In this document: positions 1 to 64,000 of the stretch, one piece after another
How the letters are laid out: each line of letters opens with the position of its first letter
How positions within the stretch are numbered: position 1 is the first letter of the stretch
Sequence record: OY720021
Direction: 5' to 3' (one strand)
Length of the DNA: 64,000 nt
Source of the DNA: Escherichia phage vB_Eco_Solly
The notes under the pieces: model-generated
Seen by the model: the letters and a program-made list of their open reading frames with translations, nothing else
What the model was told of the DNA's origin: nothing
Database searches by the model: none
Translations under genes and position numbers: made by a program

Positions 1-888
1 GGTATGGCTACTTCTATCGCTGAACTTCAGGAAGGTTTCAACGGTTCTACCGATAACCCATGGAATGAAATGGGCTTCCGTATCGATAAACAAGTTATCG
101 AAGCTAAATCTCGCCAGCTGAAAGCTGCTTACTCTATCGAATTAGCACAAGACCTCCGCGCTGTTCACGGTATGGATGCTGATGCTGAACTGTCTGGTAT
201 TCTGGCTACCGAAATCATGCTGGAAATCAACCGTGAAGTTGTTGATTGGATTAACTACTCAGCTCAGGTTGGTAAATCTGGTATGACCCTGACTCCGGGT
301 TCTAAAGCTGGTGTATTTGACTTCCAGGATCCGATTGATATTCGTGGTGCTCGCTGGGCGGGTGAATCCTTTAAAGCTCTGTTGTTCCAGATTGACAAAG
401 AAGCAGTTGAAATTGCTCGTCAGACCGGTCGTGGTGAAGGTAACTTCATTATCGCTTCCCGTAACGTAGTTAACGTTCTGGCTTCAGTTGATACTGGCAT
501 TTCTTATGCTGCACAGGGTCTGGCTACCGGCTTTAACACTGATACTACCAAGTCAGTATTTGCTGGTGTTCTGGGTGGTAAATACCGCGTATATATCGAC
601 CAGTATGCTAAACAGGATTATTTCACTGTAGGTTATAAAGGTCCGAACGAAATGGATGCTGGTATTTACTATGCTCCATATGTAGCTCTGACTCCGCTGC
701 GTGGTTCCGATCCGAAGAACTTCCAACCAGTAATGGGATTCAAAACTCGTTACGGTATCGGTATCAACCCATTTGCAGAATCCGCTGCTCAGGCTCCGGC
801 TTCTCGCATTCAGAGTGGTATGCCTTCTATCCTGAACAGCCTTGGTAAGAACGCTTACTTCCGCCGTGTATATGTTAAAGGTATCTAA
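1..888 (+). CDS. 23: Major capsid protein gp23, C-terminal 294 codons (5' end lies outside window)
   Basis: ORF track 4..888 in frame with window edge; shares ELAQDL / ATE(I/M) / YYAPY motifs with the downstream gp24 paralog; followed by GC hairpin and the gene 24 late promoter. Confidence 0.92.
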   Translation, partial: GMATSIAELQEGFNGSTDNPWNEMGFRIDKQVIEAKSRQLKAAYSIELAQDLRAVHGMDADAELSGILATEIMLEINREVVDWINYSAQVGKSGMTLTPGSKAGVFDFQDPIDIRGARWAGESFKALLFQIDKEAVEIARQTGRGEGNFIIASRNVVNVLASVDTGISYAAQGLATGFNTDTTKSVFAGVLGGKYRVYIDQYAKQDYFTVGYKGPNEMDAGIYYAPYVALTPLRGSDPKNFQPVMGFKTRYGIGINPFAESAAQAPASRIQSGMPSILNSLGKNAYFRRVYVKGI

Positions 889-902
889 TCTTTGACGATT
901 TA

Positions 903-932
903 AGGGACCTTCGGGTCCCTTTAGTTGTTTTT
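903..932 (+). terminator. Intrinsic terminator hairpin after gene 23
   Basis: AGGGACC-TTCG-GGTCCCT stem-loop followed by T-rich tract. Confidence 0.7.
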
Positions 933-936
933 ATGG

Positions 937-944
937 TATAAATA
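937..944 (+). promoter_or_regulatory. Late promoter TATAAATA for gene 24
   Basis: Exact TATAAATA 28 nt upstream of gene 24 ATG. Confidence 0.7.
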
Positions 945-971
945 AATCATATAAACTGAAAGGAAAGCGCA

Positions 972-2255
972 ATGGCTAAAATCAACGAACTTCTGCGCGA
1001 ATCAACCACAACGAATAGCAACTCAATCGGTCGCCCAAATCTCGTTGCTTTGACTCGCGCTACCACTAAATTAATATATTCTGACATTGTAGCAACGCAA
1101 AGAACTAATCAACCTGTTGCTGCTTTTTATGGTATCAAATACCTTAACCCAGACAATGAATTTACATTTAAAACTGGTGCTACTTACGCTGGCGAAGCTG
1201 GATATGTAGACCGAGAACAAATCACAGAATTAACAGAAGAGTCTAAATTAACTCTCAATAAAGGCGATTTATTCAAATATAATAATATCGTTTATAAAGT
1301 ATTAGAAGATACTCCATTTGCTGATATTGAAGAAAGCGACTTAGAGTTAGCTCTTCAAATTGCAATCGTTCTTTTAAAGGTTCGTCTATTTTCTGACGCA
1401 GCGTCAACAAGCAAATTTGAAAGCTCTGATAGTGAAATTGCGGATGCTAGATTCCAGATTAATAAATGGCAAACCGCAGTTAAATCTCGTAAACTTAAAA
1501 CTGGTATCACAGTTGAATTAGCGCAAGATTTAGAAGCAAATGGATTCGATGCTCCTAATTTCTTAGAAGATTTGCTTGCAACTGAAATGGCAGATGAAAT
1601 CAATAAAGATATTCTGCAGTCTTTGATTACAGTGTCAAAACGCTATAAAGTTACAGGAATTACTGATAGTGGATTCATCGATTTGAGTTATGCATCTGCA
1701 CCTGAAGCGGGTCGTTCATTATATCGAATGGTATGTGAAATGGTTTCGCATATCCAAAAAGAATCAACTTATACAGCAACGTTCTGTGTTGCTTCTGCTC
1801 GTGCCGCTGCGATTCTTGCTGCTTCAGGTTGGTTAAAACATAAACCAGAAGATGACAAATATCTTTCACAAAATGCCTACGGGTTCTTAGCTAATGGTTT
1901 ACCACTTTATTGCGATACTAACAGCCCATTAGATTATGTAATCGTTGGCGTAGTAGAAAATATCGGTGAAAAAGAAATTGTTGGATCAATTTTCTATGCT
2001 CCGTATACAGAAGGTCTTGACTTAGATGACCCTGAACATGTAGGTGCATTTAAAGTTGTGGTTGATCCAGAAAGCTTACAACCGTCTATCGGTTTATTAG
2101 TTAGATATGCTTTATCAGCAAATCCTTATACCGTAGCAAAAGATGAAAAAGAAGCAAGAATAATTGACGGTGGAGACATGGATAAAATGGCGGGTCGTTC
2201 AGATTTGTCTGTTTTATTAGGTGTTAAATTACCAAAAATTATTATTGATGAATAA
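972..2255 (+). CDS. 24: Capsid vertex protein gp24 (gp23 paralog)
   Basis: 427 aa; clear paralogy to the gp23 fragment; TATAAATA at 937..944 and SD upstream. Confidence 0.9.
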   Translation: MAKINELLRESTTTNSNSIGRPNLVALTRATTKLIYSDIVATQRTNQPVAAFYGIKYLNPDNEFTFKTGATYAGEAGYVDREQITELTEESKLTLNKGDLFKYNNIVYKVLEDTPFADIEESDLELALQIAIVLLKVRLFSDAASTSKFESSDSEIADARFQINKWQTAVKSRKLKTGITVELAQDLEANGFDAPNFLEDLLATEMADEINKDILQSLITVSKRYKVTGITDSGFIDLSYASAPEAGRSLYRMVCEMVSHIQKESTYTATFCVASARAAAILAASGWLKHKPEDDKYLSQNAYGFLANGLPLYCDTNSPLDYVIVGVVENIGEKEIVGSIFYAPYTEGLDLDDPEHVGAFKVVVDPESLQPSIGLLVRYALSANPYTVAKDEKEARIIDGGDMDKMAGRSDLSVLLGVKLPKIIIDE

Positions 2256-2257
2256 AG

Positions 2258-2282
2258 CAAAGGGACCGAAAGGTCCCTTTTT
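2258..2282. terminator. Bidirectional terminator between convergent genes 24 and rnlB
   Basis: AAAGGGACC-GAAA-GGTCCCTTT with A/T runs on both sides. Confidence 0.7.
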
Positions 2283-2284
2283 AT

Positions 2285-3289
2285 TTAGCTCACCAACTCA
2301 ATCCAAGCTGGACGAAGTACATCTTGTACCATTTTAACTAATTCCTTTTTAATCAAAGAAGGATTATCTGCTTGAGTTAGAGTAATACCTTCACGAGAAG
2401 TTTCTTCCAAAATATCTTGAACAGTTAGCCCCATCACCTTTCCAAAATCTTTAGGACCAATTTCGCCAATTTTAGAAATAACGTTATTTACTCGGTTCAG
2501 TGTAACGTAACAAGCTAAAATTCCCACCAATTTGTTATCAGCTTCTGATAGTTCAACTTTAGCTTTAATAGGCTTATCGGACTTTTTCTTTTCACTAAAT
2601 TTGGAATTCTTGCATTTAATTGCTACACGATTTCCATTACGAAGCCAAGAAGGATAACAAGGTTTCAATACATATCCTTCAGCGGTAAATACTTCGCCTT
2701 TTGCTTCGGCATTCCAAACGCATTTATTTGCATCAACTAATCCAGCATGGTCTACTGTAAAATTATAATCTTGGACGACAGAATCTAAATCATTTGGCAA
2801 TTTAATAAGCTCTTCAAATTTACCGCGACCTAAAAGTGGAGCCATTTTAAATTTAAATGTATTGCAGAATGATTCCATCATATAATCATCGACATAAGTC
2901 ACATCACCACTTTCTGTAATAACAATAATGTCAAATACATAAAAATCTTTATCACCATAATCGACATTCTTCTGAATGCCAGGTCCAGCGAATTCGCCAA
3001 AGACTTGATAAGATACAACCGCTGAAGTTTCCATAATATCTTGTACTGCTTTAATGGAATCAGCGTAATTCTTTAAAATAATTTCATACCCAAAGAAATC
3101 TTCAGCAGGAAGAATGGGGCCAGTACGTTTAGCGCAAGTCACTTTATCACGCTCAATAATCAACGAGAAATTTGTGCCGTGAATCTTTTCACGAGCTACC
3201 CATTCCCCACCAGTCAATCCCAAACTATAAAGTTTTTCAATAAATTTAGAGTTGTAATGATTTTCAAGACTGCTATACTTTTTAAACAT
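2285..3289 (-). CDS. rnlB: RNA ligase 2 (Rnl2)
   Basis: 334 aa; nucleotidyltransferase motif I KIHGTN near N-terminus; T4 rnlB position after gene 24. Confidence 0.85.
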
Positions 3290-3298
3290 AATTAATCC

Positions 3299-3577
3299 TC
3301 AAAATGTAATTTCTAACCAATCACCATCACGCTGATCACTATTGACTTTAAAGCTGAATCCTTCTTTTCTCAGCCAATCACCAATTTCTTCAGTAATCAA
3401 TTTATCACGAGCAATACAATAATAATTAAAATGTGTTTTACCTTGTTCAGCTGCTTTATTAGCAAGTTCCGAAAAATCTTTAATAAAACACTCTAGCTTA
3501 AACTGTTTACTTTTGAATGCTTTTTCGCGTAATTGATTAGCAAAAGATTCATTTTCATAAAGATCATACTGTTCCAT
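3299..3577 (-). CDS. Hypothetical protein (T4 24.2-like position)
   Basis: 92 aa ORF tightly packed between rnlB and hoc. Confidence 0.5.
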   Translation of the reverse strand: MEQYDLYENESFANQLREKAFKSKQFKLECFIKDFSELANKAAEQGKTHFNYYCIARDKLITEEIGDWLRKEGFSFKVNSDQRDGDWLEITF

Positions 3578-3779
3578 TTTTCACCTTTTTATTGATATGT
3601 CTTTTTCTATAGACAACTTTTTCTCGAGTTTCAAATTTATTCTTAGCAGTCATAGCTCGAGCCCATAATACAGCCACTTCTTTCACCTGTAAGTTTAATT
3701 CACGAGCAATTTCAATGAATGACTTTCCAGACTCATGAAGAGTAAACACCACAACCTCAGTTCTCATAATCAATCTCAT
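3564..3779 (-). CDS. Small helix-turn-helix protein (T4 24.3-like position)
   Basis: 71 aa; HTH-like segment SGKSFIEIARELNLQVKEV; true start may be an internal Met. Confidence 0.5.
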   Translation of the reverse strand: MRLIMRTEVVVFTLHESGKSFIEIARELNLQVKEVAVLWARAMTAKNKFETREKVVYRKRHINKKVKNGTV

Positions 3780-3868
3780 GTTATCGAGTTGGTGCCATTA
3801 TATACATCATTTTCTGATTGTGTTTTGTGTGCTTTCAAAATGAAGAAAGGGGCCGAAGCCCCTTATGA

Positions 3869-5287
3869 TTATGGATAGGTATAGATGATACCAGTTTCTA
3901 AAGCAGTTTTGTGAATGATGTATCCATTACGCGATTCTTGGACATCAACTTCTGGATAGTCTTTCATCATCTTCTGAAGAGTGTAACGATGCAGGTAGTA
4001 TTTACTATCTGGATCTTCAGTTTTCCAATCTTTACCTTCTTCAGTCATTTTTTGGATTTCATCCATAACCCACCAACCGCACCAGATGTAAGCTGAGCTA
4101 CGGTGTGGAAGAGGATGAACATAAGGTAATTCACCTTCTGGTTCTGGAGCAACTTTATCAGTTACCTGAACTTGACCTTCTGCCGTAATAGTTTTGCTAT
4201 CATAATCAGCAGCAGTAACAGTTGCAGTAACTTCAATAGTTTGACTTCCAATAGATGAGGTATCAACTGTATATACATTAGTTGACCCTTCTACAGGAGA
4301 AGAATCTTTCTTCCATGAATACTCAATTTGCGCTTCTTCTGGAGCATCAGTGACATTAGCAGTAAATGTAGCCGAAGCATCTTGCTGAACGTTAATAGAA
4401 GGAGGAGACAATGTAACCTGTGGATTCATTGTCTTCTTATTAACCGTTAATGATACTTCATTCGAAGTAACTTCCTTTTCATTGTAATTTTCAGCAGTTA
4501 CTTGGGCTACGCATTTAATTCTTTTTACTCCACTTGTAGTTGGAGTATAGTTAAATGTAGAGTTAGTTTCTCCACCAACTTGTGAATCATCTACATACCA
4601 CTGATACGTAGCAGATGCTCCATCAGGTTGAGAAGCTAAGGCAGCAGTAAATTGAACTGGGGTTCCGATTACTCCTGCTGGAGGACTATCAGGAGTTACT
4701 GCCAAGGTAGTTGTCTGCTCCTTTTTATTAACAGTCAGTGATACTTCATTAGAAGTAACGCTTAGTGCATCATAATCTGTCGCAGTTACTTGAGCCACAC
4801 ACTTAATTCTTTTTACCCCGCTTTCGGCAGGAGTGTAATTGAACGTAGCGTTAGTTGCTTCGCCCACAGGAGAATCATCTACATACCATTGATAAGTAGC
4901 GTTTGCGCCCGATGGCTGCGAAGCTAAAGCGGCAGTAAATTCAATAGCTGTTCCGATTACTCCAGCGTCAGGGCTATTAGGAGTTACAGCTAAGGTGGTC
5001 GTTTGTGTCTTATTTTGAACTGTGATAGTTGTAGTAGCTTCTGCTGTTTCAGCATCAGTATCTGGGACTGGGTTTGTTGCAACTACTTTAATAGTCTTTT
5101 GACCGGCAGGTCCTTTTAATACATAATTAAAAGTTGCTTCAGCTCCATCTTGTGGAACATCATCTACAGTCCAAGCATATGTAATAGGTCCATCTCCAGT
5201 TTGACCACTGGGTGTAGCAGTAAACTGCTGAGTCTGATCTATAACTCCAGTAGGTGTTTTAGGAGTTATATCAACTGTAAAAGCCAT
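3869..5287 (-). CDS. hoc: Highly immunogenic outer capsid protein Hoc with four Ig-like domains
   Basis: 472 aa; Ig-like repeats rich in T/V/S with YxW and KCVAQVTA motifs; two near-identical 96-aa tandem units; aromatic C-terminal capsid-binding region. Confidence 0.85.
   Translation of the reverse strand: MAFTVDITPKTPTGVIDQTQQFTATPSGQTGDGPITYAWTVDDVPQDGAEATFNYVLKGPAGQKTIKVVATNPVPDTDAETAEATTTITVQNKTQTTTLAVTPNSPDAGVIGTAIEFTAALASQPSGANATYQWYVDDSPVGEATNATFNYTPAESGVKRIKCVAQVTATDYDALSVTSNEVSLTVNKKEQTTTLAVTPDSPPAGVIGTPVQFTAALASQPDGASATYQWYVDDSQVGGETNSTFNYTPTTSGVKRIKCVAQVTAENYNEKEVTSNEVSLTVNKKTMNPQVTLSPPSINVQQDASATFTANVTDAPEEAQIEYSWKKDSSPVEGSTNVYTVDTSSIGSQTIEVTATVTAADYDSKTITAEGQVQVTDKVAPEPEGELPYVHPLPHRSSAYIWCGWWVMDEIQKMTEEGKDWKTEDPDSKYYLHRYTLQKMMKDYPEVDVQESRNGYIIHKTALETGIIYTYP
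4433..5008 (-). repeat. Tandem direct duplication of a 288-bp Ig-domain unit inside hoc
   Basis: Units about 4433..4720 and 4721..5008 align with mostly synonymous or conservative differences. Confidence 0.8.
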
Positions 5288-5296
5288 AAGTTATCC

Positions 5297-5977
5297 TTAT
5301 TTTAATGTTACGAAAGAAGAATTGCGTGTTTCACGAATTAAAACTGATCCGTCACGGTTAATGTAATAAATTAAGCTAAATAAAGTTTGGTGTGCTGACG
5401 CATGCTCAAAACTAGTTGGGTGAGATTTCCAATCAGGAGTTTCAGCAATCCATTGATAAATCCACCAAGGAACAGTGCAGAATCCTGGATTTTTTCCAAT
5501 CAGCTGAAGATTCGGACTAAAGTTTTCCGGAAGAGTAAATACAGACGGCTTTTCAGATTCAATAATCTCAGCTACAGCCTGTTCAAACTTTTCTTCAACA
5601 AAGGGAGTATCTTCAATCAAAACTGAGGTATTTTCAGGAATTTTATCCGTTTCTACTACTTCAATTTTAATGTCAGATTTAACCGGAGAATCAATCAGAA
5701 GTGCTGCTTCTGGATTGACTTCTTCATCGTCATATTTTAATCCCTCTGCGGCATCAGCAGCATCAATTAAGTCTTTAATAGATAACCCATCAGTCTCTGG
5801 CATAGGTTCACTAGCGAGCTTCTGGAGGGCTTCTTCAATATCAACAACGATATTATCAAAAGATTTATTCTTTTTGACCTTTATACCAAACTGTTCAGCA
5901 TATTCAGCTAATTTAGCTTTAGCTTCTTTATTATCATCAAGAGCCTTCAGCTCTGCAATATAATCTTTATCTATCAT
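5297..5977 (-). CDS. inh: Inh-like acidic protein (inhibitor of prohead protease)
   Basis: 226 aa acidic ORF between hoc and uvsW; SD GAGGAAA upstream of ATG. Confidence 0.65.
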   Translation of the reverse strand: MIDKDYIAELKALDDNKEAKAKLAEYAEQFGIKVKKNKSFDNIVVDIEEALQKLASEPMPETDGLSIKDLIDAADAAEGLKYDDEEVNPEAALLIDSPVKSDIKIEVVETDKIPENTSVLIEDTPFVEEKFEQAVAEIIESEKPSVFTLPENFSPNLQLIGKNPGFCTVPWWIYQWIAETPDWKSHPTSFEHASAHQTLFSLIYYINRDGSVLIRETRNSSFVTLK

Positions 5978-5990
5978 AATATTTCCTCAG

Positions 5991-5998
5991 TATAAATA
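5991..5998 (+). promoter_or_regulatory. Late promoter TATAAATA upstream of uvsW
   Basis: Exact TATAAATA 30 nt upstream of uvsW ATG. Confidence 0.6.
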
Positions 5999-6027
5999 TA
6001 GATATATTTATTACATGGTATTTAGAC

Positions 6028-7539
6028 ATGATTGACATTAAAGCACATTTTTATGATTTTAGTCACGTGAGAATTGACTGTGAAGAAAGTACATTTCATG
6101 AACTCCGTGATTTCTTTAGCTTTGAAGCTGATGGGTATCGTTTTAATCCGAAATACAAATATGGCCACTGGGATGGACGAATCCGTCTTTTAGATTATAA
6201 TCGTCTTCTTCCATTCGGCTTAGTCGGGCAAATTAAAAAGTTCTGTGATAACTTTGGCTATAAAGCCTGGATTGACCCGCAAATTAACGAAAAAGAAGAA
6301 TTATCAAGAAAAGATTTTGATGAATGGCTTTCTAAATTAGAAATCTATTCAGGAAATAAAAGAATTGAACCGCACTGGTATCAAAAAGATGCAGTGTTCG
6401 AAGGATTAGTTAATCGTCGTAGAATTCTTAATCTTCCAACATCCGCTGGTAAATCGTTAATTCAAGCTTTGCTTGCTCGGTATTATTTGGAAAATTATGA
6501 AGGTAAAATTCTTATCATTGTTCCAACAACTGCCTTAACAACTCAGATGGCTGATGACTTCGTCGACTATCGTCTATTCAGTCATGCAATGATAAAGAAA
6601 ATTGGTGGCGGAGCATCAAAAGATGATAAATATAAAAATGATGCACCAGTCGTTGTTGGTACATGGCAAACTGTAGTTAAACAACCAAAAGAATGGTTCT
6701 CACAGTTTGGAATGATGATGAATGATGAATGCCATCTTGCTACAGGAAAAAGTATTTCATCTATCATATCAGGTTTAAATAACTGCATGTTCAAATTCGG
6801 TTTGTCTGGTTCATTACGTGATGGCAAAGCTAATATCATGCAGTATGTTGGGATGTTTGGTGAAATATTTAAACCAGTAACGACTTCTAAATTAATGGAA
6901 GATGGACAAGTAACTGAGCTAAAAATTAATAGTATTTTTCTTCGCTATCCCGATGAGTTCACTACTAAATTAAAGGGAAAAACTTATCAAGAAGAAATAA
7001 AAATTATTACGGGGCTTAGTAAAAGAAATAAATGGATCGCTAAATTAGCTATTAAGCTTGCGCAAAAAGATGAAAACGCTTTTGTCATGTTTAAACATGT
7101 ATCACATGGTAAAGCTATTTTCGATTTAATTAAAAATGAATACGATAAAGTTTATTACGTATCAGGGGAAGTTGATACCGAAACCCGCAATATAATGAAA
7201 ACCTTAGCTGAAAATGGTAAAGGAATAATTATAGTAGCTAGTTATGGTGTATTTTCTACTGGTATTTCAGTTAAAAATCTGCATCACGTTGTTTTAGCGC
7301 ACGGTGTTAAATCAAAAATCATTGTATTACAAACAATCGGTCGTGTATTACGTAAGCATGGTTCTAAGACAATAGCAACCGTCTGGGACCTCATAGATGA
7401 TTGTGGCGTTAAGCCAAAATCTGCTAATACGAAAAAGAAATATGTTCATTTGAACTATCTTTTAAAACACGGCATTGATCGTATTCAGCGCTATGCAGAT
7501 GAAAAATTTAATTACGTAATGAAAACAGTTAATTTATAA
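6028..7539 (+). CDS. uvsW: UvsW SF2 DNA helicase, helicase core (ORF ends prematurely relative to a fused 587-aa form)
   Basis: 503 aa; Walker A PTSAGKS and DECH box; stop TAA 7537..7539 inside a stretch where the downstream frame is already open. Confidence 0.9.
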   Translation: MIDIKAHFYDFSHVRIDCEESTFHELRDFFSFEADGYRFNPKYKYGHWDGRIRLLDYNRLLPFGLVGQIKKFCDNFGYKAWIDPQINEKEELSRKDFDEWLSKLEIYSGNKRIEPHWYQKDAVFEGLVNRRRILNLPTSAGKSLIQALLARYYLENYEGKILIIVPTTALTTQMADDFVDYRLFSHAMIKKIGGGASKDDKYKNDAPVVVGTWQTVVKQPKEWFSQFGMMMNDECHLATGKSISSIISGLNNCMFKFGLSGSLRDGKANIMQYVGMFGEIFKPVTTSKLMEDGQVTELKINSIFLRYPDEFTTKLKGKTYQEEIKIITGLSKRNKWIAKLAIKLAQKDENAFVMFKHVSHGKAIFDLIKNEYDKVYYVSGEVDTETRNIMKTLAENGKGIIIVASYGVFSTGISVKNLHHVVLAHGVKSKIIVLQTIGRVLRKHGSKTIATVWDLIDDCGVKPKSANTKKKYVHLNYLLKHGIDRIQRYADEKFNYVMKTVNL

Positions 7540-7552
7540 GGGCTTCGGCCCT
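7540..7552 (+). terminator. GC hairpin at the uvsW / uvsW.1 junction
   Basis: GGGC-TTCG-GCCC then TTT; lies within the frame-break region. Confidence 0.4.
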
Positions 7553-7564
7553 TTGGAGAAAAAG

Positions 7565-7795
7565 ATGTTACTAGAATTTAAACAATTTCTTTATGAAGCT
7601 TCTATTGATGAATTTATGGGTAAAATTGCCTCTTGTCAAACATTAGAAGGTTTAGAAGAACTTGAAGCTTATTACAAGAAAAGAGTCAAAGAAACTGAAT
7701 TAAAAGATACTGATGACATCTCAGTTAGAGATGCTTTGGCAGGAAAAAGAGCTGAATTAGAAGATTCAGACGATGAAGTAGAAGAAAGCTTTTAA
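7565..7795 (+). CDS. uvsW.1: UvsW.1-like ORF = C-terminal domain of UvsW in a different frame
   Basis: Frame +1 relative to uvsW, open from 7523; ATG at 7565 preceded by GGAG; acidic C-terminus. Confidence 0.65.
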   Translation: MLLEFKQFLYEASIDEFMGKIASCQTLEGLEELEAYYKKRVKETELKDTDDISVRDALAGKRAELEDSDDEVEESF

Positions 7796-7850
7796 ATTAA
7801 AAAAGGCCCAACCAAAAAGGAAGGGCCAAAACTATAGACTAAAGGTCACA

Positions 7851-8018
7851 CTATAGCAAAAGTTGTGTTTCATTTAATTGTTCTTCCGAACTTTCTGAAA
7901 CTGGTAGTTCTTTAATGTAATTATAGCAAGGCCCAGGATGTACAGGACCTTTGTCTGTTTCAACAACCAATGCAGAATCGATTGGAGTTTTACAGACAAC
8001 ACAAATCTTATCTGACAT
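7851..8018 (-). CDS. Small Cys-containing protein (55 aa), below ORF-track threshold
   Basis: Manual translation MSDKICVVCKTPIDS...; strong SD GAGGAG 6 nt upstream of ATG. Confidence 0.35.
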   Translation of the reverse strand: MSDKICVVCKTPIDSALVVETDKGPVHPGPCYNYIKELPVSESSEEQLNETQLLL

Positions 8019-8046
8019 GATTGTCTCCTCTGAATTATATATCTAT

Positions 8047-8271
8047 TTATACAACTCTCATATGCATATCAATGCCCATATCTTTAGAATAAAAATATTC
8101 ATCAAGATATCCGGCAAATTTTCCTTTAATATAAAGGACATCTTCACCACACGGGTGGTCGGCCAGGATACGAATATCCTGACGCTTAAGATTATGCTTT
8201 TTCATTAAGAATTGAATTTCCATTTCAAATTCTTCTTCATAATTAAAAGCATCATCAATGCTATATCTCAT
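8047..8271 (-). CDS. Hypothetical protein immediately downstream of uvsY
   Basis: 74 aa ORF; its start overlaps the uvsY stop. Confidence 0.5.
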   Translation of the reverse strand: MRYSIDDAFNYEEEFEMEIQFLMKKHNLKRQDIRILADHPCGEDVLYIKGKFAGYLDEYFYSKDMGIDMHMRVV

Positions 8272-8684
8272 TATTTTCCAGCCTCAAATGCTCGCATGTC
8301 TTGAATGTGCTTAATAGCAAATCCACGTGATTTAATAGCATCAAGAGCTCCGCTACAGAAATCTAATAAAATCCCCCAATACTGCAACGAGGTATCAACC
8401 TTTAAAACATCCTTATCAGCTGATAGAACTGTTTTCATTTCTGATTTCTCGTAACGATCCATACTAAATTCATCACCATCTCCTCGTCCCGAGTAGTAGT
8501 CTAATTTAGCTTTAAGAGCAACTTTTTTCTGTGCATCAATTCTAAGCATTTCCTTTTTAATACTTGAATGCTTATTAAGCCATTTACTATATAACATCAC
8601 ATTATTAGCTGCTTCATACTGTAATTTAGTCGAATCTATAAACACATCTTTCTTCAATTCTTCTTGAAGATCTTCTAATCTCAT
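8271..8684 (-). CDS. uvsY: UvsY recombination mediator
   Basis: 137 aa, the T4 UvsY length; MotA-box middle promoter upstream. Confidence 0.9.
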   Translation of the reverse strand: MRLEDLQEELKKDVFIDSTKLQYEAANNVMLYSKWLNKHSSIKKEMLRIDAQKKVALKAKLDYYSGRGDGDEFSMDRYEKSEMKTVLSADKDVLKVDTSLQYWGILLDFCSGALDAIKSRGFAIKHIQDMRAFEAGK

Positions 8685-8724
8685 ATTGTTCTCTATTCAA
8701 TTGTTATTGGATGGACTTAGATTC

Positions 8725-8750
8725 ATTATACCACGTTTATACGTGAAGCA
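8725..8750 (-). promoter_or_regulatory. MotA-dependent middle promoter of uvsY
   Basis: Minus strand reads TGCTTCA, 13-nt spacer, TATAAT. Confidence 0.6.
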
Positions 8751-9149
8751 TTATACTCTATTACTGGAAGCCAGTTGCAGTTTTATCTGCTCAATATCAT
8801 CGGGGTTATCGATGACCGAAAAGCGTATTTCTACTATCAGAGTATAATCATCATAAACGGGTATCACATTAACTGCTAATTTATCAATACGTGGCTCATA
8901 GTTTCTTACTGCGCTTTCGATATTGCGCTCAACTGTGTCAGCAGTAAGAGGAGTCATATTTTCAAAAAGTTGGTCTGATAAATCACATCCAAATTCAGGG
9001 TCAAACGGTCTTGAACCTTTTCTTGTTGTAATAATTCCCAAAAGACTGTTTTTAATTGACCTTAATCCAAGCGATCTGGAAACGTCTTTGTTCCAATCCA
9101 TTTTCATTTCCGGGTCAATGTCAGAATAAAGCTTATTAATATTTGACAT
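8751..9149 (-). CDS. 25: Baseplate wedge protein gp25
   Basis: 132 aa; synteny 25-26-51-27-28-29-48-54 and size match T4. Confidence 0.8.
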   Translation of the reverse strand: MSNINKLYSDIDPEMKMDWNKDVSRSLGLRSIKNSLLGIITTRKGSRPFDPEFGCDLSDQLFENMTPLTADTVERNIESAVRNYEPRIDKLAVNVIPVYDDYTLIVEIRFSVIDNPDDIEQIKLQLASSNRV

Positions 9150-9775
9150 TATAGTAACTCAAAGAACTCTTTGAGGCCTCTTATTACGTGAGCATGGGTT
9201 TTTCCACACTCTGGACACTTAATTGGAACAGCCAAATAAACAGTAGGCTTTAAAAGCATATCTTTTATAGCTACAATATCTGACTCTGTGATGATAGAAT
9301 ATAAATCTTCCAGTTCTTTTTCATTTAAGTCTTCAACTGGAATGCTTTCCCCGTTAGCGTGAATCGTTTCTATACATGATACTATCATGTGGGCTATATT
9401 TTTATCATCAAAAATTTTAGGGTATCGGAATTTAATTTTAATGTCACCCAGTGTATACCAGAGGTCTTCTGGTGCATCTATTTGTGTATGTAATAGATTT
9501 ATATGGGTTGGTATTTCAGTTCCACAGGTGCACTTCCAGGAGTTTTCGTGATTAACTTCGCCGAGAGAATGTGCCCATAAATGAATCAGCAGTAGTTCTG
9601 ATTCTTGGCGGTTTAAATCTTTTGCATTTGTGCAGTCTTTGATTAGCTTTTTAACAATTACTTCTACAGAACCATTATTTTTGGCAGTAATAAGTTCTAG
9701 ATATTCTTTAAGCGTGAATGCGCGACAATTGATTATTTTAGAACCAACTCTCACATCAAATTTGTATTCATACAT
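9149..9775 (-). CDS. 26: Baseplate hub protein gp26
   Basis: 208 aa; late promoter and SD AAGGAG upstream; overlaps gene 25 start. Confidence 0.8.
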
Positions 9776-9796
9776 ATTTAGCTCCTTTATTTATCA

Positions 9797-9808
9797 TATT
9801 TATAAATA
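9797..9808. promoter_or_regulatory. Overlapping divergent late promoters for genes 26 and 51
   Basis: TATTTATAAATA reads TATAAATA on both strands (9797..9804 minus, 9801..9808 plus). Confidence 0.7.
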
Positions 9809-9825
9809 GAATAAAAGGAGCATCT

Positions 9826-10575
9826 ATGGCAAACATTATTCGTTGTAAATTACCAGATGGTGTTCATCGTTTTAAACCATTTACGGTAGAAGATTATCGA
9901 GATTTTTTGTTAGTTCGAAACGATATAGAACATCGGTCACCACAAGAACAAAAAGAAATAATTGCTGATTTAATTGCCGATTATTTTGGAGACTATCCGA
10001 AGACTTGGCAACCATTTATATTTTTGCAGGTATTTGTAGGGTCAATAGGTAAAACAAAAGTACCAGTCACATTCGTATGTCCAAAATGTAAAAAAGAAAA
10101 GACAGTTCCATTTGAAATATACCAAAAAGAATTAAAGGAACCTGTTTTTGATGTAGCTAATGTTAAAATTAAATTAAAGTTTCCTTCTGAGTTTTATGAA
10201 AATAAAGCAAAGATGATTACTGAAAATATTCATTCTGTTCAAGTAGATGAAATTTGGTATGATTGGAAGGAAATTAGCGAGTCTAGTCAAATAGAACTCG
10301 TTGACGCCATCGAGATAGAAACATTAGAACAAATTCTCGATGCAATGAATCCTATTAATTTAACTCTACATATGTCATGCTGTAATAAGTACATTAAAAA
10401 ATACACTGATATAGTAGACGTGTTTAAGCTATTAGTTAACCCAGATGAGATATTTACTTTTTATCAAATTAATCACACACTCGTAAAAAGTAATTATAGC
10501 TTAAATTCAATAATGAAAATGATTCCTGCTGAGCGCGGATTCGTATTAAAACTGATTGAGAAGGATAAACAATAA
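9826..10575 (+). CDS. 51: Baseplate hub assembly protein gp51
   Basis: 249 aa; late promoter TATAAATA 9801..9808 and SD GGAG. Confidence 0.8.
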
Positions 10576-11750
10576 TGAGTATGTTGCAACGCCCCGGATA
10601 TCCAAATCTCAGCGTTAAATTATTTGATAGCTACGACGCTTGGAGTAATAATAGATTTGTTGAATTAGCTGCTACTATTACCACATTAACTATGCGGGAT
10701 TCTCTTTATGGACGAAATGAAGGAATGCTGCAGTTTTATGATTCTAAAAATATCCACACAAAAATGGATGGAAATGAAATAATTCAAATTTCTGTAGCTA
10801 ATGCAAACGATATTAATAATGTTAAAACACGAATTTATGGATGCAAGCATTTTTCCGTGTCAGTAGATTCAAAAGGTGATAACATCATTGCTATTGAATT
10901 GGGAACTATTCATTCTATAGAAAATCTTAAATTTGGTAGACCATTTTTCCCTGATGCAGGTGAATCTATAAAAGAAATGCTTGGTGTCATTTATCAGGAT
11001 CGCACATTATTAACTCCAGCAATAAATGCTATAAATGCTTATGTTCCTGATATTCCATGGACTAGCACATTTGAAAACTATTTGTCATATGTAAGAGAAG
11101 TTGCTCTAGCTGTAGGAAGCGACAAATTTGTATTTGTATGGCAAGACATCATGGGAGTTAACATGATGGACTATGATATGATGATAAATCAAGAACCATA
11201 TCCAATGATTGTCGGTGAGCCATCTTTAATAGGTCAATTTGTCCAAGAATTAAAATATCCATTAGCATATGATTTCGTTTGGTTGACTAAATCGAATCCT
11301 CACAAACGCGACCCAATGAAAAATGCTACTATCTATGCTCATTCATTTTTAGATTCTTCACTGCCAATGATTACTACAGGAAAGGGTGAAAACTCTATTG
11401 TAGTGTCAAGGTCAGGTGCTTATTCTGAAATGACTTATAGGAATGGCTATGAAGAAGCTATTCGTCTTCAAACTATGGCGCAATACGATGGCTATGCTAA
11501 ATGTTCTACTGTCGGTAATTTTAACTTGACTCCTGGCGTTAAAATTATTTTTAATGATAGTAAAAACCAATTTAAAACAGAATTTTACGTTGATGAAGTT
11601 ATCCATGAATTATCCAATAATAATTCAGTAACTCATCTATATATGTTCACTAATGCAACGAAACTGGAAACAATAGACCCAGTTAAGGTTAAAAATGAAT
11701 TTAAATCTGATACTACCACTGAAGAAAGTAGTTCTTCCAATAAGCAATAA
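10575..11750 (+). CDS. 27: Baseplate hub protein gp27
   Basis: 391 aa; start overlaps gene 51 stop. Confidence 0.8.
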
Positions 11751-12228
11751 AGAAGTTTCTATTCCTAAAATGGGTCTTAAACACTATAACATTTTAAAAG
11801 ATGTTAAAGGTCCTGATGAAAATTTAAAACTTCTTATTGATTCTATTTGTCCGAATTTATCACCGGCAGAAGTTGATTTCGTTTCTATTCATCTATTGGA
11901 ATTTAATGGAAAGATTAAATCTCGTAAAGAAATAGATGGTTATACTTATGACATTAATGATGTTTATGTATGCCAAAGATTGGAATTTCAATACCAAGGA
12001 AATACATTTTATTTTAGACCTCCTGGAAAATTTGAACAATTTTTAACTGTAAGCGATATGTTATCCAAATGCTTGCTTAAGGTCAATGATGAAGTTAAAG
12101 AAATTAATTTTCTTGAGATGCCAGCATTCGTTTTAAAATGGGCAAATGATATTTTTACAACTTTAGCAATTCCTGGCCCTAATGGTCCAATAACCGGAAT
12201 TGGCAATATTATTGGATTATTTGAATGA
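11695..12228 (+). CDS. 28: Baseplate hub distal protein gp28
   Basis: 177 aa; overlaps the 3' end of gene 27 out of frame. Confidence 0.7.
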
Positions 12229-13997
12229 AAAAGCCACAAGAAATGCAAACGATGCGTAGAAAAGTTATTTCAGATAATAAACCAACACAGGAAGCGGCTA
12301 AATCCGCTTCCAACACTTTATCTGGACTTAACGATATATCTACGAAATTGGATGATGCTCAAGCTGCCTCTGAATTAATAGCTCAAACTGTCGAAGAAAA
12401 ATCGAATGAAATAGTTGGAGCAATTGACAACGTAGAAAGCGCAGTGAGTGATACTACCGCAGGTTCTGAGTTAATTGCCGAAACTGTTGAAATTGGCAAT
12501 AATATCAATAAAGAAATAGGCGAATCACTCGGAAGCAAATTAGATAAATTAACGAGTTTATTAGAACAAAAAATTCAGACAGCTGGAATTCAACAGACTG
12601 GAACGAGTTTAGCAGTAGTCGAAAATGCTATTCCTGTTAAAGTTGTTGAGGATGATACAGCTGAATCTGTGGGTCCTTTATTACCGGCCCCTGAAGCAGT
12701 TAATAATGATCCTGACGCTGATTTTTTCCCTACCCCTCAGCCAGTTGAACCCAAACAAGAATCGCCAGAAGAAAAACAGAAAAAAGAAGCATTTAACTTA
12801 AAATTATCTCAAGCTTTAGATAAATTAACGAAGACTGTTGATTTTGGATTTAAAAAATCCATTTCAATTACTGATAAAATATCAAGCATGCTATTTAAGT
12901 ACACCGTCAGTGCTGCTATTGAAGCTGCTAAAATGACTGCAATGATATTGGCTGTTGTTGTTGGAATAGACCTGTTGATGGTTCATTTTAAATACTGGTC
13001 AGATAAATTTTCAAAAGCCTGGGATTTATATAGTGGCAACTTTACTAAATTCTCTAGCGAAACTGGAACATGGGGTCCTTTATTACAGAGCATCTTTGAT
13101 TCTATTGATAAAATTAAACAACTTTGGGAAGCGGGAGATTGGGGTGGATTGACAACAGCTATTGTTGAAGGGCTCGGAAGTGTTCTTTTTAATTTAGGAG
13201 AGCTTATTCAATTAGGTATGGCTAAATTATCTGCAGCAATTCTTCGAGTCATTCCTGGCATGAAGGATACTGCTGATGAAGTAGAAGGAAGAGCACTGGA
13301 AAATTTCCAAAATACTACTGGAGCATCTCTCAATAAAGAAGACCAGGAAAAAGTTGCAAATTATCAAGATAAACGAATGAACGGAGACCTTGGTCCGATA
13401 GCAAAAGGATTAGATAAAATTGCTAATTGGAAAACTCGTGCATCTAATTGGATTCGTGGGGTTGATAATAAAGAAGCACTAACTACCGACGAAGAACGTG
13501 CAGCAGAAGAAGAAAAATTAAAGCAACTTTTACCTGAAGAAAGAAAAAATGCTTTAATGAAGGCTAATGAAGCCCGTGCCGCAATGATTCGCTTTGAAAA
13601 ATATGCTGATTCAGCTGATATGAGTAAAGACTCAACGGTTAAATCTGTTGAATCTGCCTATGAAGACCTTAAAAAACGGATGGATGACCAGGATTTAAAT
13701 AATTCACCGGCAGTTAAAAAAGAACTTGCTGCTAGATTTTCTAAAATTGATGCTACTTATCAAGAGCTCAAGAAAAATCAGCCTAATGCCAAACCTGAAA
13801 CTTCTGCTAAATCGCCAGAAGCAAAACAAGTCCAGGTAATAGAAAAGAACAAAGCACAGCAAGCTCCTGTTCAACAAGCATCTCCTTCAATCAACAATAC
13901 TAATAATGTTATTAAGAAAAATACTGTCGTTCATAATATGACACCTGTCACAAGCACAACTGCTCCTGGTGTATTTGATGCGACTGGGGTTAATTAA
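12225..13997 (+). CDS. 29: Tail tape-measure / baseplate hub protein gp29
   Basis: 590 aa; long Ala/Glu/Lys-rich helical regions; position. Confidence 0.8.
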   Translation: MKKPQEMQTMRRKVISDNKPTQEAAKSASNTLSGLNDISTKLDDAQAASELIAQTVEEKSNEIVGAIDNVESAVSDTTAGSELIAETVEIGNNINKEIGESLGSKLDKLTSLLEQKIQTAGIQQTGTSLAVVENAIPVKVVEDDTAESVGPLLPAPEAVNNDPDADFFPTPQPVEPKQESPEEKQKKEAFNLKLSQALDKLTKTVDFGFKKSISITDKISSMLFKYTVSAAIEAAKMTAMILAVVVGIDLLMVHFKYWSDKFSKAWDLYSGNFTKFSSETGTWGPLLQSIFDSIDKIKQLWEAGDWGGLTTAIVEGLGSVLFNLGELIQLGMAKLSAAILRVIPGMKDTADEVEGRALENFQNTTGASLNKEDQEKVANYQDKRMNGDLGPIAKGLDKIANWKTRASNWIRGVDNKEALTTDEERAAEEEKLKQLLPEERKNALMKANEARAAMIRFEKYADSADMSKDSTVKSVESAYEDLKKRMDDQDLNNSPAVKKELAARFSKIDATYQELKKNQPNAKPETSAKSPEAKQVQVIEKNKAQQAPVQQASPSINNTNNVIKKNTVVHNMTPVTSTTAPGVFDATGVN

Positions 13998-14005
13998 GGA
14001 ATAAT

Positions 14006-15100
14006 ATGGCAATTGTTAAAGAAATAACTGCTGATTTAATTAAAAAGTCCGGTGAGAAAATTTCAGCCGGACAGAGTACTAAATCAGAAGTAGGAACTAA
14101 AACATACACAGCCCAGTTTCCAACTGGGCGTGCTAGTGGTAATGACACTACAGGGGACTTCCAGGTAACAGATCTATATAAGAATGGATTATTATTTACT
14201 GCATACAATATGTCATCTAGGGATTCTGGAAGTCTTAGATCGATGAGATCTAACTACTCTTCTTCATCTTCGAGTATTTTACGTACAGCCAGAAACACTA
14301 TCAGTAATACAGTATCAAAACTGTCAAATGGATTAATATCAGATAATAATTCAGGAACAATAAGTAAAGCCCCTGTTGCAAATATTCTTTTACCAAGATC
14401 TAAATCCGATGTTGATACATCATCACATAGATTTAATGATGTTCAAGAAAGTCTTATCAGCAGAGGCGGAGGTACTGCTACTGGTGTGCTAAGTAATATT
14501 GCTTCAACTGCAGTATTTGGAGCACTGGAAAGTATAACACAAGGTATAATGGCTGATAATAATGAACAAATATACACTACGGCTCGAAGTATGTATGGTG
14601 GTGCTGAAAATAGAACTAAAGTGTTTACATGGGATTTGACTCCACGTTCAACAGAAGATTTAATGGCTATTATTAATATCTATCAATATTTTAACTATTT
14701 TTCTTATGGTGAAACTGGTAAATCTCAATATGCTGCTGAAATAAAGGGGTATTTAGATGATTGGTATCGTTCTACGTTAATTGAACCTTTATCTCCGGAA
14801 GACGCAGCTAAAAATAAAACACTATTTGAGAAAATGACATCGAGTTTAACTAACGTTCTAGTAGTTTCAAACCCGACAATTTGGATGGTGAAAAACTTTG
14901 GTGCAACATCTAAGTTTGATGGAAAAACGGAAATATTTGGCCCATGCCAAATACAAAGCATCAGATTTGATAAAACACCTAATGGTAACTTTAACGGATT
15001 AGCTATTGCTCCAAACCTCCCTAGTACATTTACTCTTGAGATTACTATGAGAGAAATTATCACGTTAAACCGTGCTTCTTTATATGCGGGGACTTTTTAA
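14006..15100 (+). CDS. 48: Baseplate tail-tube cap protein gp48
   Basis: 364 aa; synteny. Confidence 0.8.
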   Translation: MAIVKEITADLIKKSGEKISAGQSTKSEVGTKTYTAQFPTGRASGNDTTGDFQVTDLYKNGLLFTAYNMSSRDSGSLRSMRSNYSSSSSSILRTARNTISNTVSKLSNGLISDNNSGTISKAPVANILLPRSKSDVDTSSHRFNDVQESLISRGGGTATGVLSNIASTAVFGALESITQGIMADNNEQIYTTARSMYGGAENRTKVFTWDLTPRSTEDLMAIINIYQYFNYFSYGETGKSQYAAEIKGYLDDWYRSTLIEPLSPEDAAKNKTLFEKMTSSLTNVLVVSNPTIWMVKNFGATSKFDGKTEIFGPCQIQSIRFDKTPNGNFNGLAIAPNLPSTFTLEITMREIITLNRASLYAGTF

Positions 15101-16065
15101 TGTATTCTTTAGAGGAATTTAATAATCAAGCAATAAACGCAGATTTCCAACGTAATAATATGTTTAGCTGCGTTTTTGCGACAACTCCATCAACTAAAAG
15201 CTCTTCGTTGATAAGTTCAATTAGCAACTTTTCTTATAATAACTTGGGCCTAAATTCAGATTGGTTAGGATTGACTCAAGGTGATATTAATCAGGGAATT
15301 ACCACGCTAATTACTGCTGGCACACAAAAACTGATAAGAAAATCAGGGGTTAGTAAATATCTTATTGGTGCCATGAGTCAACGTACAGTTCAAAGTTTAT
15401 TAGGCTCATTTACAGTTGGTACATATTTAATTGACTTCTTTAACATGGCATATAACTCATCTGGATTGATGATATACTCTGTAAAAATGCCAGAGAATAG
15501 ATTATCCTATGAAACTGACTGGAACTATAATTCTCCTAATATTCGTATAACTGGGAGAGAATTAGACCCTTTGGTTATTTCATTTAGAATGGATTCAGAA
15601 GCTTGTAACTATCGTGCAATGCAAGACTGGGTTAACTCCGTTCAAGACCCAGTAACTGGACTGCGTGCTTTGCCACAGGATGTCGAGGCAGATATTCAGG
15701 TTAATCTTCATTCTCGTAATGGATTGCCTCATACTGCGGTGATGTTCACTGGATGCATTCCAATATCAGTGAGCGCTCCTGAGTTATCATATGATGGAGA
15801 TAACCAAATAACTACATTTGACGTTACTTTTGCGTATAGAGTGATGCAGGCTGGAGCAGTTGATAGGCAAGCTGCGCTTGAATGGCTTGAATCTGCTGCT
15901 ATAAATGGTATTCAAAGCGTTCTCGGAAATAGTGGAGGTGTTACTGGACTATCTAATTCGCTTTCACGACTCAGTAGATTAGGGGGAACTGCAGGAAGCA
16001 TTTCAAACATTAATACTATGACAGGAATTGTCAATTCGCAAAGTAAAATATTAGGAGCAATATAA
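15100..16065 (+). CDS. 54: Baseplate tail-tube initiator gp54
   Basis: 321 aa; start overlaps gene 48 stop; followed by hairpin terminator. Confidence 0.8.
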   Translation: MYSLEEFNNQAINADFQRNNMFSCVFATTPSTKSSSLISSISNFSYNNLGLNSDWLGLTQGDINQGITTLITAGTQKLIRKSGVSKYLIGAMSQRTVQSLLGSFTVGTYLIDFFNMAYNSSGLMIYSVKMPENRLSYETDWNYNSPNIRITGRELDPLVISFRMDSEACNYRAMQDWVNSVQDPVTGLRALPQDVEADIQVNLHSRNGLPHTAVMFTGCIPISVSAPELSYDGDNQITTFDVTFAYRVMQAGAVDRQAALEWLESAAINGIQSVLGNSGGVTGLSNSLSRLSRLGGTAGSISNINTMTGIVNSQSKILGAI

Positions 16066-16067
16066 CA

Positions 16068-16097
16068 ATGGGGACCTTTCGGTCCCCATATTTTTAT
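16068..16097 (+). terminator. Intrinsic terminator after gene 54
   Basis: ATGGGGACC-TTTC-GGTCCCCAT followed by ATTTTTATTT. Confidence 0.7.
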
Positions 16098-16384
16098 TTA
16101 CGGAATGAAATAAAAGCAGCAACTGAAGCAACTAAACTGTCTTCAATATAAACCTCAATTTTTACCGGAGCTTCTGACTCAAATTTACCTGTTACTACAC
16201 CTTGGAAAATACTTTCAGTCTGTTCTGGCTTTGAAAAATTTTCAGAAGGAAAAATTCCGAACTTTTTATCTGTTCCAAAAATTTTGATAAATTCATCGTA
16301 AACTGCTTCATTAAAAGCATTATCAGCAGGAATAACGCCTTCAACTACAAGTTCTTGACCCAAAAAGCGCAAAGAAGATTTCAT
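16094..16384 (-). CDS. Hypothetical protein downstream of alt
   Basis: 96 aa; early promoter and SD GAGGAAC upstream. Confidence 0.5.
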   Translation of the reverse strand: MKSSLRFLGQELVVEGVIPADNAFNEAVYDEFIKIFGTDKKFGIFPSENFSKPEQTESIFQGVVTGKFESEAPVKIEVYIEDSLVASVAAFISFRK

Positions 16385-16415
16385 TTTGTGTTCCTCATGT
16401 TATGTCAGTAAGACT

Positions 16416-16445
16416 ACTATAACACAACATGAGGGACTTGTAAAC
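16416..16445 (-). promoter_or_regulatory. Early promoter (GTTTAC -35, 18-nt spacer, TATAGT -10)
   Basis: Minus strand GTTTAC ... TATAGT; same cassette repeated at 31760..31789. Confidence 0.6.
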
Positions 16446-18502
16446 TACATTTTGAACTTTTTAGACATTCCGTTGATGTTAACCAAAGAAGCTAAGATTT
16501 GAGAAACTTCGTTTTCCTCTTCTTTTGATTCTTCTACAAGGAATTGATTAAATCCAGTCATTGGACGAACTTCACCAGTTTCCATCAAATGATCGCCATC
16601 ATATACTGATTCCTCTAATTGTTCAGAAGGAGGAACGATTGTACCTTCGATTAGATACTTGTTATAAGCAGTTTCTTTCATAAAGTAAGTACTTACTTTA
16701 TTAATCTTCAGTAAAATTCCACGTGGTAGAATAACTTCAGCTTCTGATGGAAATCCTGATAAATGACCTGGAACGATAACTTTGATTCGCTCAGCTCCTT
16801 TAATTACCATACCCACGCTAGTTTCAGCATCTTCATTAGCATATGTAGAATGACTACCCATATGCATCAAATCTTCTGCATCAATGGAACCTTCTCCTTC
16901 ACCAGAAAATACTGCGCCAGAATCATCTAGAGCCATATAGTTTTTACCATGCTCACCGAAGATATTTGGTTTAAGCGATGTGGATACGAAGTTCTTGAAA
17001 TAGAACATTTTATTTTCAATGTTATGACGCAAAGTTTTAAAGGTAACTTCTTGCCCACGATAAAGAGTAGTTCCTGGAGGAAGAACTGAACCTTTAGCAA
17101 ATGCAGAATCCAACGTCTCGATGTGTTTAATAGCTCGTTCCATATATTCTTCACGGGTAGAATCAGGTTTACCTAAAAGGAACGAGTTCATTTCAACATA
17201 TGAATCTGCACAATAATCTTCAATTACATCAGACTCAGCCTGAGTTAATCCTTTTGGAGTTACTTCAGTGCTTGCGTATTCATATGCCTGAGCGGCAGAT
17301 TCATTAATCAATTTATAAATGCCATTCATGACAAATTGAATAATAGCTGTCTTTTCATCTGGTGTAGCTTTAGAACCTTTAACTAAATCATTGATAATTT
17401 TCTTAATAACATCAAAGCTATTAGAAATATTAATGTCAGCAAGATCGCTTAAAATTTTATCAGTTTTATAATCAAAGAATTCTTTATTCTTTAAATATTC
17501 TTGAGAACCTTGATATGTTATATCGCTCTGCAACTTGATAGATGGATCACGTAAACGTGCATGGGCTAATGCAATATGATTTCGGAAACTTTCTAGTTCA
17601 TAATCGTTAGATTTAAAACGAGAAGCACTTCTCATACCACCGATAGCTCCTTTGCTAAAGTTTGAACCAATCTGAATAACGCCAGAGTTCATCGGACCTT
17701 CTGCTTTATATACCGGAACTTTAGATTCAAACTCTTGATATTTCTTAGCAGCGAAGCTATCACCCTGAAGTGAAGCATCAACAGTAGAATATTGAGCTTG
17801 TGCTGCTAATCGACGACTAATTTTAGTTTTCTGAATAACAGCTTGATCCGTGCGCTTATCATTTTCTAAAGCAATAGAAGCAGCAACAGCGACAGCTTTA
17901 GGAACAGCATTACCTGTTTTAACGTCTACATAAACATCACCAACCTTTGATTCAACTTTTGTGAATAACTCAGTTGAAATAGGAGGTACACCTGGAATGT
18001 CTTCTAAATTGGCATTTTTACGGTAAACCATAATATATGCATATTTCTTATCATAGTCCCAGATTTCCTTTAAAAGAACATATCGACCTGCTCCTTTAGT
18101 ACGTACTAAACGGTCAGCAATAACTTGCATTTGACGAGCTGCGCCATTTGTTTTACTTTTTAGTACGCGGAATAGGCATGCGTCGATTTTATACTGTTTC
18201 ATTGTTTGAAGAGCAGTATCAAAAACAGCATTAATGACGCCAATTGGATTTCCACCCAAGTTTCTAAGCTTGACTAACGATAATTTCTCATTAACACCTA
18301 TCATTACGATATGCATCATTTTGTCGCCTGGCTTAACGTTTTTATTCGTATCACCGCCAGAGGTGTATGTACAAAATCTAAATCCAGGAAGCACGCTTTC
18401 TTCACCGGCTTGAATAGCAAAAATTTGTGGTATTTTATGCTTAGGATTTAAGTTAACAACCGGCGCCGAAGCGCCGTCAAATAATTCTGTAATAAGTTCC
18501 AT
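16445..18502 (-). CDS. alt: Alt-like mono-ADP-ribosyltransferase, paralog A (packaged head protein)
   Basis: 685 aa; N-terminus MELITELFD; C-terminal ART elements YRGQ, FVSTSL, SEAEVILPRG. Confidence 0.85.
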   Translation of the reverse strand: MELITELFDGASAPVVNLNPKHKIPQIFAIQAGEESVLPGFRFCTYTSGGDTNKNVKPGDKMMHIVMIGVNEKLSLVKLRNLGGNPIGVINAVFDTALQTMKQYKIDACLFRVLKSKTNGAARQMQVIADRLVRTKGAGRYVLLKEIWDYDKKYAYIMVYRKNANLEDIPGVPPISTELFTKVESKVGDVYVDVKTGNAVPKAVAVAASIALENDKRTDQAVIQKTKISRRLAAQAQYSTVDASLQGDSFAAKKYQEFESKVPVYKAEGPMNSGVIQIGSNFSKGAIGGMRSASRFKSNDYELESFRNHIALAHARLRDPSIKLQSDITYQGSQEYLKNKEFFDYKTDKILSDLADINISNSFDVIKKIINDLVKGSKATPDEKTAIIQFVMNGIYKLINESAAQAYEYASTEVTPKGLTQAESDVIEDYCADSYVEMNSFLLGKPDSTREEYMERAIKHIETLDSAFAKGSVLPPGTTLYRGQEVTFKTLRHNIENKMFYFKNFVSTSLKPNIFGEHGKNYMALDDSGAVFSGEGEGSIDAEDLMHMGSHSTYANEDAETSVGMVIKGAERIKVIVPGHLSGFPSEAEVILPRGILLKINKVSTYFMKETAYNKYLIEGTIVPPSEQLEESVYDGDHLMETGEVRPMTGFNQFLVEESKEEENEVSQILASLVNINGMSKKFKM

Positions 18503-18505
18503 GAT

Positions 18506-20599
18506 TTATCCTTGAACGAACTTGTAAGGCATGTTTGTAATATCTATGCAAGACGCAATAATTCCAAGAGATGATTCTACTTTCTGTTTAACGTTTGATG
18601 AAACAAATGATGCAAAGTCAACTCTGTCTTCTATTTCAATATCACCTGTCATTGCAACCAATTCACCAGTTTCCATTAAATGGTCTCCGTCATAGATTAC
18701 CGATTCAGTGAGCTCTTCCGTGGTCATAACTTCAGCTTGAATGAGTTTTGTATTATTAGATGTTGTTCCGTCATTATTAGAAGCATCAGTTATTTTATTA
18801 ACTTTGACCATCAATCCACGTGGTAGAATAACTTCAGCTTCTGTTGCTATTCCGAGACTTCCTGGATATACAACATTAACTTTATGAGCTCCATCAATTG
18901 CCCATCCTATTTGAACTTTAACGTATTCAGGATTTTCTTTATACGCTCTTATTTCGTTTGGATTAATAGTTATTCCTTCTTCATTTTTATCAACTGTTAA
19001 TTCGTTGCGAGCTTCTGGTTCTAAAAGACCAATACCAGCGTGTGTAATTCCAAAACGTCCAAAAATGATAGGAGTTAAAGAAGTAGATACAAAATTTCTA
19101 AAATAGAACACTTTATTTTTAACTAACGCTTCATATATAGGAGCAGTCATACTTTGAGCACGATAAACTGTAATGCCTTCTGGTATACGGTCACCATTTT
19201 CAAAAGCTGAATCTAAGTTATTTATAGCAGATTCAATTTCTTTTTCACTCATTACATCATATCGTTCTGGATTGTAACGACCTAAAAGAAGATTATTGAT
19301 GTCAGTATATCCTGAACCGCAATATTCTCTAATGCCACGCTTTTGTGATGGAGTATATTTAGAACCATCGCGGGCAATAGTAATATCAATCATTGGACCA
19401 GCACCAATTCCAGAAAAACTGTAAATCATTCGTTTGAGGAATTTAGTTTTTGCTGCGTTCCAGGAATTTTTAGTTATTTCTTCCCAGACTTCATCTGGTT
19501 GTCCTTTACGATTTTTATTATGATTAGCAAGCCATTTATCTTTATAATCTTCAAAGAATTGATTTACAGCTGCTGCGTATTTCTCTAAACATTTTATTGA
19601 AGTAGTTGGTTCATTTTTAATTGCATTAAAAATTACTTCTTTAATTTTTTCTGAAACTTCACCGACTTGACTCATTGGAAAGAATTTATAATCATAGTGA
19701 AGTTCATCTGCCGTTCCTTCAGCAATAATTTTTGCTGCCTTTGTTTTAGAAGCTAATGAATTAATTCCAATTTTCATTTCTTCTGCTTCGGGAATTAAAG
19801 GTGCAGTAGCTGGTTTATTAAAATTAGCTGCTGTAGATTCATACTTCTGGAATAATTCACTTTCAAATCTAGAAGATTCCAATGACTGACTTTGTGCAAT
19901 TGCTCTACGGGAAATTTTAACTTTAACGATTACGGCTTGGTCAGAACGTTTATCATTTTCTTGTGCAATTGATGCTGCAATTGCCTCATTTTTAGTTACT
20001 TGGGCTCCAGTATCTTTATTGATATAAACATCACCGACTTTCGATTCAACTTTAGTAAAGAGCTCGGTACTAATTTCCGGAACTCCTGGAATGTCTTCTA
20101 GTGATACATTTTTGCGATGTATAAGAATATATGCATACTTTTTATCGTAATCCCAGAGTTCCTTAAGAAGGACGTATCTACCACCTGAACGACTACGGAT
20201 AAGTCTATCAGCAATAACTTGAATTTGTCGAGCTTGACCGGCGGTTTTAGACTTAAGAATACGAAGCATACAAGCATCAATTTTATATTGACGCATTGTT
20301 TGCATTGCAACAGTAAAAACTGAATTGATATAATTAATTGGGCTTGGACCAAGACCTTTTAATTTAGCAATTGAACCTTTAGCAGTTAATGTAAAAGGAA
20401 CAATATGCATCATTTTATCGCCCATCTTTAAATCGCGATTAGTATCACCTCCAGATGTATAGGTACATAAACGAAAGCCTGGTTGTTCAATTGCATCATC
20501 AACATGAACTGAAAAAATTTGTGGTATTTTCTTCTTTGGATTTAAGTTTGTAATCGGAAGAGTAGTATCTTCGTCAAATAATTCTGTAATGAGTTCCAT
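18506..20599 (-). CDS. Alt-like mono-ADP-ribosyltransferase, paralog B
   Basis: About 697 aa from second ATG; N-terminal 200 aa near-identical to paralog A; C-terminal VYRAQ, FVSTSL, TEAEVILPRG; late promoter 20623..20630. Confidence 0.85.
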   Translation of the reverse strand: MELITELFDEDTTLPITNLNPKKKIPQIFSVHVDDAIEQPGFRLCTYTSGGDTNRDLKMGDKMMHIVPFTLTAKGSIAKLKGLGPSPINYINSVFTVAMQTMRQYKIDACMLRILKSKTAGQARQIQVIADRLIRSRSGGRYVLLKELWDYDKKYAYILIHRKNVSLEDIPGVPEISTELFTKVESKVGDVYINKDTGAQVTKNEAIAASIAQENDKRSDQAVIVKVKISRRAIAQSQSLESSRFESELFQKYESTAANFNKPATAPLIPEAEEMKIGINSLASKTKAAKIIAEGTADELHYDYKFFPMSQVGEVSEKIKEVIFNAIKNEPTTSIKCLEKYAAAVNQFFEDYKDKWLANHNKNRKGQPDEVWEEITKNSWNAAKTKFLKRMIYSFSGIGAGPMIDITIARDGSKYTPSQKRGIREYCGSGYTDINNLLLGRYNPERYDVMSEKEIESAINNLDSAFENGDRIPEGITVYRAQSMTAPIYEALVKNKVFYFRNFVSTSLTPIIFGRFGITHAGIGLLEPEARNELTVDKNEEGITINPNEIRAYKENPEYVKVQIGWAIDGAHKVNVVYPGSLGIATEAEVILPRGLMVKVNKITDASNNDGTTSNNTKLIQAEVMTTEELTESVIYDGDHLMETGELVAMTGDIEIEDRVDFASFVSSNVKQKVESSLGIIASCIDITNMPYKFVQG

Positions 20600-20622
20600 C
20601 ATATCCTCTCTAGTGTTTATTC

Positions 20623-20630
20623 TATTTATA
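20623..20630 (-). promoter_or_regulatory. Late promoter TATAAATA for the alt paralog operon
   Basis: Plus-strand TATTTATA 24 nt upstream of alt paralog B ATG. Confidence 0.6.
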
Positions 20631-20651
20631 AAATTAAAGGCCCGAAGGCCT

Positions 20652-20840
20652 TTAATAATCTATTGGTAAGAGAGTACGATATATTTCAAACTTTGGACCT
20701 TTTTCATAGGCATCAAATGTTTCTGTGAATTTATTATAAGCATATGCATCTATAAATTCAATCATGATTTGTGATACAGAAGTAGAAACATCTCCACCTT
20801 CTTTTTGAGCCACGACAATTGTTTCTAAGTAAGCTTTCAT
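20652..20840 (-). CDS. Hypothetical small protein between ligase and alt
   Basis: 62 aa ORF; start overlaps gene 30 stop. Confidence 0.45.
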   Translation of the reverse strand: MKAYLETIVVAQKEGGDVSTSVSQIMIEFIDAYAYNKFTETFDAYEKGPKFEIYRTLLPIDY

Positions 20841-22300
20841 AAACCAGTTACCTCATGAAAATCGCCAAATACATCTTCGAACGTATTAGCTTTAGTTTTA
20901 TCTTCACGTAAACGAATCGCAATCGGAAGAAATAATTTAACGTAATCAGTGCGGCCATCAGATTTTAACCAACCGTTGCATTCGCACTCTAGAATTTTTC
21001 CAATATAATAATTTTGGTTTTCCATAATGCGAGTGCGGTCAAGTTCATGTGATTTTACGCCGGCTTTATCTTTTAAGCCTGAACCGGCATTTACCTTAAT
21101 TTTTCCACACTCTGACTCAAGAATAAATCCACCTGCTTTAGTAGGGTCTTTACGGTGAGGATAAATTCCTACAATTTTTAAATCAACATCAATTACTTCT
21201 TTAAATTTATAGAGATTTTTTGAACGAGCATTTTCCCATAATCCATCGATATTTTTGAGAATAATACCTTCAAGACCTTGGTCAATATACTTTTTATAAA
21301 TTACCTTAGCTTCATCTAGGTTATTTACTACTTGGTTTTCAATTAAAATTACTTTATCATATCCTGATGTCATTTGTTCTAATTTAGAAAAACGTACATC
21401 ATATTTTAAACGAAATGCTGGAAGACCGTATATTTCTACCAACGGAACATAATCCCAGACCTGAAACTTCATGCATTGTGCTTCTTTTTCAGAAATGGTT
21501 CCCTTTAAAGATTTATTGGCGATTCCATTAGAAGCAGTACGTGATTCAGCTACTTCGGCGAATTCTTTAGCTTTACTAATTTCAGGATAAGCATCAAAAA
21601 GAAAATCTAGGCCTTCTGGCTCCTTTTTAACTTGCTCATGGTATACCAATTCGCCATCAATTAACACACCTTCTGGATGAATCTGGCGGGCTTCAGCAGT
21701 CATTTTGATTAACTCTTCCTTAAGAAGATCTAATCCTAGATATTCATTACCAGCTCGTGATAAAAGACGAACATCATCTAATTCATCACCTCTGACTTCA
21801 GCAAAGCACCGAGCTCCATCAGCTTTTAATTGGGCAAAGGCTGGAAATTTGATATTCTTATTAATGCCTTTTTCATCATAAGAACTTGCCAGCATTTGAG
21901 GTTGTTCAGGAATTAAACCTGGCCAAACTTTGTTTGCAATAGATACTGATGCACCACATTCAAGGTCTCGCATCATCACCCGACGCAAAACTTCAACGTC
22001 ATCTTTTTTACCGTCAGCAATATATCCAGTTAATTCCTCAATTGCCGCATTTCCGGTCAATTTCCGAGTAGCTAACGTGAATTCAATGAAGTCAAGCATA
22101 TCGGTAAGAGTCAACATTCCAAAACTCTGGGTAGCAATACCAGGTTTAGGCCATTTCTTGATATAATACTGTAACCCACGAGAATAAGTCAGACGATATA
22201 CTCGTTTAAGCAATTCATTATCTTTATTCTTTTCAAGAATTGCTTGCTTCTGCTTAGTTGAACCAATAGATGCTATTTCGTTTAGAATTTTAAGAATCAT
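20837..22300 (-). CDS. 30: ATP-dependent DNA ligase gp30
   Basis: 487 aa; adenylation motif I KADGAR. Confidence 0.9.
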   Translation of the reverse strand: MILKILNEIASIGSTKQKQAILEKNKDNELLKRVYRLTYSRGLQYYIKKWPKPGIATQSFGMLTLTDMLDFIEFTLATRKLTGNAAIEELTGYIADGKKDDVEVLRRVMMRDLECGASVSIANKVWPGLIPEQPQMLASSYDEKGINKNIKFPAFAQLKADGARCFAEVRGDELDDVRLLSRAGNEYLGLDLLKEELIKMTAEARQIHPEGVLIDGELVYHEQVKKEPEGLDFLFDAYPEISKAKEFAEVAESRTASNGIANKSLKGTISEKEAQCMKFQVWDYVPLVEIYGLPAFRLKYDVRFSKLEQMTSGYDKVILIENQVVNNLDEAKVIYKKYIDQGLEGIILKNIDGLWENARSKNLYKFKEVIDVDLKIVGIYPHRKDPTKAGGFILESECGKIKVNAGSGLKDKAGVKSHELDRTRIMENQNYYIGKILECECNGWLKSDGRTDYVKLFLPIAIRLREDKTKANTFEDVFGDFHEVTGL

Positions 22301-22566
22301 TGTTCATCCTTTAGAGTTTGGTTTACAGCTCTATTATAAATCAATTCATCATTAAGCTCAGTCAAAGACCTGTGGTACGTTGTTCTAACTTTATTTCCTT
22401 GCATCCAGTGCTTGACGTAAATGAAACCTTGCTCTACACATTTTTTAAAAATTCGTTCGTCTTTTTGAGCTCGGAATTCTGGATTGCATCTAAAAAATTG
22501 ATTTACGTGACCGTAATCACGTGTAGTATTACCTTCATTTTCATAAATAGTATGAACGACAAACAT
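22297..22566 (-). CDS. Hypothetical protein (30.1-like position)
   Basis: 89 aa; stop overlaps gene 30 start. Confidence 0.5.
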   Translation of the reverse strand: MFVVHTIYENEGNTTRDYGHVNQFFRCNPEFRAQKDERIFKKCVEQGFIYVKHWMQGNKVRTTYHRSLTELNDELIYNRAVNQTLKDEQ

Positions 22567-23402
22567 TAGAATGCTCCTTGGAAAATATTATCACCACTAG
22601 TAGGTCTATTATACAAATACTCTATGCCACCGGGTTTAATATAATTCCATGTCTGAAACGGATGTGTATAATATGGATGATATGGATTATAAGGATTAAA
22701 TCCAGGAGTTCTCCAGGTAGTGTTCCAACGAAAAGAATCATTTTTAATCATCTTTTCAATTATATTTTTTATAGCTTTTTCGCTATCAAAACTTTCTTTA
22801 TTTTCCTTTGGTGAAAAAAGCTTATTTTCTACATCATTCCATGTATAAACTCGCTGAGCGGTTTTTGGAATATTGTCACGCTCTCCTCGCGCCATCCAAT
22901 AAACAGGAACATTTAATATTTCACTCGCATGGTCGCAGTGGTGAGCGAGATCGTCAATATAACAAATTACGTTATATTTCTCTTTTGCCTTTTTAAATAA
23001 CTCTTCTTTTGAAGAATCATGACCACACATCATTACTTCTGAGAAGGCACCAGGAAAAAGAGCATTCAAATTAAATTGACGATTCAGCAGAGCGTCAATA
23101 GAATCACCCAATGCTGTAACAGCTACAAAATTATAATCTTCTTTTAGTTTGTTAATTACGCACAGGGCATCTTTATATGGAGACAAGTAACGAATAAAAT
23201 CTGATCGATTGTATTTTTCAATTAACTTAACGCCAAGTTCTTCGTCACAATTAAAGAGTTTACCTGGAGAAATAAATTTCTCATCTTGGATCATTTTTAA
23301 AATATGTTCTAACGGAAGATTATATTTCTGAGCAAAATAAGGAAGACCTGATTGCCAGCTTAAACATACTCCATCAATATCAGTTAAAATAGTAGGCTTC
23401 AT
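22566..23402 (-). CDS. HAD-superfamily phosphatase-like protein (30.2-like position)
   Basis: 278 aa; N-terminal HAD motif I LTDIDGV. Confidence 0.6.
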   Translation of the reverse strand: MKPTILTDIDGVCLSWQSGLPYFAQKYNLPLEHILKMIQDEKFISPGKLFNCDEELGVKLIEKYNRSDFIRYLSPYKDALCVINKLKEDYNFVAVTALGDSIDALLNRQFNLNALFPGAFSEVMMCGHDSSKEELFKKAKEKYNVICYIDDLAHHCDHASEILNVPVYWMARGERDNIPKTAQRVYTWNDVENKLFSPKENKESFDSEKAIKNIIEKMIKNDSFRWNTTWRTPGFNPYNPYHPYYTHPFQTWNYIKPGGIEYLYNRPTSGDNIFQGAF

Positions 23403-23863
23403 AGAGAGTCTCTTAATAGGTTTAACACATCAATAAATTCAGCTTCGGTTAGTATTGTATCATCTTTTGTTAGACCACTAGCCATGCTGTGCTTCAAAAC
23501 TTTTCCTTTCGAGGCTTGTAATGCATCACGAAAGCCCCTGTTTTGGATCGCTGCTTCAAAATATGCATTTGTGTATAATTCTTTCCATGCTTCGGAATAT
23601 CTTGAAAACGGAACTCCAAGCCAGAAGAGGGTCCCACGGTCCTGAGCTCTAGCATAAGACCTTCCAGCTTGTTGGGCGGCAAGCCCGGATAACCCAAATA
23701 TACGACGTTGTTGTTCAACATTTTTCACCTTACATCCTTGGAGGAATCCTTCGAGACCTCCGAATTGAATACCATCCATGACGAAAGGCCATTGGGCGAA
23801 ATTACTTAATGCGCATGATGGCCATCTAAAATTGCTTCTTATCTCTAACTCAGACATTTTCAA
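23399..23863 (-). CDS. NADAR / YbiA-like protein (30.3-like position)
   Basis: 154 aa; LSNFAQWPFVMDG resembles the YbiA FSNFAAWPIKVDG core as recalled. Confidence 0.7.
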   Translation of the reverse strand: MKMSELEIRSNFRWPSCALSNFAQWPFVMDGIQFGGLEGFLQGCKVKNVEQQRRIFGLSGLAAQQAGRSYARAQDRGTLFWLGVPFSRYSEAWKELYTNAYFEAAIQNRGFRDALQASKGKVLKHSMASGLTKDDTILTEAEFIDVLNLLRDSL

Positions 23864-24056
23864 TACTTATAATTTCAACATCAGCCCAATGACCATAGCA
23901 AGGAAGACGAAATTCAACTGGCCAGTTAGGATCCTTTTCTAATATAATAGACTGAACTTGTGGCTCTTCATGTTCATCGGTATACGGACCTTTATACGTT
24001 ACTTTATATGTAACCTTAATGTACTGAATTCCAAAAATCTTATTAATTATATTCAT
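23850..24056 (-). CDS. Hypothetical small protein
   Basis: 68 aa ORF in tightly overlapped early block. Confidence 0.45.
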   Translation of the reverse strand: MNIINKIFGIQYIKVTYKVTYKGPYTDEHEEPQVQSIILEKDPNWPVEFRLPCYGHWADVEIISIENV

Positions 24057-24250
24057 ATTAATTCCTTTAATCCGTAAATAGGAGATAATTCATCACCCAT
24101 ACGAAGGTCTTCATTTCCATCTACCCAGGAAACAATATAAGCCTCTTTTATTTGAATACCACTCCATTTAAATGGAGGTAGAACCTTAGAAATTAATCCA
24201 GGTATACCAACCCCCTTTAATTCAACAGTTTGACCTAAAAAGAATTTCAT
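24053..24250 (-). CDS. Hypothetical small protein
   Basis: 65 aa ORF; overlaps neighbours by 4 nt. Confidence 0.45.
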   Translation of the reverse strand: MKFFLGQTVELKGVGIPGLISKVLPPFKWSGIQIKEAYIVSWVDGNEDLRMGDELSPIYGLKELI

Positions 24251-24537
24251 TAGAACCTCATCTGAAAACCATGCGATTTAACATTACCGCCGCCGATATC
24301 AGAAATGTTAATTTCGCGCGCGATTGAAGGGTCAATGTCAATTTCACGGTTGAGTTTAGTGATAGCTAGAGTATCACGCCCATTTACAGTACGGAACTCT
24401 AAAGGACATACTACATTAACATAGTTTTTAATCGATTCACTGGTAGGCTGCAAATGAGCAGGAAGGTCTTTAGGCGCCTTAGAGAAAACTACTTCGCAGA
24501 AGTTTTTACGAGTATCAAAATAAGTAGTCATAAACAT
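24250..24537 (-). CDS. Hypothetical protein
   Basis: 95 aa ORF. Confidence 0.5.
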   Translation of the reverse strand: MFMTTYFDTRKNFCEVVFSKAPKDLPAHLQPTSESIKNYVNVVCPLEFRTVNGRDTLAITKLNREIDIDPSIAREINISDIGGGNVKSHGFQMRF

Positions 24538-24578
24538 AGTATTTTCCTCAGTAAGGGGCCGAAGCCCCTTATTTTATT

Positions 24579-24944
24579 TTAAATATCAAATTCGTTAAGA
24601 ACTACATCAAAGATTGCTTCAAGATGCTCAGGTTTAGCTCTGTTACTCAGAATATGACGAATCCAAGTTTTAACCAGAAGCTTACGATTAACGCCATTCC
24701 AGCAAGGATGAGTCCCTAAATCACGTTGACGGAAATCATCATCCAAAGCGATTTTAAAAGAAGAACCTTCTTTCGTGATTGAAACCGTAATGCCATTTTC
24801 AAATCGCATATAAACGTAGTTAGGAGTCATATACTGTTCAATTTCGCATACTGATCCATTTTGATGTTTCCAAAGGCAAATAGTATCAATAGAACCTGCA
24901 ATACCGTTAGAAACATATTTACGTTCAAAGTTGATGTAGTTCAT
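24579..24944 (-). CDS. Hypothetical protein
   Basis: 121 aa ORF; early promoter-like element at 24950..25010. Confidence 0.5.
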   Translation of the reverse strand: MNYINFERKYVSNGIAGSIDTICLWKHQNGSVCEIEQYMTPNYVYMRFENGITVSITKEGSSFKIALDDDFRQRDLGTHPCWNGVNRKLLVKTWIRHILSNRAKPEHLEAIFDVVLNEFDI

Positions 24945-25012
24945 TTTTATTCTCCGAGATGTTTAATTGTGGTACAGGTATATAATATCATGTCCTGTAC
25001 CAAAGTAAACAA

Positions 25013-25345
25013 TTATTTTACTACTTTCCAATGCTTCATGTCAAGTTTACCAACTTTTTTCATCTTCTCAATTAAGCGTTCGGCACGTTGGCGAGCTGTA
25101 ACATAATGCCATTCGCCTAATTCATTTTGTTCAATTTTTCCAACGATTACTGTATTCAATTCATAAATCCAACCAGTAAAGAAATTATGAACTTGAATTG
25201 TAAAGGTGAAATCTGTTCCCATACCTTCTGTTGTTTCTACTTCAATAATATCACCTTCAACTGCCATTAAGAACCACATAGTTTCATCATATTTACCATT
25301 GAAGCATTTAGTTTTAACTGCAGCGTTCAGATTAATCGTTTTCAT
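25013..25345 (-). CDS. Hypothetical protein
   Basis: 110 aa ORF; early promoter-like element at 25350..25400. Confidence 0.5.
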   Translation of the reverse strand: MKTINLNAAVKTKCFNGKYDETMWFLMAVEGDIIEVETTEGMGTDFTFTIQVHNFFTGWIYELNTVIVGKIEQNELGEWHYVTARQRAERLIEKMKKVGKLDMKHWKVVK

Positions 25346-25455
25346 TTTATTCTCCTTTGTTTGTGTAAGATAATACTATCACAAAGGAACTATACTGTAA
25401 ACAACTTTATGCAATCTTTGGAAAATAAAAAAGGACTCCCGAAGGAGTCCTCAAC

Positions 25456-25632
25456 TTATGCTTTCTGCTTACCAAAACGAGAAGCATCATCTCGAAGAAC
25501 CGCACGTGCTCGACGCATGATCTTCTCAACAGTTTGATTGATACGAGAGTTCGACACACGCTTGTAGCCAGCGCGTTTAGAATCACCAACTTTCTTTTCA
25601 ACTGCTTTCTTTGCTTTAACTTGTTTTGCCAT
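25456..25632 (-). CDS. Small highly basic Lys/Arg-rich protein (58 aa), possible nucleic-acid binder
   Basis: MAKQVKAKKAVEKK...; start taken at ATG 25632 rather than the track start at 25674. Confidence 0.45.
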   Translation of the reverse strand: MAKQVKAKKAVEKKVGDSKRAGYKRVSNSRINQTVEKIMRRARAVLRDDASRFGKQKA

Positions 25633-25921
25633 TATAAATTCTCTTTTAAATGAAAATGCAGGACTTATTGACATTGCCTGCGCAAGCCCTCAAGGGGAAC
25701 ATAGGTTTTTGGATATTTAACGACCAGGATAACCATAAACCCGTCATCATACCACCAAGACTTACACAGATAACACTTTTCTGACGCATGATAGTAACAT
25801 TCAAGAGGTACACCGTAAAACTGTCGGGGTCTTAAAACTATAATGATTCGCAAATCATTAATCAGACAGTTCGACGGCTCCTCGTTTTAACTTCACACTA
25901 AGGCAGTGACTCTCCAATAAA

Positions 25922-26170
25922 TTATTTCAGTGTTACCACAAAGTGACGAACTGCTTTTCGTGCAGCAGAAGCCAGAGGCTTAGCATACTTAAGTTCATCT
26001 TTTTCCTGAAGCTCAGCAGCTAATGCAGTTTGAGCAGGATTCAGATGTTTGAAATAACGCAGGATTTCAAGAGCTTCGGCTTCAACATCAATAGATGCGC
26101 CATAGTTTTCGTGACCATTATTCCATGCGTTTCGTTGCAGTTCAAGAGCGTGTTGTAATTGTTTAATCAT
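25922..26170 (-). CDS. rIII: rIII-like lysis-inhibition accessory protein
   Basis: 82 aa immediately downstream of gene 31, the T4 rIII size and position; late promoter at 26310..26317. Confidence 0.6.
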   Translation of the reverse strand: MIKQLQHALELQRNAWNNGHENYGASIDVEAEALEILRYFKHLNPAQTALAAELQEKDELKYAKPLASAARKAVRHFVVTLK

Positions 26171-26309
26171 TTAAAAATTCTCGTTAGAGATTAAAACTCG
26201 GTAGTCACGTTCTTCTGAATTTCATCTTCTTTCGACAGATCTCTCAGTTGTAGACTACCACATAGAATTGTTCGGTTAACTTATTATTCCGACACCCAAT
26301 TCATATTAT

Positions 26310-26317
26310 TATTTATA
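26310..26317 (-). promoter_or_regulatory. Late promoter TATAAATA upstream of rIII
   Basis: Plus-strand TATTTATA between gene 31 stop and rIII start. Confidence 0.5.
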
Positions 26318-26653
26318 TCACTTATAAAGACACGGAATAGCTTTATAGTGACAGGTAACGAATTTTTGTTTAATTTCTTTTGGCTGCTTAAGACCCAGAG
26401 CTACAAAAGGATGCGGAACGTTTCGAATTTGACCAACTGGAAGAGAAGTCAAATCACCAACTTCGCAGAAACCTTCAGGAACATCAGGACCAACAGAGTG
26501 AACTACACACAGTTCAGGAACTTCACCTTGAACACGTTTACCGATAATAAGTCCTGATTCTGTAACTTCTTCATCACCGGCTTGTGCAGGTTCAGAAACT
26601 AAAATAACATATTCACCGACAGCACGAATTGGTAGCTGTTGTACTTCAGACAT
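26318..26653 (-). CDS. 31: Co-chaperonin gp31 (GroES-like)
   Basis: 111 aa, the T4 gp31 length; position between 30 block and cd. Confidence 0.8.
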
Positions 26654-26709
26654 CGTTTTTCCTTTTTGTTAACAGATGAGTTAATAATAACAAATAATTC
26701 TTAAAGCAT

Positions 26710-27018
26710 TTATTTACCAATAAATTGAAGCAAATGCTCAACTTTCATACCATTAACGGAAATCAATTTGTCAATAGAAAAGCCTCGCCATGCACCAAGC
26801 TCAACATCAAATACTGGAATCATATCAATAGATTCTTTCCGAGTAGATTCAGTCAATTTACCGGTTTGCATAGTTGGCATAAAGTCAGCATCACGAGTGC
26901 CTTTCATAGTACGAATAGTACCATCAGACTTTTCAAAAACCACGTTTGAAATACCCATGGACAATTTAGTTTTCAAAATTTCACGAATTGCTTGCTTCTG
27001 CTTAGTTGTCAGTTTCAT
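26710..27018 (-). CDS. Hypothetical protein (31.1-like position)
   Basis: 102 aa ORF. Confidence 0.5.
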   Translation of the reverse strand: MKLTTKQKQAIREILKTKLSMGISNVVFEKSDGTIRTMKGTRDADFMPTMQTGKLTESTRKESIDMIPVFDVELGAWRGFSIDKLISVNGMKVEHLLQFIGK

Positions 27019-27255
27019 TTATTTACCTATTACAGTTTTAATATGGGTTGTTCCACGTTCTTTAAGAGTGGAAAGCAATTTTTGGCATTTTTCTAAATCA
27101 GATTTCCAACTATATGGTCTATCAATACAAACCCATTCTGACTTATAATACTGCTTCCATTTAGAGAAAAAATATTTCTTATACTCTACAGCAAATGAAA
27201 TGTTCTCATTAGAATAAGAACTAATTGCTGTGAGTTGTACCAAACGAAATTTCAT
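27019..27255 (-). CDS. Hypothetical protein (31.2-like position)
   Basis: 78 aa ORF. Confidence 0.5.
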   Translation of the reverse strand: MKFRLVQLTAISSYSNENISFAVEYKKYFFSKWKQYYKSEWVCIDRPYSWKSDLEKCQKLLSTLKERGTTHIKTVIGK

Positions 27256-27836
27256 TATTCACCACAGAATTCGTTGATATTTTCCCAATTTAACTTATTC
27301 AAGTTTTTCTTAGGAACATTAAACACTTCAATACCTGCATTTCGCAGAATATCATCCCAGCCAGGTTTATTCTTATCGTATGTTTCGCAATAAACCAGCT
27401 TTTTAATTCCAGATTGAGCTATCGCTTTTGCACAATCTGGGCAAGGAGAAAGTGTTACATACATAGTAGCACCTTCAATTGAAGAACCGTTTCGCGCAGC
27501 AAACAAAATTGCATTTAGCTCAGCATGAATTTCATTTTTAGACGACCATTCAGAGTGAGCGCCGCGATGTTCTTTCGCCAAAACAAAACGATCAGTTGAA
27601 CCAAACGATACACATTCGGGCTTATGACCTTGAATGATAGTATGTTTAGGTTTATTCAGCAACCAACCTTGCTCAGCAGCATAATCACAACAGTTCACAC
27701 CGCCTGCGGGCGAACCATTATACCCAGTAGAAATAATACGTCCATTCTTTTCAATTACTGCTCCTACCTTCCAGGAGCAACATTTGGATTCTTGTGATAC
27801 TAAATATGCAATTTGAAGTACTGTACTCGCTTTCAT
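27255..27836 (-). CDS. cd: dCMP deaminase
   Basis: 193 aa; zinc-binding HAELNAI and PCPDCA motifs. Confidence 0.9.
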   Translation of the reverse strand: MKASTVLQIAYLVSQESKCCSWKVGAVIEKNGRIISTGYNGSPAGGVNCCDYAAEQGWLLNKPKHTIIQGHKPECVSFGSTDRFVLAKEHRGAHSEWSSKNEIHAELNAILFAARNGSSIEGATMYVTLSPCPDCAKAIAQSGIKKLVYCETYDKNKPGWDDILRNAGIEVFNVPKKNLNKLNWENINEFCGE

Positions 27837-28171
27837 TTCATAATCACCAGATAAGCAGATTTAGCAGTTTCAACACGATAAATTTCATGACGAAGTTTAG
27901 TTATACTTTTAATAACAGAACTAATTATATTCTGCCCATCTTTAAAGCGGTTTTTCTTATCAATGAAAATTGCACCAGCCATCTTTTTGTGAAGCTCAAC
28001 TGGATACTTCGTCACAATAATAGCATCATACACAGAAGGATGAATACTATTCACTAGAGTATCGTTCATTAAAGTTATTCTAATGAACTGTGCTGTTTCA
28101 GAATCAAGCGCTCTATGATCGCCAGTATCATTTTCAAGACAATTATCAATTATATCAGTTAAATTCATCAT
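27833..28171 (-). CDS. Hypothetical protein (cd.1-like)
   Basis: 112 aa; 4-nt overlap with cd. Confidence 0.5.
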   Translation of the reverse strand: MMNLTDIIDNCLENDTGDHRALDSETAQFIRITLMNDTLVNSIHPSVYDAIIVTKYPVELHKKMAGAIFIDKKNRFKDGQNIISSVIKSITKLRHEIYRVETAKSAYLVIMK

Positions 28172-28404
28172 AGTACGCCATACACCCTTTGTGCTTCAAC
28201 TAATCCATCAAAATCCAATTTGAGATGTGTTATTTGGTCACCATCGCCTGGATTCACAATTACTAATACTGAACGAGGAGTTTCGGTAATAACACGAACC
28301 GATGTTTCAGGAAATCGTTCAGAAACCTTATTTACCAATTCCTGAGCAAATAGTTTAACTTTTTCTTGGAATTCTTTAACAGTAATTGGTTTTTCACTTA
28401 GCAT
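28168..28404 (-). CDS. Hypothetical protein (cd.2-like)
   Basis: 78 aa; early promoter-like element 28410..28470. Confidence 0.5.
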   Translation of the reverse strand: MLSEKPITVKEFQEKVKLFAQELVNKVSERFPETSVRVITETPRSVLVIVNPGDGDQITHLKLDFDGLVEAQRVYGVL

Positions 28405-28466
28405 TTCAATTTCCTCATTTATTTTGGTAGAGCTATAATATCACAACTCTACCGTAAAGTAAACTA

Positions 28467-28742
28467 TTAAATTGCTTTGAATTCTGATGTCTGCGATTCA
28501 AAACGAATATCGCCTTTAATGACTAGCTCAGCATCAAGACCGAATACGACAATGATATGCGCGGAACCTGGATACAGCGTAATGGCGATAGAATCAACCT
28601 GGTCTGGAAGCAAAGTGTTCAATACATGAGTCACTTGAGCATGAATTCGAAGCTCAGCTGCGTTATCAAGCTTTTCAAACATATTATTAGCGATAATTTG
28701 GCTAAACACTACTTCTACGATTTTAGAATAAGTCGGAAACAT
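28467..28742 (-). CDS. Hypothetical protein (cd.3-like)
   Basis: 91 aa ORF. Confidence 0.5.
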   Translation of the reverse strand: MFPTYSKIVEVVFSQIIANNMFEKLDNAAELRIHAQVTHVLNTLLPDQVDSIAITLYPGSAHIIVVFGLDAELVIKGDIRFESQTSEFKAI

Positions 28743-28744
28743 AT

Positions 28745-28937
28745 TTACCTCACATAATTTTCTTCAAGCCAATCAATAACATCCAACGCATTATCAAAAG
28801 TTGAACCATCTACTTTTTCTTCTGTTTCATAATCAAGAACATCTAAGCCTACTCTTCCATCAACAATAGGCCATAAACAAAATAGATATTTCTTTTCTTT
28901 TTCAATCTTATCGCAAAGACGATAAATCTTTTCTAGG

Positions 28938-28945
<8 letters not shown>
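28745..28945 (-). CDS. Hypothetical protein (cd.4-like)
   Basis: 66 aa ORF. Confidence 0.45.
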
Positions 28946-30360
<1,415 letters not shown>

Positions 30361-30594
30361 TTATTTTTTCTCAACCAATGATTGAATATAATCATGCAGG
30401 TCTTTAGATGCTTTACCCCACTTATTTTGATATTCATTTTTGAGATTAGCGCGTGATTGAGCTAATAAAACATCATTAGTTGGAGGTAAAGATTCTAATC
30501 GCTGAATCTGGCGTCCATAAATCATTGCAGCCATCTCGGATTCATAAATCAATCCTTTAAGATGTTCAAATTGATGCCATGAAATCATTTGCAT
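30361..30594 (-). CDS. Hypothetical protein
   Basis: 77 aa ORF. Confidence 0.45.
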   Translation of the reverse strand: MQMISWHQFEHLKGLIYESEMAAMIYGRQIQRLESLPPTNDVLLAQSRANLKNEYQNKWGKASKDLHDYIQSLVEKK

Positions 30595-30884
30595 TTATCC
30601 TCTTTTAACTCTTGACGATAATAACATATCATAGTTTTCTGGTCATGTACATATCGTTTTACATCATTAAGCCAAATACGAAATTCCTGGGAATCTTCAA
30701 ATGGCATACCGACCCAAGCTTTACCATCAATAACTTTAACTTGCCAAGATAGTTTAGCTTCATCATATGACTTTATCTGCACAGGCCAATTAGGATGAAC
30801 TGTTTCTTTCTTTACTTCTAGAGGCTTTGTCGAACAACCAACTAGAAGACCAATAGATAATATTACTGCTGATAGTCTAATCAT
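30585..30884 (-). CDS. Outer-membrane lipoprotein, o-spanin (Rz1-like)
   Basis: 99 aa; signal peptide with lipobox LLVGC; overlaps the upstream i-spanin ORF by 4 nt. Confidence 0.7.
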   Translation of the reverse strand: MIRLSAVILSIGLLVGCSTKPLEVKKETVHPNWPVQIKSYDEAKLSWQVKVIDGKAWVGMPFEDSQEFRIWLNDVKRYVHDQKTMICYYRQELKEDKCK

Positions 30885-31234
30885 TTAGAAAGGTCCTGGA
30901 TGTCTTCTGCGAACTTGTTGAAGGAGTTATTGATTTGTTTTTCAACCAATCCTGGCTTATGAGCCACCACATCCGCCTTCTTTGCGTCTTTGCGCAGTTT
31001 TTCATTTTCACGCTCAATAGCAGCAATTGCCTCACGATTTTTAGTATTCATCGCATCAATATAATTATACTGAATTCGCAAATTATTTAATGCTAAGGCG
31101 TTTTCATTGGCTGTTTTTGTAATTTCAGTAACTGATGTTTCTAATCTTTCTACCTTATTTTTTAAAATAATAGATGTTCCGCCAAATGCTATTACAAGTA
31201 ATAGCAATCCAGCTGTTGTATTACTTAATTGCAT
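30881..31234 (-). CDS. Inner-membrane i-spanin (Rz-like)
   Basis: 117 aa; N-terminal transmembrane helix then charged coiled-coil; directly upstream of lipoprotein ORF. Confidence 0.7.
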   Translation of the reverse strand: MQLSNTTAGLLLLVIAFGGTSIILKNKVERLETSVTEITKTANENALALNNLRIQYNYIDAMNTKNREAIAAIERENEKLRKDAKKADVVAHKPGLVEKQINNSFNKFAEDIQDLSK

Positions 31235-31731
31235 AAAGTTTTAATAACCTCTATAATATCGTCTTGAGAAAGACCGTTAATTAAAATATGATGTTCAGCT
31301 GGAGATTTAGAAATTTTAAAGCATGCCTCAACATCTTCTGCCATATCCGATGCACTACGATTTGGATTACTAATTCCAAGACGATGTTTTCCCGTTAAAG
31401 GATTAACGATGATATAGCATTTGCAGCTATTGATATGAACATTAGGTTGAGTCTGATTAATGAACACTTCACAATCATACTTAGCGAGTTGATTTTCTAA
31501 AAAGACTTTCATCTCTTCAACCGCATCAGGAAGCATATCACGGGCTTGCTCAAGACGACGATTTCGATATTCTTTAATGGTCGTTTTCCGCTTGACTTGC
31601 TTAGCTAAATCTTTCTTAAGATCGGTGATATATCCAACTCGACGATTTCCTTTGAATACAGAAATCCCATCTGTAGTATCACCGTATGCTTCAACGACCA
31701 TTTCAGTAGTAATAAGCTGCAAATCCATCAT
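31225..31731 (-). CDS. alc: Alc-like protein (inhibitor of transcription on cytosine-containing DNA)
   Basis: 168 aa at the T4 alc position; early promoter 31760..31789 directly upstream. Confidence 0.7.
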   Translation of the reverse strand: MMDLQLITTEMVVEAYGDTTDGISVFKGNRRVGYITDLKKDLAKQVKRKTTIKEYRNRRLEQARDMLPDAVEEMKVFLENQLAKYDCEVFINQTQPNVHINSCKCYIIVNPLTGKHRLGISNPNRSASDMAEDVEACFKISKSPAEHHILINGLSQDDIIEVIKTLCN

Positions 31732-31759
31732 AAAGTCCTCATGTTATGTCAGTAAGACT

Positions 31760-31789
31760 ACTATAACACAACACGAGGGACTTGTAAAC
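31760..31789 (-). promoter_or_regulatory. Early promoter upstream of alc
   Basis: Near-identical copy of the 16416..16445 promoter and leader. Confidence 0.6.
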
Positions 31790-31792
31790 AGC

Positions 31793-33380
<1,588 letters not shown>

Positions 33381-33407
33381 AATAAAATGGGCCTTACGGC
33401 CCACTCC

Positions 33408-34586
33408 TTAAAAGTATTTTTTAAAACTCATCATAACTTTATCATCAACATCATTATCAATCTGTGCAACAAGATAAGATGACAGTTCTACTTCTTGTGG
33501 CGCGGATTGAACATTATCAGAATTAAGATATTCACGAATCCAAGGATATGGATGTTTAACCGGAGCATCGGTAATTGGGTATGGAAGACCACACTGTTTC
33601 ATACGAGATACAGTTAAGTAATCAATAAAGCTCCACATGCTATTTGTATTTAATCCAGGAACATCGCCATCTTTAAATAAATGAACTGCCCAATCTTTTT
33701 CTTGGCGGTTAACTTCCATGAAAATATCAACTGCTTCTTGTTCACACTCTTGAGCAATTTTAACCCATTCATCGCCGTCAGTGCCAAGTTGAAGTTGACG
33801 AATAATATATTGGGTGCCTTTAAGATGAAGCTGCTCATCACGTGCAATGAACTTCATAATCTTGGCATTACCTTCCATGATTTCCATGTTCTTATGGAAG
33901 TTAAAGGTACATGCGAAAGATACATAAAAACGAATAGCTTCCAATGCGTTGATTACATGCAAGCAGAGGTAAAGACATTTCATTAAAGCACGTTTAGCTT
34001 CGACTTCTTGTTTAATAGCTCGGTTTAAACGAAAGTCGGCATCGGGAGATTCTTTAGCTAGTTCTACAAATTCTTTAGCATTTTCCCATTCACGGGTTTT
34101 AGTCAGAACATCATCATAATAGCGTCCAATAGATTCGGCTCGTTTCATGATTGCTTCATCTAATACAATCTCATCAAATACCTTCGATGGATCAGTATAA
34201 AGATTTCGCATGATATGTGTATATGAACGACTGTGAATAGTTTCACTAAAAGTCCATGTAGCAACCCATGTATCAAGACTTGGGTCTGAAATTAACGACA
34301 TAAGTACAGCAGACGGTGCACGACCCTGAATGCTATCTAGAAGTGATTGATACTTCAGGTTATTAGTAAAAATATCTTGCTGATATTGAGGAAGCTTGTT
34401 AAATTGCGCAGCATCCATCATTAAGTTTACTTCTTCAGGACGCCAGAAAAATGACAACTGCTTTTCGGTTAAATCTTCAAAAACTTTATGACGTTGAATA
34501 TCATAACGCGCAATACCAAGACCTGAACCAAAAAACATAGGTTCTTTTAAAACATCAACTGGATTTGTATTAAAAACTGTGCTCAT
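33408..34586 (-). CDS. nrdB: Ribonucleotide reductase small subunit, uninterrupted
   Basis: 392 aa continuous ORF; no intron. Confidence 0.9.
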   Translation of the reverse strand: MSTVFNTNPVDVLKEPMFFGSGLGIARYDIQRHKVFEDLTEKQLSFFWRPEEVNLMMDAAQFNKLPQYQQDIFTNNLKYQSLLDSIQGRAPSAVLMSLISDPSLDTWVATWTFSETIHSRSYTHIMRNLYTDPSKVFDEIVLDEAIMKRAESIGRYYDDVLTKTREWENAKEFVELAKESPDADFRLNRAIKQEVEAKRALMKCLYLCLHVINALEAIRFYVSFACTFNFHKNMEIMEGNAKIMKFIARDEQLHLKGTQYIIRQLQLGTDGDEWVKIAQECEQEAVDIFMEVNRQEKDWAVHLFKDGDVPGLNTNSMWSFIDYLTVSRMKQCGLPYPITDAPVKHPYPWIREYLNSDNVQSAPQEVELSSYLVAQIDNDVDDKVMMSFKKYF

Positions 34587-34637
34587 AAATTTTCCACTTA
34601 GTTAATAGATAGTGACTCGTCCATGAGTCAAATTATA

Positions 34638-36902
34638 TCATAATTTACAGGATGAACAATCTTCAGCTTTTGGAGTTTCTATTTCATAATCATCAGTACC
34701 AGAACCATCGCGGGTATTATGATAATAGAAATTTTTTCCGCCAAAATACCAAAAATACAAAAGGTCATCAATCATTATTGACATTGGAACCTTTCCTTTT
34801 GGAAAAATCTGTGGGTCATAATATGTATTCGCCGAAGCTGATTGACAAACCCATTTCAGCATAATAGCTACCTGCGTAAGATAAGGTTTATTACCTTTCT
34901 TAGCTAATTTCCATGTATAATCATAGAGGTCTATGTTATGCTCAATATTGGGCACGACTTGATTAAAGGAGCCCTCTTTTGATTCTTTAACAGAGACTGG
35001 TCCACGTGGAGGCTCGATACCGTTTGTACTGTTAGAAACTTGGGAAGATGACTCACATGGCATAAGTGCTGATAATGTGCTATTACGGATGCCAAAGAGC
35101 TTAAGGTCTTCCCGCAGCGACGACCAGTCACAAACGTATTTTGGAGCTGCGATTTGGTCAATCTTTTTATTGTACCAGTCGATAGGTAATTCGCCTCGAG
35201 ACCAACGAGTGTCTGAATAATATTCGCAAGGTCCTTTTTCTTTGGCGAGCTTAATGGATGCTTTAATGAGTCCATACTGTAATCTCTCAAATAGTTCATG
35301 TGTTAAATCGTTAGCATCTTCATAAGAAGCAAAGTTACTTGCCAGCCAAGCTGCATAGTTAGTAACACCTACACCAAGGTTTCGACGCTTTTTAGCTTTT
35401 TCTGCTTCAGGAACTGGATATCCTTGGTAATCCAAAAGATTATCAAGAGCACGAACTTGAACTTCTGCCAATTCATTAATTTTATCTTGGTCTTGCCAAT
35501 CGAAGTTATCCAGCACAAATGCAGATAACGTGCACAATCCAATTTCAGCATCGGGGCTATTCACATCATTTGTTGGAATAGCAATTTCACAGCACAAGTT
35601 ACTCTGACGAATAGGTGCCTTTTCACGAATAAACGGAGTATAGTTATTCGTATTATCAATGAACTGTACATAAATCCTTGCTGTTCCTGAACGTTCAGTC
35701 ATGAGCAATTCAAATAGTTCACGGGCTTTAATACGCTTTTTACGAATATTAGGGTCTTTTTCTGCGGCTTCGTATAATTCACGGAAACGGTCTTGGTCTT
35801 TAAAATAAGAATAATAAAGCTCGCCACCCATTTCATGCGGACTGAACAAAGTAATGTAATCGTTCTTTCCGAATCGTTCCATCATCAAATCATTCAGCTG
35901 AACACCATAATCCATATGACGAATGCGGTTTTCTTCTACGCCTTTGTTATTTTTCAAAACGAGAAGATTTTCAACTTCCAAATGCCAAATAGGATAATAA
36001 GCAGTAGCAGCGCCGCCACGAATTCCACCCTGTGAACATGATTTAACTGCAGTCTGAAAATGTTTCCAAAAAGGAATAACACCAGTATGACGTACTTCAC
36101 CCATGCCAATCTTAGAACCTTCAGCACGAATCATACCAACATTAATACCAATTCCAGCGCGTTTAGAGATATATTCAACAATTGAAGCGGAAGCCTTATT
36201 GATAGACTTCAATGAATCACCTGCCTCAATAACAACACATGAACTAAACTGTCGAGTTGGAGTACGGCAACCAGCCATAATAGGAGTCGGCAATGAAATC
36301 TGTCGAGTAGATACTGCTTCATAAAAACGAATAACATGTTTTAATCTATCAACAGGTTCATCTTGATGCAGTGCCATTCCAATAGTCATAAATGCAAACT
36401 GCGGAGTTTCATAAATTTGACCAGTGGTTTTATCTTTAACTAGATATTTTTCTTTTAATTGCATCGCCCCGGAATAAGTAAATTCCATATCCCGTTCGTG
36501 CTTAATTTTTGATTCTAAAAATGTAATTTCTTCTGCTGAATATTTTGACAATAATTCAGGGTCATATTTACCTGCATTTACACAGTAAGAAATATGGTCA
36601 ATAAATGAACGCGGTTCATACTGCCCATAAACATGCTTACGAAGAGCAAACATTAAACAGCGTGCAGCTACATATTGATAATCAGGTTCTTCAACCGAAA
36701 TAGAATTCGCAGCAGCCTTAATGACAATAGTCTGAATATCATCAGTTGTCATTCCATCACGGAGATAAGATTTAATATTTTCATATAATTCATAAGGATC
36801 TACTGATGTTCCCTCAGCTGCCCAAGATAAAACTTTAATAATTTTTTGTGGGTCAAAGCTCTGAGAAACACCACTACTTTTGATAACATTAATTAATTGC
36901 AT
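34638..36902 (-). CDS. nrdA: Ribonucleotide reductase large subunit
   Basis: 754 aa; only 51 bp separates it from nrdB. Confidence 0.9.
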   Translation of the reverse strand: MQLINVIKSSGVSQSFDPQKIIKVLSWAAEGTSVDPYELYENIKSYLRDGMTTDDIQTIVIKAAANSISVEEPDYQYVAARCLMFALRKHVYGQYEPRSFIDHISYCVNAGKYDPELLSKYSAEEITFLESKIKHERDMEFTYSGAMQLKEKYLVKDKTTGQIYETPQFAFMTIGMALHQDEPVDRLKHVIRFYEAVSTRQISLPTPIMAGCRTPTRQFSSCVVIEAGDSLKSINKASASIVEYISKRAGIGINVGMIRAEGSKIGMGEVRHTGVIPFWKHFQTAVKSCSQGGIRGGAATAYYPIWHLEVENLLVLKNNKGVEENRIRHMDYGVQLNDLMMERFGKNDYITLFSPHEMGGELYYSYFKDQDRFRELYEAAEKDPNIRKKRIKARELFELLMTERSGTARIYVQFIDNTNNYTPFIREKAPIRQSNLCCEIAIPTNDVNSPDAEIGLCTLSAFVLDNFDWQDQDKINELAEVQVRALDNLLDYQGYPVPEAEKAKKRRNLGVGVTNYAAWLASNFASYEDANDLTHELFERLQYGLIKASIKLAKEKGPCEYYSDTRWSRGELPIDWYNKKIDQIAAPKYVCDWSSLREDLKLFGIRNSTLSALMPCESSSQVSNSTNGIEPPRGPVSVKESKEGSFNQVVPNIEHNIDLYDYTWKLAKKGNKPYLTQVAIMLKWVCQSASANTYYDPQIFPKGKVPMSIMIDDLLYFWYFGGKNFYYHNTRDGSGTDDYEIETPKAEDCSSCKL

Positions 36903-37219
36903 AAGTCCTCAACTTGAAAATCGTCTTTAAACAATCGGTTAACTATATGAGCTATTATATCACCATGACACGGCTTTGGTTTACATGTGCATCCTAGCCT
37001 CATTCCACGTAAAGGCTCTAAATGTGCTTTAGTTATTTCTCCGGATTTAATTCGACGTATAAAATCTTTTTTGAATAATTCAATGGCAGCCTCCCGGCTG
37101 CCAGCATCTTTACCGACGTAATTTCCCCAAAATGTACCACGGTGAATATTAACATCAAAGTCGGATTTATATTTATTCACTACCCGGCATAGACGGCCCG
37201 CGCGGTGATAATTCGTCAT
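36893..37219 (-). CDS. Hypothetical Cys/His-motif protein (nrdA.1-like)
   Basis: 108 aa; [12 protein letters not shown] motif. Confidence 0.5.
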
Positions 37220-37436
37220 ATTGTTTTTCCGTTAATACAGTAATATCATAGTAACAATCGGAAGAAGTTTTAACTGTGGAAATTTTATTATCAAAATACT
37301 CACGAGTCATTTTATGAGTATAGTATTTTTTACCATAAATGGTAATAGGCTGTTCTGGTCCTGGAACTTCTAACTCGCTTGGGTTAGGAAGTGTAAAAAG
37401 AACAACGCCAGAAGTATCTTTAAATCGTAAAATCAT
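37173..37436 (-). CDS. Hypothetical protein (nrdA.2-like)
   Basis: 87 aa; stop overlaps td start. Confidence 0.5.
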
Positions 37437-38293
37437 ATTGCCATTTTCCCTTTAATTGCCGGATGCGATTCATAATTTTCAAGGATAAAATCTTTCGGTT
37501 TCATGTATTCAGTTAACCAGTAAAGCTGTGTTTCGGTGTCACAATTTCCAAACTCTATAGGCCAATCAATTTTAAGTTCACACAGTTCTTTAGGCTCACG
37601 ACGTAAAATTTCTTTACATTGTTCTACGTGATTCATATAGATATGAGTATTACCACCAGAAAATATCAAATCTCCTGGGATAAGATTACACATCTTAGCC
37701 ATAATATGCGTCAAGGCAGCGTACGAGGCAATGTTGAATGGCAAGCCCAAGAAAACATCTACACTTCTTTGGTACCACTGTAAATCAAGATAACCATTAC
37801 GCACATTAAACTGATAGAACATATGACAGGGTGGTAATGCCATTTGATTGATTTCAGCTGGATTCCATGCTGAAACGATTTGACGTCGATCAGTTGGTAA
37901 TTTTTTAATACGATCAATAGTTTCAACTAATTGATCCACACCACCGAAATCACGCCATTGTTTACCATATATAGGACCCAGTTCACCACTATGATATCCT
38001 AGGTCTTTAGCTTGGTTTTCATAATTGTCATCCCAGATAGTTTTACCTTGAATAAGACTACCGTGAGTAAGAAGACGTAAATCATTAACATTGGTAGAAC
38101 CGGAAATAAACCATAAAAGCTCAGCAATGCATGCATTCCAGGCGAGCTTCTTAGTTGTTACTGCAGGAAAACCTTTACTTAAATCCCAGCGTAATTTAGT
38201 ACCGAACAAAGCAATTGTTCCTGTGCCCGTTCGGTCATCGGTTTCATAGCCATTTTCAAAAATGTCTTTAATTAAATCTTGGTATTGTTTCAT
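37433..38293 (-). CDS. td: Thymidylate synthase, uninterrupted
   Basis: 286 aa continuous ORF; active-site [12 protein letters not shown]; no group I intron. Confidence 0.95.
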
Positions 38294-38338
38294 TTAGTAC
38301 CTTATATAAATTATAATACATTTTATGAAGCTAAATAA

Positions 38339-38686
38339 TCAATACGGTTTAGCATCAAATTTTCTCTCAATTTCAGGCGTGAAATATAATTCTTTACCGC
38401 GTTTGGAAAAGCGACCAATAATATGATAATTATTCTCATCAAACGTGATATTACCAATATCCATAGCTTTCAACCAAATATCGATATTTCTATCCAACTT
38501 TATGTCAAAATTCCAATACGGAGAACTATTACCGAAAATACTGCAAGCGGATTCAGTAAAACAACTACTATAAATCTTATCTTTAGGAACTACTAATTGA
38601 TAGACACCTTTAATAAACTGAGGACCCTGCCATTTTGGTTGTTTCGTGTCTTTTTCTAATAGAATAGGGTAATAATTAAAATTCAT
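38339..38686 (-). CDS. Hypothetical protein inserted between frd and td
   Basis: 115 aa ORF, 19 bp downstream of frd stop and 45 bp upstream of td start; weak SD. Confidence 0.55.
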   Translation of the reverse strand: MNFNYYPILLEKDTKQPKWQGPQFIKGVYQLVVPKDKIYSSCFTESACSIFGNSSPYWNFDIKLDRNIDIWLKAMDIGNITFDENNYHIIGRFSKRGKELYFTPEIERKFDAKPY

Positions 38687-38705
38687 ATTTCCGCCACGCG
38701 TTATT

Positions 38706-39532
<827 letters not shown>

Positions 39533-39542
39533 ATTATTTTCC

Positions 39543-39785
39543 TTAAACAGACTTTTTCACATTTTTCCAATCAGCTTTAAACTGCTCGACGTCAGAATGG
39601 TAAATCCAAAATCCTGCGCTTTCTCCATCCTCATAAAGAGGGCATCCATCACATTCATCTTCCCATCCCATATCACGTAAAAGTTGTTCAGCTTTTTCAA
39701 CAAGTTCAGAATCTTTACCGATGATATTAAAATACCATTTACCTTTAACTTCTGAATCTTTGATGCTCTGGCGTTGTAATCTCAT
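39543..39785 (-). CDS. Hypothetical protein (frd.2-like)
   Basis: 80 aa; early promoter at 39790..39840. Confidence 0.5.
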   Translation of the reverse strand: MRLQRQSIKDSEVKGKWYFNIIGKDSELVEKAEQLLRDMGWEDECDGCPLYEDGESAGFWIYHSDVEQFKADWKNVKKSV

Positions 39786-39839
39786 TTTATTCTCCTTAGT
39801 TGATAGGGTAATAGTATCACACTACTACCCTGATGTAAA

Positions 39840-40205
39840 CTACTTTTTGAAAGTTTTTCGCAAAAGTTCAATAATTTCATCTACATTGTTTTCGTCAACA
39901 ATGCAGTGAATTTTCGTTACGCCGGAAACCTTGTCTTCGACTTCATCTTCTTCAGAAGTCGATTCTTTATACTCACGAAAACAATGAAATTCGTCTTCAC
40001 AAACGTTAAAGTAAAAATGCTTTCCATTTGCGCATTCAATGTGTTTTATTACTCTAAATCCATCAGCAGAGAAAGCTTCTTTAACTTCAAACCATCCGCC
40101 ATTTTCTTGAATAATTTTAACTATTGCTGAATTAGAACGTGGGCGATAATTAATAAATGTATCAATAAGTCTTGGAACAAGTTCATACTTTTTACCGATA
40201 TACAT
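39840..40205 (-). CDS. Hypothetical protein (frd.3-like)
   Basis: 121 aa ORF. Confidence 0.5.
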   Translation of the reverse strand: MYIGKKYELVPRLIDTFINYRPRSNSAIVKIIQENGGWFEVKEAFSADGFRVIKHIECANGKHFYFNVCEDEFHCFREYKESTSEEDEVEDKVSGVTKIHCIVDENNVDEIIELLRKTFKK

Positions 40206-40249
40206 TTTCTTTTCCTCATTTTAATAGGGGCTTGATAGCCCCTTGATAA

Positions 40250-40501
40250 TTACTGTTCAATAAATCCTGTGTAAAATTCTACATCTTCAGCATCCATACC
40301 GTCGCAGTATTCATTAACCATAAACTGTTTAAGACGATCTAAAGGACCTTCAATAACAACTGAAACATTACAATTAGGATCATCTAATGCGCTTATGATA
40401 CTAAGTTCAGGATAACGATTACGAATAATTTCTTCAATATATTCAAAATCAACAACATCAATATCAATTTTAGCCATATTATTTTCCTCTTTAATTATCA
40501 A
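40250..40501 (-). CDS. Hypothetical acidic protein
   Basis: 83 aa; preceded by repeated early-promoter cassette 40517..40607. Confidence 0.5.
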
Positions 40502-40520
40502 CAGTATTGCCGATAATTGT

Positions 40521-40582
40521 ATAGTACCACAGTATGCTTTGGTTGTAAACCGTTTTGTGAAAAAATTTTTGAAATAAAAAAG
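40521..40582 (-). promoter_or_regulatory. Early promoter with A/T-rich UP element
   Basis: Minus strand GTTTAC, 18-nt spacer, TACTAT; A/T tract upstream; identical copy at 57846..57908. Confidence 0.6.
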
Positions 40583-40622
40583 GGGACCCTAGAGGTCCCC
40601 AATTAATTAGTAATATAATCTG

Positions 40623-41531
40623 TTAAAGGTCATTCAAAAGGTCATCCAGGTCCGTGTCATCAGCACTAGATGAACTGCCAGAGCTTGAGCTCATAAAATC
40701 ATCTTCAGTTTTTGTTTTGAAGTCATCAACATTGAATGCATCCAAATCATCAGCAACTTTATCAGCTTTCTTAGCGGCAGTTGCTGCGGCACCACCCATA
40801 GCAGCAGTTCCCATAACTTGACTGAACTTAGTGCTCAGTTCTTCAAATGATTTGAATTTATCTTTAGAAGTCATTTCAGAAAGGTCAACCATTTGTTCGA
40901 ACAGTTCTTTCTGGAAAGATTCATCGTCAATGTTTGGAATCGCAGATTGATTCAGGAATTTAGATTCGTCGTAGTTACTAAATCCAGAAACTTGTTTAAC
41001 TTTTAGTACAAAGTTAGCACCTTCCCACGGACAAGTTACATCAACCGGAGTTTCACCCATTTCAACATCAACCGCAATCATTGCATTGATTTTATCCCAG
41101 ATTTTCTTACCGAAACGGTATTTAAATACTTTACCTTCATTTTCTGGAGCAGCTGGGTCTTTTACTACAAGAATGTTAGCCCAGTAAGAAGTTTTACGTT
41201 TAACAAGACTGTACTCTTTATTGTCAGTGTTGTACAGATCATTTTTACTAATGTATTGACATACTGGGCAAGAATCGTAATCACCGTGGGTAGATGAACA
41301 ATTTTCGATATACCATTTACCATTTTTCTTGAAACCGTGATTTACAAGAATTGCGAATGGTGCTTGTTCATCATTTTTAGACGGAAGAAAACGAATTACT
41401 GCTTGACCGTTACCCGCATTGTCGAGTTTCAGTTTCCACTCGCCTTTATCTTCAGAAGAAAAACCACCTTTATTTCCAGCCAGTTTAGCCATTTGCGCAG
41501 CGAGTTCAGCAGTAGATTTACGTTTAAACAT
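40623..41531 (-). CDS. 32: Single-stranded DNA-binding protein gp32
   Basis: 302 aa; acidic Ser/Asp-rich C-terminus; conserved leader upstream. Confidence 0.9.
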
Positions 41532-41630
41532 TTTTATTTCCTTTTTAATTTAATTAACAGTTGGTGCTATGACGATGTATGACCTCATAGCTGGTCAGTG
41601 AGATAATTATAATCTATTTATAATAAGCAA
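41532..41630 (-). promoter_or_regulatory. Gene 32 leader: A/U-rich translational operator with upstream structured element
   Basis: Minus strand ends UUAAAUUAAAAAGGAAAUAAAAAUG, preceded by self-complementary segment and TATAAATA. Confidence 0.6.
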
Positions 41631-42284
41631 TTAATACTTGCAAGATTTCACAGTTTCAATGAAAACATTTTTAGCTTTCTGCGAATCAATATTTAAAATT
41701 TTTCTATAAGCCTTTAACTTTATAGAATAATTATTCCAGACTAAATTATCAGTCTGTTCATCATGTTTATCAATTATATTTAAAAATGAATCAAGCAAGA
41801 TAAACGTCTCAAACGAAATTATATTCGATTGAAGTAGTTTAAAAATATAGCTTGATTGAACCTTTGGATTATACTCAAAGATTTCTTTAAAAGCAGAAAC
41901 TTCAACTTTTTTACTAAAATAATAAATGTTGCGAATATCTTCTTCAAACTTAAATTTAATTTGTTTTAAGCGTCCGATATATTCACGATAAAACACAAGT
42001 GCATCAGCGTCAGAGATGTCACCAATCCAAGCATCTTGGTTAGCAACCAAATTACTTATAAAGATTAAAGCAAGTTCCTTTAATTTATATTTTTCTGATA
42101 ACTTCTGGAAAAAATACTTATCCCTTCGCTTTTGATAAGCGGCATCAGACACCCGCATGCACCAATTATACTTAATTACATCATACTTTCCATTCATGTG
42201 TTGTTTTATCATTAAGTATAATTTATAAACTGATTTACCATCAATGTATCTTTCACCACCAGCAGGCATGCGGAGTTTAATCAT
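41631..42284 (-). CDS. 59: Helicase loader gp59
   Basis: 217 aa basic protein between 33 and 32. Confidence 0.8.
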   Translation of the reverse strand: MIKLRMPAGGERYIDGKSVYKLYLMIKQHMNGKYDVIKYNWCMRVSDAAYQKRRDKYFFQKLSEKYKLKELALIFISNLVANQDAWIGDISDADALVFYREYIGRLKQIKFKFEEDIRNIYYFSKKVEVSAFKEIFEYNPKVQSSYIFKLLQSNIISFETFILLDSFLNIIDKHDEQTDNLVWNNYSIKLKAYRKILNIDSQKAKNVFIETVKSCKY

Positions 42285-42619
42285 AGTAGAAAATCTAATG
42301 TATTAGTTTTTTCACAACGAACAACAGAAGGACGTAAAAGATTTTCGTCAATAGCTTCTGACTGAATTTTTTCAATTATACCCGAAGGAATAAATTTAGC
42401 AAATTGAGTTTCAGGAATAGAATTTTCTTCCAAGAATGCTGTCGTAGCTTCAAGATAACTCATTCCAAACTCTTCTACCATTTTTTCAATAATAAATCCA
42501 TTTTCTTGACGATCAAGAAGCTTTGCTATTTCATCCTTTTCTTTCTTGATTGAAAGTTCTTTTTCTGAAAGACCGGTCTCATCGACCGGACGAATATCAT
42601 TTAGAGAAAACTGTGTCAT
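42281..42619 (-). CDS. 33: Late transcription co-activator gp33
   Basis: 112 aa from ATG 42619 (MTQFSLN...); overlaps gene 59 start by 4 nt. Confidence 0.75.
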   Translation of the reverse strand: MTQFSLNDIRPVDETGLSEKELSIKKEKDEIAKLLDRQENGFIIEKMVEEFGMSYLEATTAFLEENSIPETQFAKFIPSGIIEKIQSEAIDENLLRPSVVRCEKTNTLDFLL

Positions 42620-42866
42620 AAAGTTCAACTACCTCTTCAGTTTCAGCTTCAAACACATCACGGTTATCTTTATGATACAAAGCTAATAGACGATTAAACA
42701 TCTTGCCATCAACACCAAGTTCATCTTTAGCACGAATTCGAATATCTTTAATCAGTTCATTATAACCGGAAATTTTCAGTTTATGATCAGATGCTTCTTT
42801 AATAAATTTAGCCAAGTCTTCGCCATGGATAGCTTCATCAAATTCAACCATTTCTTTTTTAGCCAT
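42597..42866 (-). CDS. dsbA: Double-stranded DNA-binding protein DsbA
   Basis: 89 aa ORF between rnh and 33. Confidence 0.7.
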   Translation of the reverse strand: MAKKEMVEFDEAIHGEDLAKFIKEASDHKLKISGYNELIKDIRIRAKDELGVDGKMFNRLLALYHKDNRDVFEAETEEVVELYDTVFSK

Positions 42867-42874
42867 TATTCACC

Positions 42875-43792
42875 TCAAAATTCATTAATGCTATTAGTTA
42901 ATTTAGAAAGACCCGCTTTTACAAAATATGAATAAATTTTGCCACGCGGTGGTAATTTATATGAATTATAGTAATTCACAATGTTTGAAGCAATATTATC
43001 AGGAATATAATCAAAATCAATTAGAACTAAATTTTCTTTATAACGATTATATTCAGATTCTGTGAGAAGCACCTTAGCTTGCTCACGGTCATTAGCAATG
43101 GCTTCAACGATTGAAGTTTTCATTGAAGGAGTTCGTTCACCTTCAACTCTGGTAAACCAAAAGTCAGATCGTACTTTAACTGAAGCAACGTTATCCTTTT
43201 TGTCGCCTTTAAGGATTTTAGTCATACAGTCAATTTCAGCAGAACCGCTTTTAATTTTAACCCATTTCTTATGCATCGGCGACCATTGCTTGACATTTGG
43301 ATATTTGTGAAGCTGCGTAAAGTCACCATCCGACGAAATGATTAAAATCTTATGTCCTTCTAAAGAGAACTTTTTAACAAGAACGGCAATATGGTCATCT
43401 GCTTCATACTTATCAATATCCATAACAATGTATGGCATATAAGCTTTCAATTCATCTATAACTTTATGGCTGGATTCAAAATAACCTTCCCAGTCCCAAG
43501 TCGATTCTTCTCGTGCTTTTCCACGGTTTTTCTTATAATAATACGCGAAATCACGACGCCAGTATCCAGATTTCGCGTTATCAATACACAGTACAATTTT
43601 AGTGTATCCAAGCGTTTTTGCTTTTTTGACATTAAACTTAATTGAGTTCAATATCAAATGACGAACCATTGATAAATTAATTTTTTCTTTATCTGGGAAG
43701 TTTACTAAAGCAGTTGAAAGCGCAATTTGACTAAAGTCAATAAAGCAAATTCCTTCTTTGTAATCTTCATCCAGCATCATTTCTAAATCCAT
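42875..43792 (-). CDS. rnh: RNase H / 5'-3' flap exonuclease
   Basis: 305 aa from ATG 43792 (MDLEMM...) with GAGG SD. Confidence 0.85.
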   Translation of the reverse strand: MDLEMMLDEDYKEGICFIDFSQIALSTALVNFPDKEKINLSMVRHLILNSIKFNVKKAKTLGYTKIVLCIDNAKSGYWRRDFAYYYKKNRGKAREESTWDWEGYFESSHKVIDELKAYMPYIVMDIDKYEADDHIAVLVKKFSLEGHKILIISSDGDFTQLHKYPNVKQWSPMHKKWVKIKSGSAEIDCMTKILKGDKKDNVASVKVRSDFWFTRVEGERTPSMKTSIVEAIANDREQAKVLLTESEYNRYKENLVLIDFDYIPDNIASNIVNYYNSYKLPPRGKIYSYFVKAGLSKLTNSINEF

Positions 43793-43854
43793 ATGAACCT
43801 CGTTCAATTAGTGAGATTTCTATTATATACCATCCAAATCTTAAAGTAAACAAG

Positions 43855-43862
43855 TATAAATA
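43855..43862 (+). promoter_or_regulatory. Late promoter TATAAATA for tail fibre gene 34
   Basis: Exact TATAAATA 35 nt upstream of gene 34 ATG. Confidence 0.7.
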
Positions 43863-43896
43863 CTTATTATTGAAAACACAATAGGAGCCCGGGAGA

Positions 43897-46800
43897 ATGG
43901 CCGAGATTAAAAGAAAGTTCAGAGCAGAAGACGGTCTGGACGCAGGTGGCGATAAAATAATCAACGTAGCTTTAGCTGATCGTACCGTAGGAACTGACGG
44001 TGTTAACGTTGATTACTTAATTCAAGAAAACACAGTTCAACAATACGATCCAACTCGTGGATATTTAAAAGATTTTGTAATCATTTATGATAACCGCTTT
44101 TGGGCTGCTATAAATGATATTCCAAAACCAGCAGGAGCTTTTAATAGCGGACGCTGGAGAGCATTACGTACCGATGCTAACTGGATTACGGTTTCATCTG
44201 GTTCATATCAATTAAAATCCGGTGAAGCTATTTCGGTTAACACTGCAGCTGGAAATGACATCACGTTTACTTTACCATCTACTCCAATTGATGGTGATAC
44301 TATCGTTCTCCAAGATATTGGAGGAAAACCTGGAGTTAACCAAGTTTTAATTGTAGCTCCAGTGCAAAGTATTGTAAACTTTAGAGGTGAACAAGTACGT
44401 TCAGTACTAATGACTCATCCAAAGTCACAGCTAGTTTTAATTTTTAGTAATCGTCTGTGGCAAATGTATGTAGCTGATTATAGTAGAGAAGCTGTAGTTG
44501 TAACACCAGCGAATACTTATCAAGCGCAATCTAATGATTTTATCGTACGTAGATTTACTTCTGCTGCACCAATTAATGTCAAACTTCCAAGATTTGCTAA
44601 TCATGGCGATATTATTAATTTCGTCGATTTAGATAAACTAAATCCACTTTATCATACAATTGTTACTACATACGATGAAACGACTTCAGTACAAGAAGTT
44701 GGAACTCATTCCATTGAAGGCCGTACATCGATTGACGGTTTCTTGATGTTTGATGATAATGAGAAATTGTGGAGATTGTTTGACGGGGATAGTAAAGCAC
44801 GTTTACGCATTATAACGACTAATTCTAATATTCGTCCAAACGAAGAAGTTATGGTATTTGGTGCGAATAACGGAACAACTCAAACAATTGAGCTTCAGCT
44901 TCCTACTGATATCTCTGTTGGTGATACTGTTAAAATTTCCATGAATTACATGAGAAAAGGACAAACAGTTAAAATCAAAGCTGCCGGTGAAGATAAAATT
45001 GCTTCTTCAGTTCAATTGCTGCAATTCCCAAAACGTTCAGAATATCCGCCTGAAACTAAATGGGTAACTGTTCAAGAATTAGTTTTTAACGGTGAAACTA
45101 ATTATGTTCCAGTTTTACAGCTTGCTTATATAGAAGATTCTGATGGAAAATACTGGGTTGTACAGCAAAACGTTCCAACTGTAGAAAGAGTAGATTCTTT
45201 AAATGATTCTACTAGAGCAAGATTAGGCGTAATTGCTTTAGCTACACAGGCTCAAGCTAACGTCGATTTAGAAAATTCTCCACAAAAAGAATTAGCAATT
45301 ACTCCAGAAACATTAGCTAACCGTACTGCTACAGAAACTCGTAGAGGTATCGCAAGAATAGCAACTACTGCTCAAGTGAATCAGAACACCACATTCTCTT
45401 TTGCAGATGACCTTATCATTACTCCTAAAAAGCTGAATGAAAGAACTGCTACAGAAACTCGCAGAGGTGTTGCAGAAATTGCTACTCAGCAAGAAACAAA
45501 CGCAGGAACAGATGATACAACCATCATTACTCCTAAAAAGCTTCAAGCTCGTCAAGGTTCTGAATCATTATCCGGTATTGTAACTTTTGTATCTACCGCG
45601 GGAGCTACTCCAGCTTCTAGTCGTGAATTAAATGGTACAAACGTTTATAATAAAAACACTAATAATTTAGTTGTTTCGCCTAAAGCTCTAGATCAGTATA
45701 AAGCTACTCCAACGCAACAAGGTGCAGTAATTTTAGCAGTTGAAAGTGAAGTAATTGCTGGTCAAAGTCAAGAAGGATGGGCAAATGCTGTTGTAACGCC
45801 AGAAACGTTACACAAAAAGACATCAACTGATGGAAGAATTGGTTTAATTGAAATTGCTACGCAAAGTGAAGTTAATACAGGAACTGATTATACTCGTGCA
45901 GTCACTCCTAAAACTTTAAATGACCGTAGAGCAACTGAAAGTTTAAGTGGTATAGCTGAAATTGCTACGCAAGTTGAATTCGACGCAGGCGTCGACGATA
46001 CTCGTATCTCTACACCATTAAAAATTAAAACCAGATTTAATAGTACTGATCGTACTTCTGTTGTTGCTCTATCTGGATTAGTTGAATCAGGAACTCTCTG
46101 GGACCATTATACCCTTAATATTCTTGAAGCAAATGAGACACAGCGTGGTACACTTCGTGTAGCTACACAGGTTGAAGCTGCTGCAGGAACATTAGATAAT
46201 GTTTTAATAACTCCTAAAAAGCTTTTAGGTACTAAATCTACCGAATCGCAGGAAGGTGTTATTAAAGTTGCAACTCAGTCTGAAACTGTGACTGGAACGT
46301 CAGCAAATACTGCTGTATCTCCAAAAAATTTAAAATGGATTGTGCAGAGTGAACCTACCTGGGCAGCTACTACTGCGGTAAGAGGTTTTGTTAAAACTTC
46401 ATCTGGTTCAATTACGTTCGTTGGTAATGATACAGTCGGTTCTACCCAAGATTTAGAACTGTATGAGAAAAATAGCTATGCAATATCACCATATGAATTA
46501 AACCGTGTATTAGCAAATTATTTGCCATTAAAAGCAAAAGCTGCTGATACAAATTTATTGGATGGTCTAGATTCATCTCAATTCATTCGTAGGGATATTG
46601 CACAGACGGTTAATGGTTCACTAACCTTAACCCAACAAACGAATCTGAGTGCCCCTCTTGTATCATCTAGTACTGCTACGTTTGGTGGATCAGTTTCGGC
46701 AAATAGTACATTAACTATTTCTAATACTGGAACGGCAACTCGTCTGATTTTTGAGAAAGGACCTCAAACTGGAACTAACCCAGCGCAGACGATGACTATC

Positions 46801-47766
46801 AGAGTTTGGGGAAATCAGTTTGGTGGTGGATCAGATACAACACGTTCTACTGTATTTGAAGTTGGTGATGAAACATCTAATCACTTTTATTCTCAACGTA
46901 ATAAAGCTGGTAATATTACGTTTAGCATTAATGGTACTGTGATGCCAATAAATGTTAACGCTTCCGGTTCATTGAATGCGAATGGCGTTGCAACATTTGG
47001 TAGTTCAGTTACTGCTAATGGTGAATTCATCAGCAAGTCTGCAAATGCTTTCAGAGCAATAAACGGTGATTATGGATTCTTTATTCGCAACGATGCTGCT
47101 AACACCTATTTCATGCTTACTGCATCGGGTGATCAGACTGGCGGATTTAATGGATTACGTCCTTTAGCTATTAACAATCAGTCCGGTCAAGTAACGATTG
47201 GTGAAAGCTTAATCATTGCCAAAGGTGCTACTATAAATTCAGGTGGTTTAACTGTTAACTCGAGAATTCGTTCTCAGGGTACTAAAACCGCTGATTTATA
47301 CACCCGTGCACCGACATCTGATACTGTAGGATTCTGGTCAATCGATATTAATGATTCAGCTACTTATAACCAATTCCCGGGTTATTTTAAAATGGTTGAA
47401 AAAACTAATGAAGTGACTGGACTTCCATACTTAGAACGTGGCGAAGAAGTTAAATCTCCTGGTACATTGACTCAGTTTGGTAACACACTTGATTCGCTTT
47501 ACCAAGATTGGATTACTTATCCAACGACTCCAGAAGCACGTACCACTCGCTGGACACGTACATGGCAGAAAACCAAAAATTCTTGGTCGAGTTTTGTTCA
47601 GGTATTTGATGGAGGTAACCCTCCTCAGCCGTCTGATATCGGTGCTTTGCCATCTGATAATGCTACAATGGGGAATCTTACTATTCGTGATTTCTTACGA
47701 ATTGGTAATGTTCGCATTATTCCTGACCCAGTGAATAAATCTGTTAAATTTGAATGGATTGAATAA
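43897..47766 (+). CDS. 34: Long tail fibre proximal subunit gp34
   Basis: 1289 aa; internal ~37-aa repeats; late promoter at 43855..43862. Confidence 0.85.
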   Translation: MAEIKRKFRAEDGLDAGGDKIINVALADRTVGTDGVNVDYLIQENTVQQYDPTRGYLKDFVIIYDNRFWAAINDIPKPAGAFNSGRWRALRTDANWITVSSGSYQLKSGEAISVNTAAGNDITFTLPSTPIDGDTIVLQDIGGKPGVNQVLIVAPVQSIVNFRGEQVRSVLMTHPKSQLVLIFSNRLWQMYVADYSREAVVVTPANTYQAQSNDFIVRRFTSAAPINVKLPRFANHGDIINFVDLDKLNPLYHTIVTTYDETTSVQEVGTHSIEGRTSIDGFLMFDDNEKLWRLFDGDSKARLRIITTNSNIRPNEEVMVFGANNGTTQTIELQLPTDISVGDTVKISMNYMRKGQTVKIKAAGEDKIASSVQLLQFPKRSEYPPETKWVTVQELVFNGETNYVPVLQLAYIEDSDGKYWVVQQNVPTVERVDSLNDSTRARLGVIALATQAQANVDLENSPQKELAITPETLANRTATETRRGIARIATTAQVNQNTTFSFADDLIITPKKLNERTATETRRGVAEIATQQETNAGTDDTTIITPKKLQARQGSESLSGIVTFVSTAGATPASSRELNGTNVYNKNTNNLVVSPKALDQYKATPTQQGAVILAVESEVIAGQSQEGWANAVVTPETLHKKTSTDGRIGLIEIATQSEVNTGTDYTRAVTPKTLNDRRATESLSGIAEIATQVEFDAGVDDTRISTPLKIKTRFNSTDRTSVVALSGLVESGTLWDHYTLNILEANETQRGTLRVATQVEAAAGTLDNVLITPKKLLGTKSTESQEGVIKVATQSETVTGTSANTAVSPKNLKWIVQSEPTWAATTAVRGFVKTSSGSITFVGNDTVGSTQDLELYEKNSYAISPYELNRVLANYLPLKAKAADTNLLDGLDSSQFIRRDIAQTVNGSLTLTQQTNLSAPLVSSSTATFGGSVSANSTLTISNTGTATRLIFEKGPQTGTNPAQTMTIRVWGNQFGGGSDTTRSTVFEVGDETSNHFYSQRNKAGNITFSINGTVMPINVNASGSLNANGVATFGSSVTANGEFISKSANAFRAINGDYGFFIRNDAANTYFMLTASGDQTGGFNGLRPLAINNQSGQVTIGESLIIAKGATINSGGLTVNSRIRSQGTKTADLYTRAPTSDTVGFWSIDINDSATYNQFPGYFKMVEKTNEVTGLPYLERGEEVKSPGTLTQFGNTLDSLYQDWITYPTTPEARTTRWTRTWQKTKNSWSSFVQVFDGGNPPQPSDIGALPSDNATMGNLTIRDFLRIGNVRIIPDPVNKSVKFEWIE
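45200..46320 (+). repeat. Array of ~111-bp (37-codon) repeats inside gene 34
   Basis: Recurrent TPxxLxxRTATE(T/S)xRG(I/V)AxIATQ motif, at least 8 copies. Confidence 0.7.
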
Positions 47767-47774
47767 GAGGTATT

Positions 47775-48890
47775 ATGGAAAAATTTATGGCAGAGTTTGG
47801 ACAAGGATATGTCCAAACGCCATTTTTATCGGAAAGTAATTCAGTAAGATACAAAATAAGTATAGCGGGTTCTTGCCCGCTTTCTACTGCAGGACCATAC
47901 GTTAAATTTCAAGATAATCCTGTTGGAAGTCAAACATTTAGCGCAGGTCTTCATCTAAGAGTTTTTGACCCTTCTACAGGAGCATTAGTTGATAGTAAGT
48001 CATATGCTTTTTCGACTTCAAATGATACTACATCAGCTGCTTTTGTTAGTTTCATGAATTCTTTGACGAATAATCGAATTGTTGCTATATTAACTAACGG
48101 AAAGGTTAATTTTCCTCCTGAAGTAGTATCTTGGTTAAGAACCTCCGGAACGTCTGCTTTTCCATCTGACTCTATATTGTCGAGATTTGATGTATCATAT
48201 GCTGCTTTTTATACTTCTTCTAAAAGAGCTATCGCATTAGAACATGTTAAATTAAGTAACAGAAAAAGCACAGATGATTATCAAACTGTATTAGATGTAG
48301 TATTTGATAGTTTAGAAGATGTTGGAGCGACAGGATTTCCTAAAAGAACATACGAAAGCGTTGAGCAATTTATGTCAGCTGTTGGTGGAACTAATAACGA
48401 AATTGCGCGTTTACCGACTTCATCAGCGATAAGTAAACTATCTGACTACAATTTAATTCCTGGCGATGTTCTTTATCTTAAAGCACAACTATATGCTGAT
48501 GCCGATTTACTTGCGCTTGGAACTACAAATATATCTATCCGTTTTTATAATGCATCGAATGGATATATTTCCTCGACACAAGCTGAGTTTACTGGGCAAG
48601 CTGGGTCATGGGAATTAAAGGAAGATTATGTAGTTGTTCCAGAAAATGCAGTTGGATTTACGATATATGCACAAAGAACTGCTAAAGCTGGCCAAGGTGG
48701 CATGAGAAATTTAAGCTTTTCTGAAGTATCAAGAAACGGCGGAATTTCAAAACCTGCTGAATTTGGCGTCAATGGTATTCGAGTTAATTATGTCTGTGAA
48801 TCTGCTTCACCTCCGGATATAATGGTACTTCCTACACAAGCATCGTCTAAAACTGGTAAAGTGTTTGGGCAAGAATTTAGAGAAGTATAA
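47775..48890 (+). CDS. 35: Long tail fibre hinge protein gp35
   Basis: 371 aa; immediately after gene 34. Confidence 0.8.
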   Translation: MEKFMAEFGQGYVQTPFLSESNSVRYKISIAGSCPLSTAGPYVKFQDNPVGSQTFSAGLHLRVFDPSTGALVDSKSYAFSTSNDTTSAAFVSFMNSLTNNRIVAILTNGKVNFPPEVVSWLRTSGTSAFPSDSILSRFDVSYAAFYTSSKRAIALEHVKLSNRKSTDDYQTVLDVVFDSLEDVGATGFPKRTYESVEQFMSAVGGTNNEIARLPTSSAISKLSDYNLIPGDVLYLKAQLYADADLLALGTTNISIRFYNASNGYISSTQAEFTGQAGSWELKEDYVVVPENAVGFTIYAQRTAKAGQGGMRNLSFSEVSRNGGISKPAEFGVNGIRVNYVCESASPPDIMVLPTQASSKTGKVFGQEFREV

Positions 48891-48893
48891 ATT

Positions 48894-48920
48894 GAGGGAG
48901 CCTTCGGGTTCCCTTTTTCT
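48894..48920 (+). terminator. Intrinsic terminator after gene 35
   Basis: GAGGGAGCC-TTCG-GGTTCCC followed by TTTTTCTTT. Confidence 0.7.
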
Positions 48921-48921
48921 T

Positions 48922-48929
48922 TATAAATA
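48922..48929 (+). promoter_or_regulatory. Late promoter TATAAATA for gene 36
   Basis: Exact TATAAATA 24 nt upstream of gene 36 ATG, downstream of hairpin. Confidence 0.7.
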
Positions 48930-48952
48930 CTATTAAAATAAAGGGGCATACA

Positions 48953-49615
48953 ATGGCTGATTTAAAAGTAGGTTCAACAACCGGAGGCTCTGTCATTTGG
49001 CATCAAGGAAATTTTCCATTGAATCCAGCCGGTGACGATGTACTCTATAAATCATTTAAAATATATTCAGAATATAATAAACCACAAGCTGCTGATAACG
49101 ATTTCGTTTCTAAAGCTAATGGTGGTACTTACGCCGCGACTGTTCGATTTAATGGAGGAGTACATGTTCCTACTATAGGTAGTAGTCAACAGTGCGGTGT
49201 TTATCCGGGTAACGGTGATGCAGCTACTTTTGCTATGGCAAATATTGACATCGTTTCGTGGAATGGTATTGGTTTTAAATCATCACAAGGTTCAGCAGAC
49301 CGAACTGTTGTAATTAATGCACGTAATGGTGATATTAGTACAAAAGGCGTTGTGACAGCAGTAGGTCAAATAAGAAGTAATGCAGTTTCTCCTGTATCAG
49401 CAAATGACCTTACTAGAAAGGACTATGTTGATGGAGCAATAAATACTGTTACGGCAAATGCGAACTCTAGAGTGTTACGATCTGGTGACACTATGACGGG
49501 AAACTTAACCGCACCAAACTTTTTTTCGCAGAATCCTGCATCTCAACCTTCACACGTTCCACGATTTGACCAAATCGTAATTAAGGATTCTGTTCAAGAT
49601 TTCGGCTATTATTAA
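48953..49615 (+). CDS. 36: Long tail fibre distal connector gp36
   Basis: 220 aa; late promoter 48922..48929. Confidence 0.8.
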
Positions 49616-49623
49616 GAGGACTT

Positions 49624-52600
49624 ATGGCTACTTTAAAACAAATACAATTTAAAAGAAGCAAAACCGCAGGTGCACGTCCTGCTGCTTCAGTATTAGCCGA
49701 AGGCGAATTGGCTATAAACTTAAAAGATAGAACAATTTTTACTAAAGATGATTCAGGAAATATCATTGATTTAAGCATTTCCGCTGGCGGTAATATCAGT
49801 GGAAATATCACACAAACTGGAGATTATTTACAGAACGGTACATACAATCTCAATGGAAATCAGTTTGTTTATGCAGGAAAATATATTGAATTTTTACCTA
49901 AAACAGCTGGTAATGGTGCGTGGGCAAATCAACACCTAAATAAAGCTCCTATCTTTACAGATTTAAGTTCAACTACTTCTATTTCAGAATATCATCCACT
50001 CATTAAGCAACGCTATAAAGATGGAACTTTTTCAGCGGGTACATTGGTTGCTGAAGGAAGTTTTAAGATTCATTACATCAATGAATCTGGGGATTCGAAA
50101 TATTGGACTTTTAATCGTAATGGTAATTTCCAAGTTGACACAGGCGATTTATTTGTCAGCAAAGGTAATATTTCCGCTTCAGGCAATATTAATTCAGCTA
50201 CTGGAATAGTTTCTGCTCCACAGATTAATACAAAAACCATAGTTTTTGATACAAAGGCATTCGGACAATACGATTCGCAGTCATTAGTTCAATATGTTTA
50301 TCCTGGAACAGGTGAAGAAAATGGTATAAACTATCTTCGTAAAGTTCGAGCTAAATCAGGCGGAACTATTTATCATGAAATCGCTTCAGCTCAAACTGGT
50401 AAGAATGATGAAATTTCTTGGTGGACCGGAAATACACTTACTACTAAATTAATGGGTCTTCGTAATGATGGAGCAATGGTATTACGTCGTTCACTTGCTA
50501 TTGGCACAATTACTGCTGACGAAAATACTAACAACTATGGTTCTCCTACTCCAATGGGAGAAAGATATATTGCTTTGGGCGATGCCGCCACTGGTTTAAA
50601 ATACGTCAAGCAGGGTGTTTATGATTTAGTAGGTAATTGGAATTCTGTTGCTTCTATCACTCCTGACAGTTTCCGTAGTACTCGTAAAGGTATATTTGGT
50701 CGTTCCGAGGACCAAGGCGCAACTTGGATAATGCCTGGTACAAATGCTGCTCTCTTGTCTGTTCAAACCCAAGCTGATAATAACAATGCTGGAGACGGAC
50801 AAACCCATATCGGGTACAATGCTGGCGGTAAAATGAACCACTATTTCCGTGGTACAGGTCAGATGAATATCAATACCCAACAAGGTATGGAAATTAACCC
50901 GGGTATTTTAAAATTGGTAACTGGCTCTAATAAAGTACAGTTTTATGCTGACGGCGGTATTACATCTGTTAAGCAGCTTTCAATATATAATGGCGTATAT
51001 TTAGCAGCTAATAATTCTACTGCTGGGCTAACATTCGCTCCAACTACTACAGTTGATGGCACTAAGCAAATTTTGTGGGAAGGTGGTACTCGTGCTGGGC
51101 AGAATAAAAGCTACGTAACTGTTAAAGCATGGGGTAATTCATTTAACGCATCCGGCGATCGTACTCGTGAAACTGTATTTGAAGTTAGTGACGGGCAAGG
51201 ATATTATTTTTATTCACAGCGTTTGGCTCCAAGTGGCTCTGAAACTACTGGGCCTGTTGTAACCCAGTTCAATGGACAAGTTAATGCTAGAGGGAGCATT
51301 ATCACCGATGGAAGTCTTAGAGTTAATGGATTAAGTACATTATCCGGACAAGTTACTATGGATAACGGGCTTGTTTTATCCGGCGGTGGTTCTATTACCG
51401 GTCAAGTTAAAATTGGTAATACCGTAGATGCTTTCCGTATTTACAATGCTGAATATGGAGCTATTTTCCGTCGTTCTGAAGCGTCTTTGCATATTATACC
51501 TACACTTAAAGATGCAGGTGAAAGTGGCGGTATTTCTAACCTTCGCCCATTGAGCATCTCACTTAACAATGGTATGGTTCAAATGCGCCATTCTGTTACG
51601 TTAGGTGATGATGGTGCAGGCGGTAATATGGTGACGGTTGATAATGATTCTAAAGTTATGGTAATGACGACTAATAGCCGTATTAGTCCTAACTTCCGTA
51701 TGCAAATTGGACAGTCGTCTTATATTGATGTGGAATGTACTGATGCTGTGAGACCTGCTGGAGCCGGTTCTTTTGCTTCACAAAATAATGAAAATGTACG
51801 TGCGCCGTTCTATATGAATATTGATAGAACTGATACTAGTACATATGTTCCTATTGTGAAACAAAGATACGTTCAAAATAATAGTTGCTATTCTATTGGT
51901 ACTTTAATTAATGGTGGTAACTTTAGAGTTCATTATCACGAAGGTGGTGACGGCGTTTCTACTGGCGCAATTATAAAGGATTTAGGTTGGGAATTTAATA
52001 AAAACGGTGATTTTTATTCTCCTGGTAAATTAGGCGCTGGTAATGTTCGTATTGGTACGGATGGTAATATCACTGGCGGTTCATTACCTAACTTTGCTAA
52101 CTTGAACTTGACATTAGACCGTAAAGTCAATACCCGAATGGTTTCTTATTCAGGTACTGGCGGTTGGTATAAATTAGCCACTGTAACAATGCCACAATCC
52201 ACTTCAACCGTCACATTCGAAATTGCTGGTGGTAATGGATATAATATCAACATCCCACACCAATGCGTTACTTCGAAAATCGTTTTAAGAACTTCGAACA
52301 ATAACCCGAAAGGTATTAACGCTGTTGTTTGGTCGATGGATACCGATCAGGGTATTAAGAATGTTGCAACGGTTAATACATCAGGCGATGTTTATGACAT
52401 CTATGTAAACGTTGGTACTTATGCTCAGGCGTTAGCAGTTTCTTATTATGCTACTCCTAATGCTACCATTAATCAGATATTTGCAACGGACCAACCGGGT
52501 GCAACAGAAACTGCGGTTGAACTTCCTGAGACGGCTATTCAAGGACAGGTTGCTAGTGTTCTGAACAACTTGGCTCCTACCCCTAACGGTGTGAAGCGTT

Positions 52601-53571
52601 ATGAAGCCGATTCTGAAATAGCTATTAATAGCCAAACCGGTATTCGTATCAGAAGCAATGCCGATAAAACTGGTTCTGTGGCTACAATGTTACGAAATGA
52701 CGGCGGTAGTTTTTATATTCTGTTTACAGATAAAAATGACACCGATGGCGCAGCAACTGTTAATGGTGATTGGAATAGTAAACGTCCTTTCGCAATTAAC
52801 TTAACAACCGGCGAAGTGATGATGAATAATGGCATAGCTGTTCGCAGCGCTGCTTTATTCTATAATAGCATAAACGTCAAAGATAATGGTTCTATTAACT
52901 TTGATAAATCAGGTGCTAACCCGAGAAATATGAGAATATTTCATGCTGGCGATGCTTCTCGCGGTAACCGTATTGAAATTGCCGATGAAACTAACTATAT
53001 TGCTTACTTTGAAAAGACTCCAGGTGGAGCTAACCGCTTTGTAGTAAATAATGCTACTGTAGCTGGTGTTAACCAAATGAATTCATTTGGTATTAATATC
53101 AATAACGCACTTGGTGGAAATAGTATAGCATTTGGTGATAATGATACCGGAATTAAACAATCCGCTGACGGAGTTCTTGATATCATTACTAATGCCGCAC
53201 GCCGAATGAGATTCCGAACGGGTGACACTTATTCTGACATGAATATAAATGCCCCAAACGTTTATATTCGTTCTGATATTCGTTTGAAATCTAATTTCAG
53301 ACCTATTGAAAATGCTCTTGAAAAGGTTGAACAGCTTGATGGTTTAATCTATGATAAAGCTGACTATATAGGCGGTGAAATTGTTCAAACTGAAGCGGGT
53401 ATTGTGGCTCAAACACTGCAAGATGTTTTACCAGAAGCAGTTCGTGAAGTTGAAGATATTAAGGGTAATAAAATACTCACTGTTTCTTCTCAATCCCAGA
53501 TTGCTCTTCTGGTTGAAGCTGTGAAAACACTTTCTTCTCGTGTAAAAGAACTTGAATCTAAACTTATGTAA
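49624..53571 (+). CDS. 37: Long tail fibre distal subunit gp37 with C-terminal intramolecular-chaperone-like domain
   Basis: 1315 aa; shares motifs with gp34; C-terminal ~99 aa begin SDIRLK and end in a heptad-like coiled-coil segment. Confidence 0.85.
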
Positions 53572-53572
53572 A

Positions 53573-53600
53573 AGAGGGCTTCGGCCCTCTAAGGATTTTT
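53573..53600 (+). terminator. Hairpin between genes 37 and 38
   Basis: AGAGGGC-TTCG-GCCCTCT directly after gene 37 stop; weak T-tract. Confidence 0.5.
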
Positions 53601-53601
53601 A

Positions 53602-54387
53602 ATGGCAATTGTAGGTGTTCCTGGCTGGATTGGCGAATCTGCCGTGAATGAAACTGGACAACGTTGGATGGATGCTGCGATGAGAGCAGTTCGTGTTTCA
53701 GTTCCCGGTTGGATGAGTTCAATGGCTGGGCAATCTAAAGAAGTATATTATAGCATTGGTGCTAGTAATTCTTATAATAAAGATACATTAATAAACTGGA
53801 TAAAAGCACAAGGGTCCACGCCTGTTGTTATTACTATTACAGGAAATATTGTTTCTCAATCTACTGGTGTTCCATGCTTAGATTTTCCTAGCTCATTAAC
53901 TAATGCATACGTGACACTTAATATCAATTCAGGCGTGCACGTTTGGGGCCGTGGCGGGAATGGCGGAAATAACTCTGCCGGTGGAGCAGGAGGAACTGCA
54001 ATAAATAATGGAATTGGAACTAGATTGCGTATTAACAACAATGGTGTTATCGCAGGAGGCGGTGGAGGCGGTGGAGGCGGATATTATTCTCCTTTTTCAC
54101 AAATGAGATTAACCTTTGGCGGCGGTGGTGGGCGTCCGTTTGGTGCTGCCGGTGGGTCTGCTAATATGGAACAGGGTGCTACTGCTGGTACTATTTCTGC
54201 ACCAGGTAAAGGGTCTGTCAACGGTATCTATAATGGCGGGAATGGTGGTGATGCCGGAGCCGCAGGAGGTAAATGTAATATTCGCGGTCAAGGATCAGAA
54301 TATAACGGCGGTGCGGCCGGTAAAGCTGTTACTGGTAATGCTCCAACTTGGACTAAGGTTGGTACAATATACGGTTCAAGAGTATAA
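53602..54387 (+). CDS. 38: Receptor-recognising adhesin gp38, T2-type with glycine-rich motifs
   Basis: 261 aa; N-terminal attachment region then poly-Gly blocks separated by variable segments. Confidence 0.85.
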   Translation: MAIVGVPGWIGESAVNETGQRWMDAAMRAVRVSVPGWMSSMAGQSKEVYYSIGASNSYNKDTLINWIKAQGSTPVVITITGNIVSQSTGVPCLDFPSSLTNAYVTLNINSGVHVWGRGGNGGNNSAGGAGGTAINNGIGTRLRINNNGVIAGGGGGGGGGYYSPFSQMRLTFGGGGGRPFGAAGGSANMEQGATAGTISAPGKGSVNGIYNGGNGGDAGAAGGKCNIRGQGSEYNGGAAGKAVTGNAPTWTKVGTIYGSRV

Positions 54388-54419
54388 TTTTTGAATAAAT
54401 ATCCTTAAAAGGAGGGTCT

Positions 54420-55076
54420 ATGGCAGCACCTAGAATATCATTTTCGCCCTCTGATATTCTATTTGGTGTTCTAGATCGCTTGTTCAAAGATAACGCTACC
54501 GGGAAAGTTCTTGCTTCCCGGGTAGCTGTCGTAATTCTTTTATTTATGATGGCGATTGTTTGGTATAGGGGAGATAGTTTCTTTGAGTACTATAAGCAAT
54601 CAAAGTATGAAACATACAGTGAAATTATTGAAAAGGAAAGAAATGCACGCTTTGAATCTGTCGCCCTGGAACAACTCCAGATAGTTCATATATCATCTGA
54701 GGCAGACTTTAGTGCGGTGTATTCTTTCCGCCCTAAAAACTTAAACTATTTTGTTGATATTATAGCATACGAAGGAAGATTACCTTCAACAATAACTGAA
54801 AAATCACTTGGAGGATATCCTGTTGATAAAACTATGGATGAATATATAGTTCATTTAAATGGACGTCATTATTATTCTGACTCAAAATTTGCTTTTTTAC
54901 CAACTAAAAAGCCTACTCCCGAAATAAACTACATGTACAGTTGTCCATATTTTAATTTGGATAATATCTATGCTGGAACGATAACCATGTACTGGTATAG
55001 AAATGATCATATAAGTAATGACCGCCTTGAATCAATATGCGCTCAGGCGGCCAGAATATTAGGAAGGGCTAAATAA
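54420..55076 (+). CDS. t: Holin T
   Basis: 218 aa; single N-terminal TM segment (VAVVILLFMMAIVWY) and large periplasmic domain. Confidence 0.85.
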   Translation: MAAPRISFSPSDILFGVLDRLFKDNATGKVLASRVAVVILLFMMAIVWYRGDSFFEYYKQSKYETYSEIIEKERNARFESVALEQLQIVHISSEADFSAVYSFRPKNLNYFVDIIAYEGRLPSTITEKSLGGYPVDKTMDEYIVHLNGRHYYSDSKFAFLPTKKPTPEINYMYSCPYFNLDNIYAGTITMYWYRNDHISNDRLESICAQAARILGRAK

Positions 55077-55349
55077 TTATTTGTTCGTATACATCTCTAG
55101 ATATCGATATACACCCTCAAAACCCTCGTTGAATTCGTCGATGAGGGTTTTCTTATCTTCTTGAGTTAATTCAGAAACAATTTTACGGAATGAATTCTGA
55201 TTTAATTTTCTACCTTCATGCGTTACTCCAATCTCATTCAGAAATGCAATAAAATTAGCACGATTCTCAACAATATCTTCTCTGGAAAATTTAATCAAAA
55301 TAGACGCAACAGTAATAATTTCACGAACTGTATCAATGTTTTTATTCAT
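55077..55349 (-). CDS. asiA: Anti-sigma-70 factor AsiA
   Basis: 90 aa convergent with t. Confidence 0.85.
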   Translation of the reverse strand: MNKNIDTVREIITVASILIKFSREDIVENRANFIAFLNEIGVTHEGRKLNQNSFRKIVSELTQEDKKTLIDEFNEGFEGVYRYLEMYTNK

Positions 55350-55361
55350 TAACTATACCAC

Positions 55362-55514
55362 TCAATTAGTTGACTTTGTTATAATATCATCAGACGCTTG
55401 ATTTGTAAACTGGTCTGTGTTATTTTCTTCAAAAATTTTTTCTACGAATTCCTTGAACGACTTACGTTCCTGAGCTACATTATGCTCGATTACTTTTTCA
55501 AGATTATGACTCAT
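55362..55514 (-). CDS. Small ORF (about 50 aa) between arn and asiA, below ORF-track threshold
   Basis: Manual translation MSHNLEKVIEHNVAQ...; ATG overlaps arn stop; contains the asiA early promoter. Confidence 0.3.
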   Translation of the reverse strand: MSHNLEKVIEHNVAQERKSFKEFVEKIFEENNTDQFTNQASDDIITKSTN

Positions 55515-55789
55515 TCGAAATAATCTTCAATTTCATAATCATGGACGTAAATCATTATAGTTTTTAATACATCATCAATACTTTTTCCTGGAGCTGGAAT
55601 TACGTAGAAATATCCTGCTTTTGAGAGGTCTTTATAAGTTCCAATCAAGAAATCATTATTCTCAAGATGTAGTTCTTCAACTAATTCATTAACAATTGAA
55701 TGGTATAGGTTTGGTAGAAACTTATATAGCTTTTCTAGAATATCAATTTTGATTGTGTATTGAACCACGGATTGAGAATCAATAATCAT
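55511..55789 (-). CDS. arn: Arn-like acidic protein (candidate anti-restriction DNA mimic)
   Basis: 92 aa acidic protein adjacent to asiA. Confidence 0.6.
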   Translation of the reverse strand: MIIDSQSVVQYTIKIDILEKLYKFLPNLYHSIVNELVEELHLENNDFLIGTYKDLSKAGYFYVIPAPGKSIDDVLKTIMIYVHDYEIEDYFE

Positions 55790-55872
55790 AGACCTTCCCC
55801 TTATGTTTCTGTTTGCGATTAGATTCTTTAAACGCTTTCTTCTTATCCTTATGAACAGAAGCTTTATTAAAA

Positions 55873-56091
55873 TTATGTTTTGCGACTAAATTGTTCATAG
55901 TGCTGAATTACCTCTCTTAAACATTTGCATGTGAATGAAAACTTTTTAGCTACACCACATTCAAATATATGTTCTCTTAAATCACGTGTATCGGTATATC
56001 CCATCTCAACGATAAAATGCCGTATTAGATTTTTATCTTTATCATTGAGAGAATTAAAATAATCGGATTTTGAATTAATTTCCCTGGCCAA
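55873..56091 (-). CDS. Hypothetical protein
   Basis: 72 aa ORF. Confidence 0.45.
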   Translation of the reverse strand: MAREINSKSDYFNSLNDKDKNLIRHFIVEMGYTDTRDLREHIFECGVAKKFSFTCKCLREVIQHYEQFSRKT

Positions 56092-56371
56092 ATTGAATCA
56101 CCTTCAGTTGACGTTTTAATTCTTTTATCATCTCTTCGTTCATCGCAATATAAAGATCGCGTAAAGCAGGTTTTAGCATGTCATTTATTATAGAACTAAA
56201 TGGACATACATAATCTTTTCCTACGAGCTTTTTGGTGAATTCCATATCACAGAACTTAAATCCCGGCTCATTGGTATAAATTCCCCAATTAGTTGACATC
56301 ATTTTATTGGCATGTTCTAGTGCCTGGATTTGATTCATAATTCCATCAATTTGAAACTTTTTAATATTCAT
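56075..56371 (-). CDS. Hypothetical protein
   Basis: 98 aa ORF. Confidence 0.45.
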   Translation of the reverse strand: MNIKKFQIDGIMNQIQALEHANKMMSTNWGIYTNEPGFKFCDMEFTKKLVGKDYVCPFSSIINDMLKPALRDLYIAMNEEMIKELKRQLKVIQFGQGN

Positions 56372-56832
56372 TAGTAAAGGTCCTCAGAGTAAAGTTCTTT
56401 TTCACTACCACCACGTTCAATACGTACTTGTCCAGCGTAAGTTGCAATAATCATTGCTTCTTCACGTGTCCAATAATTACTATATTGGTCAATAAACCCT
56501 TGGTCATCATTACAAACTTGTTGAGTAACTAATTGAGGTTTAACTACATCTAAAACTTCTGCCATATCTTTAGAATAATGACGAGCACCTGGAATAATAA
56601 GAGTTCGTCCATCTTTTAATTTAAAACGGTTGGCTGCACAAACAATTCGTCGTTGATACTTTTGGTTTTCATCCCAATACGCAGTCTGCCAACAGATTTC
56701 AGGAACTTCTTTCAGAATATCTTCTTCTGTGCATTTATAACCATGCGCTTTAAATTTTTCAACAAGACTTTCTGGAGTCTCACGAGATAAAGGAACATTC
56801 AGCATTTTTAAACGATTAATAAATGGGTTCAT
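56371..56832 (-). CDS. Hypothetical protein
   Basis: 153 aa ORF. Confidence 0.5.
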
Positions 56833-57158
56833 TTAAACCATCCTTTAATACGCTGCCACAAAGTTTTCTGCTGAGCTTTGTTAACACCAATTGAGCGAAT
56901 AACCGGTTGAGATTCCTGGAATTCTTTATAATCATCAAGGTAAATTTCGTAAGCTGCATCTGTAAATGAACTTATTGCTGCCATAAAATTATTGCGAATA
57001 CCTACTGGAGCATCTTTACTTTCACGAATAATCATGTATTTACCAGTCTTAATCTTTACGATAGTTCCAAGATAAGCTCCATGGTACCAGATGTCCCAAC
57101 CCTCTTGAGTAGGTTCTGCGCAACGACGAAGTTCATTAACAATTTCTAACTTGTTCAT
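56829..57158 (-). CDS. Hypothetical protein
   Basis: 109 aa ORF. Confidence 0.5.
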
Positions 57159-57168
57159 TATTTATTCC

Positions 57169-57804
57169 TCACAGTTCAGATGCTACAGTGATTACAGCTT
57201 CAATGTTTTCTGCCGAGCGTTTAATGTCAAGATACACATTACCGTTTTTAGCGATTTTACATGACATTCCGATGTCAGTAAATTTCTGAATATGATGTTC
57301 CATCATTTTGTATCCAAAAATTCGCATATTTCCGTTGTTGTTAATTTCAAAATTACGAATTCCGTGAGTGCGTTTTTCTAAAATAGCGAGATAGTTACTG
57401 CGATAAGTTTCAACCTTTTTAAGAACAAATCCATTTTCATCTAAAAGTTTTAACATGAGGTCTTTATCTTCTTCCATATCTGAAGTAATCTCGCGAGCTT
57501 TACGAGTTGCTCGTTTTTTCAGTAGTTCCGGAGCATTTTCCTGTGCATATAAAGTTGCTGCATTTGAAATAATATCCTGAGCTTCACCTGTAATGATTAA
57601 TCCATCACCAGATTTCTCCACTAGGCCTTTTTTAATCAATACCCCAATATTACTATTAACTACTGCGTTACCTAAATCTGGATGTACCTCACGAACTTCT
57701 GCAGCTGTAATGAAATCTTTCTTAGCAATAGTAATTAAAATCGCAGCAGTTTTTTCATTCAGAACATCGTTAGAAGCTTTGATGATGTAAGTTACTTTAG
57801 ACAT
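57169..57804 (-). CDS. motA: Middle-transcription activator MotA
   Basis: 211 aa; preceded by early promoter cassette 57846..57908. Confidence 0.85.
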   Translation of the reverse strand: MSKVTYIIKASNDVLNEKTAAILITIAKKDFITAAEVREVHPDLGNAVVNSNIGVLIKKGLVEKSGDGLIITGEAQDIISNAATLYAQENAPELLKKRATRKAREITSDMEEDKDLMLKLLDENGFVLKKVETYRSNYLAILEKRTHGIRNFEINNNGNMRIFGYKMMEHHIQKFTDIGMSCKIAKNGNVYLDIKRSAENIEAVITVASEL

Positions 57805-57845
57805 TTTCTAATCTCCGTAATTCTGTATCAGTAGTTGATAGTTGT

Positions 57846-57908
57846 ATAGTACCACAGTATGCTTTGGTTGTAAACCGTTTTGTGAAAAAATTTTTGAAAT
57901 AAAAAAAA
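57846..57908 (-). promoter_or_regulatory. Early promoter with A/T-rich UP element upstream of motA
   Basis: About 66 bp identical to 40517..40582. Confidence 0.6.
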
Positions 57909-57933
57909 GGGAGAGCCTCGGCTCTCCCTAAAA

Positions 57934-58083
57934 TTACTGCATGACTGTGATAACTGTCATGATAACACGTTGAATTCCGAACGCAAGAAGACCTCCTGCT
58001 ACGGCAGGAACAACACCTAACCCCGCCAGTAAAATGCCACCGGATACTAATGCGGCGCTTGTAATACCAATGAATGGACTCAT
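57934..58083 (-). CDS. Small hydrophobic membrane protein (49 aa), below ORF-track threshold
   Basis: Manual translation MSPFIGITSAALVSGGILLAGLGVVPAVAGG...; ATG overlaps gene 52 stop. Confidence 0.35.
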   Translation of the reverse strand: MSPFIGITSAALVSGGILLAGLGVVPAVAGGLLAFGIQRVIMTVITVMQ

Positions 58084-59408
58084 TTGATTTCCTCTAAATC
58101 TTTAGTGTATTCGGTAACTACATCAGTAGTTTTCCAATATTCGTTTTCTTCTTTTTTGGCTTTAGCTTCTTCAGCAAGTTTCTTTGCTTCGTCGGAAGTC
58201 ATATGAAAAATGTTCATTCCAACTAGTTTATCAACATAAGAAGAATACATATCAATTTTAGAAAGTTCTTCTGTCAGCTCTTTACGAGTTTTACCTTGTA
58301 CAACAATTTCACCTGAAATTACTTTCTTAATGAAATGTGCCTTGGCAAAAGCTAAACGAAATGCTGATTCAGTTTCTTTGATTTTGTTATCAATTCGTTT
58401 TTGGACATAAGTTTTACGAACTTCAACGAAGTCTTTGATTAAATCAACTACGTTATCGTAAACTTGCAGCTTTCCTTTCTCATTAATGACGGTAATATTC
58501 TGGGAACGACGCTCAATCAAGCCGAAGTCTTTCATAATTTTTGCATGGCGTTCTTCTTCGTTATCACTCAAAGAGTATTCTTTACGGAATTTAACTTTGA
58601 AGCCAAAACCATGCTCACCGCAAGCATCATCCCACGTAATGAAGCCTTTATCTTCAAGCGGGTCTAAGATTTTACTCACATAAGTTTCACGATCATACTT
58701 ATACGGAATCTCAGTGATATTCATTTGAGTTCGTGAAGTAAACTTGTACGTTCCACGAATTTCATATTGACCGTCAATTTCAACGACTTCACCACGAAAT
58801 TCTGGGAATTCTACCTTCGGTTTAGTTACTTTCTTTCCTTGAAGAGCTTGCAGTACAGCTTTCTTGACAGAAGAAACGCTATGAGGAAGAATGTAAGTTG
58901 CATAACCAGTTGCAATACCGGAAACACCATTAAGAAGAACAGTAGGAATAATAGGCAAATAGAAAGCAGGCGGAATGTGTTCTTTATCTTGATGTACCGG
59001 AGCATATTCAGTATCTTTATATACATTATAGAAATTTTTACTTACACGAGCAAAAATATAACGACTTGCCGCTGCTTTTTGAACGGTACGAGAACCAAAG
59101 TTTCCTTGACCATCTAACAAAGGAAAGTTATTATTCCAAGTGTTAGCCATCAAAGCACCTGCGTCTTGTGCAGAGTTTTCACCATGATGATATCCAAGGT
59201 CTGCTACACCACCTGCAATAGAAGCGAGTTTGTGAAACTTATCTTTATTTCCTCGTGCCAAATCAAGAGCTCGAGCAATAACAAATCGTTGAACTGGCTT
59301 AAATCCATCAATCATATTTGGGATAGCACGATTTTCAACCGTGTACATAGCATAAGCCAATGCTTCATTATCAATGATACTTTTTAAATCGCGATTATTC
59401 AGTTGCAT
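58080..59408 (-). CDS. 52: DNA topoisomerase II medium subunit gp52
   Basis: 442 aa, the T4 gp52 length; position between motA and ac. Confidence 0.85.
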   Translation of the reverse strand: MQLNNRDLKSIIDNEALAYAMYTVENRAIPNMIDGFKPVQRFVIARALDLARGNKDKFHKLASIAGGVADLGYHHGENSAQDAGALMANTWNNNFPLLDGQGNFGSRTVQKAAASRYIFARVSKNFYNVYKDTEYAPVHQDKEHIPPAFYLPIIPTVLLNGVSGIATGYATYILPHSVSSVKKAVLQALQGKKVTKPKVEFPEFRGEVVEIDGQYEIRGTYKFTSRTQMNITEIPYKYDRETYVSKILDPLEDKGFITWDDACGEHGFGFKVKFRKEYSLSDNEEERHAKIMKDFGLIERRSQNITVINEKGKLQVYDNVVDLIKDFVEVRKTYVQKRIDNKIKETESAFRLAFAKAHFIKKVISGEIVVQGKTRKELTEELSKIDMYSSYVDKLVGMNIFHMTSDEAKKLAEEAKAKKEENEYWKTTDVVTEYTKDLEEIK

Positions 59409-59545
59409 AAATTTACCATACTAGTGAATGTAGTGCCATAATAACATCAGAAATGAAAAGCACGACTTGAATTAATCCGAACATTACTCCATAATATAGT
59501 GCTACCAATAAAGTAGCAAGGGCTAATGAATAGCCCAAGATTTTC

Positions 59546-59704
59546 TTAATCATTAGTAGATAACAACACAAATGTTAAATATGCACACATACCCTGGGCT
59601 AAAGCTTGTGAAAACACACTGCTAGCATCGATACAGATAGTTAAAACACATGCTACTATCCAACAAACAAATGAAATAACTCCTAATAATTTTGCGATAT
59701 TCAT
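59546..59704 (-). CDS. ac: Ac-like small membrane protein (acridine sensitivity)
   Basis: Manual translation, 52 aa hydrophobic MNIAKLLGVISFVCWIVACVLTICID... Confidence 0.6.
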   Translation of the reverse strand: MNIAKLLGVISFVCWIVACVLTICIDASSVFSQALAQGMCAYLTFVLLSTND

Positions 59705-59711
59705 ATTTTCC

Positions 59712-59792
59712 TCACTGGCGTCCGAAGACGCCTTTGGTTTTAAGATTGTTACGATAGAACTGCATCACATGTTCGTTATGGAAATTACTCAT
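59712..59792 (-). CDS. stp: Stp peptide (26 aa)
   Basis: Manual translation gives [26 protein letters not shown], the T4 Stp peptide as recalled. Confidence 0.8.
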
Positions 59793-59958
59793 ACACACCA
59801 CACATTTTGCATAAACGTTCAAAACAGATAAATCCGCCACCTACACACATCACGACAGCCACATTATCATTAAGAGGTAGACCTAAAGCCGTAAAGATTC
59901 CAGTCAATGTGAATAAGGCTAAAACTAATAGGTAACCCATTACAAATAGAGCTTTCAT
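59785..59958 (-). CDS. Small hydrophobic membrane protein (57 aa), below ORF-track threshold
   Basis: Manual translation [22 protein letters not shown]...; ATG overlaps ndd stop. Confidence 0.35.
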
Positions 59959-60416
59959 TAGTATGCCTGCAAAACAAATTTAAAGTTATCAGCTAACATA
60001 CGGTTCATTTCTTCAAGTGTTTGATACTCAGAATGATGATTACGAGTAAACGCTAAAGCTAACTGTCCTTTTCCAAATCCCGTCGTCAGAGGTTTCATCT
60101 TAGAAGCAGGCAGATAAAATACTGTGTATACCATATTGTTATTTGCAATAGTACGTGCAAGCTGAGACCGACGTTGACGAATATGACTTAGAACTGCACT
60201 GAATCCTTGCTTAGAACGCTGATTACCTACATAAAATCGTGCAGACACACATGGATTACTAAATGGACGACCATCTAATTTACTTACTAAAAAGTAAAAT
60301 CCAGGTTTAGATAAAATATCTTTATGCGGAGTTCCCAAAAACCACTCACCACCCTTGATTGTACCAATAACAGTTGCGCCTGCATTATTCAGATCAGTAA
60401 CAGTCATATATTTCAT
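59958..60416 (-). CDS. ndd: Nucleoid disruption protein Ndd
   Basis: 152 aa from ATG 60416 (MKYMTVTDL...) with SD GAGGAAA; track start is an upstream extension. Confidence 0.8.
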
Positions 60417-60476
60417 ATTAATTTCCTCTAAATTATTTTCTACTCCAAGGCCGCATGAATACACGCGGCCATTAAA

Positions 60477-60692
60477 TTAATCGTCGCAGTCGACGCTCAA
60501 TTCCCAAAACTCTTCTACGGTATAAGTTTCAGTATCATTTTCAATACAAAAACGTTCATTACTGTTATTTGCTAAAGTAGCATTAACTGTCGGTTTCTCG
60601 CTAGTGCTCTTAAGAGGTGAAATGCGAATTAACTGATCACCGTTATCTAAACAGAAAATTTCACCAACTTTTACATCTTTAAAACTTTTCAT
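60477..60692 (-). CDS. Hypothetical protein
   Basis: 71 aa ORF. Confidence 0.45.
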   Translation of the reverse strand: MKSFKDVKVGEIFCLDNGDQLIRISPLKSTSEKPTVNATLANNSNERFCIENDTETYTVEEFWELSVDCDD

Positions 60693-60807
60693 AATTCACC
60701 TCAAGGAGTATAAAATCCAAATGCAGTTGTTGACCATCCCATCCAATATGGAAAATTTGCACCAATGTAAAACATAAGAATATAAAACCAAATGTTTAGT
60801 AAATTCA

Positions 60808-61026
60808 TTATTTTACACCATTCCAAATTGTTTCAACTACAGATTTTAAGCCATTTTGATGAATGTCCATTCCGACTACCGCCATCAAATAGATTCCAAC
60901 TACAACTGAACCTAAGGCAAAAATCAGCATGAAAATGAATAAAGCCGGAAAAATATTATCGAAAAACCATTCAATAAATGTAAAAGCACTACGCTTACGT
61001 TTCATATTTTCCTCACATAAATCCAA
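60808..61026 (-). CDS. Small membrane protein
   Basis: 72 aa ORF with hydrophobic core FPALFIFMLIFALGSVVVGIYLMAVVG. Confidence 0.4.
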   Translation of the reverse strand: MDLCEENMKRKRSAFTFIEWFFDNIFPALFIFMLIFALGSVVVGIYLMAVVGMDIHQNGLKSVVETIWNGVK

Positions 61027-61126
61027 AATAAGCGTTTAACATATCAATCATTAAAACGATTGGGAATATACTCAAAACTATTAGTATTATAACTACATTC
61101 CATATAGCTTTAACAATCTTTTTCAT
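61013..61126 (-). CDS. Small membrane protein (37 aa from internal ATG)
   Basis: MKKIVKAIWNVVIILIVLSIFPIVLM...; strong SD GGAGGAA; early promoter 61155..61184. Confidence 0.4.
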   Translation of the reverse strand: MKKIVKAIWNVVIILIVLSIFPIVLMIDMLNAYFGFM

Positions 61127-61154
61127 TTTCTGTTCCTCCGTAGTTGATAGGGTA

Positions 61155-61184
61155 ATAGTACCACGGAAGAACAGTCCTGTAAAC
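61155..61184 (-). promoter_or_regulatory. Early promoter
   Basis: Minus strand GTTTAC, 18-nt spacer, TACTAT, then GGAGGAA SD. Confidence 0.55.
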
Positions 61185-61368
61185 AACTTTTTAAAAATAT
61201 TCGTAATAAATGTGAATACCAACTACTACCGCTGAAACCTGTGCAACCCACCACGCACAAGCAATAAGTACAGAATTCAAAATTTTCATAATAACCTCAT
61301 CACAAAAGTAAATGTTAAACAAATTACTGGAATACTAATTAACCAAACAAAACACCACCATAATGAAC

Positions 61369-61632
61369 TCATAGTTCAATCTCAATGATTTCAAGATTAT
61401 TTTCTTTAATAGCTTTCTTTAAATCATCGTAAATAAGAACTTCCCAAGAATTGTTTAAATCACCATTCAACAAACGCTCTTGTTGCAATTTATCAGTAAG
61501 ATACGGTTGATCTGATTCATATTTAGACAATCCCAATGAAATAAATGATGTTGCATCGTCAATTTCAGAATATTGTACATGAACAAATTCACCTGTGATT
61601 TTATGTTTAACATAAAAGAATTTAAATTTCAT
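61369..61632 (-). CDS. Hypothetical protein
   Basis: 87 aa; SD GGAGGAG; early promoter 61661..61690. Confidence 0.5.
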   Translation of the reverse strand: MKFKFFYVKHKITGEFVHVQYSEIDDATSFISLGLSKYESDQPYLTDKLQQERLLNGDLNNSWEVLIYDDLKKAIKENNLEIIEIEL

Positions 61633-61660
61633 TTTCCGCTCCTCCGTAGTTGATAGTTGT

Positions 61661-61690
61661 ATAGTACCACGGTCCTTGTGGTATGTAAAC
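61661..61690 (-). promoter_or_regulatory. Early promoter
   Basis: Minus strand GTTTAC, 18-nt spacer, TACTAT, then GGAGGAG SD. Confidence 0.55.
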
Positions 61691-61706
61691 TAGTTTATGA
61701 AAATTT

Positions 61707-62264
61707 TTAGATGGAAAGATACCAGCCGTTGTAGTTGCTTTTTCTTACAACCTTACGAAGGTCTTCTCTATCACCAATGAACTTCGGAGTGTACTGGATG
61801 ACACCTGGATGAATTTCTTTAGTGTTGAATATAATTATACAGTCCGCGACCTGGTGATTTAGAATGGGCCCTAGATTTATTCCAGAACCATATGGATACT
61901 CTCCGCTGCATCCCGTTGTTACCGAAATCCAACGCGAGTCAGTTTGATGTGTCTTAACTTCTACACGGAGCCCACAGTATTTTGGATGCGCCAAAACATC
62001 CCATGCATACGTGTACGGATCATCGACATCTTCTTGACCTTTGTTAACATATCCACTCAACCAATCTGCTACCACATACTCGGCATACACAGCAATACGG
62101 CATCTTTCGATAACTTCTGCCTTATCCTGATTTGGGTTTTGTTTTAAAGAGTATCTTGCAGTATCAGCAATTTTGACCTTCATTTCACTAGTCAAGTCAC
62201 TGTTCGATAGGGTAAATGTCGGAATCTGAAATAGTCTCTGTAGCCCCGGATTCGTTTTCTGCAT
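61707..62264 (-). CDS. denB: Endonuclease IV
   Basis: 185 aa, the T4 DenB length; position next to rIIB. Confidence 0.7.
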   Translation of the reverse strand: MQKTNPGLQRLFQIPTFTLSNSDLTSEMKVKIADTARYSLKQNPNQDKAEVIERCRIAVYAEYVVADWLSGYVNKGQEDVDDPYTYAWDVLAHPKYCGLRVEVKTHQTDSRWISVTTGCSGEYPYGSGINLGPILNHQVADCIIIFNTKEIHPGVIQYTPKFIGDREDLRKVVRKSNYNGWYLSI

Positions 62265-62526
62265 TTAAACTTTCCTTTTTACCGCTGAGATAAGCGTTAT
62301 ACACTTTAAGAGTACCGTAGTAAATTCGGTCATTTTCATCTAAAGACACACGGTCAAGTTCATCAAGTTCCTTTTTATCCATGACTATAACATCATTGCA
62401 ATAAAGAAACCCAAGTTTTTCGTGACCAAACTCAAATTTATTACAGTACACAATATTAGCGTGATGATTTCCGTGCAGTTTAATCTCTTTTATGTCGGAA
62501 TCACCGATATTCATACAATAAATCAT
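62197..62526 (-). CDS. Hypothetical protein (denB.1-like)
   Basis: 109 aa ORF overlapping denB 5' end. Confidence 0.45.
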   Translation of the reverse strand: MIYCMNIGDSDIKEIKLHGNHHANIVYCNKFEFGHEKLGFLYCNDVIVMDKKELDELDRVSLDENDRIYYGTLKVYNAYLSGKKESLNAENESGATETISDSDIYPIEQ

Positions 62527-62564
62527 AATTTTTCCTTAAAACAAAAGGGCCGAAGCCCTTTATT

Positions 62565-62759
62565 TTACTTGAATTGTGCAATTCTTTTCTCTAGACATTC
62601 AGCATAAGATTTCATTGAGATGAACTGTGAAAGCAGCAGTTCTTGCTCAACTGCACTAACCGTTAGAAACTTTGTGCTTTCTAAAAATTTGCTCAGTGCA
62701 TTAATTTTGAGCATTAATTGATCGTATTCTTCTTTTACTCGTGCTTGATAACCTAACAT
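62565..62759 (-). CDS. Hypothetical small protein
   Basis: 64 aa ORF flanked by GC hairpins. Confidence 0.45.
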   Translation of the reverse strand: MLGYQARVKEEYDQLMLKINALSKFLESTKFLTVSAVEQELLLSQFISMKSYAECLEKRIAQFK

Positions 62760-62787
62760 AATTTTCCTTAGTTAAGGGCCGAAGCCC

Positions 62788-63726
62788 TTATTTAAATTGC
62801 TCAGTAACGTCTTCAACTACTTCGTATTGGCAAGTACGCATTTTAGCATCGTTGTAATCAATCGGAATTGATACTACATCACGCGGATGTACTTTAACTT
62901 TTACAACTCGGCTAGTTGAACTACCAAAGTGACGAATATAAGATTTAGAACACACATGCAGACCACGAGAACAAGTTTGTGTATCATCGTCGTTCACACG
63001 AGTACGTGGCATTTTAACTACTTTACCAGGACTGTTATCAAAGGTATTTGAGTGACAATCAAAGTAATTGCTACGAACTACTTTCCAAGCATAGAAGTAA
63101 CCATCTTCTGTAATTTCAATATCGTTTGCTACCAAGAAATCAAAGAGTCGAGATACCGCTTTTTGGCTTGGGTTTTCCAGCAGATTTTCCAAGAACGGAA
63201 AATAAAATTCAAAGTTTTCACCTTTTTCCATCGAATCGAGAATACGATCAACTAAACCAGACCGTAATTCGATATTTTGATAGAACAAGCTTCCGCCTTC
63301 AATTCGAACATCGCCGGAAATATATTTTTCAACAGCGCGACGAACATTAATTTTTTGTGCAGCTTCTTCCAGCTTATCCGCTACAAGCAGATTAAGAATT
63401 TCCTGGAAGTTTGAATGAGTATTAGGTGTTGCGTTATAAGTTACACCGTCGACAGTAATTGAAATGAATTTTTTAGATGCATTCCAAATAATGTCAGATT
63501 TAGCAACTGGAGCAATAACTGCATCGCTATTAACTTTAACTGTAATATCACCGCTAATAGTAACTTTAGAGCGTTTAGCTTCTTCAGCATTTTTCAAAAC
63601 ACGACGGATTGTGTCAACCGATACATCCTTCCAATAAGCCAATTCCTGTTGGGTGTAATTACCGCTTGAATACAGTTTAACAATTTCAGCTTGTTCGTTT
63701 TTGGTCAGGCATTTAATATTGTACAT
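62788..63726 (-). CDS. rIIB: rIIB protein
   Basis: 312 aa, the T4 rIIB length; adjacent to rIIA. Confidence 0.85.
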   Translation of the reverse strand: MYNIKCLTKNEQAEIVKLYSSGNYTQQELAYWKDVSVDTIRRVLKNAEEAKRSKVTISGDITVKVNSDAVIAPVAKSDIIWNASKKFISITVDGVTYNATPNTHSNFQEILNLLVADKLEEAAQKINVRRAVEKYISGDVRIEGGSLFYQNIELRSGLVDRILDSMEKGENFEFYFPFLENLLENPSQKAVSRLFDFLVANDIEITEDGYFYAWKVVRSNYFDCHSNTFDNSPGKVVKMPRTRVNDDDTQTCSRGLHVCSKSYIRHFGSSTSRVVKVKVHPRDVVSIPIDYNDAKMRTCQYEVVEDVTEQFK

Positions 63727-63737
63727 AATTTTCCTTA

Positions 63738-64000
63738 TTAGGCCGCAAGGGCCTTCATAGTTTTAGCGATTTGGGAAACTTCATCATCACTTAAAGAGTT
63801 GCGATAACCGATGAAGTCGGAAACAATACGGAATTTCTTGGTAAACTCAGCAACCATTTTATCACTGTTTTTTGAAGCATTATTTGATAATACATCAAAA
63901 AGATTAGTTACTGTCCAGATGTCATGACCAATGGTATCTTTTCCACCATTAAAATATACACCGCGCAATGAACTAACTATATTAGCGAGTCGTGTATATT
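63738..64000 (-). CDS. rIIA: rIIA protein, C-terminal part (5' end outside window)
   Basis: ORF open to window edge on minus strand, ends 11 bp upstream of rIIB start. Confidence 0.7.

Follow-up and report, generated by a model that had tools for sequence, protein, structure and literature searches.

A T4-type string of micro-genes between ndd and motA in Escherichia phage vB_Eco_Solly, including stp, ac and a predicted small membrane protein that T4 lacks

Introduction

In the reference genome of phage T4 (NC_000866) the annotated gene order is motA, motA.1, 52, 52.1, ac, stp, ndd. The product of stp has been defined both genetically and biochemically (PMC3014915). It is necessary and sufficient to activate PrrC, a latent anticodon nuclease for tRNA-Lys, in prr+ E. 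coli, and its target is the PrrC-associated type Ic enzyme EcoprrI, whose restriction it inhibits; EcoR124I is also inhibited, but type Ia enzymes are not (PMC3014915, PMC1484252, PMC12707154). Activation of PrrC requires GTP hydrolysis, dTTP and DNA, the cleaved tRNA is mended by T4 Pnk and Rnl1, and loss of the eight C-terminal codons of stp has only a moderate effect (PMC3014915, PMC1484252, PMC12707154). The activity resides in residues 1-18, with suppressor mutations clustered at positions 4-14 (PMC3014915). This role was assayed for the T4 peptide, in the E. coli CTr5X and EcoR124I systems.

The neighbouring gene ac encodes a 51-aa membrane protein in T4, the presence of which makes infection sensitive to acriflavine and the loss of which confers resistance (10.1101/2025.06.30.662393; PMC13250531). 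Interference of Ac with AcrAB-TolC efflux has been proposed, a proposal that rests partly on structure prediction (2025 preprint 10.1101/2025.06.30.662393; cited in PMC13250531).

Here we analyse the corresponding region of Escherichia phage vB_Eco_Solly, using a 64,000-nt stretch of sequence record OY720021 (hereafter the window). We conclude with high confidence that the region is an ordinary T4-type gene string, ndd-(orf57)-stp-ac-52.1-52-motA.1, in an ime09-type Tequatrovirus. A first-pass annotation of the same DNA had proposed three unannotated micro-genes between gene 52 and ndd. All three exist, but there are in fact four, since 52.1 had been overlooked, and they were unannotated only in the ORF track used for that reading: the T4 record has stp, ac, 52.1 and motA.1, and the ime09-type phages annotate the 57-codon frame, here called orf57, as a hypothetical protein.

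Results

Order, coordinates and junctions of the gene string

We read the minus strand of positions 57700-60700, enumerated all ORFs of at least 20 codons, and verified translations and start contexts. Seven genes follow one another on this strand. The first is ndd (59958..60416), which encodes the nucleoid disruption protein (152 aa from its ATG), followed by orf57 (59785..59958; 57 aa, MKALFVMGY...CGVYE), a predicted two-helix membrane micro-protein, stp (59712..59792; 26 aa) and ac (59546..59704), which encodes a 52-aa membrane protein. Next come 52.1 (59413..59553), a predicted membrane protein of 46 aa if translation starts at the ATG overlapping the ac stop, gene 52 (58080..59408; 442 aa), annotated in related records as the DNA topoisomerase II medium subunit, and finally motA.1 (57934..58083), the product of which is hydrophobic and 49 aa long. 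Five of these products are shorter than 60 aa, consistent with the earlier remark that such frames fall below the length cutoff of the ORF track.

The packing is tight. From the ndd ATG to the motA.1 stop the string spans 2,483 nt, of which just 11 bases are non-coding between genes (7 nt separate stp from ac, and 4 nt separate 52.1 from 52), and neighbouring genes overlap at four of the six junctions, by 1, 8, 8 and 4 nt. Specifically, the ATG of orf57 has one base in common with the ndd stop (TAATG); the last 8 nt of orf57 overlap the start of stp (ATGAGTAA); 8 nt are shared by the 52.1 start and the ac stop (ATGATTAA); and the motA.1 ATG lies in the gene 52 stop, with a 4-nt overlap (ATGA). 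A clear GAGG Shine-Dalgarno sequence precedes ac (7 nt 5' of the ATG) and motA.1. Ahead of orf57, stp and 52.1 such a sequence is weak or lacking, from which we infer that these three are translated by coupling to the gene upstream; translation within the string would thus be partially coupled.

A single transcript would probably serve the whole string, starting at early-type promoters 5' of ndd, where promoter-like sites lie at 60955-61183, and ending at a terminator-like hairpin after motA.1 (57908..57929, minus strand; 9 bp, six of them G-C, followed by a T-run). In a terminator scan this hairpin was the sole convincing terminator on the minus strand, and it closes the string from ndd to motA.1. 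Both the early-type promoter of motA and motA itself (57169..57804) come after it, and the record of phage SA21RB has a terminator and a promoter annotated at the equivalent position. In the literature we found nothing usable on the promoters of this string, nor on ribosome profiling of T4 micro-genes.

A second hairpin, GGCGUC-UUCG-GACGCC (59717..59732, minus strand), lies within the final codons of stp (..GVFGRQ), with 6 nt between it and the downstream Shine-Dalgarno sequence of ac (GAGG); its 6-bp stem is kept in the RNA fold. The SA21RB record labels it a terminator. This label is doubtful because no U-run comes after the hairpin on the coding strand; the terminator scan called the hairpin on the plus strand only, and the ribosome-binding site of ac follows 6 nt past the stem. 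A stable C(UUCG)G structure, of the kind that is classically found in T4 mRNAs, is the preferable reading. A search against Rfam returned no family at gathering score anywhere in the 64,000 nt of the window, and a weak CrcZ fragment at 57885-57934 is simply the terminator hairpin after motA.1.

Relatives of the region

Compared by megablast with 50,697 phage records, positions 57800-60500 have a match in 753, and in 487 of these 80% or more of the query is covered at one place. The best matches, ime09-type Tequatroviruses, are 97% identical, and no identical record for the whole 2.7 kb was found among the 50,697.

The larger proteins are very close to those of T4: identical residues number 440 of 442 for gp52, 207 of 211 for MotA and 147 of 152 aligned positions for Ndd, which also matches the Pfam family PF06591 (Phage_T4_Ndd) with E=1.6e-94. 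The small ones are no less so. The 52-aa frame that had been described as Ac-like contains 50 of the 51 residues of T4 Ac (NP_049877) plus one inserted Thr, matches phrog_2501 over its full length (E=1e-24), lies just upstream of 52.1 and 52, and is hydrophobic (GRAVY 1.41; over 15 residues its hydropathy peaks at 2.75); judged by its sequence it is a true Ac orthologue. The 49-aa frame reported to overlap the gene 52 stop, which it does through the ATGA junction, is MotA.1 (48 of 49 residues identical to NP_049874; phrog_3487, E=7e-31), with the terminator downstream of the gene. The overlooked gp52.1 is identical to its T4 counterpart at 45 of 46 positions and matches PF24129 (DUF7396) with 81.9 bits against a cutoff of 27, and also phrog_3595. 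Both gp52.1 and MotA.1 are small hydrophobic proteins. Pfam has no family for Ac, MotA.1 or orf57, and NCBIfam gave no match for any of the five micro-proteins. For these gene identifications we found no contrary evidence.

orf57, a conserved and predicted small membrane protein

The first-pass annotation also described a hydrophobic 57-aa ORF whose ATG overlaps the ndd stop, and orf57 agrees with this description, reading TAATG at its start and being strongly hydrophobic (GRAVY 1.34); it has no T4 counterpart. The protein matches phrog_5941 (E=2.1e-27) with all 57 of 57 positions aligned, and orf57 is thus a member of an already catalogued phage family, PHROG 5941, for which neither Pfam nor NCBIfam offers a model and which carries no functional annotation. 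By tblastn we located it in 221 phage records at 38-100% identity: 21 records at 90% or more, 15 at 60-80%, and 185, mostly Klebsiella phages, below 60%. Most rows of this listing have Ndd at or beside the match. We opened six of the loci, those of phages SholemSchwarzbard, SA21RB, JK23, Mineola (Jiaodavirus), X20 (Winklervirus) and EI (Marfavirus), and in all six orf57 directly follows ndd and precedes small membrane genes and gene 52. The gene directly follows ndd in at least five phage genera; for four of these the opened loci confirm it.

The homologues are 57 aa long, or 61 aa with an N-terminal extension, and across 19 sequences eight residues are invariant (M1, Y9, G20, G26, F46, E47, R48 and G54). 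Comparisons between genera give pS values of 0.67-0.89, near or at saturation, but pN values of only 0.28-0.48. Saturated synonymous sites together with a lower pN mark a gene that is translated and subject to purifying selection. An AlphaFold2 model built with the homologue alignment has two helices, residues 2-24 and 31-52, joined by a short loop (mean pLDDT 78). Basic residues lie at both ends of the protein and an acidic residue in the loop, a charge pattern suggestive of a hairpin in the inner membrane whose two termini face the cytoplasm. We regard orf57 as a real gene, the product of which is predicted to be a small membrane protein folded into a helical hairpin.

Sequence and profile searches for orf57 in 5.8 billion proteins returned 19 relatives, none with an informative name; those that are named, and those on long contigs, belong to T4-like phages. 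One relative, in ESCO10, carries the label 'sliding clamp', an evident mis-assignment. A Pfam match to TadB/TadC is sub-threshold (14 bits against a cutoff of 27). Some records list two 'acridine resistance' genes, and we considered orf57 as a paralogue of Ac, which profile comparison rejects (hhalign probability 0.2%); the second Ac copy of TB37-type phages lies between stp and ac and is a gene unrelated to this question.

Our best guess is that orf57 is an accessory inner-membrane factor of host takeover that is co-expressed with Ndd. It might act together with Ndd, as a functional partner or as a membrane tether, or be an independent small membrane effector, for example in anti-defence or exclusion. 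In this reading it would be coupled in translation to ndd in at least five phage genera, and its loss from T4 would explain why classical T4 genetics missed it. We rate this more ambitious reading, like the separate one of Stp as a general peptide against type Ic restriction, as conceivable but rather unlikely.

The uneven occurrence of orf57 could alternatively reflect a recent insertion restricted to this phage lineage, either a moron or what is left of a mobile element. T4 and most Tequatroviruses are without the gene. By megablast, 550 records match the stp region, and 32 of these cover at least 80% of the orf57+stp stretch (three of them at 100% identity); in the alignment with T4 the difference is a clean, ATGA-flanked indel of 166 nt, which extends from the start codon of orf57 to that of stp. 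However, the place directly after ndd is taken by homologues of 57-61 aa in Jiaodavirus, Winklervirus, Marfavirus and a second Tequatrovirus lineage (JK23), and phage JS98 carries the orf57+stp stretch at 85% identity (megablast). The divergence among homologues is deep, with dS saturated, and no nuclease or transposase is associated with the gene. Loss from the T4 lineage, or recombinational exchange, is the simpler reading, and we consider a recent insertion improbable. Since VR7 lacks orf57 as T4 does, we take the gene for an old presence/absence polymorphism in the ndd-52 string, and for no novelty of this genome.

The Stp peptide

The first-pass annotation had assigned the 26-codon frame to T4 Stp, and the assignment proved exact: pairwise alignment with T4 Stp (NP_049878) gives 26 identical residues out of 26, without the mismatch that had been named as the possible refutation. 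The peptide scores 75.3 bits against the Pfam family PF08133 (Nuclease_act, 'Anticodon nuclease activator family'; cutoff 25, E=2e-21), matching all profile positions, 1-26 of 26, and it also matches phrog_6763 (E=4.4e-21). The gene is a stand-alone micro-ORF between ndd and ac, 7 nt upstream of the latter. To the extent that identity of sequence can decide, the 26-residue product is Stp itself. Most public T4-like records leave Stp unannotated; for most of the exact tblastn matches, ndd is the only feature at that place. An apparent match to 'Stp' in the literature was the host protein StpA.

The reading frame is open beyond the ATG, and we considered whether Stp might be longer than 26 aa, starting at an upstream GTG and giving a product of 29 or 42 aa. 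In the ORF listing the frame can be extended to a GTG at 59840, which corresponds to 42 aa, and one automated record (PP925840) has a 90-nt stp CDS, i.e., 29 aa. However, the similarity to T4, TB37 and VR7 starts exactly at the stp ATG, and the sequence 5' of it is ndd coding sequence in those three phages and orf57 coding sequence here. The Stp-like ORFs of siphoviruses (see below) also begin at the aligned ATG, with strong Shine-Dalgarno sequences. Because homology begins at the ATG, the PF08133 model has 26 positions, all of them matched, and the active T4 peptide is a 26-mer (PMC3014915), we reject the longer GTG-initiated forms as highly improbable and retain the 26-residue peptide.

The window also encodes both members of the tRNA repair pair, on the minus strand. 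The 'healing' enzyme Pnk, a polynucleotide kinase/3'-phosphatase of 301 aa, is encoded by pseT (29135..30040; PF25109 HAD_PNKP, E=3.6e-59; AAA_33, E=2.9e-23), and the 'sealing' enzyme Rnl1, RNA ligase 1 of 374 aa, by rnlA, or gene 63 (31793..32917; PF20819 T4_Rnl1_C, E=1.7e-39; PF09511, E=8.9e-26), which contains the KEDGSL motif.

Members of the Stp family, peptides of 25-27 aa, also occur, unannotated, in several siphoviruses (Kagunavirus, Nouzillyvirus, Segzyvirus and Skatevirus), all scoring above the Pfam cutoff. The genome records of these phages do not suggest T4-style hypermodification of their DNA.

Finally, the short frames might have arisen by chance in an AT-rich spacer separating ndd from gene 52 and not be genes at all. 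This idea draws on the frequency with which ORFs of 26-57 codons arise by chance (the same 6-kb stretch has 84 ORFs of at least 20 codons) and on the weak or absent Shine-Dalgarno sequences of several of them, but it is practically negligible and is excluded by family matches and conservation: the ORFs match phage families end to end (E 1e-21 to 7e-31 in PHROGs and Pfam), four of the five have near-identical curated counterparts in T4, one of which, stp, is defined by genetics and biochemistry in T4 (PMC3014915), and orf57 keeps its 57 codons (61 in some phages), its eight invariant residues and its saturated synonymous sites across genera at 40-56% identity.

Discussion

Most of what the string contains is already known: stp, ac, 52.1 and motA.1 are curated T4 genes, and no new biology is implied for the ORFs that the first-pass annotation had flagged. 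The practical lesson is one of annotation, because functional phage genes of 26-57 codons fall under common ORF-length cutoffs. Small openings for experiments are nevertheless offered by orf57 and by the wider spread of Stp-like peptides.

What the peptide does here is best explained by the double-edged role described for T4, since Stp is identical to T4 Stp and both Pnk and Rnl1 are encoded in the window. The N-terminal 18 residues are intact, all 26 being those of T4, and T4-like action is expected because the peptide is the same. By analogy with T4, Stp would bind or inhibit restriction-modification enzymes of type Ic, among them EcoprrI and EcoR124I. In prr hosts this inhibition would unmask PrrC, which would then cut tRNA-Lys 5' of the wobble base, and the phage Pnk and Rnl1 would mend the cleaved tRNA. 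Carrying the two repair enzymes should make Stp tolerable on prr+ hosts. With the complete set of Stp, Pnk and Rnl1, the phage should both provoke and survive the PrrC anticodon-nuclease defence. Likewise, if its Ac behaves as that of T4, the phage should be sensitive to acriflavine.

The siphovirus peptides bear on how general this function is. Stp may be a general anti-restriction peptide directed at type Ic enzymes, with a broader role than its history in T4 suggests. If that is true, anti-restriction by Stp would matter in such siphoviruses, unlike in T4 with its glucosyl-HMC DNA. The unannotated Stp-like micro-ORFs themselves may be a minor point that is new.

Compared with known systems, the Stp locus combines the T4 peptide with a slightly different junction. 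As in T4, stp lies downstream of ndd and 7 nt upstream of ac, and it ends in the same C(UUCG)G hairpin. The hairpin is also the same in TB37, and VR7 has a synonymous change in the loop (UUUG), whereas JK23 and T2 lack it, and there the tails of Stp differ. The T4 stp ATG overlaps the ndd stop, but here orf57 comes between the two genes, and it is the orf57 stop that the stp ATG overlaps. Because stp would thus be coupled to orf57 rather than to ndd, the level of Stp expression could differ from that in T4.

Ac resembles T4 Ac in its position, its Shine-Dalgarno sequence and its hydrophobic character. It differs in being 52 aa long and ending in ..LLSTND, where the 51-aa T4 protein ends in ..LLSND, and in the substitution I13V. 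The 52-aa form is also found in TB37, and the CDS in FelixPlatter is likewise 159 nt. For gp52.1 and MotA.1 the overlaps with neighbouring genes are the same as in T4, with one substitution in each protein.

It is orf57 that sets the arrangement apart from that of T4, and also from that of VR7 (Gaprivervirus), which has the T4-type order without it. The gene is 100% identical in phages ime09, SA21RB, Sf24 and Shfl2, and nothing distinguishes the copy in the window from theirs. The members of PHROG 5941 in JK23, in the Klebsiella phages Mineola and EI, and in the Serratia phage X20 have the same slot, the same TAATG-type overlap and the same predicted two-helix topology.

Organization of the ndd–52 region

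The first-pass annotation had counted three micro-genes between gene 52 and ndd. All three hold up, but the count was one short: a fourth, gp52.1 (59413..59553, minus strand; 46 aa, DUF7396), had been overlooked; 45 of its 46 residues are identical to T4. In the window the ATG of 52.1 lies within the end of ac, and the two genes share 8 nt including the ac stop.

The contents of the ndd–ac interval differ between phages: T4 carries stp alone, the window phage carries stp together with orf57, a 57-aa ORF, and phage TB37 has stp plus a second, diverged Ac paralogue, ac2 (2214-2369 in the TB37 locus, L004; 51 aa, 37% identical). Some Tequatrovirus records, TB37 among them, contain two 'acridine resistance' genes, and since ac2 is inserted in these between stp and ac, the interval is a variable slot.

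Stp itself also varies. The variants of JK23 (L009 1667-1753; 28 aa, tail ..KNFGILGFKNS) and T2 (L012 601-684; 27 aa, tail ..GFKK) are both normal over residues 1-18 and altered in the tail. Because the 3'-end DNA of the JK23 stp variant matches the 3' end of TB37 ac2, the comparison suggests that a deletion linked stp with the terminal part of a gene resembling ac2. In the T2 record (PV958097) we also note that a TAA breaks the ac frame after 10 codons (MNIAKLLGVI*; about 700-830 in L012), and that an ac CDS is absent from the annotation.

Within the window stp, a C(UUCG)G tetraloop hairpin (59717..59732) occupies dispensable C-terminal codons just ahead of the ac ribosome-binding site. On the plus strand it is followed by TTTGGTTTTA, and for that reason it also looks like a weak terminator of antisense transcription.

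Annotation of small genes in public records

Most T4-like genome records in the tblastn listing leave stp unannotated, as does that of TB37, and for most exact stp matches the only underlying feature is ndd, touched by one base. With its 26 codons, stp is routinely missed by automated pipelines. A separate irregularity concerns phage ESCO10 (OM386655.1), where the orf57 homologue (protein P0005; hits H47/H182) bears the name 'sliding clamp' and sits beside genes named 'clamp loader' and 'RNA polymerase binding protein'; product naming in this record looks shifted or mis-assigned.

Stp-like micro-ORFs in siphoviruses

Siphoviruses whose genomes measure 42-50 kb also contain Stp-like micro-ORFs, 25 to 27 aa long and absent from the annotation; the carriers are Kagunavirus, Nouzillyvirus (Drexlerviridae), Segzyvirus, Skatevirus and Salmonella phage KKP 3830 (L010 2501-2578; L011 1975-2052; L014 301-381; L015 301-381; L016 301-384). 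Each starts at the aligned ATG and keeps the core xHNEHxMQxYRxxxK, two are preceded by a TAAGGAG Shine-Dalgarno sequence, and their PF08133 scores of 30.8-65.7 bits all exceed the cutoff of 25 bits. The tblastn listing suggests about 200 records of this kind. A literature search found no mention of Stp beyond the T4-like phages.

Comparison with T4 elsewhere in the window

Group I introns are present in T4 td and nrdB. The window phage appears to be without them, since its nrdB (33408..34586, minus strand; 392 aa) and td (37433..38293, minus strand; 286 aa) each form one unbroken ORF, and across the 64-kb window no Rfam family, group I introns included, reached its gathering score.

Upstream of ndd lies another run of very small minus-strand ORFs (60477..61700), many of them hydrophobic and matching the T4 ndd.1-ndd.6 series by position; most would likewise be missed with a 60-aa ORF cutoff. 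Beyond the run, a 185-aa ORF (61707..62264) would correspond to T4 denB in size and location.
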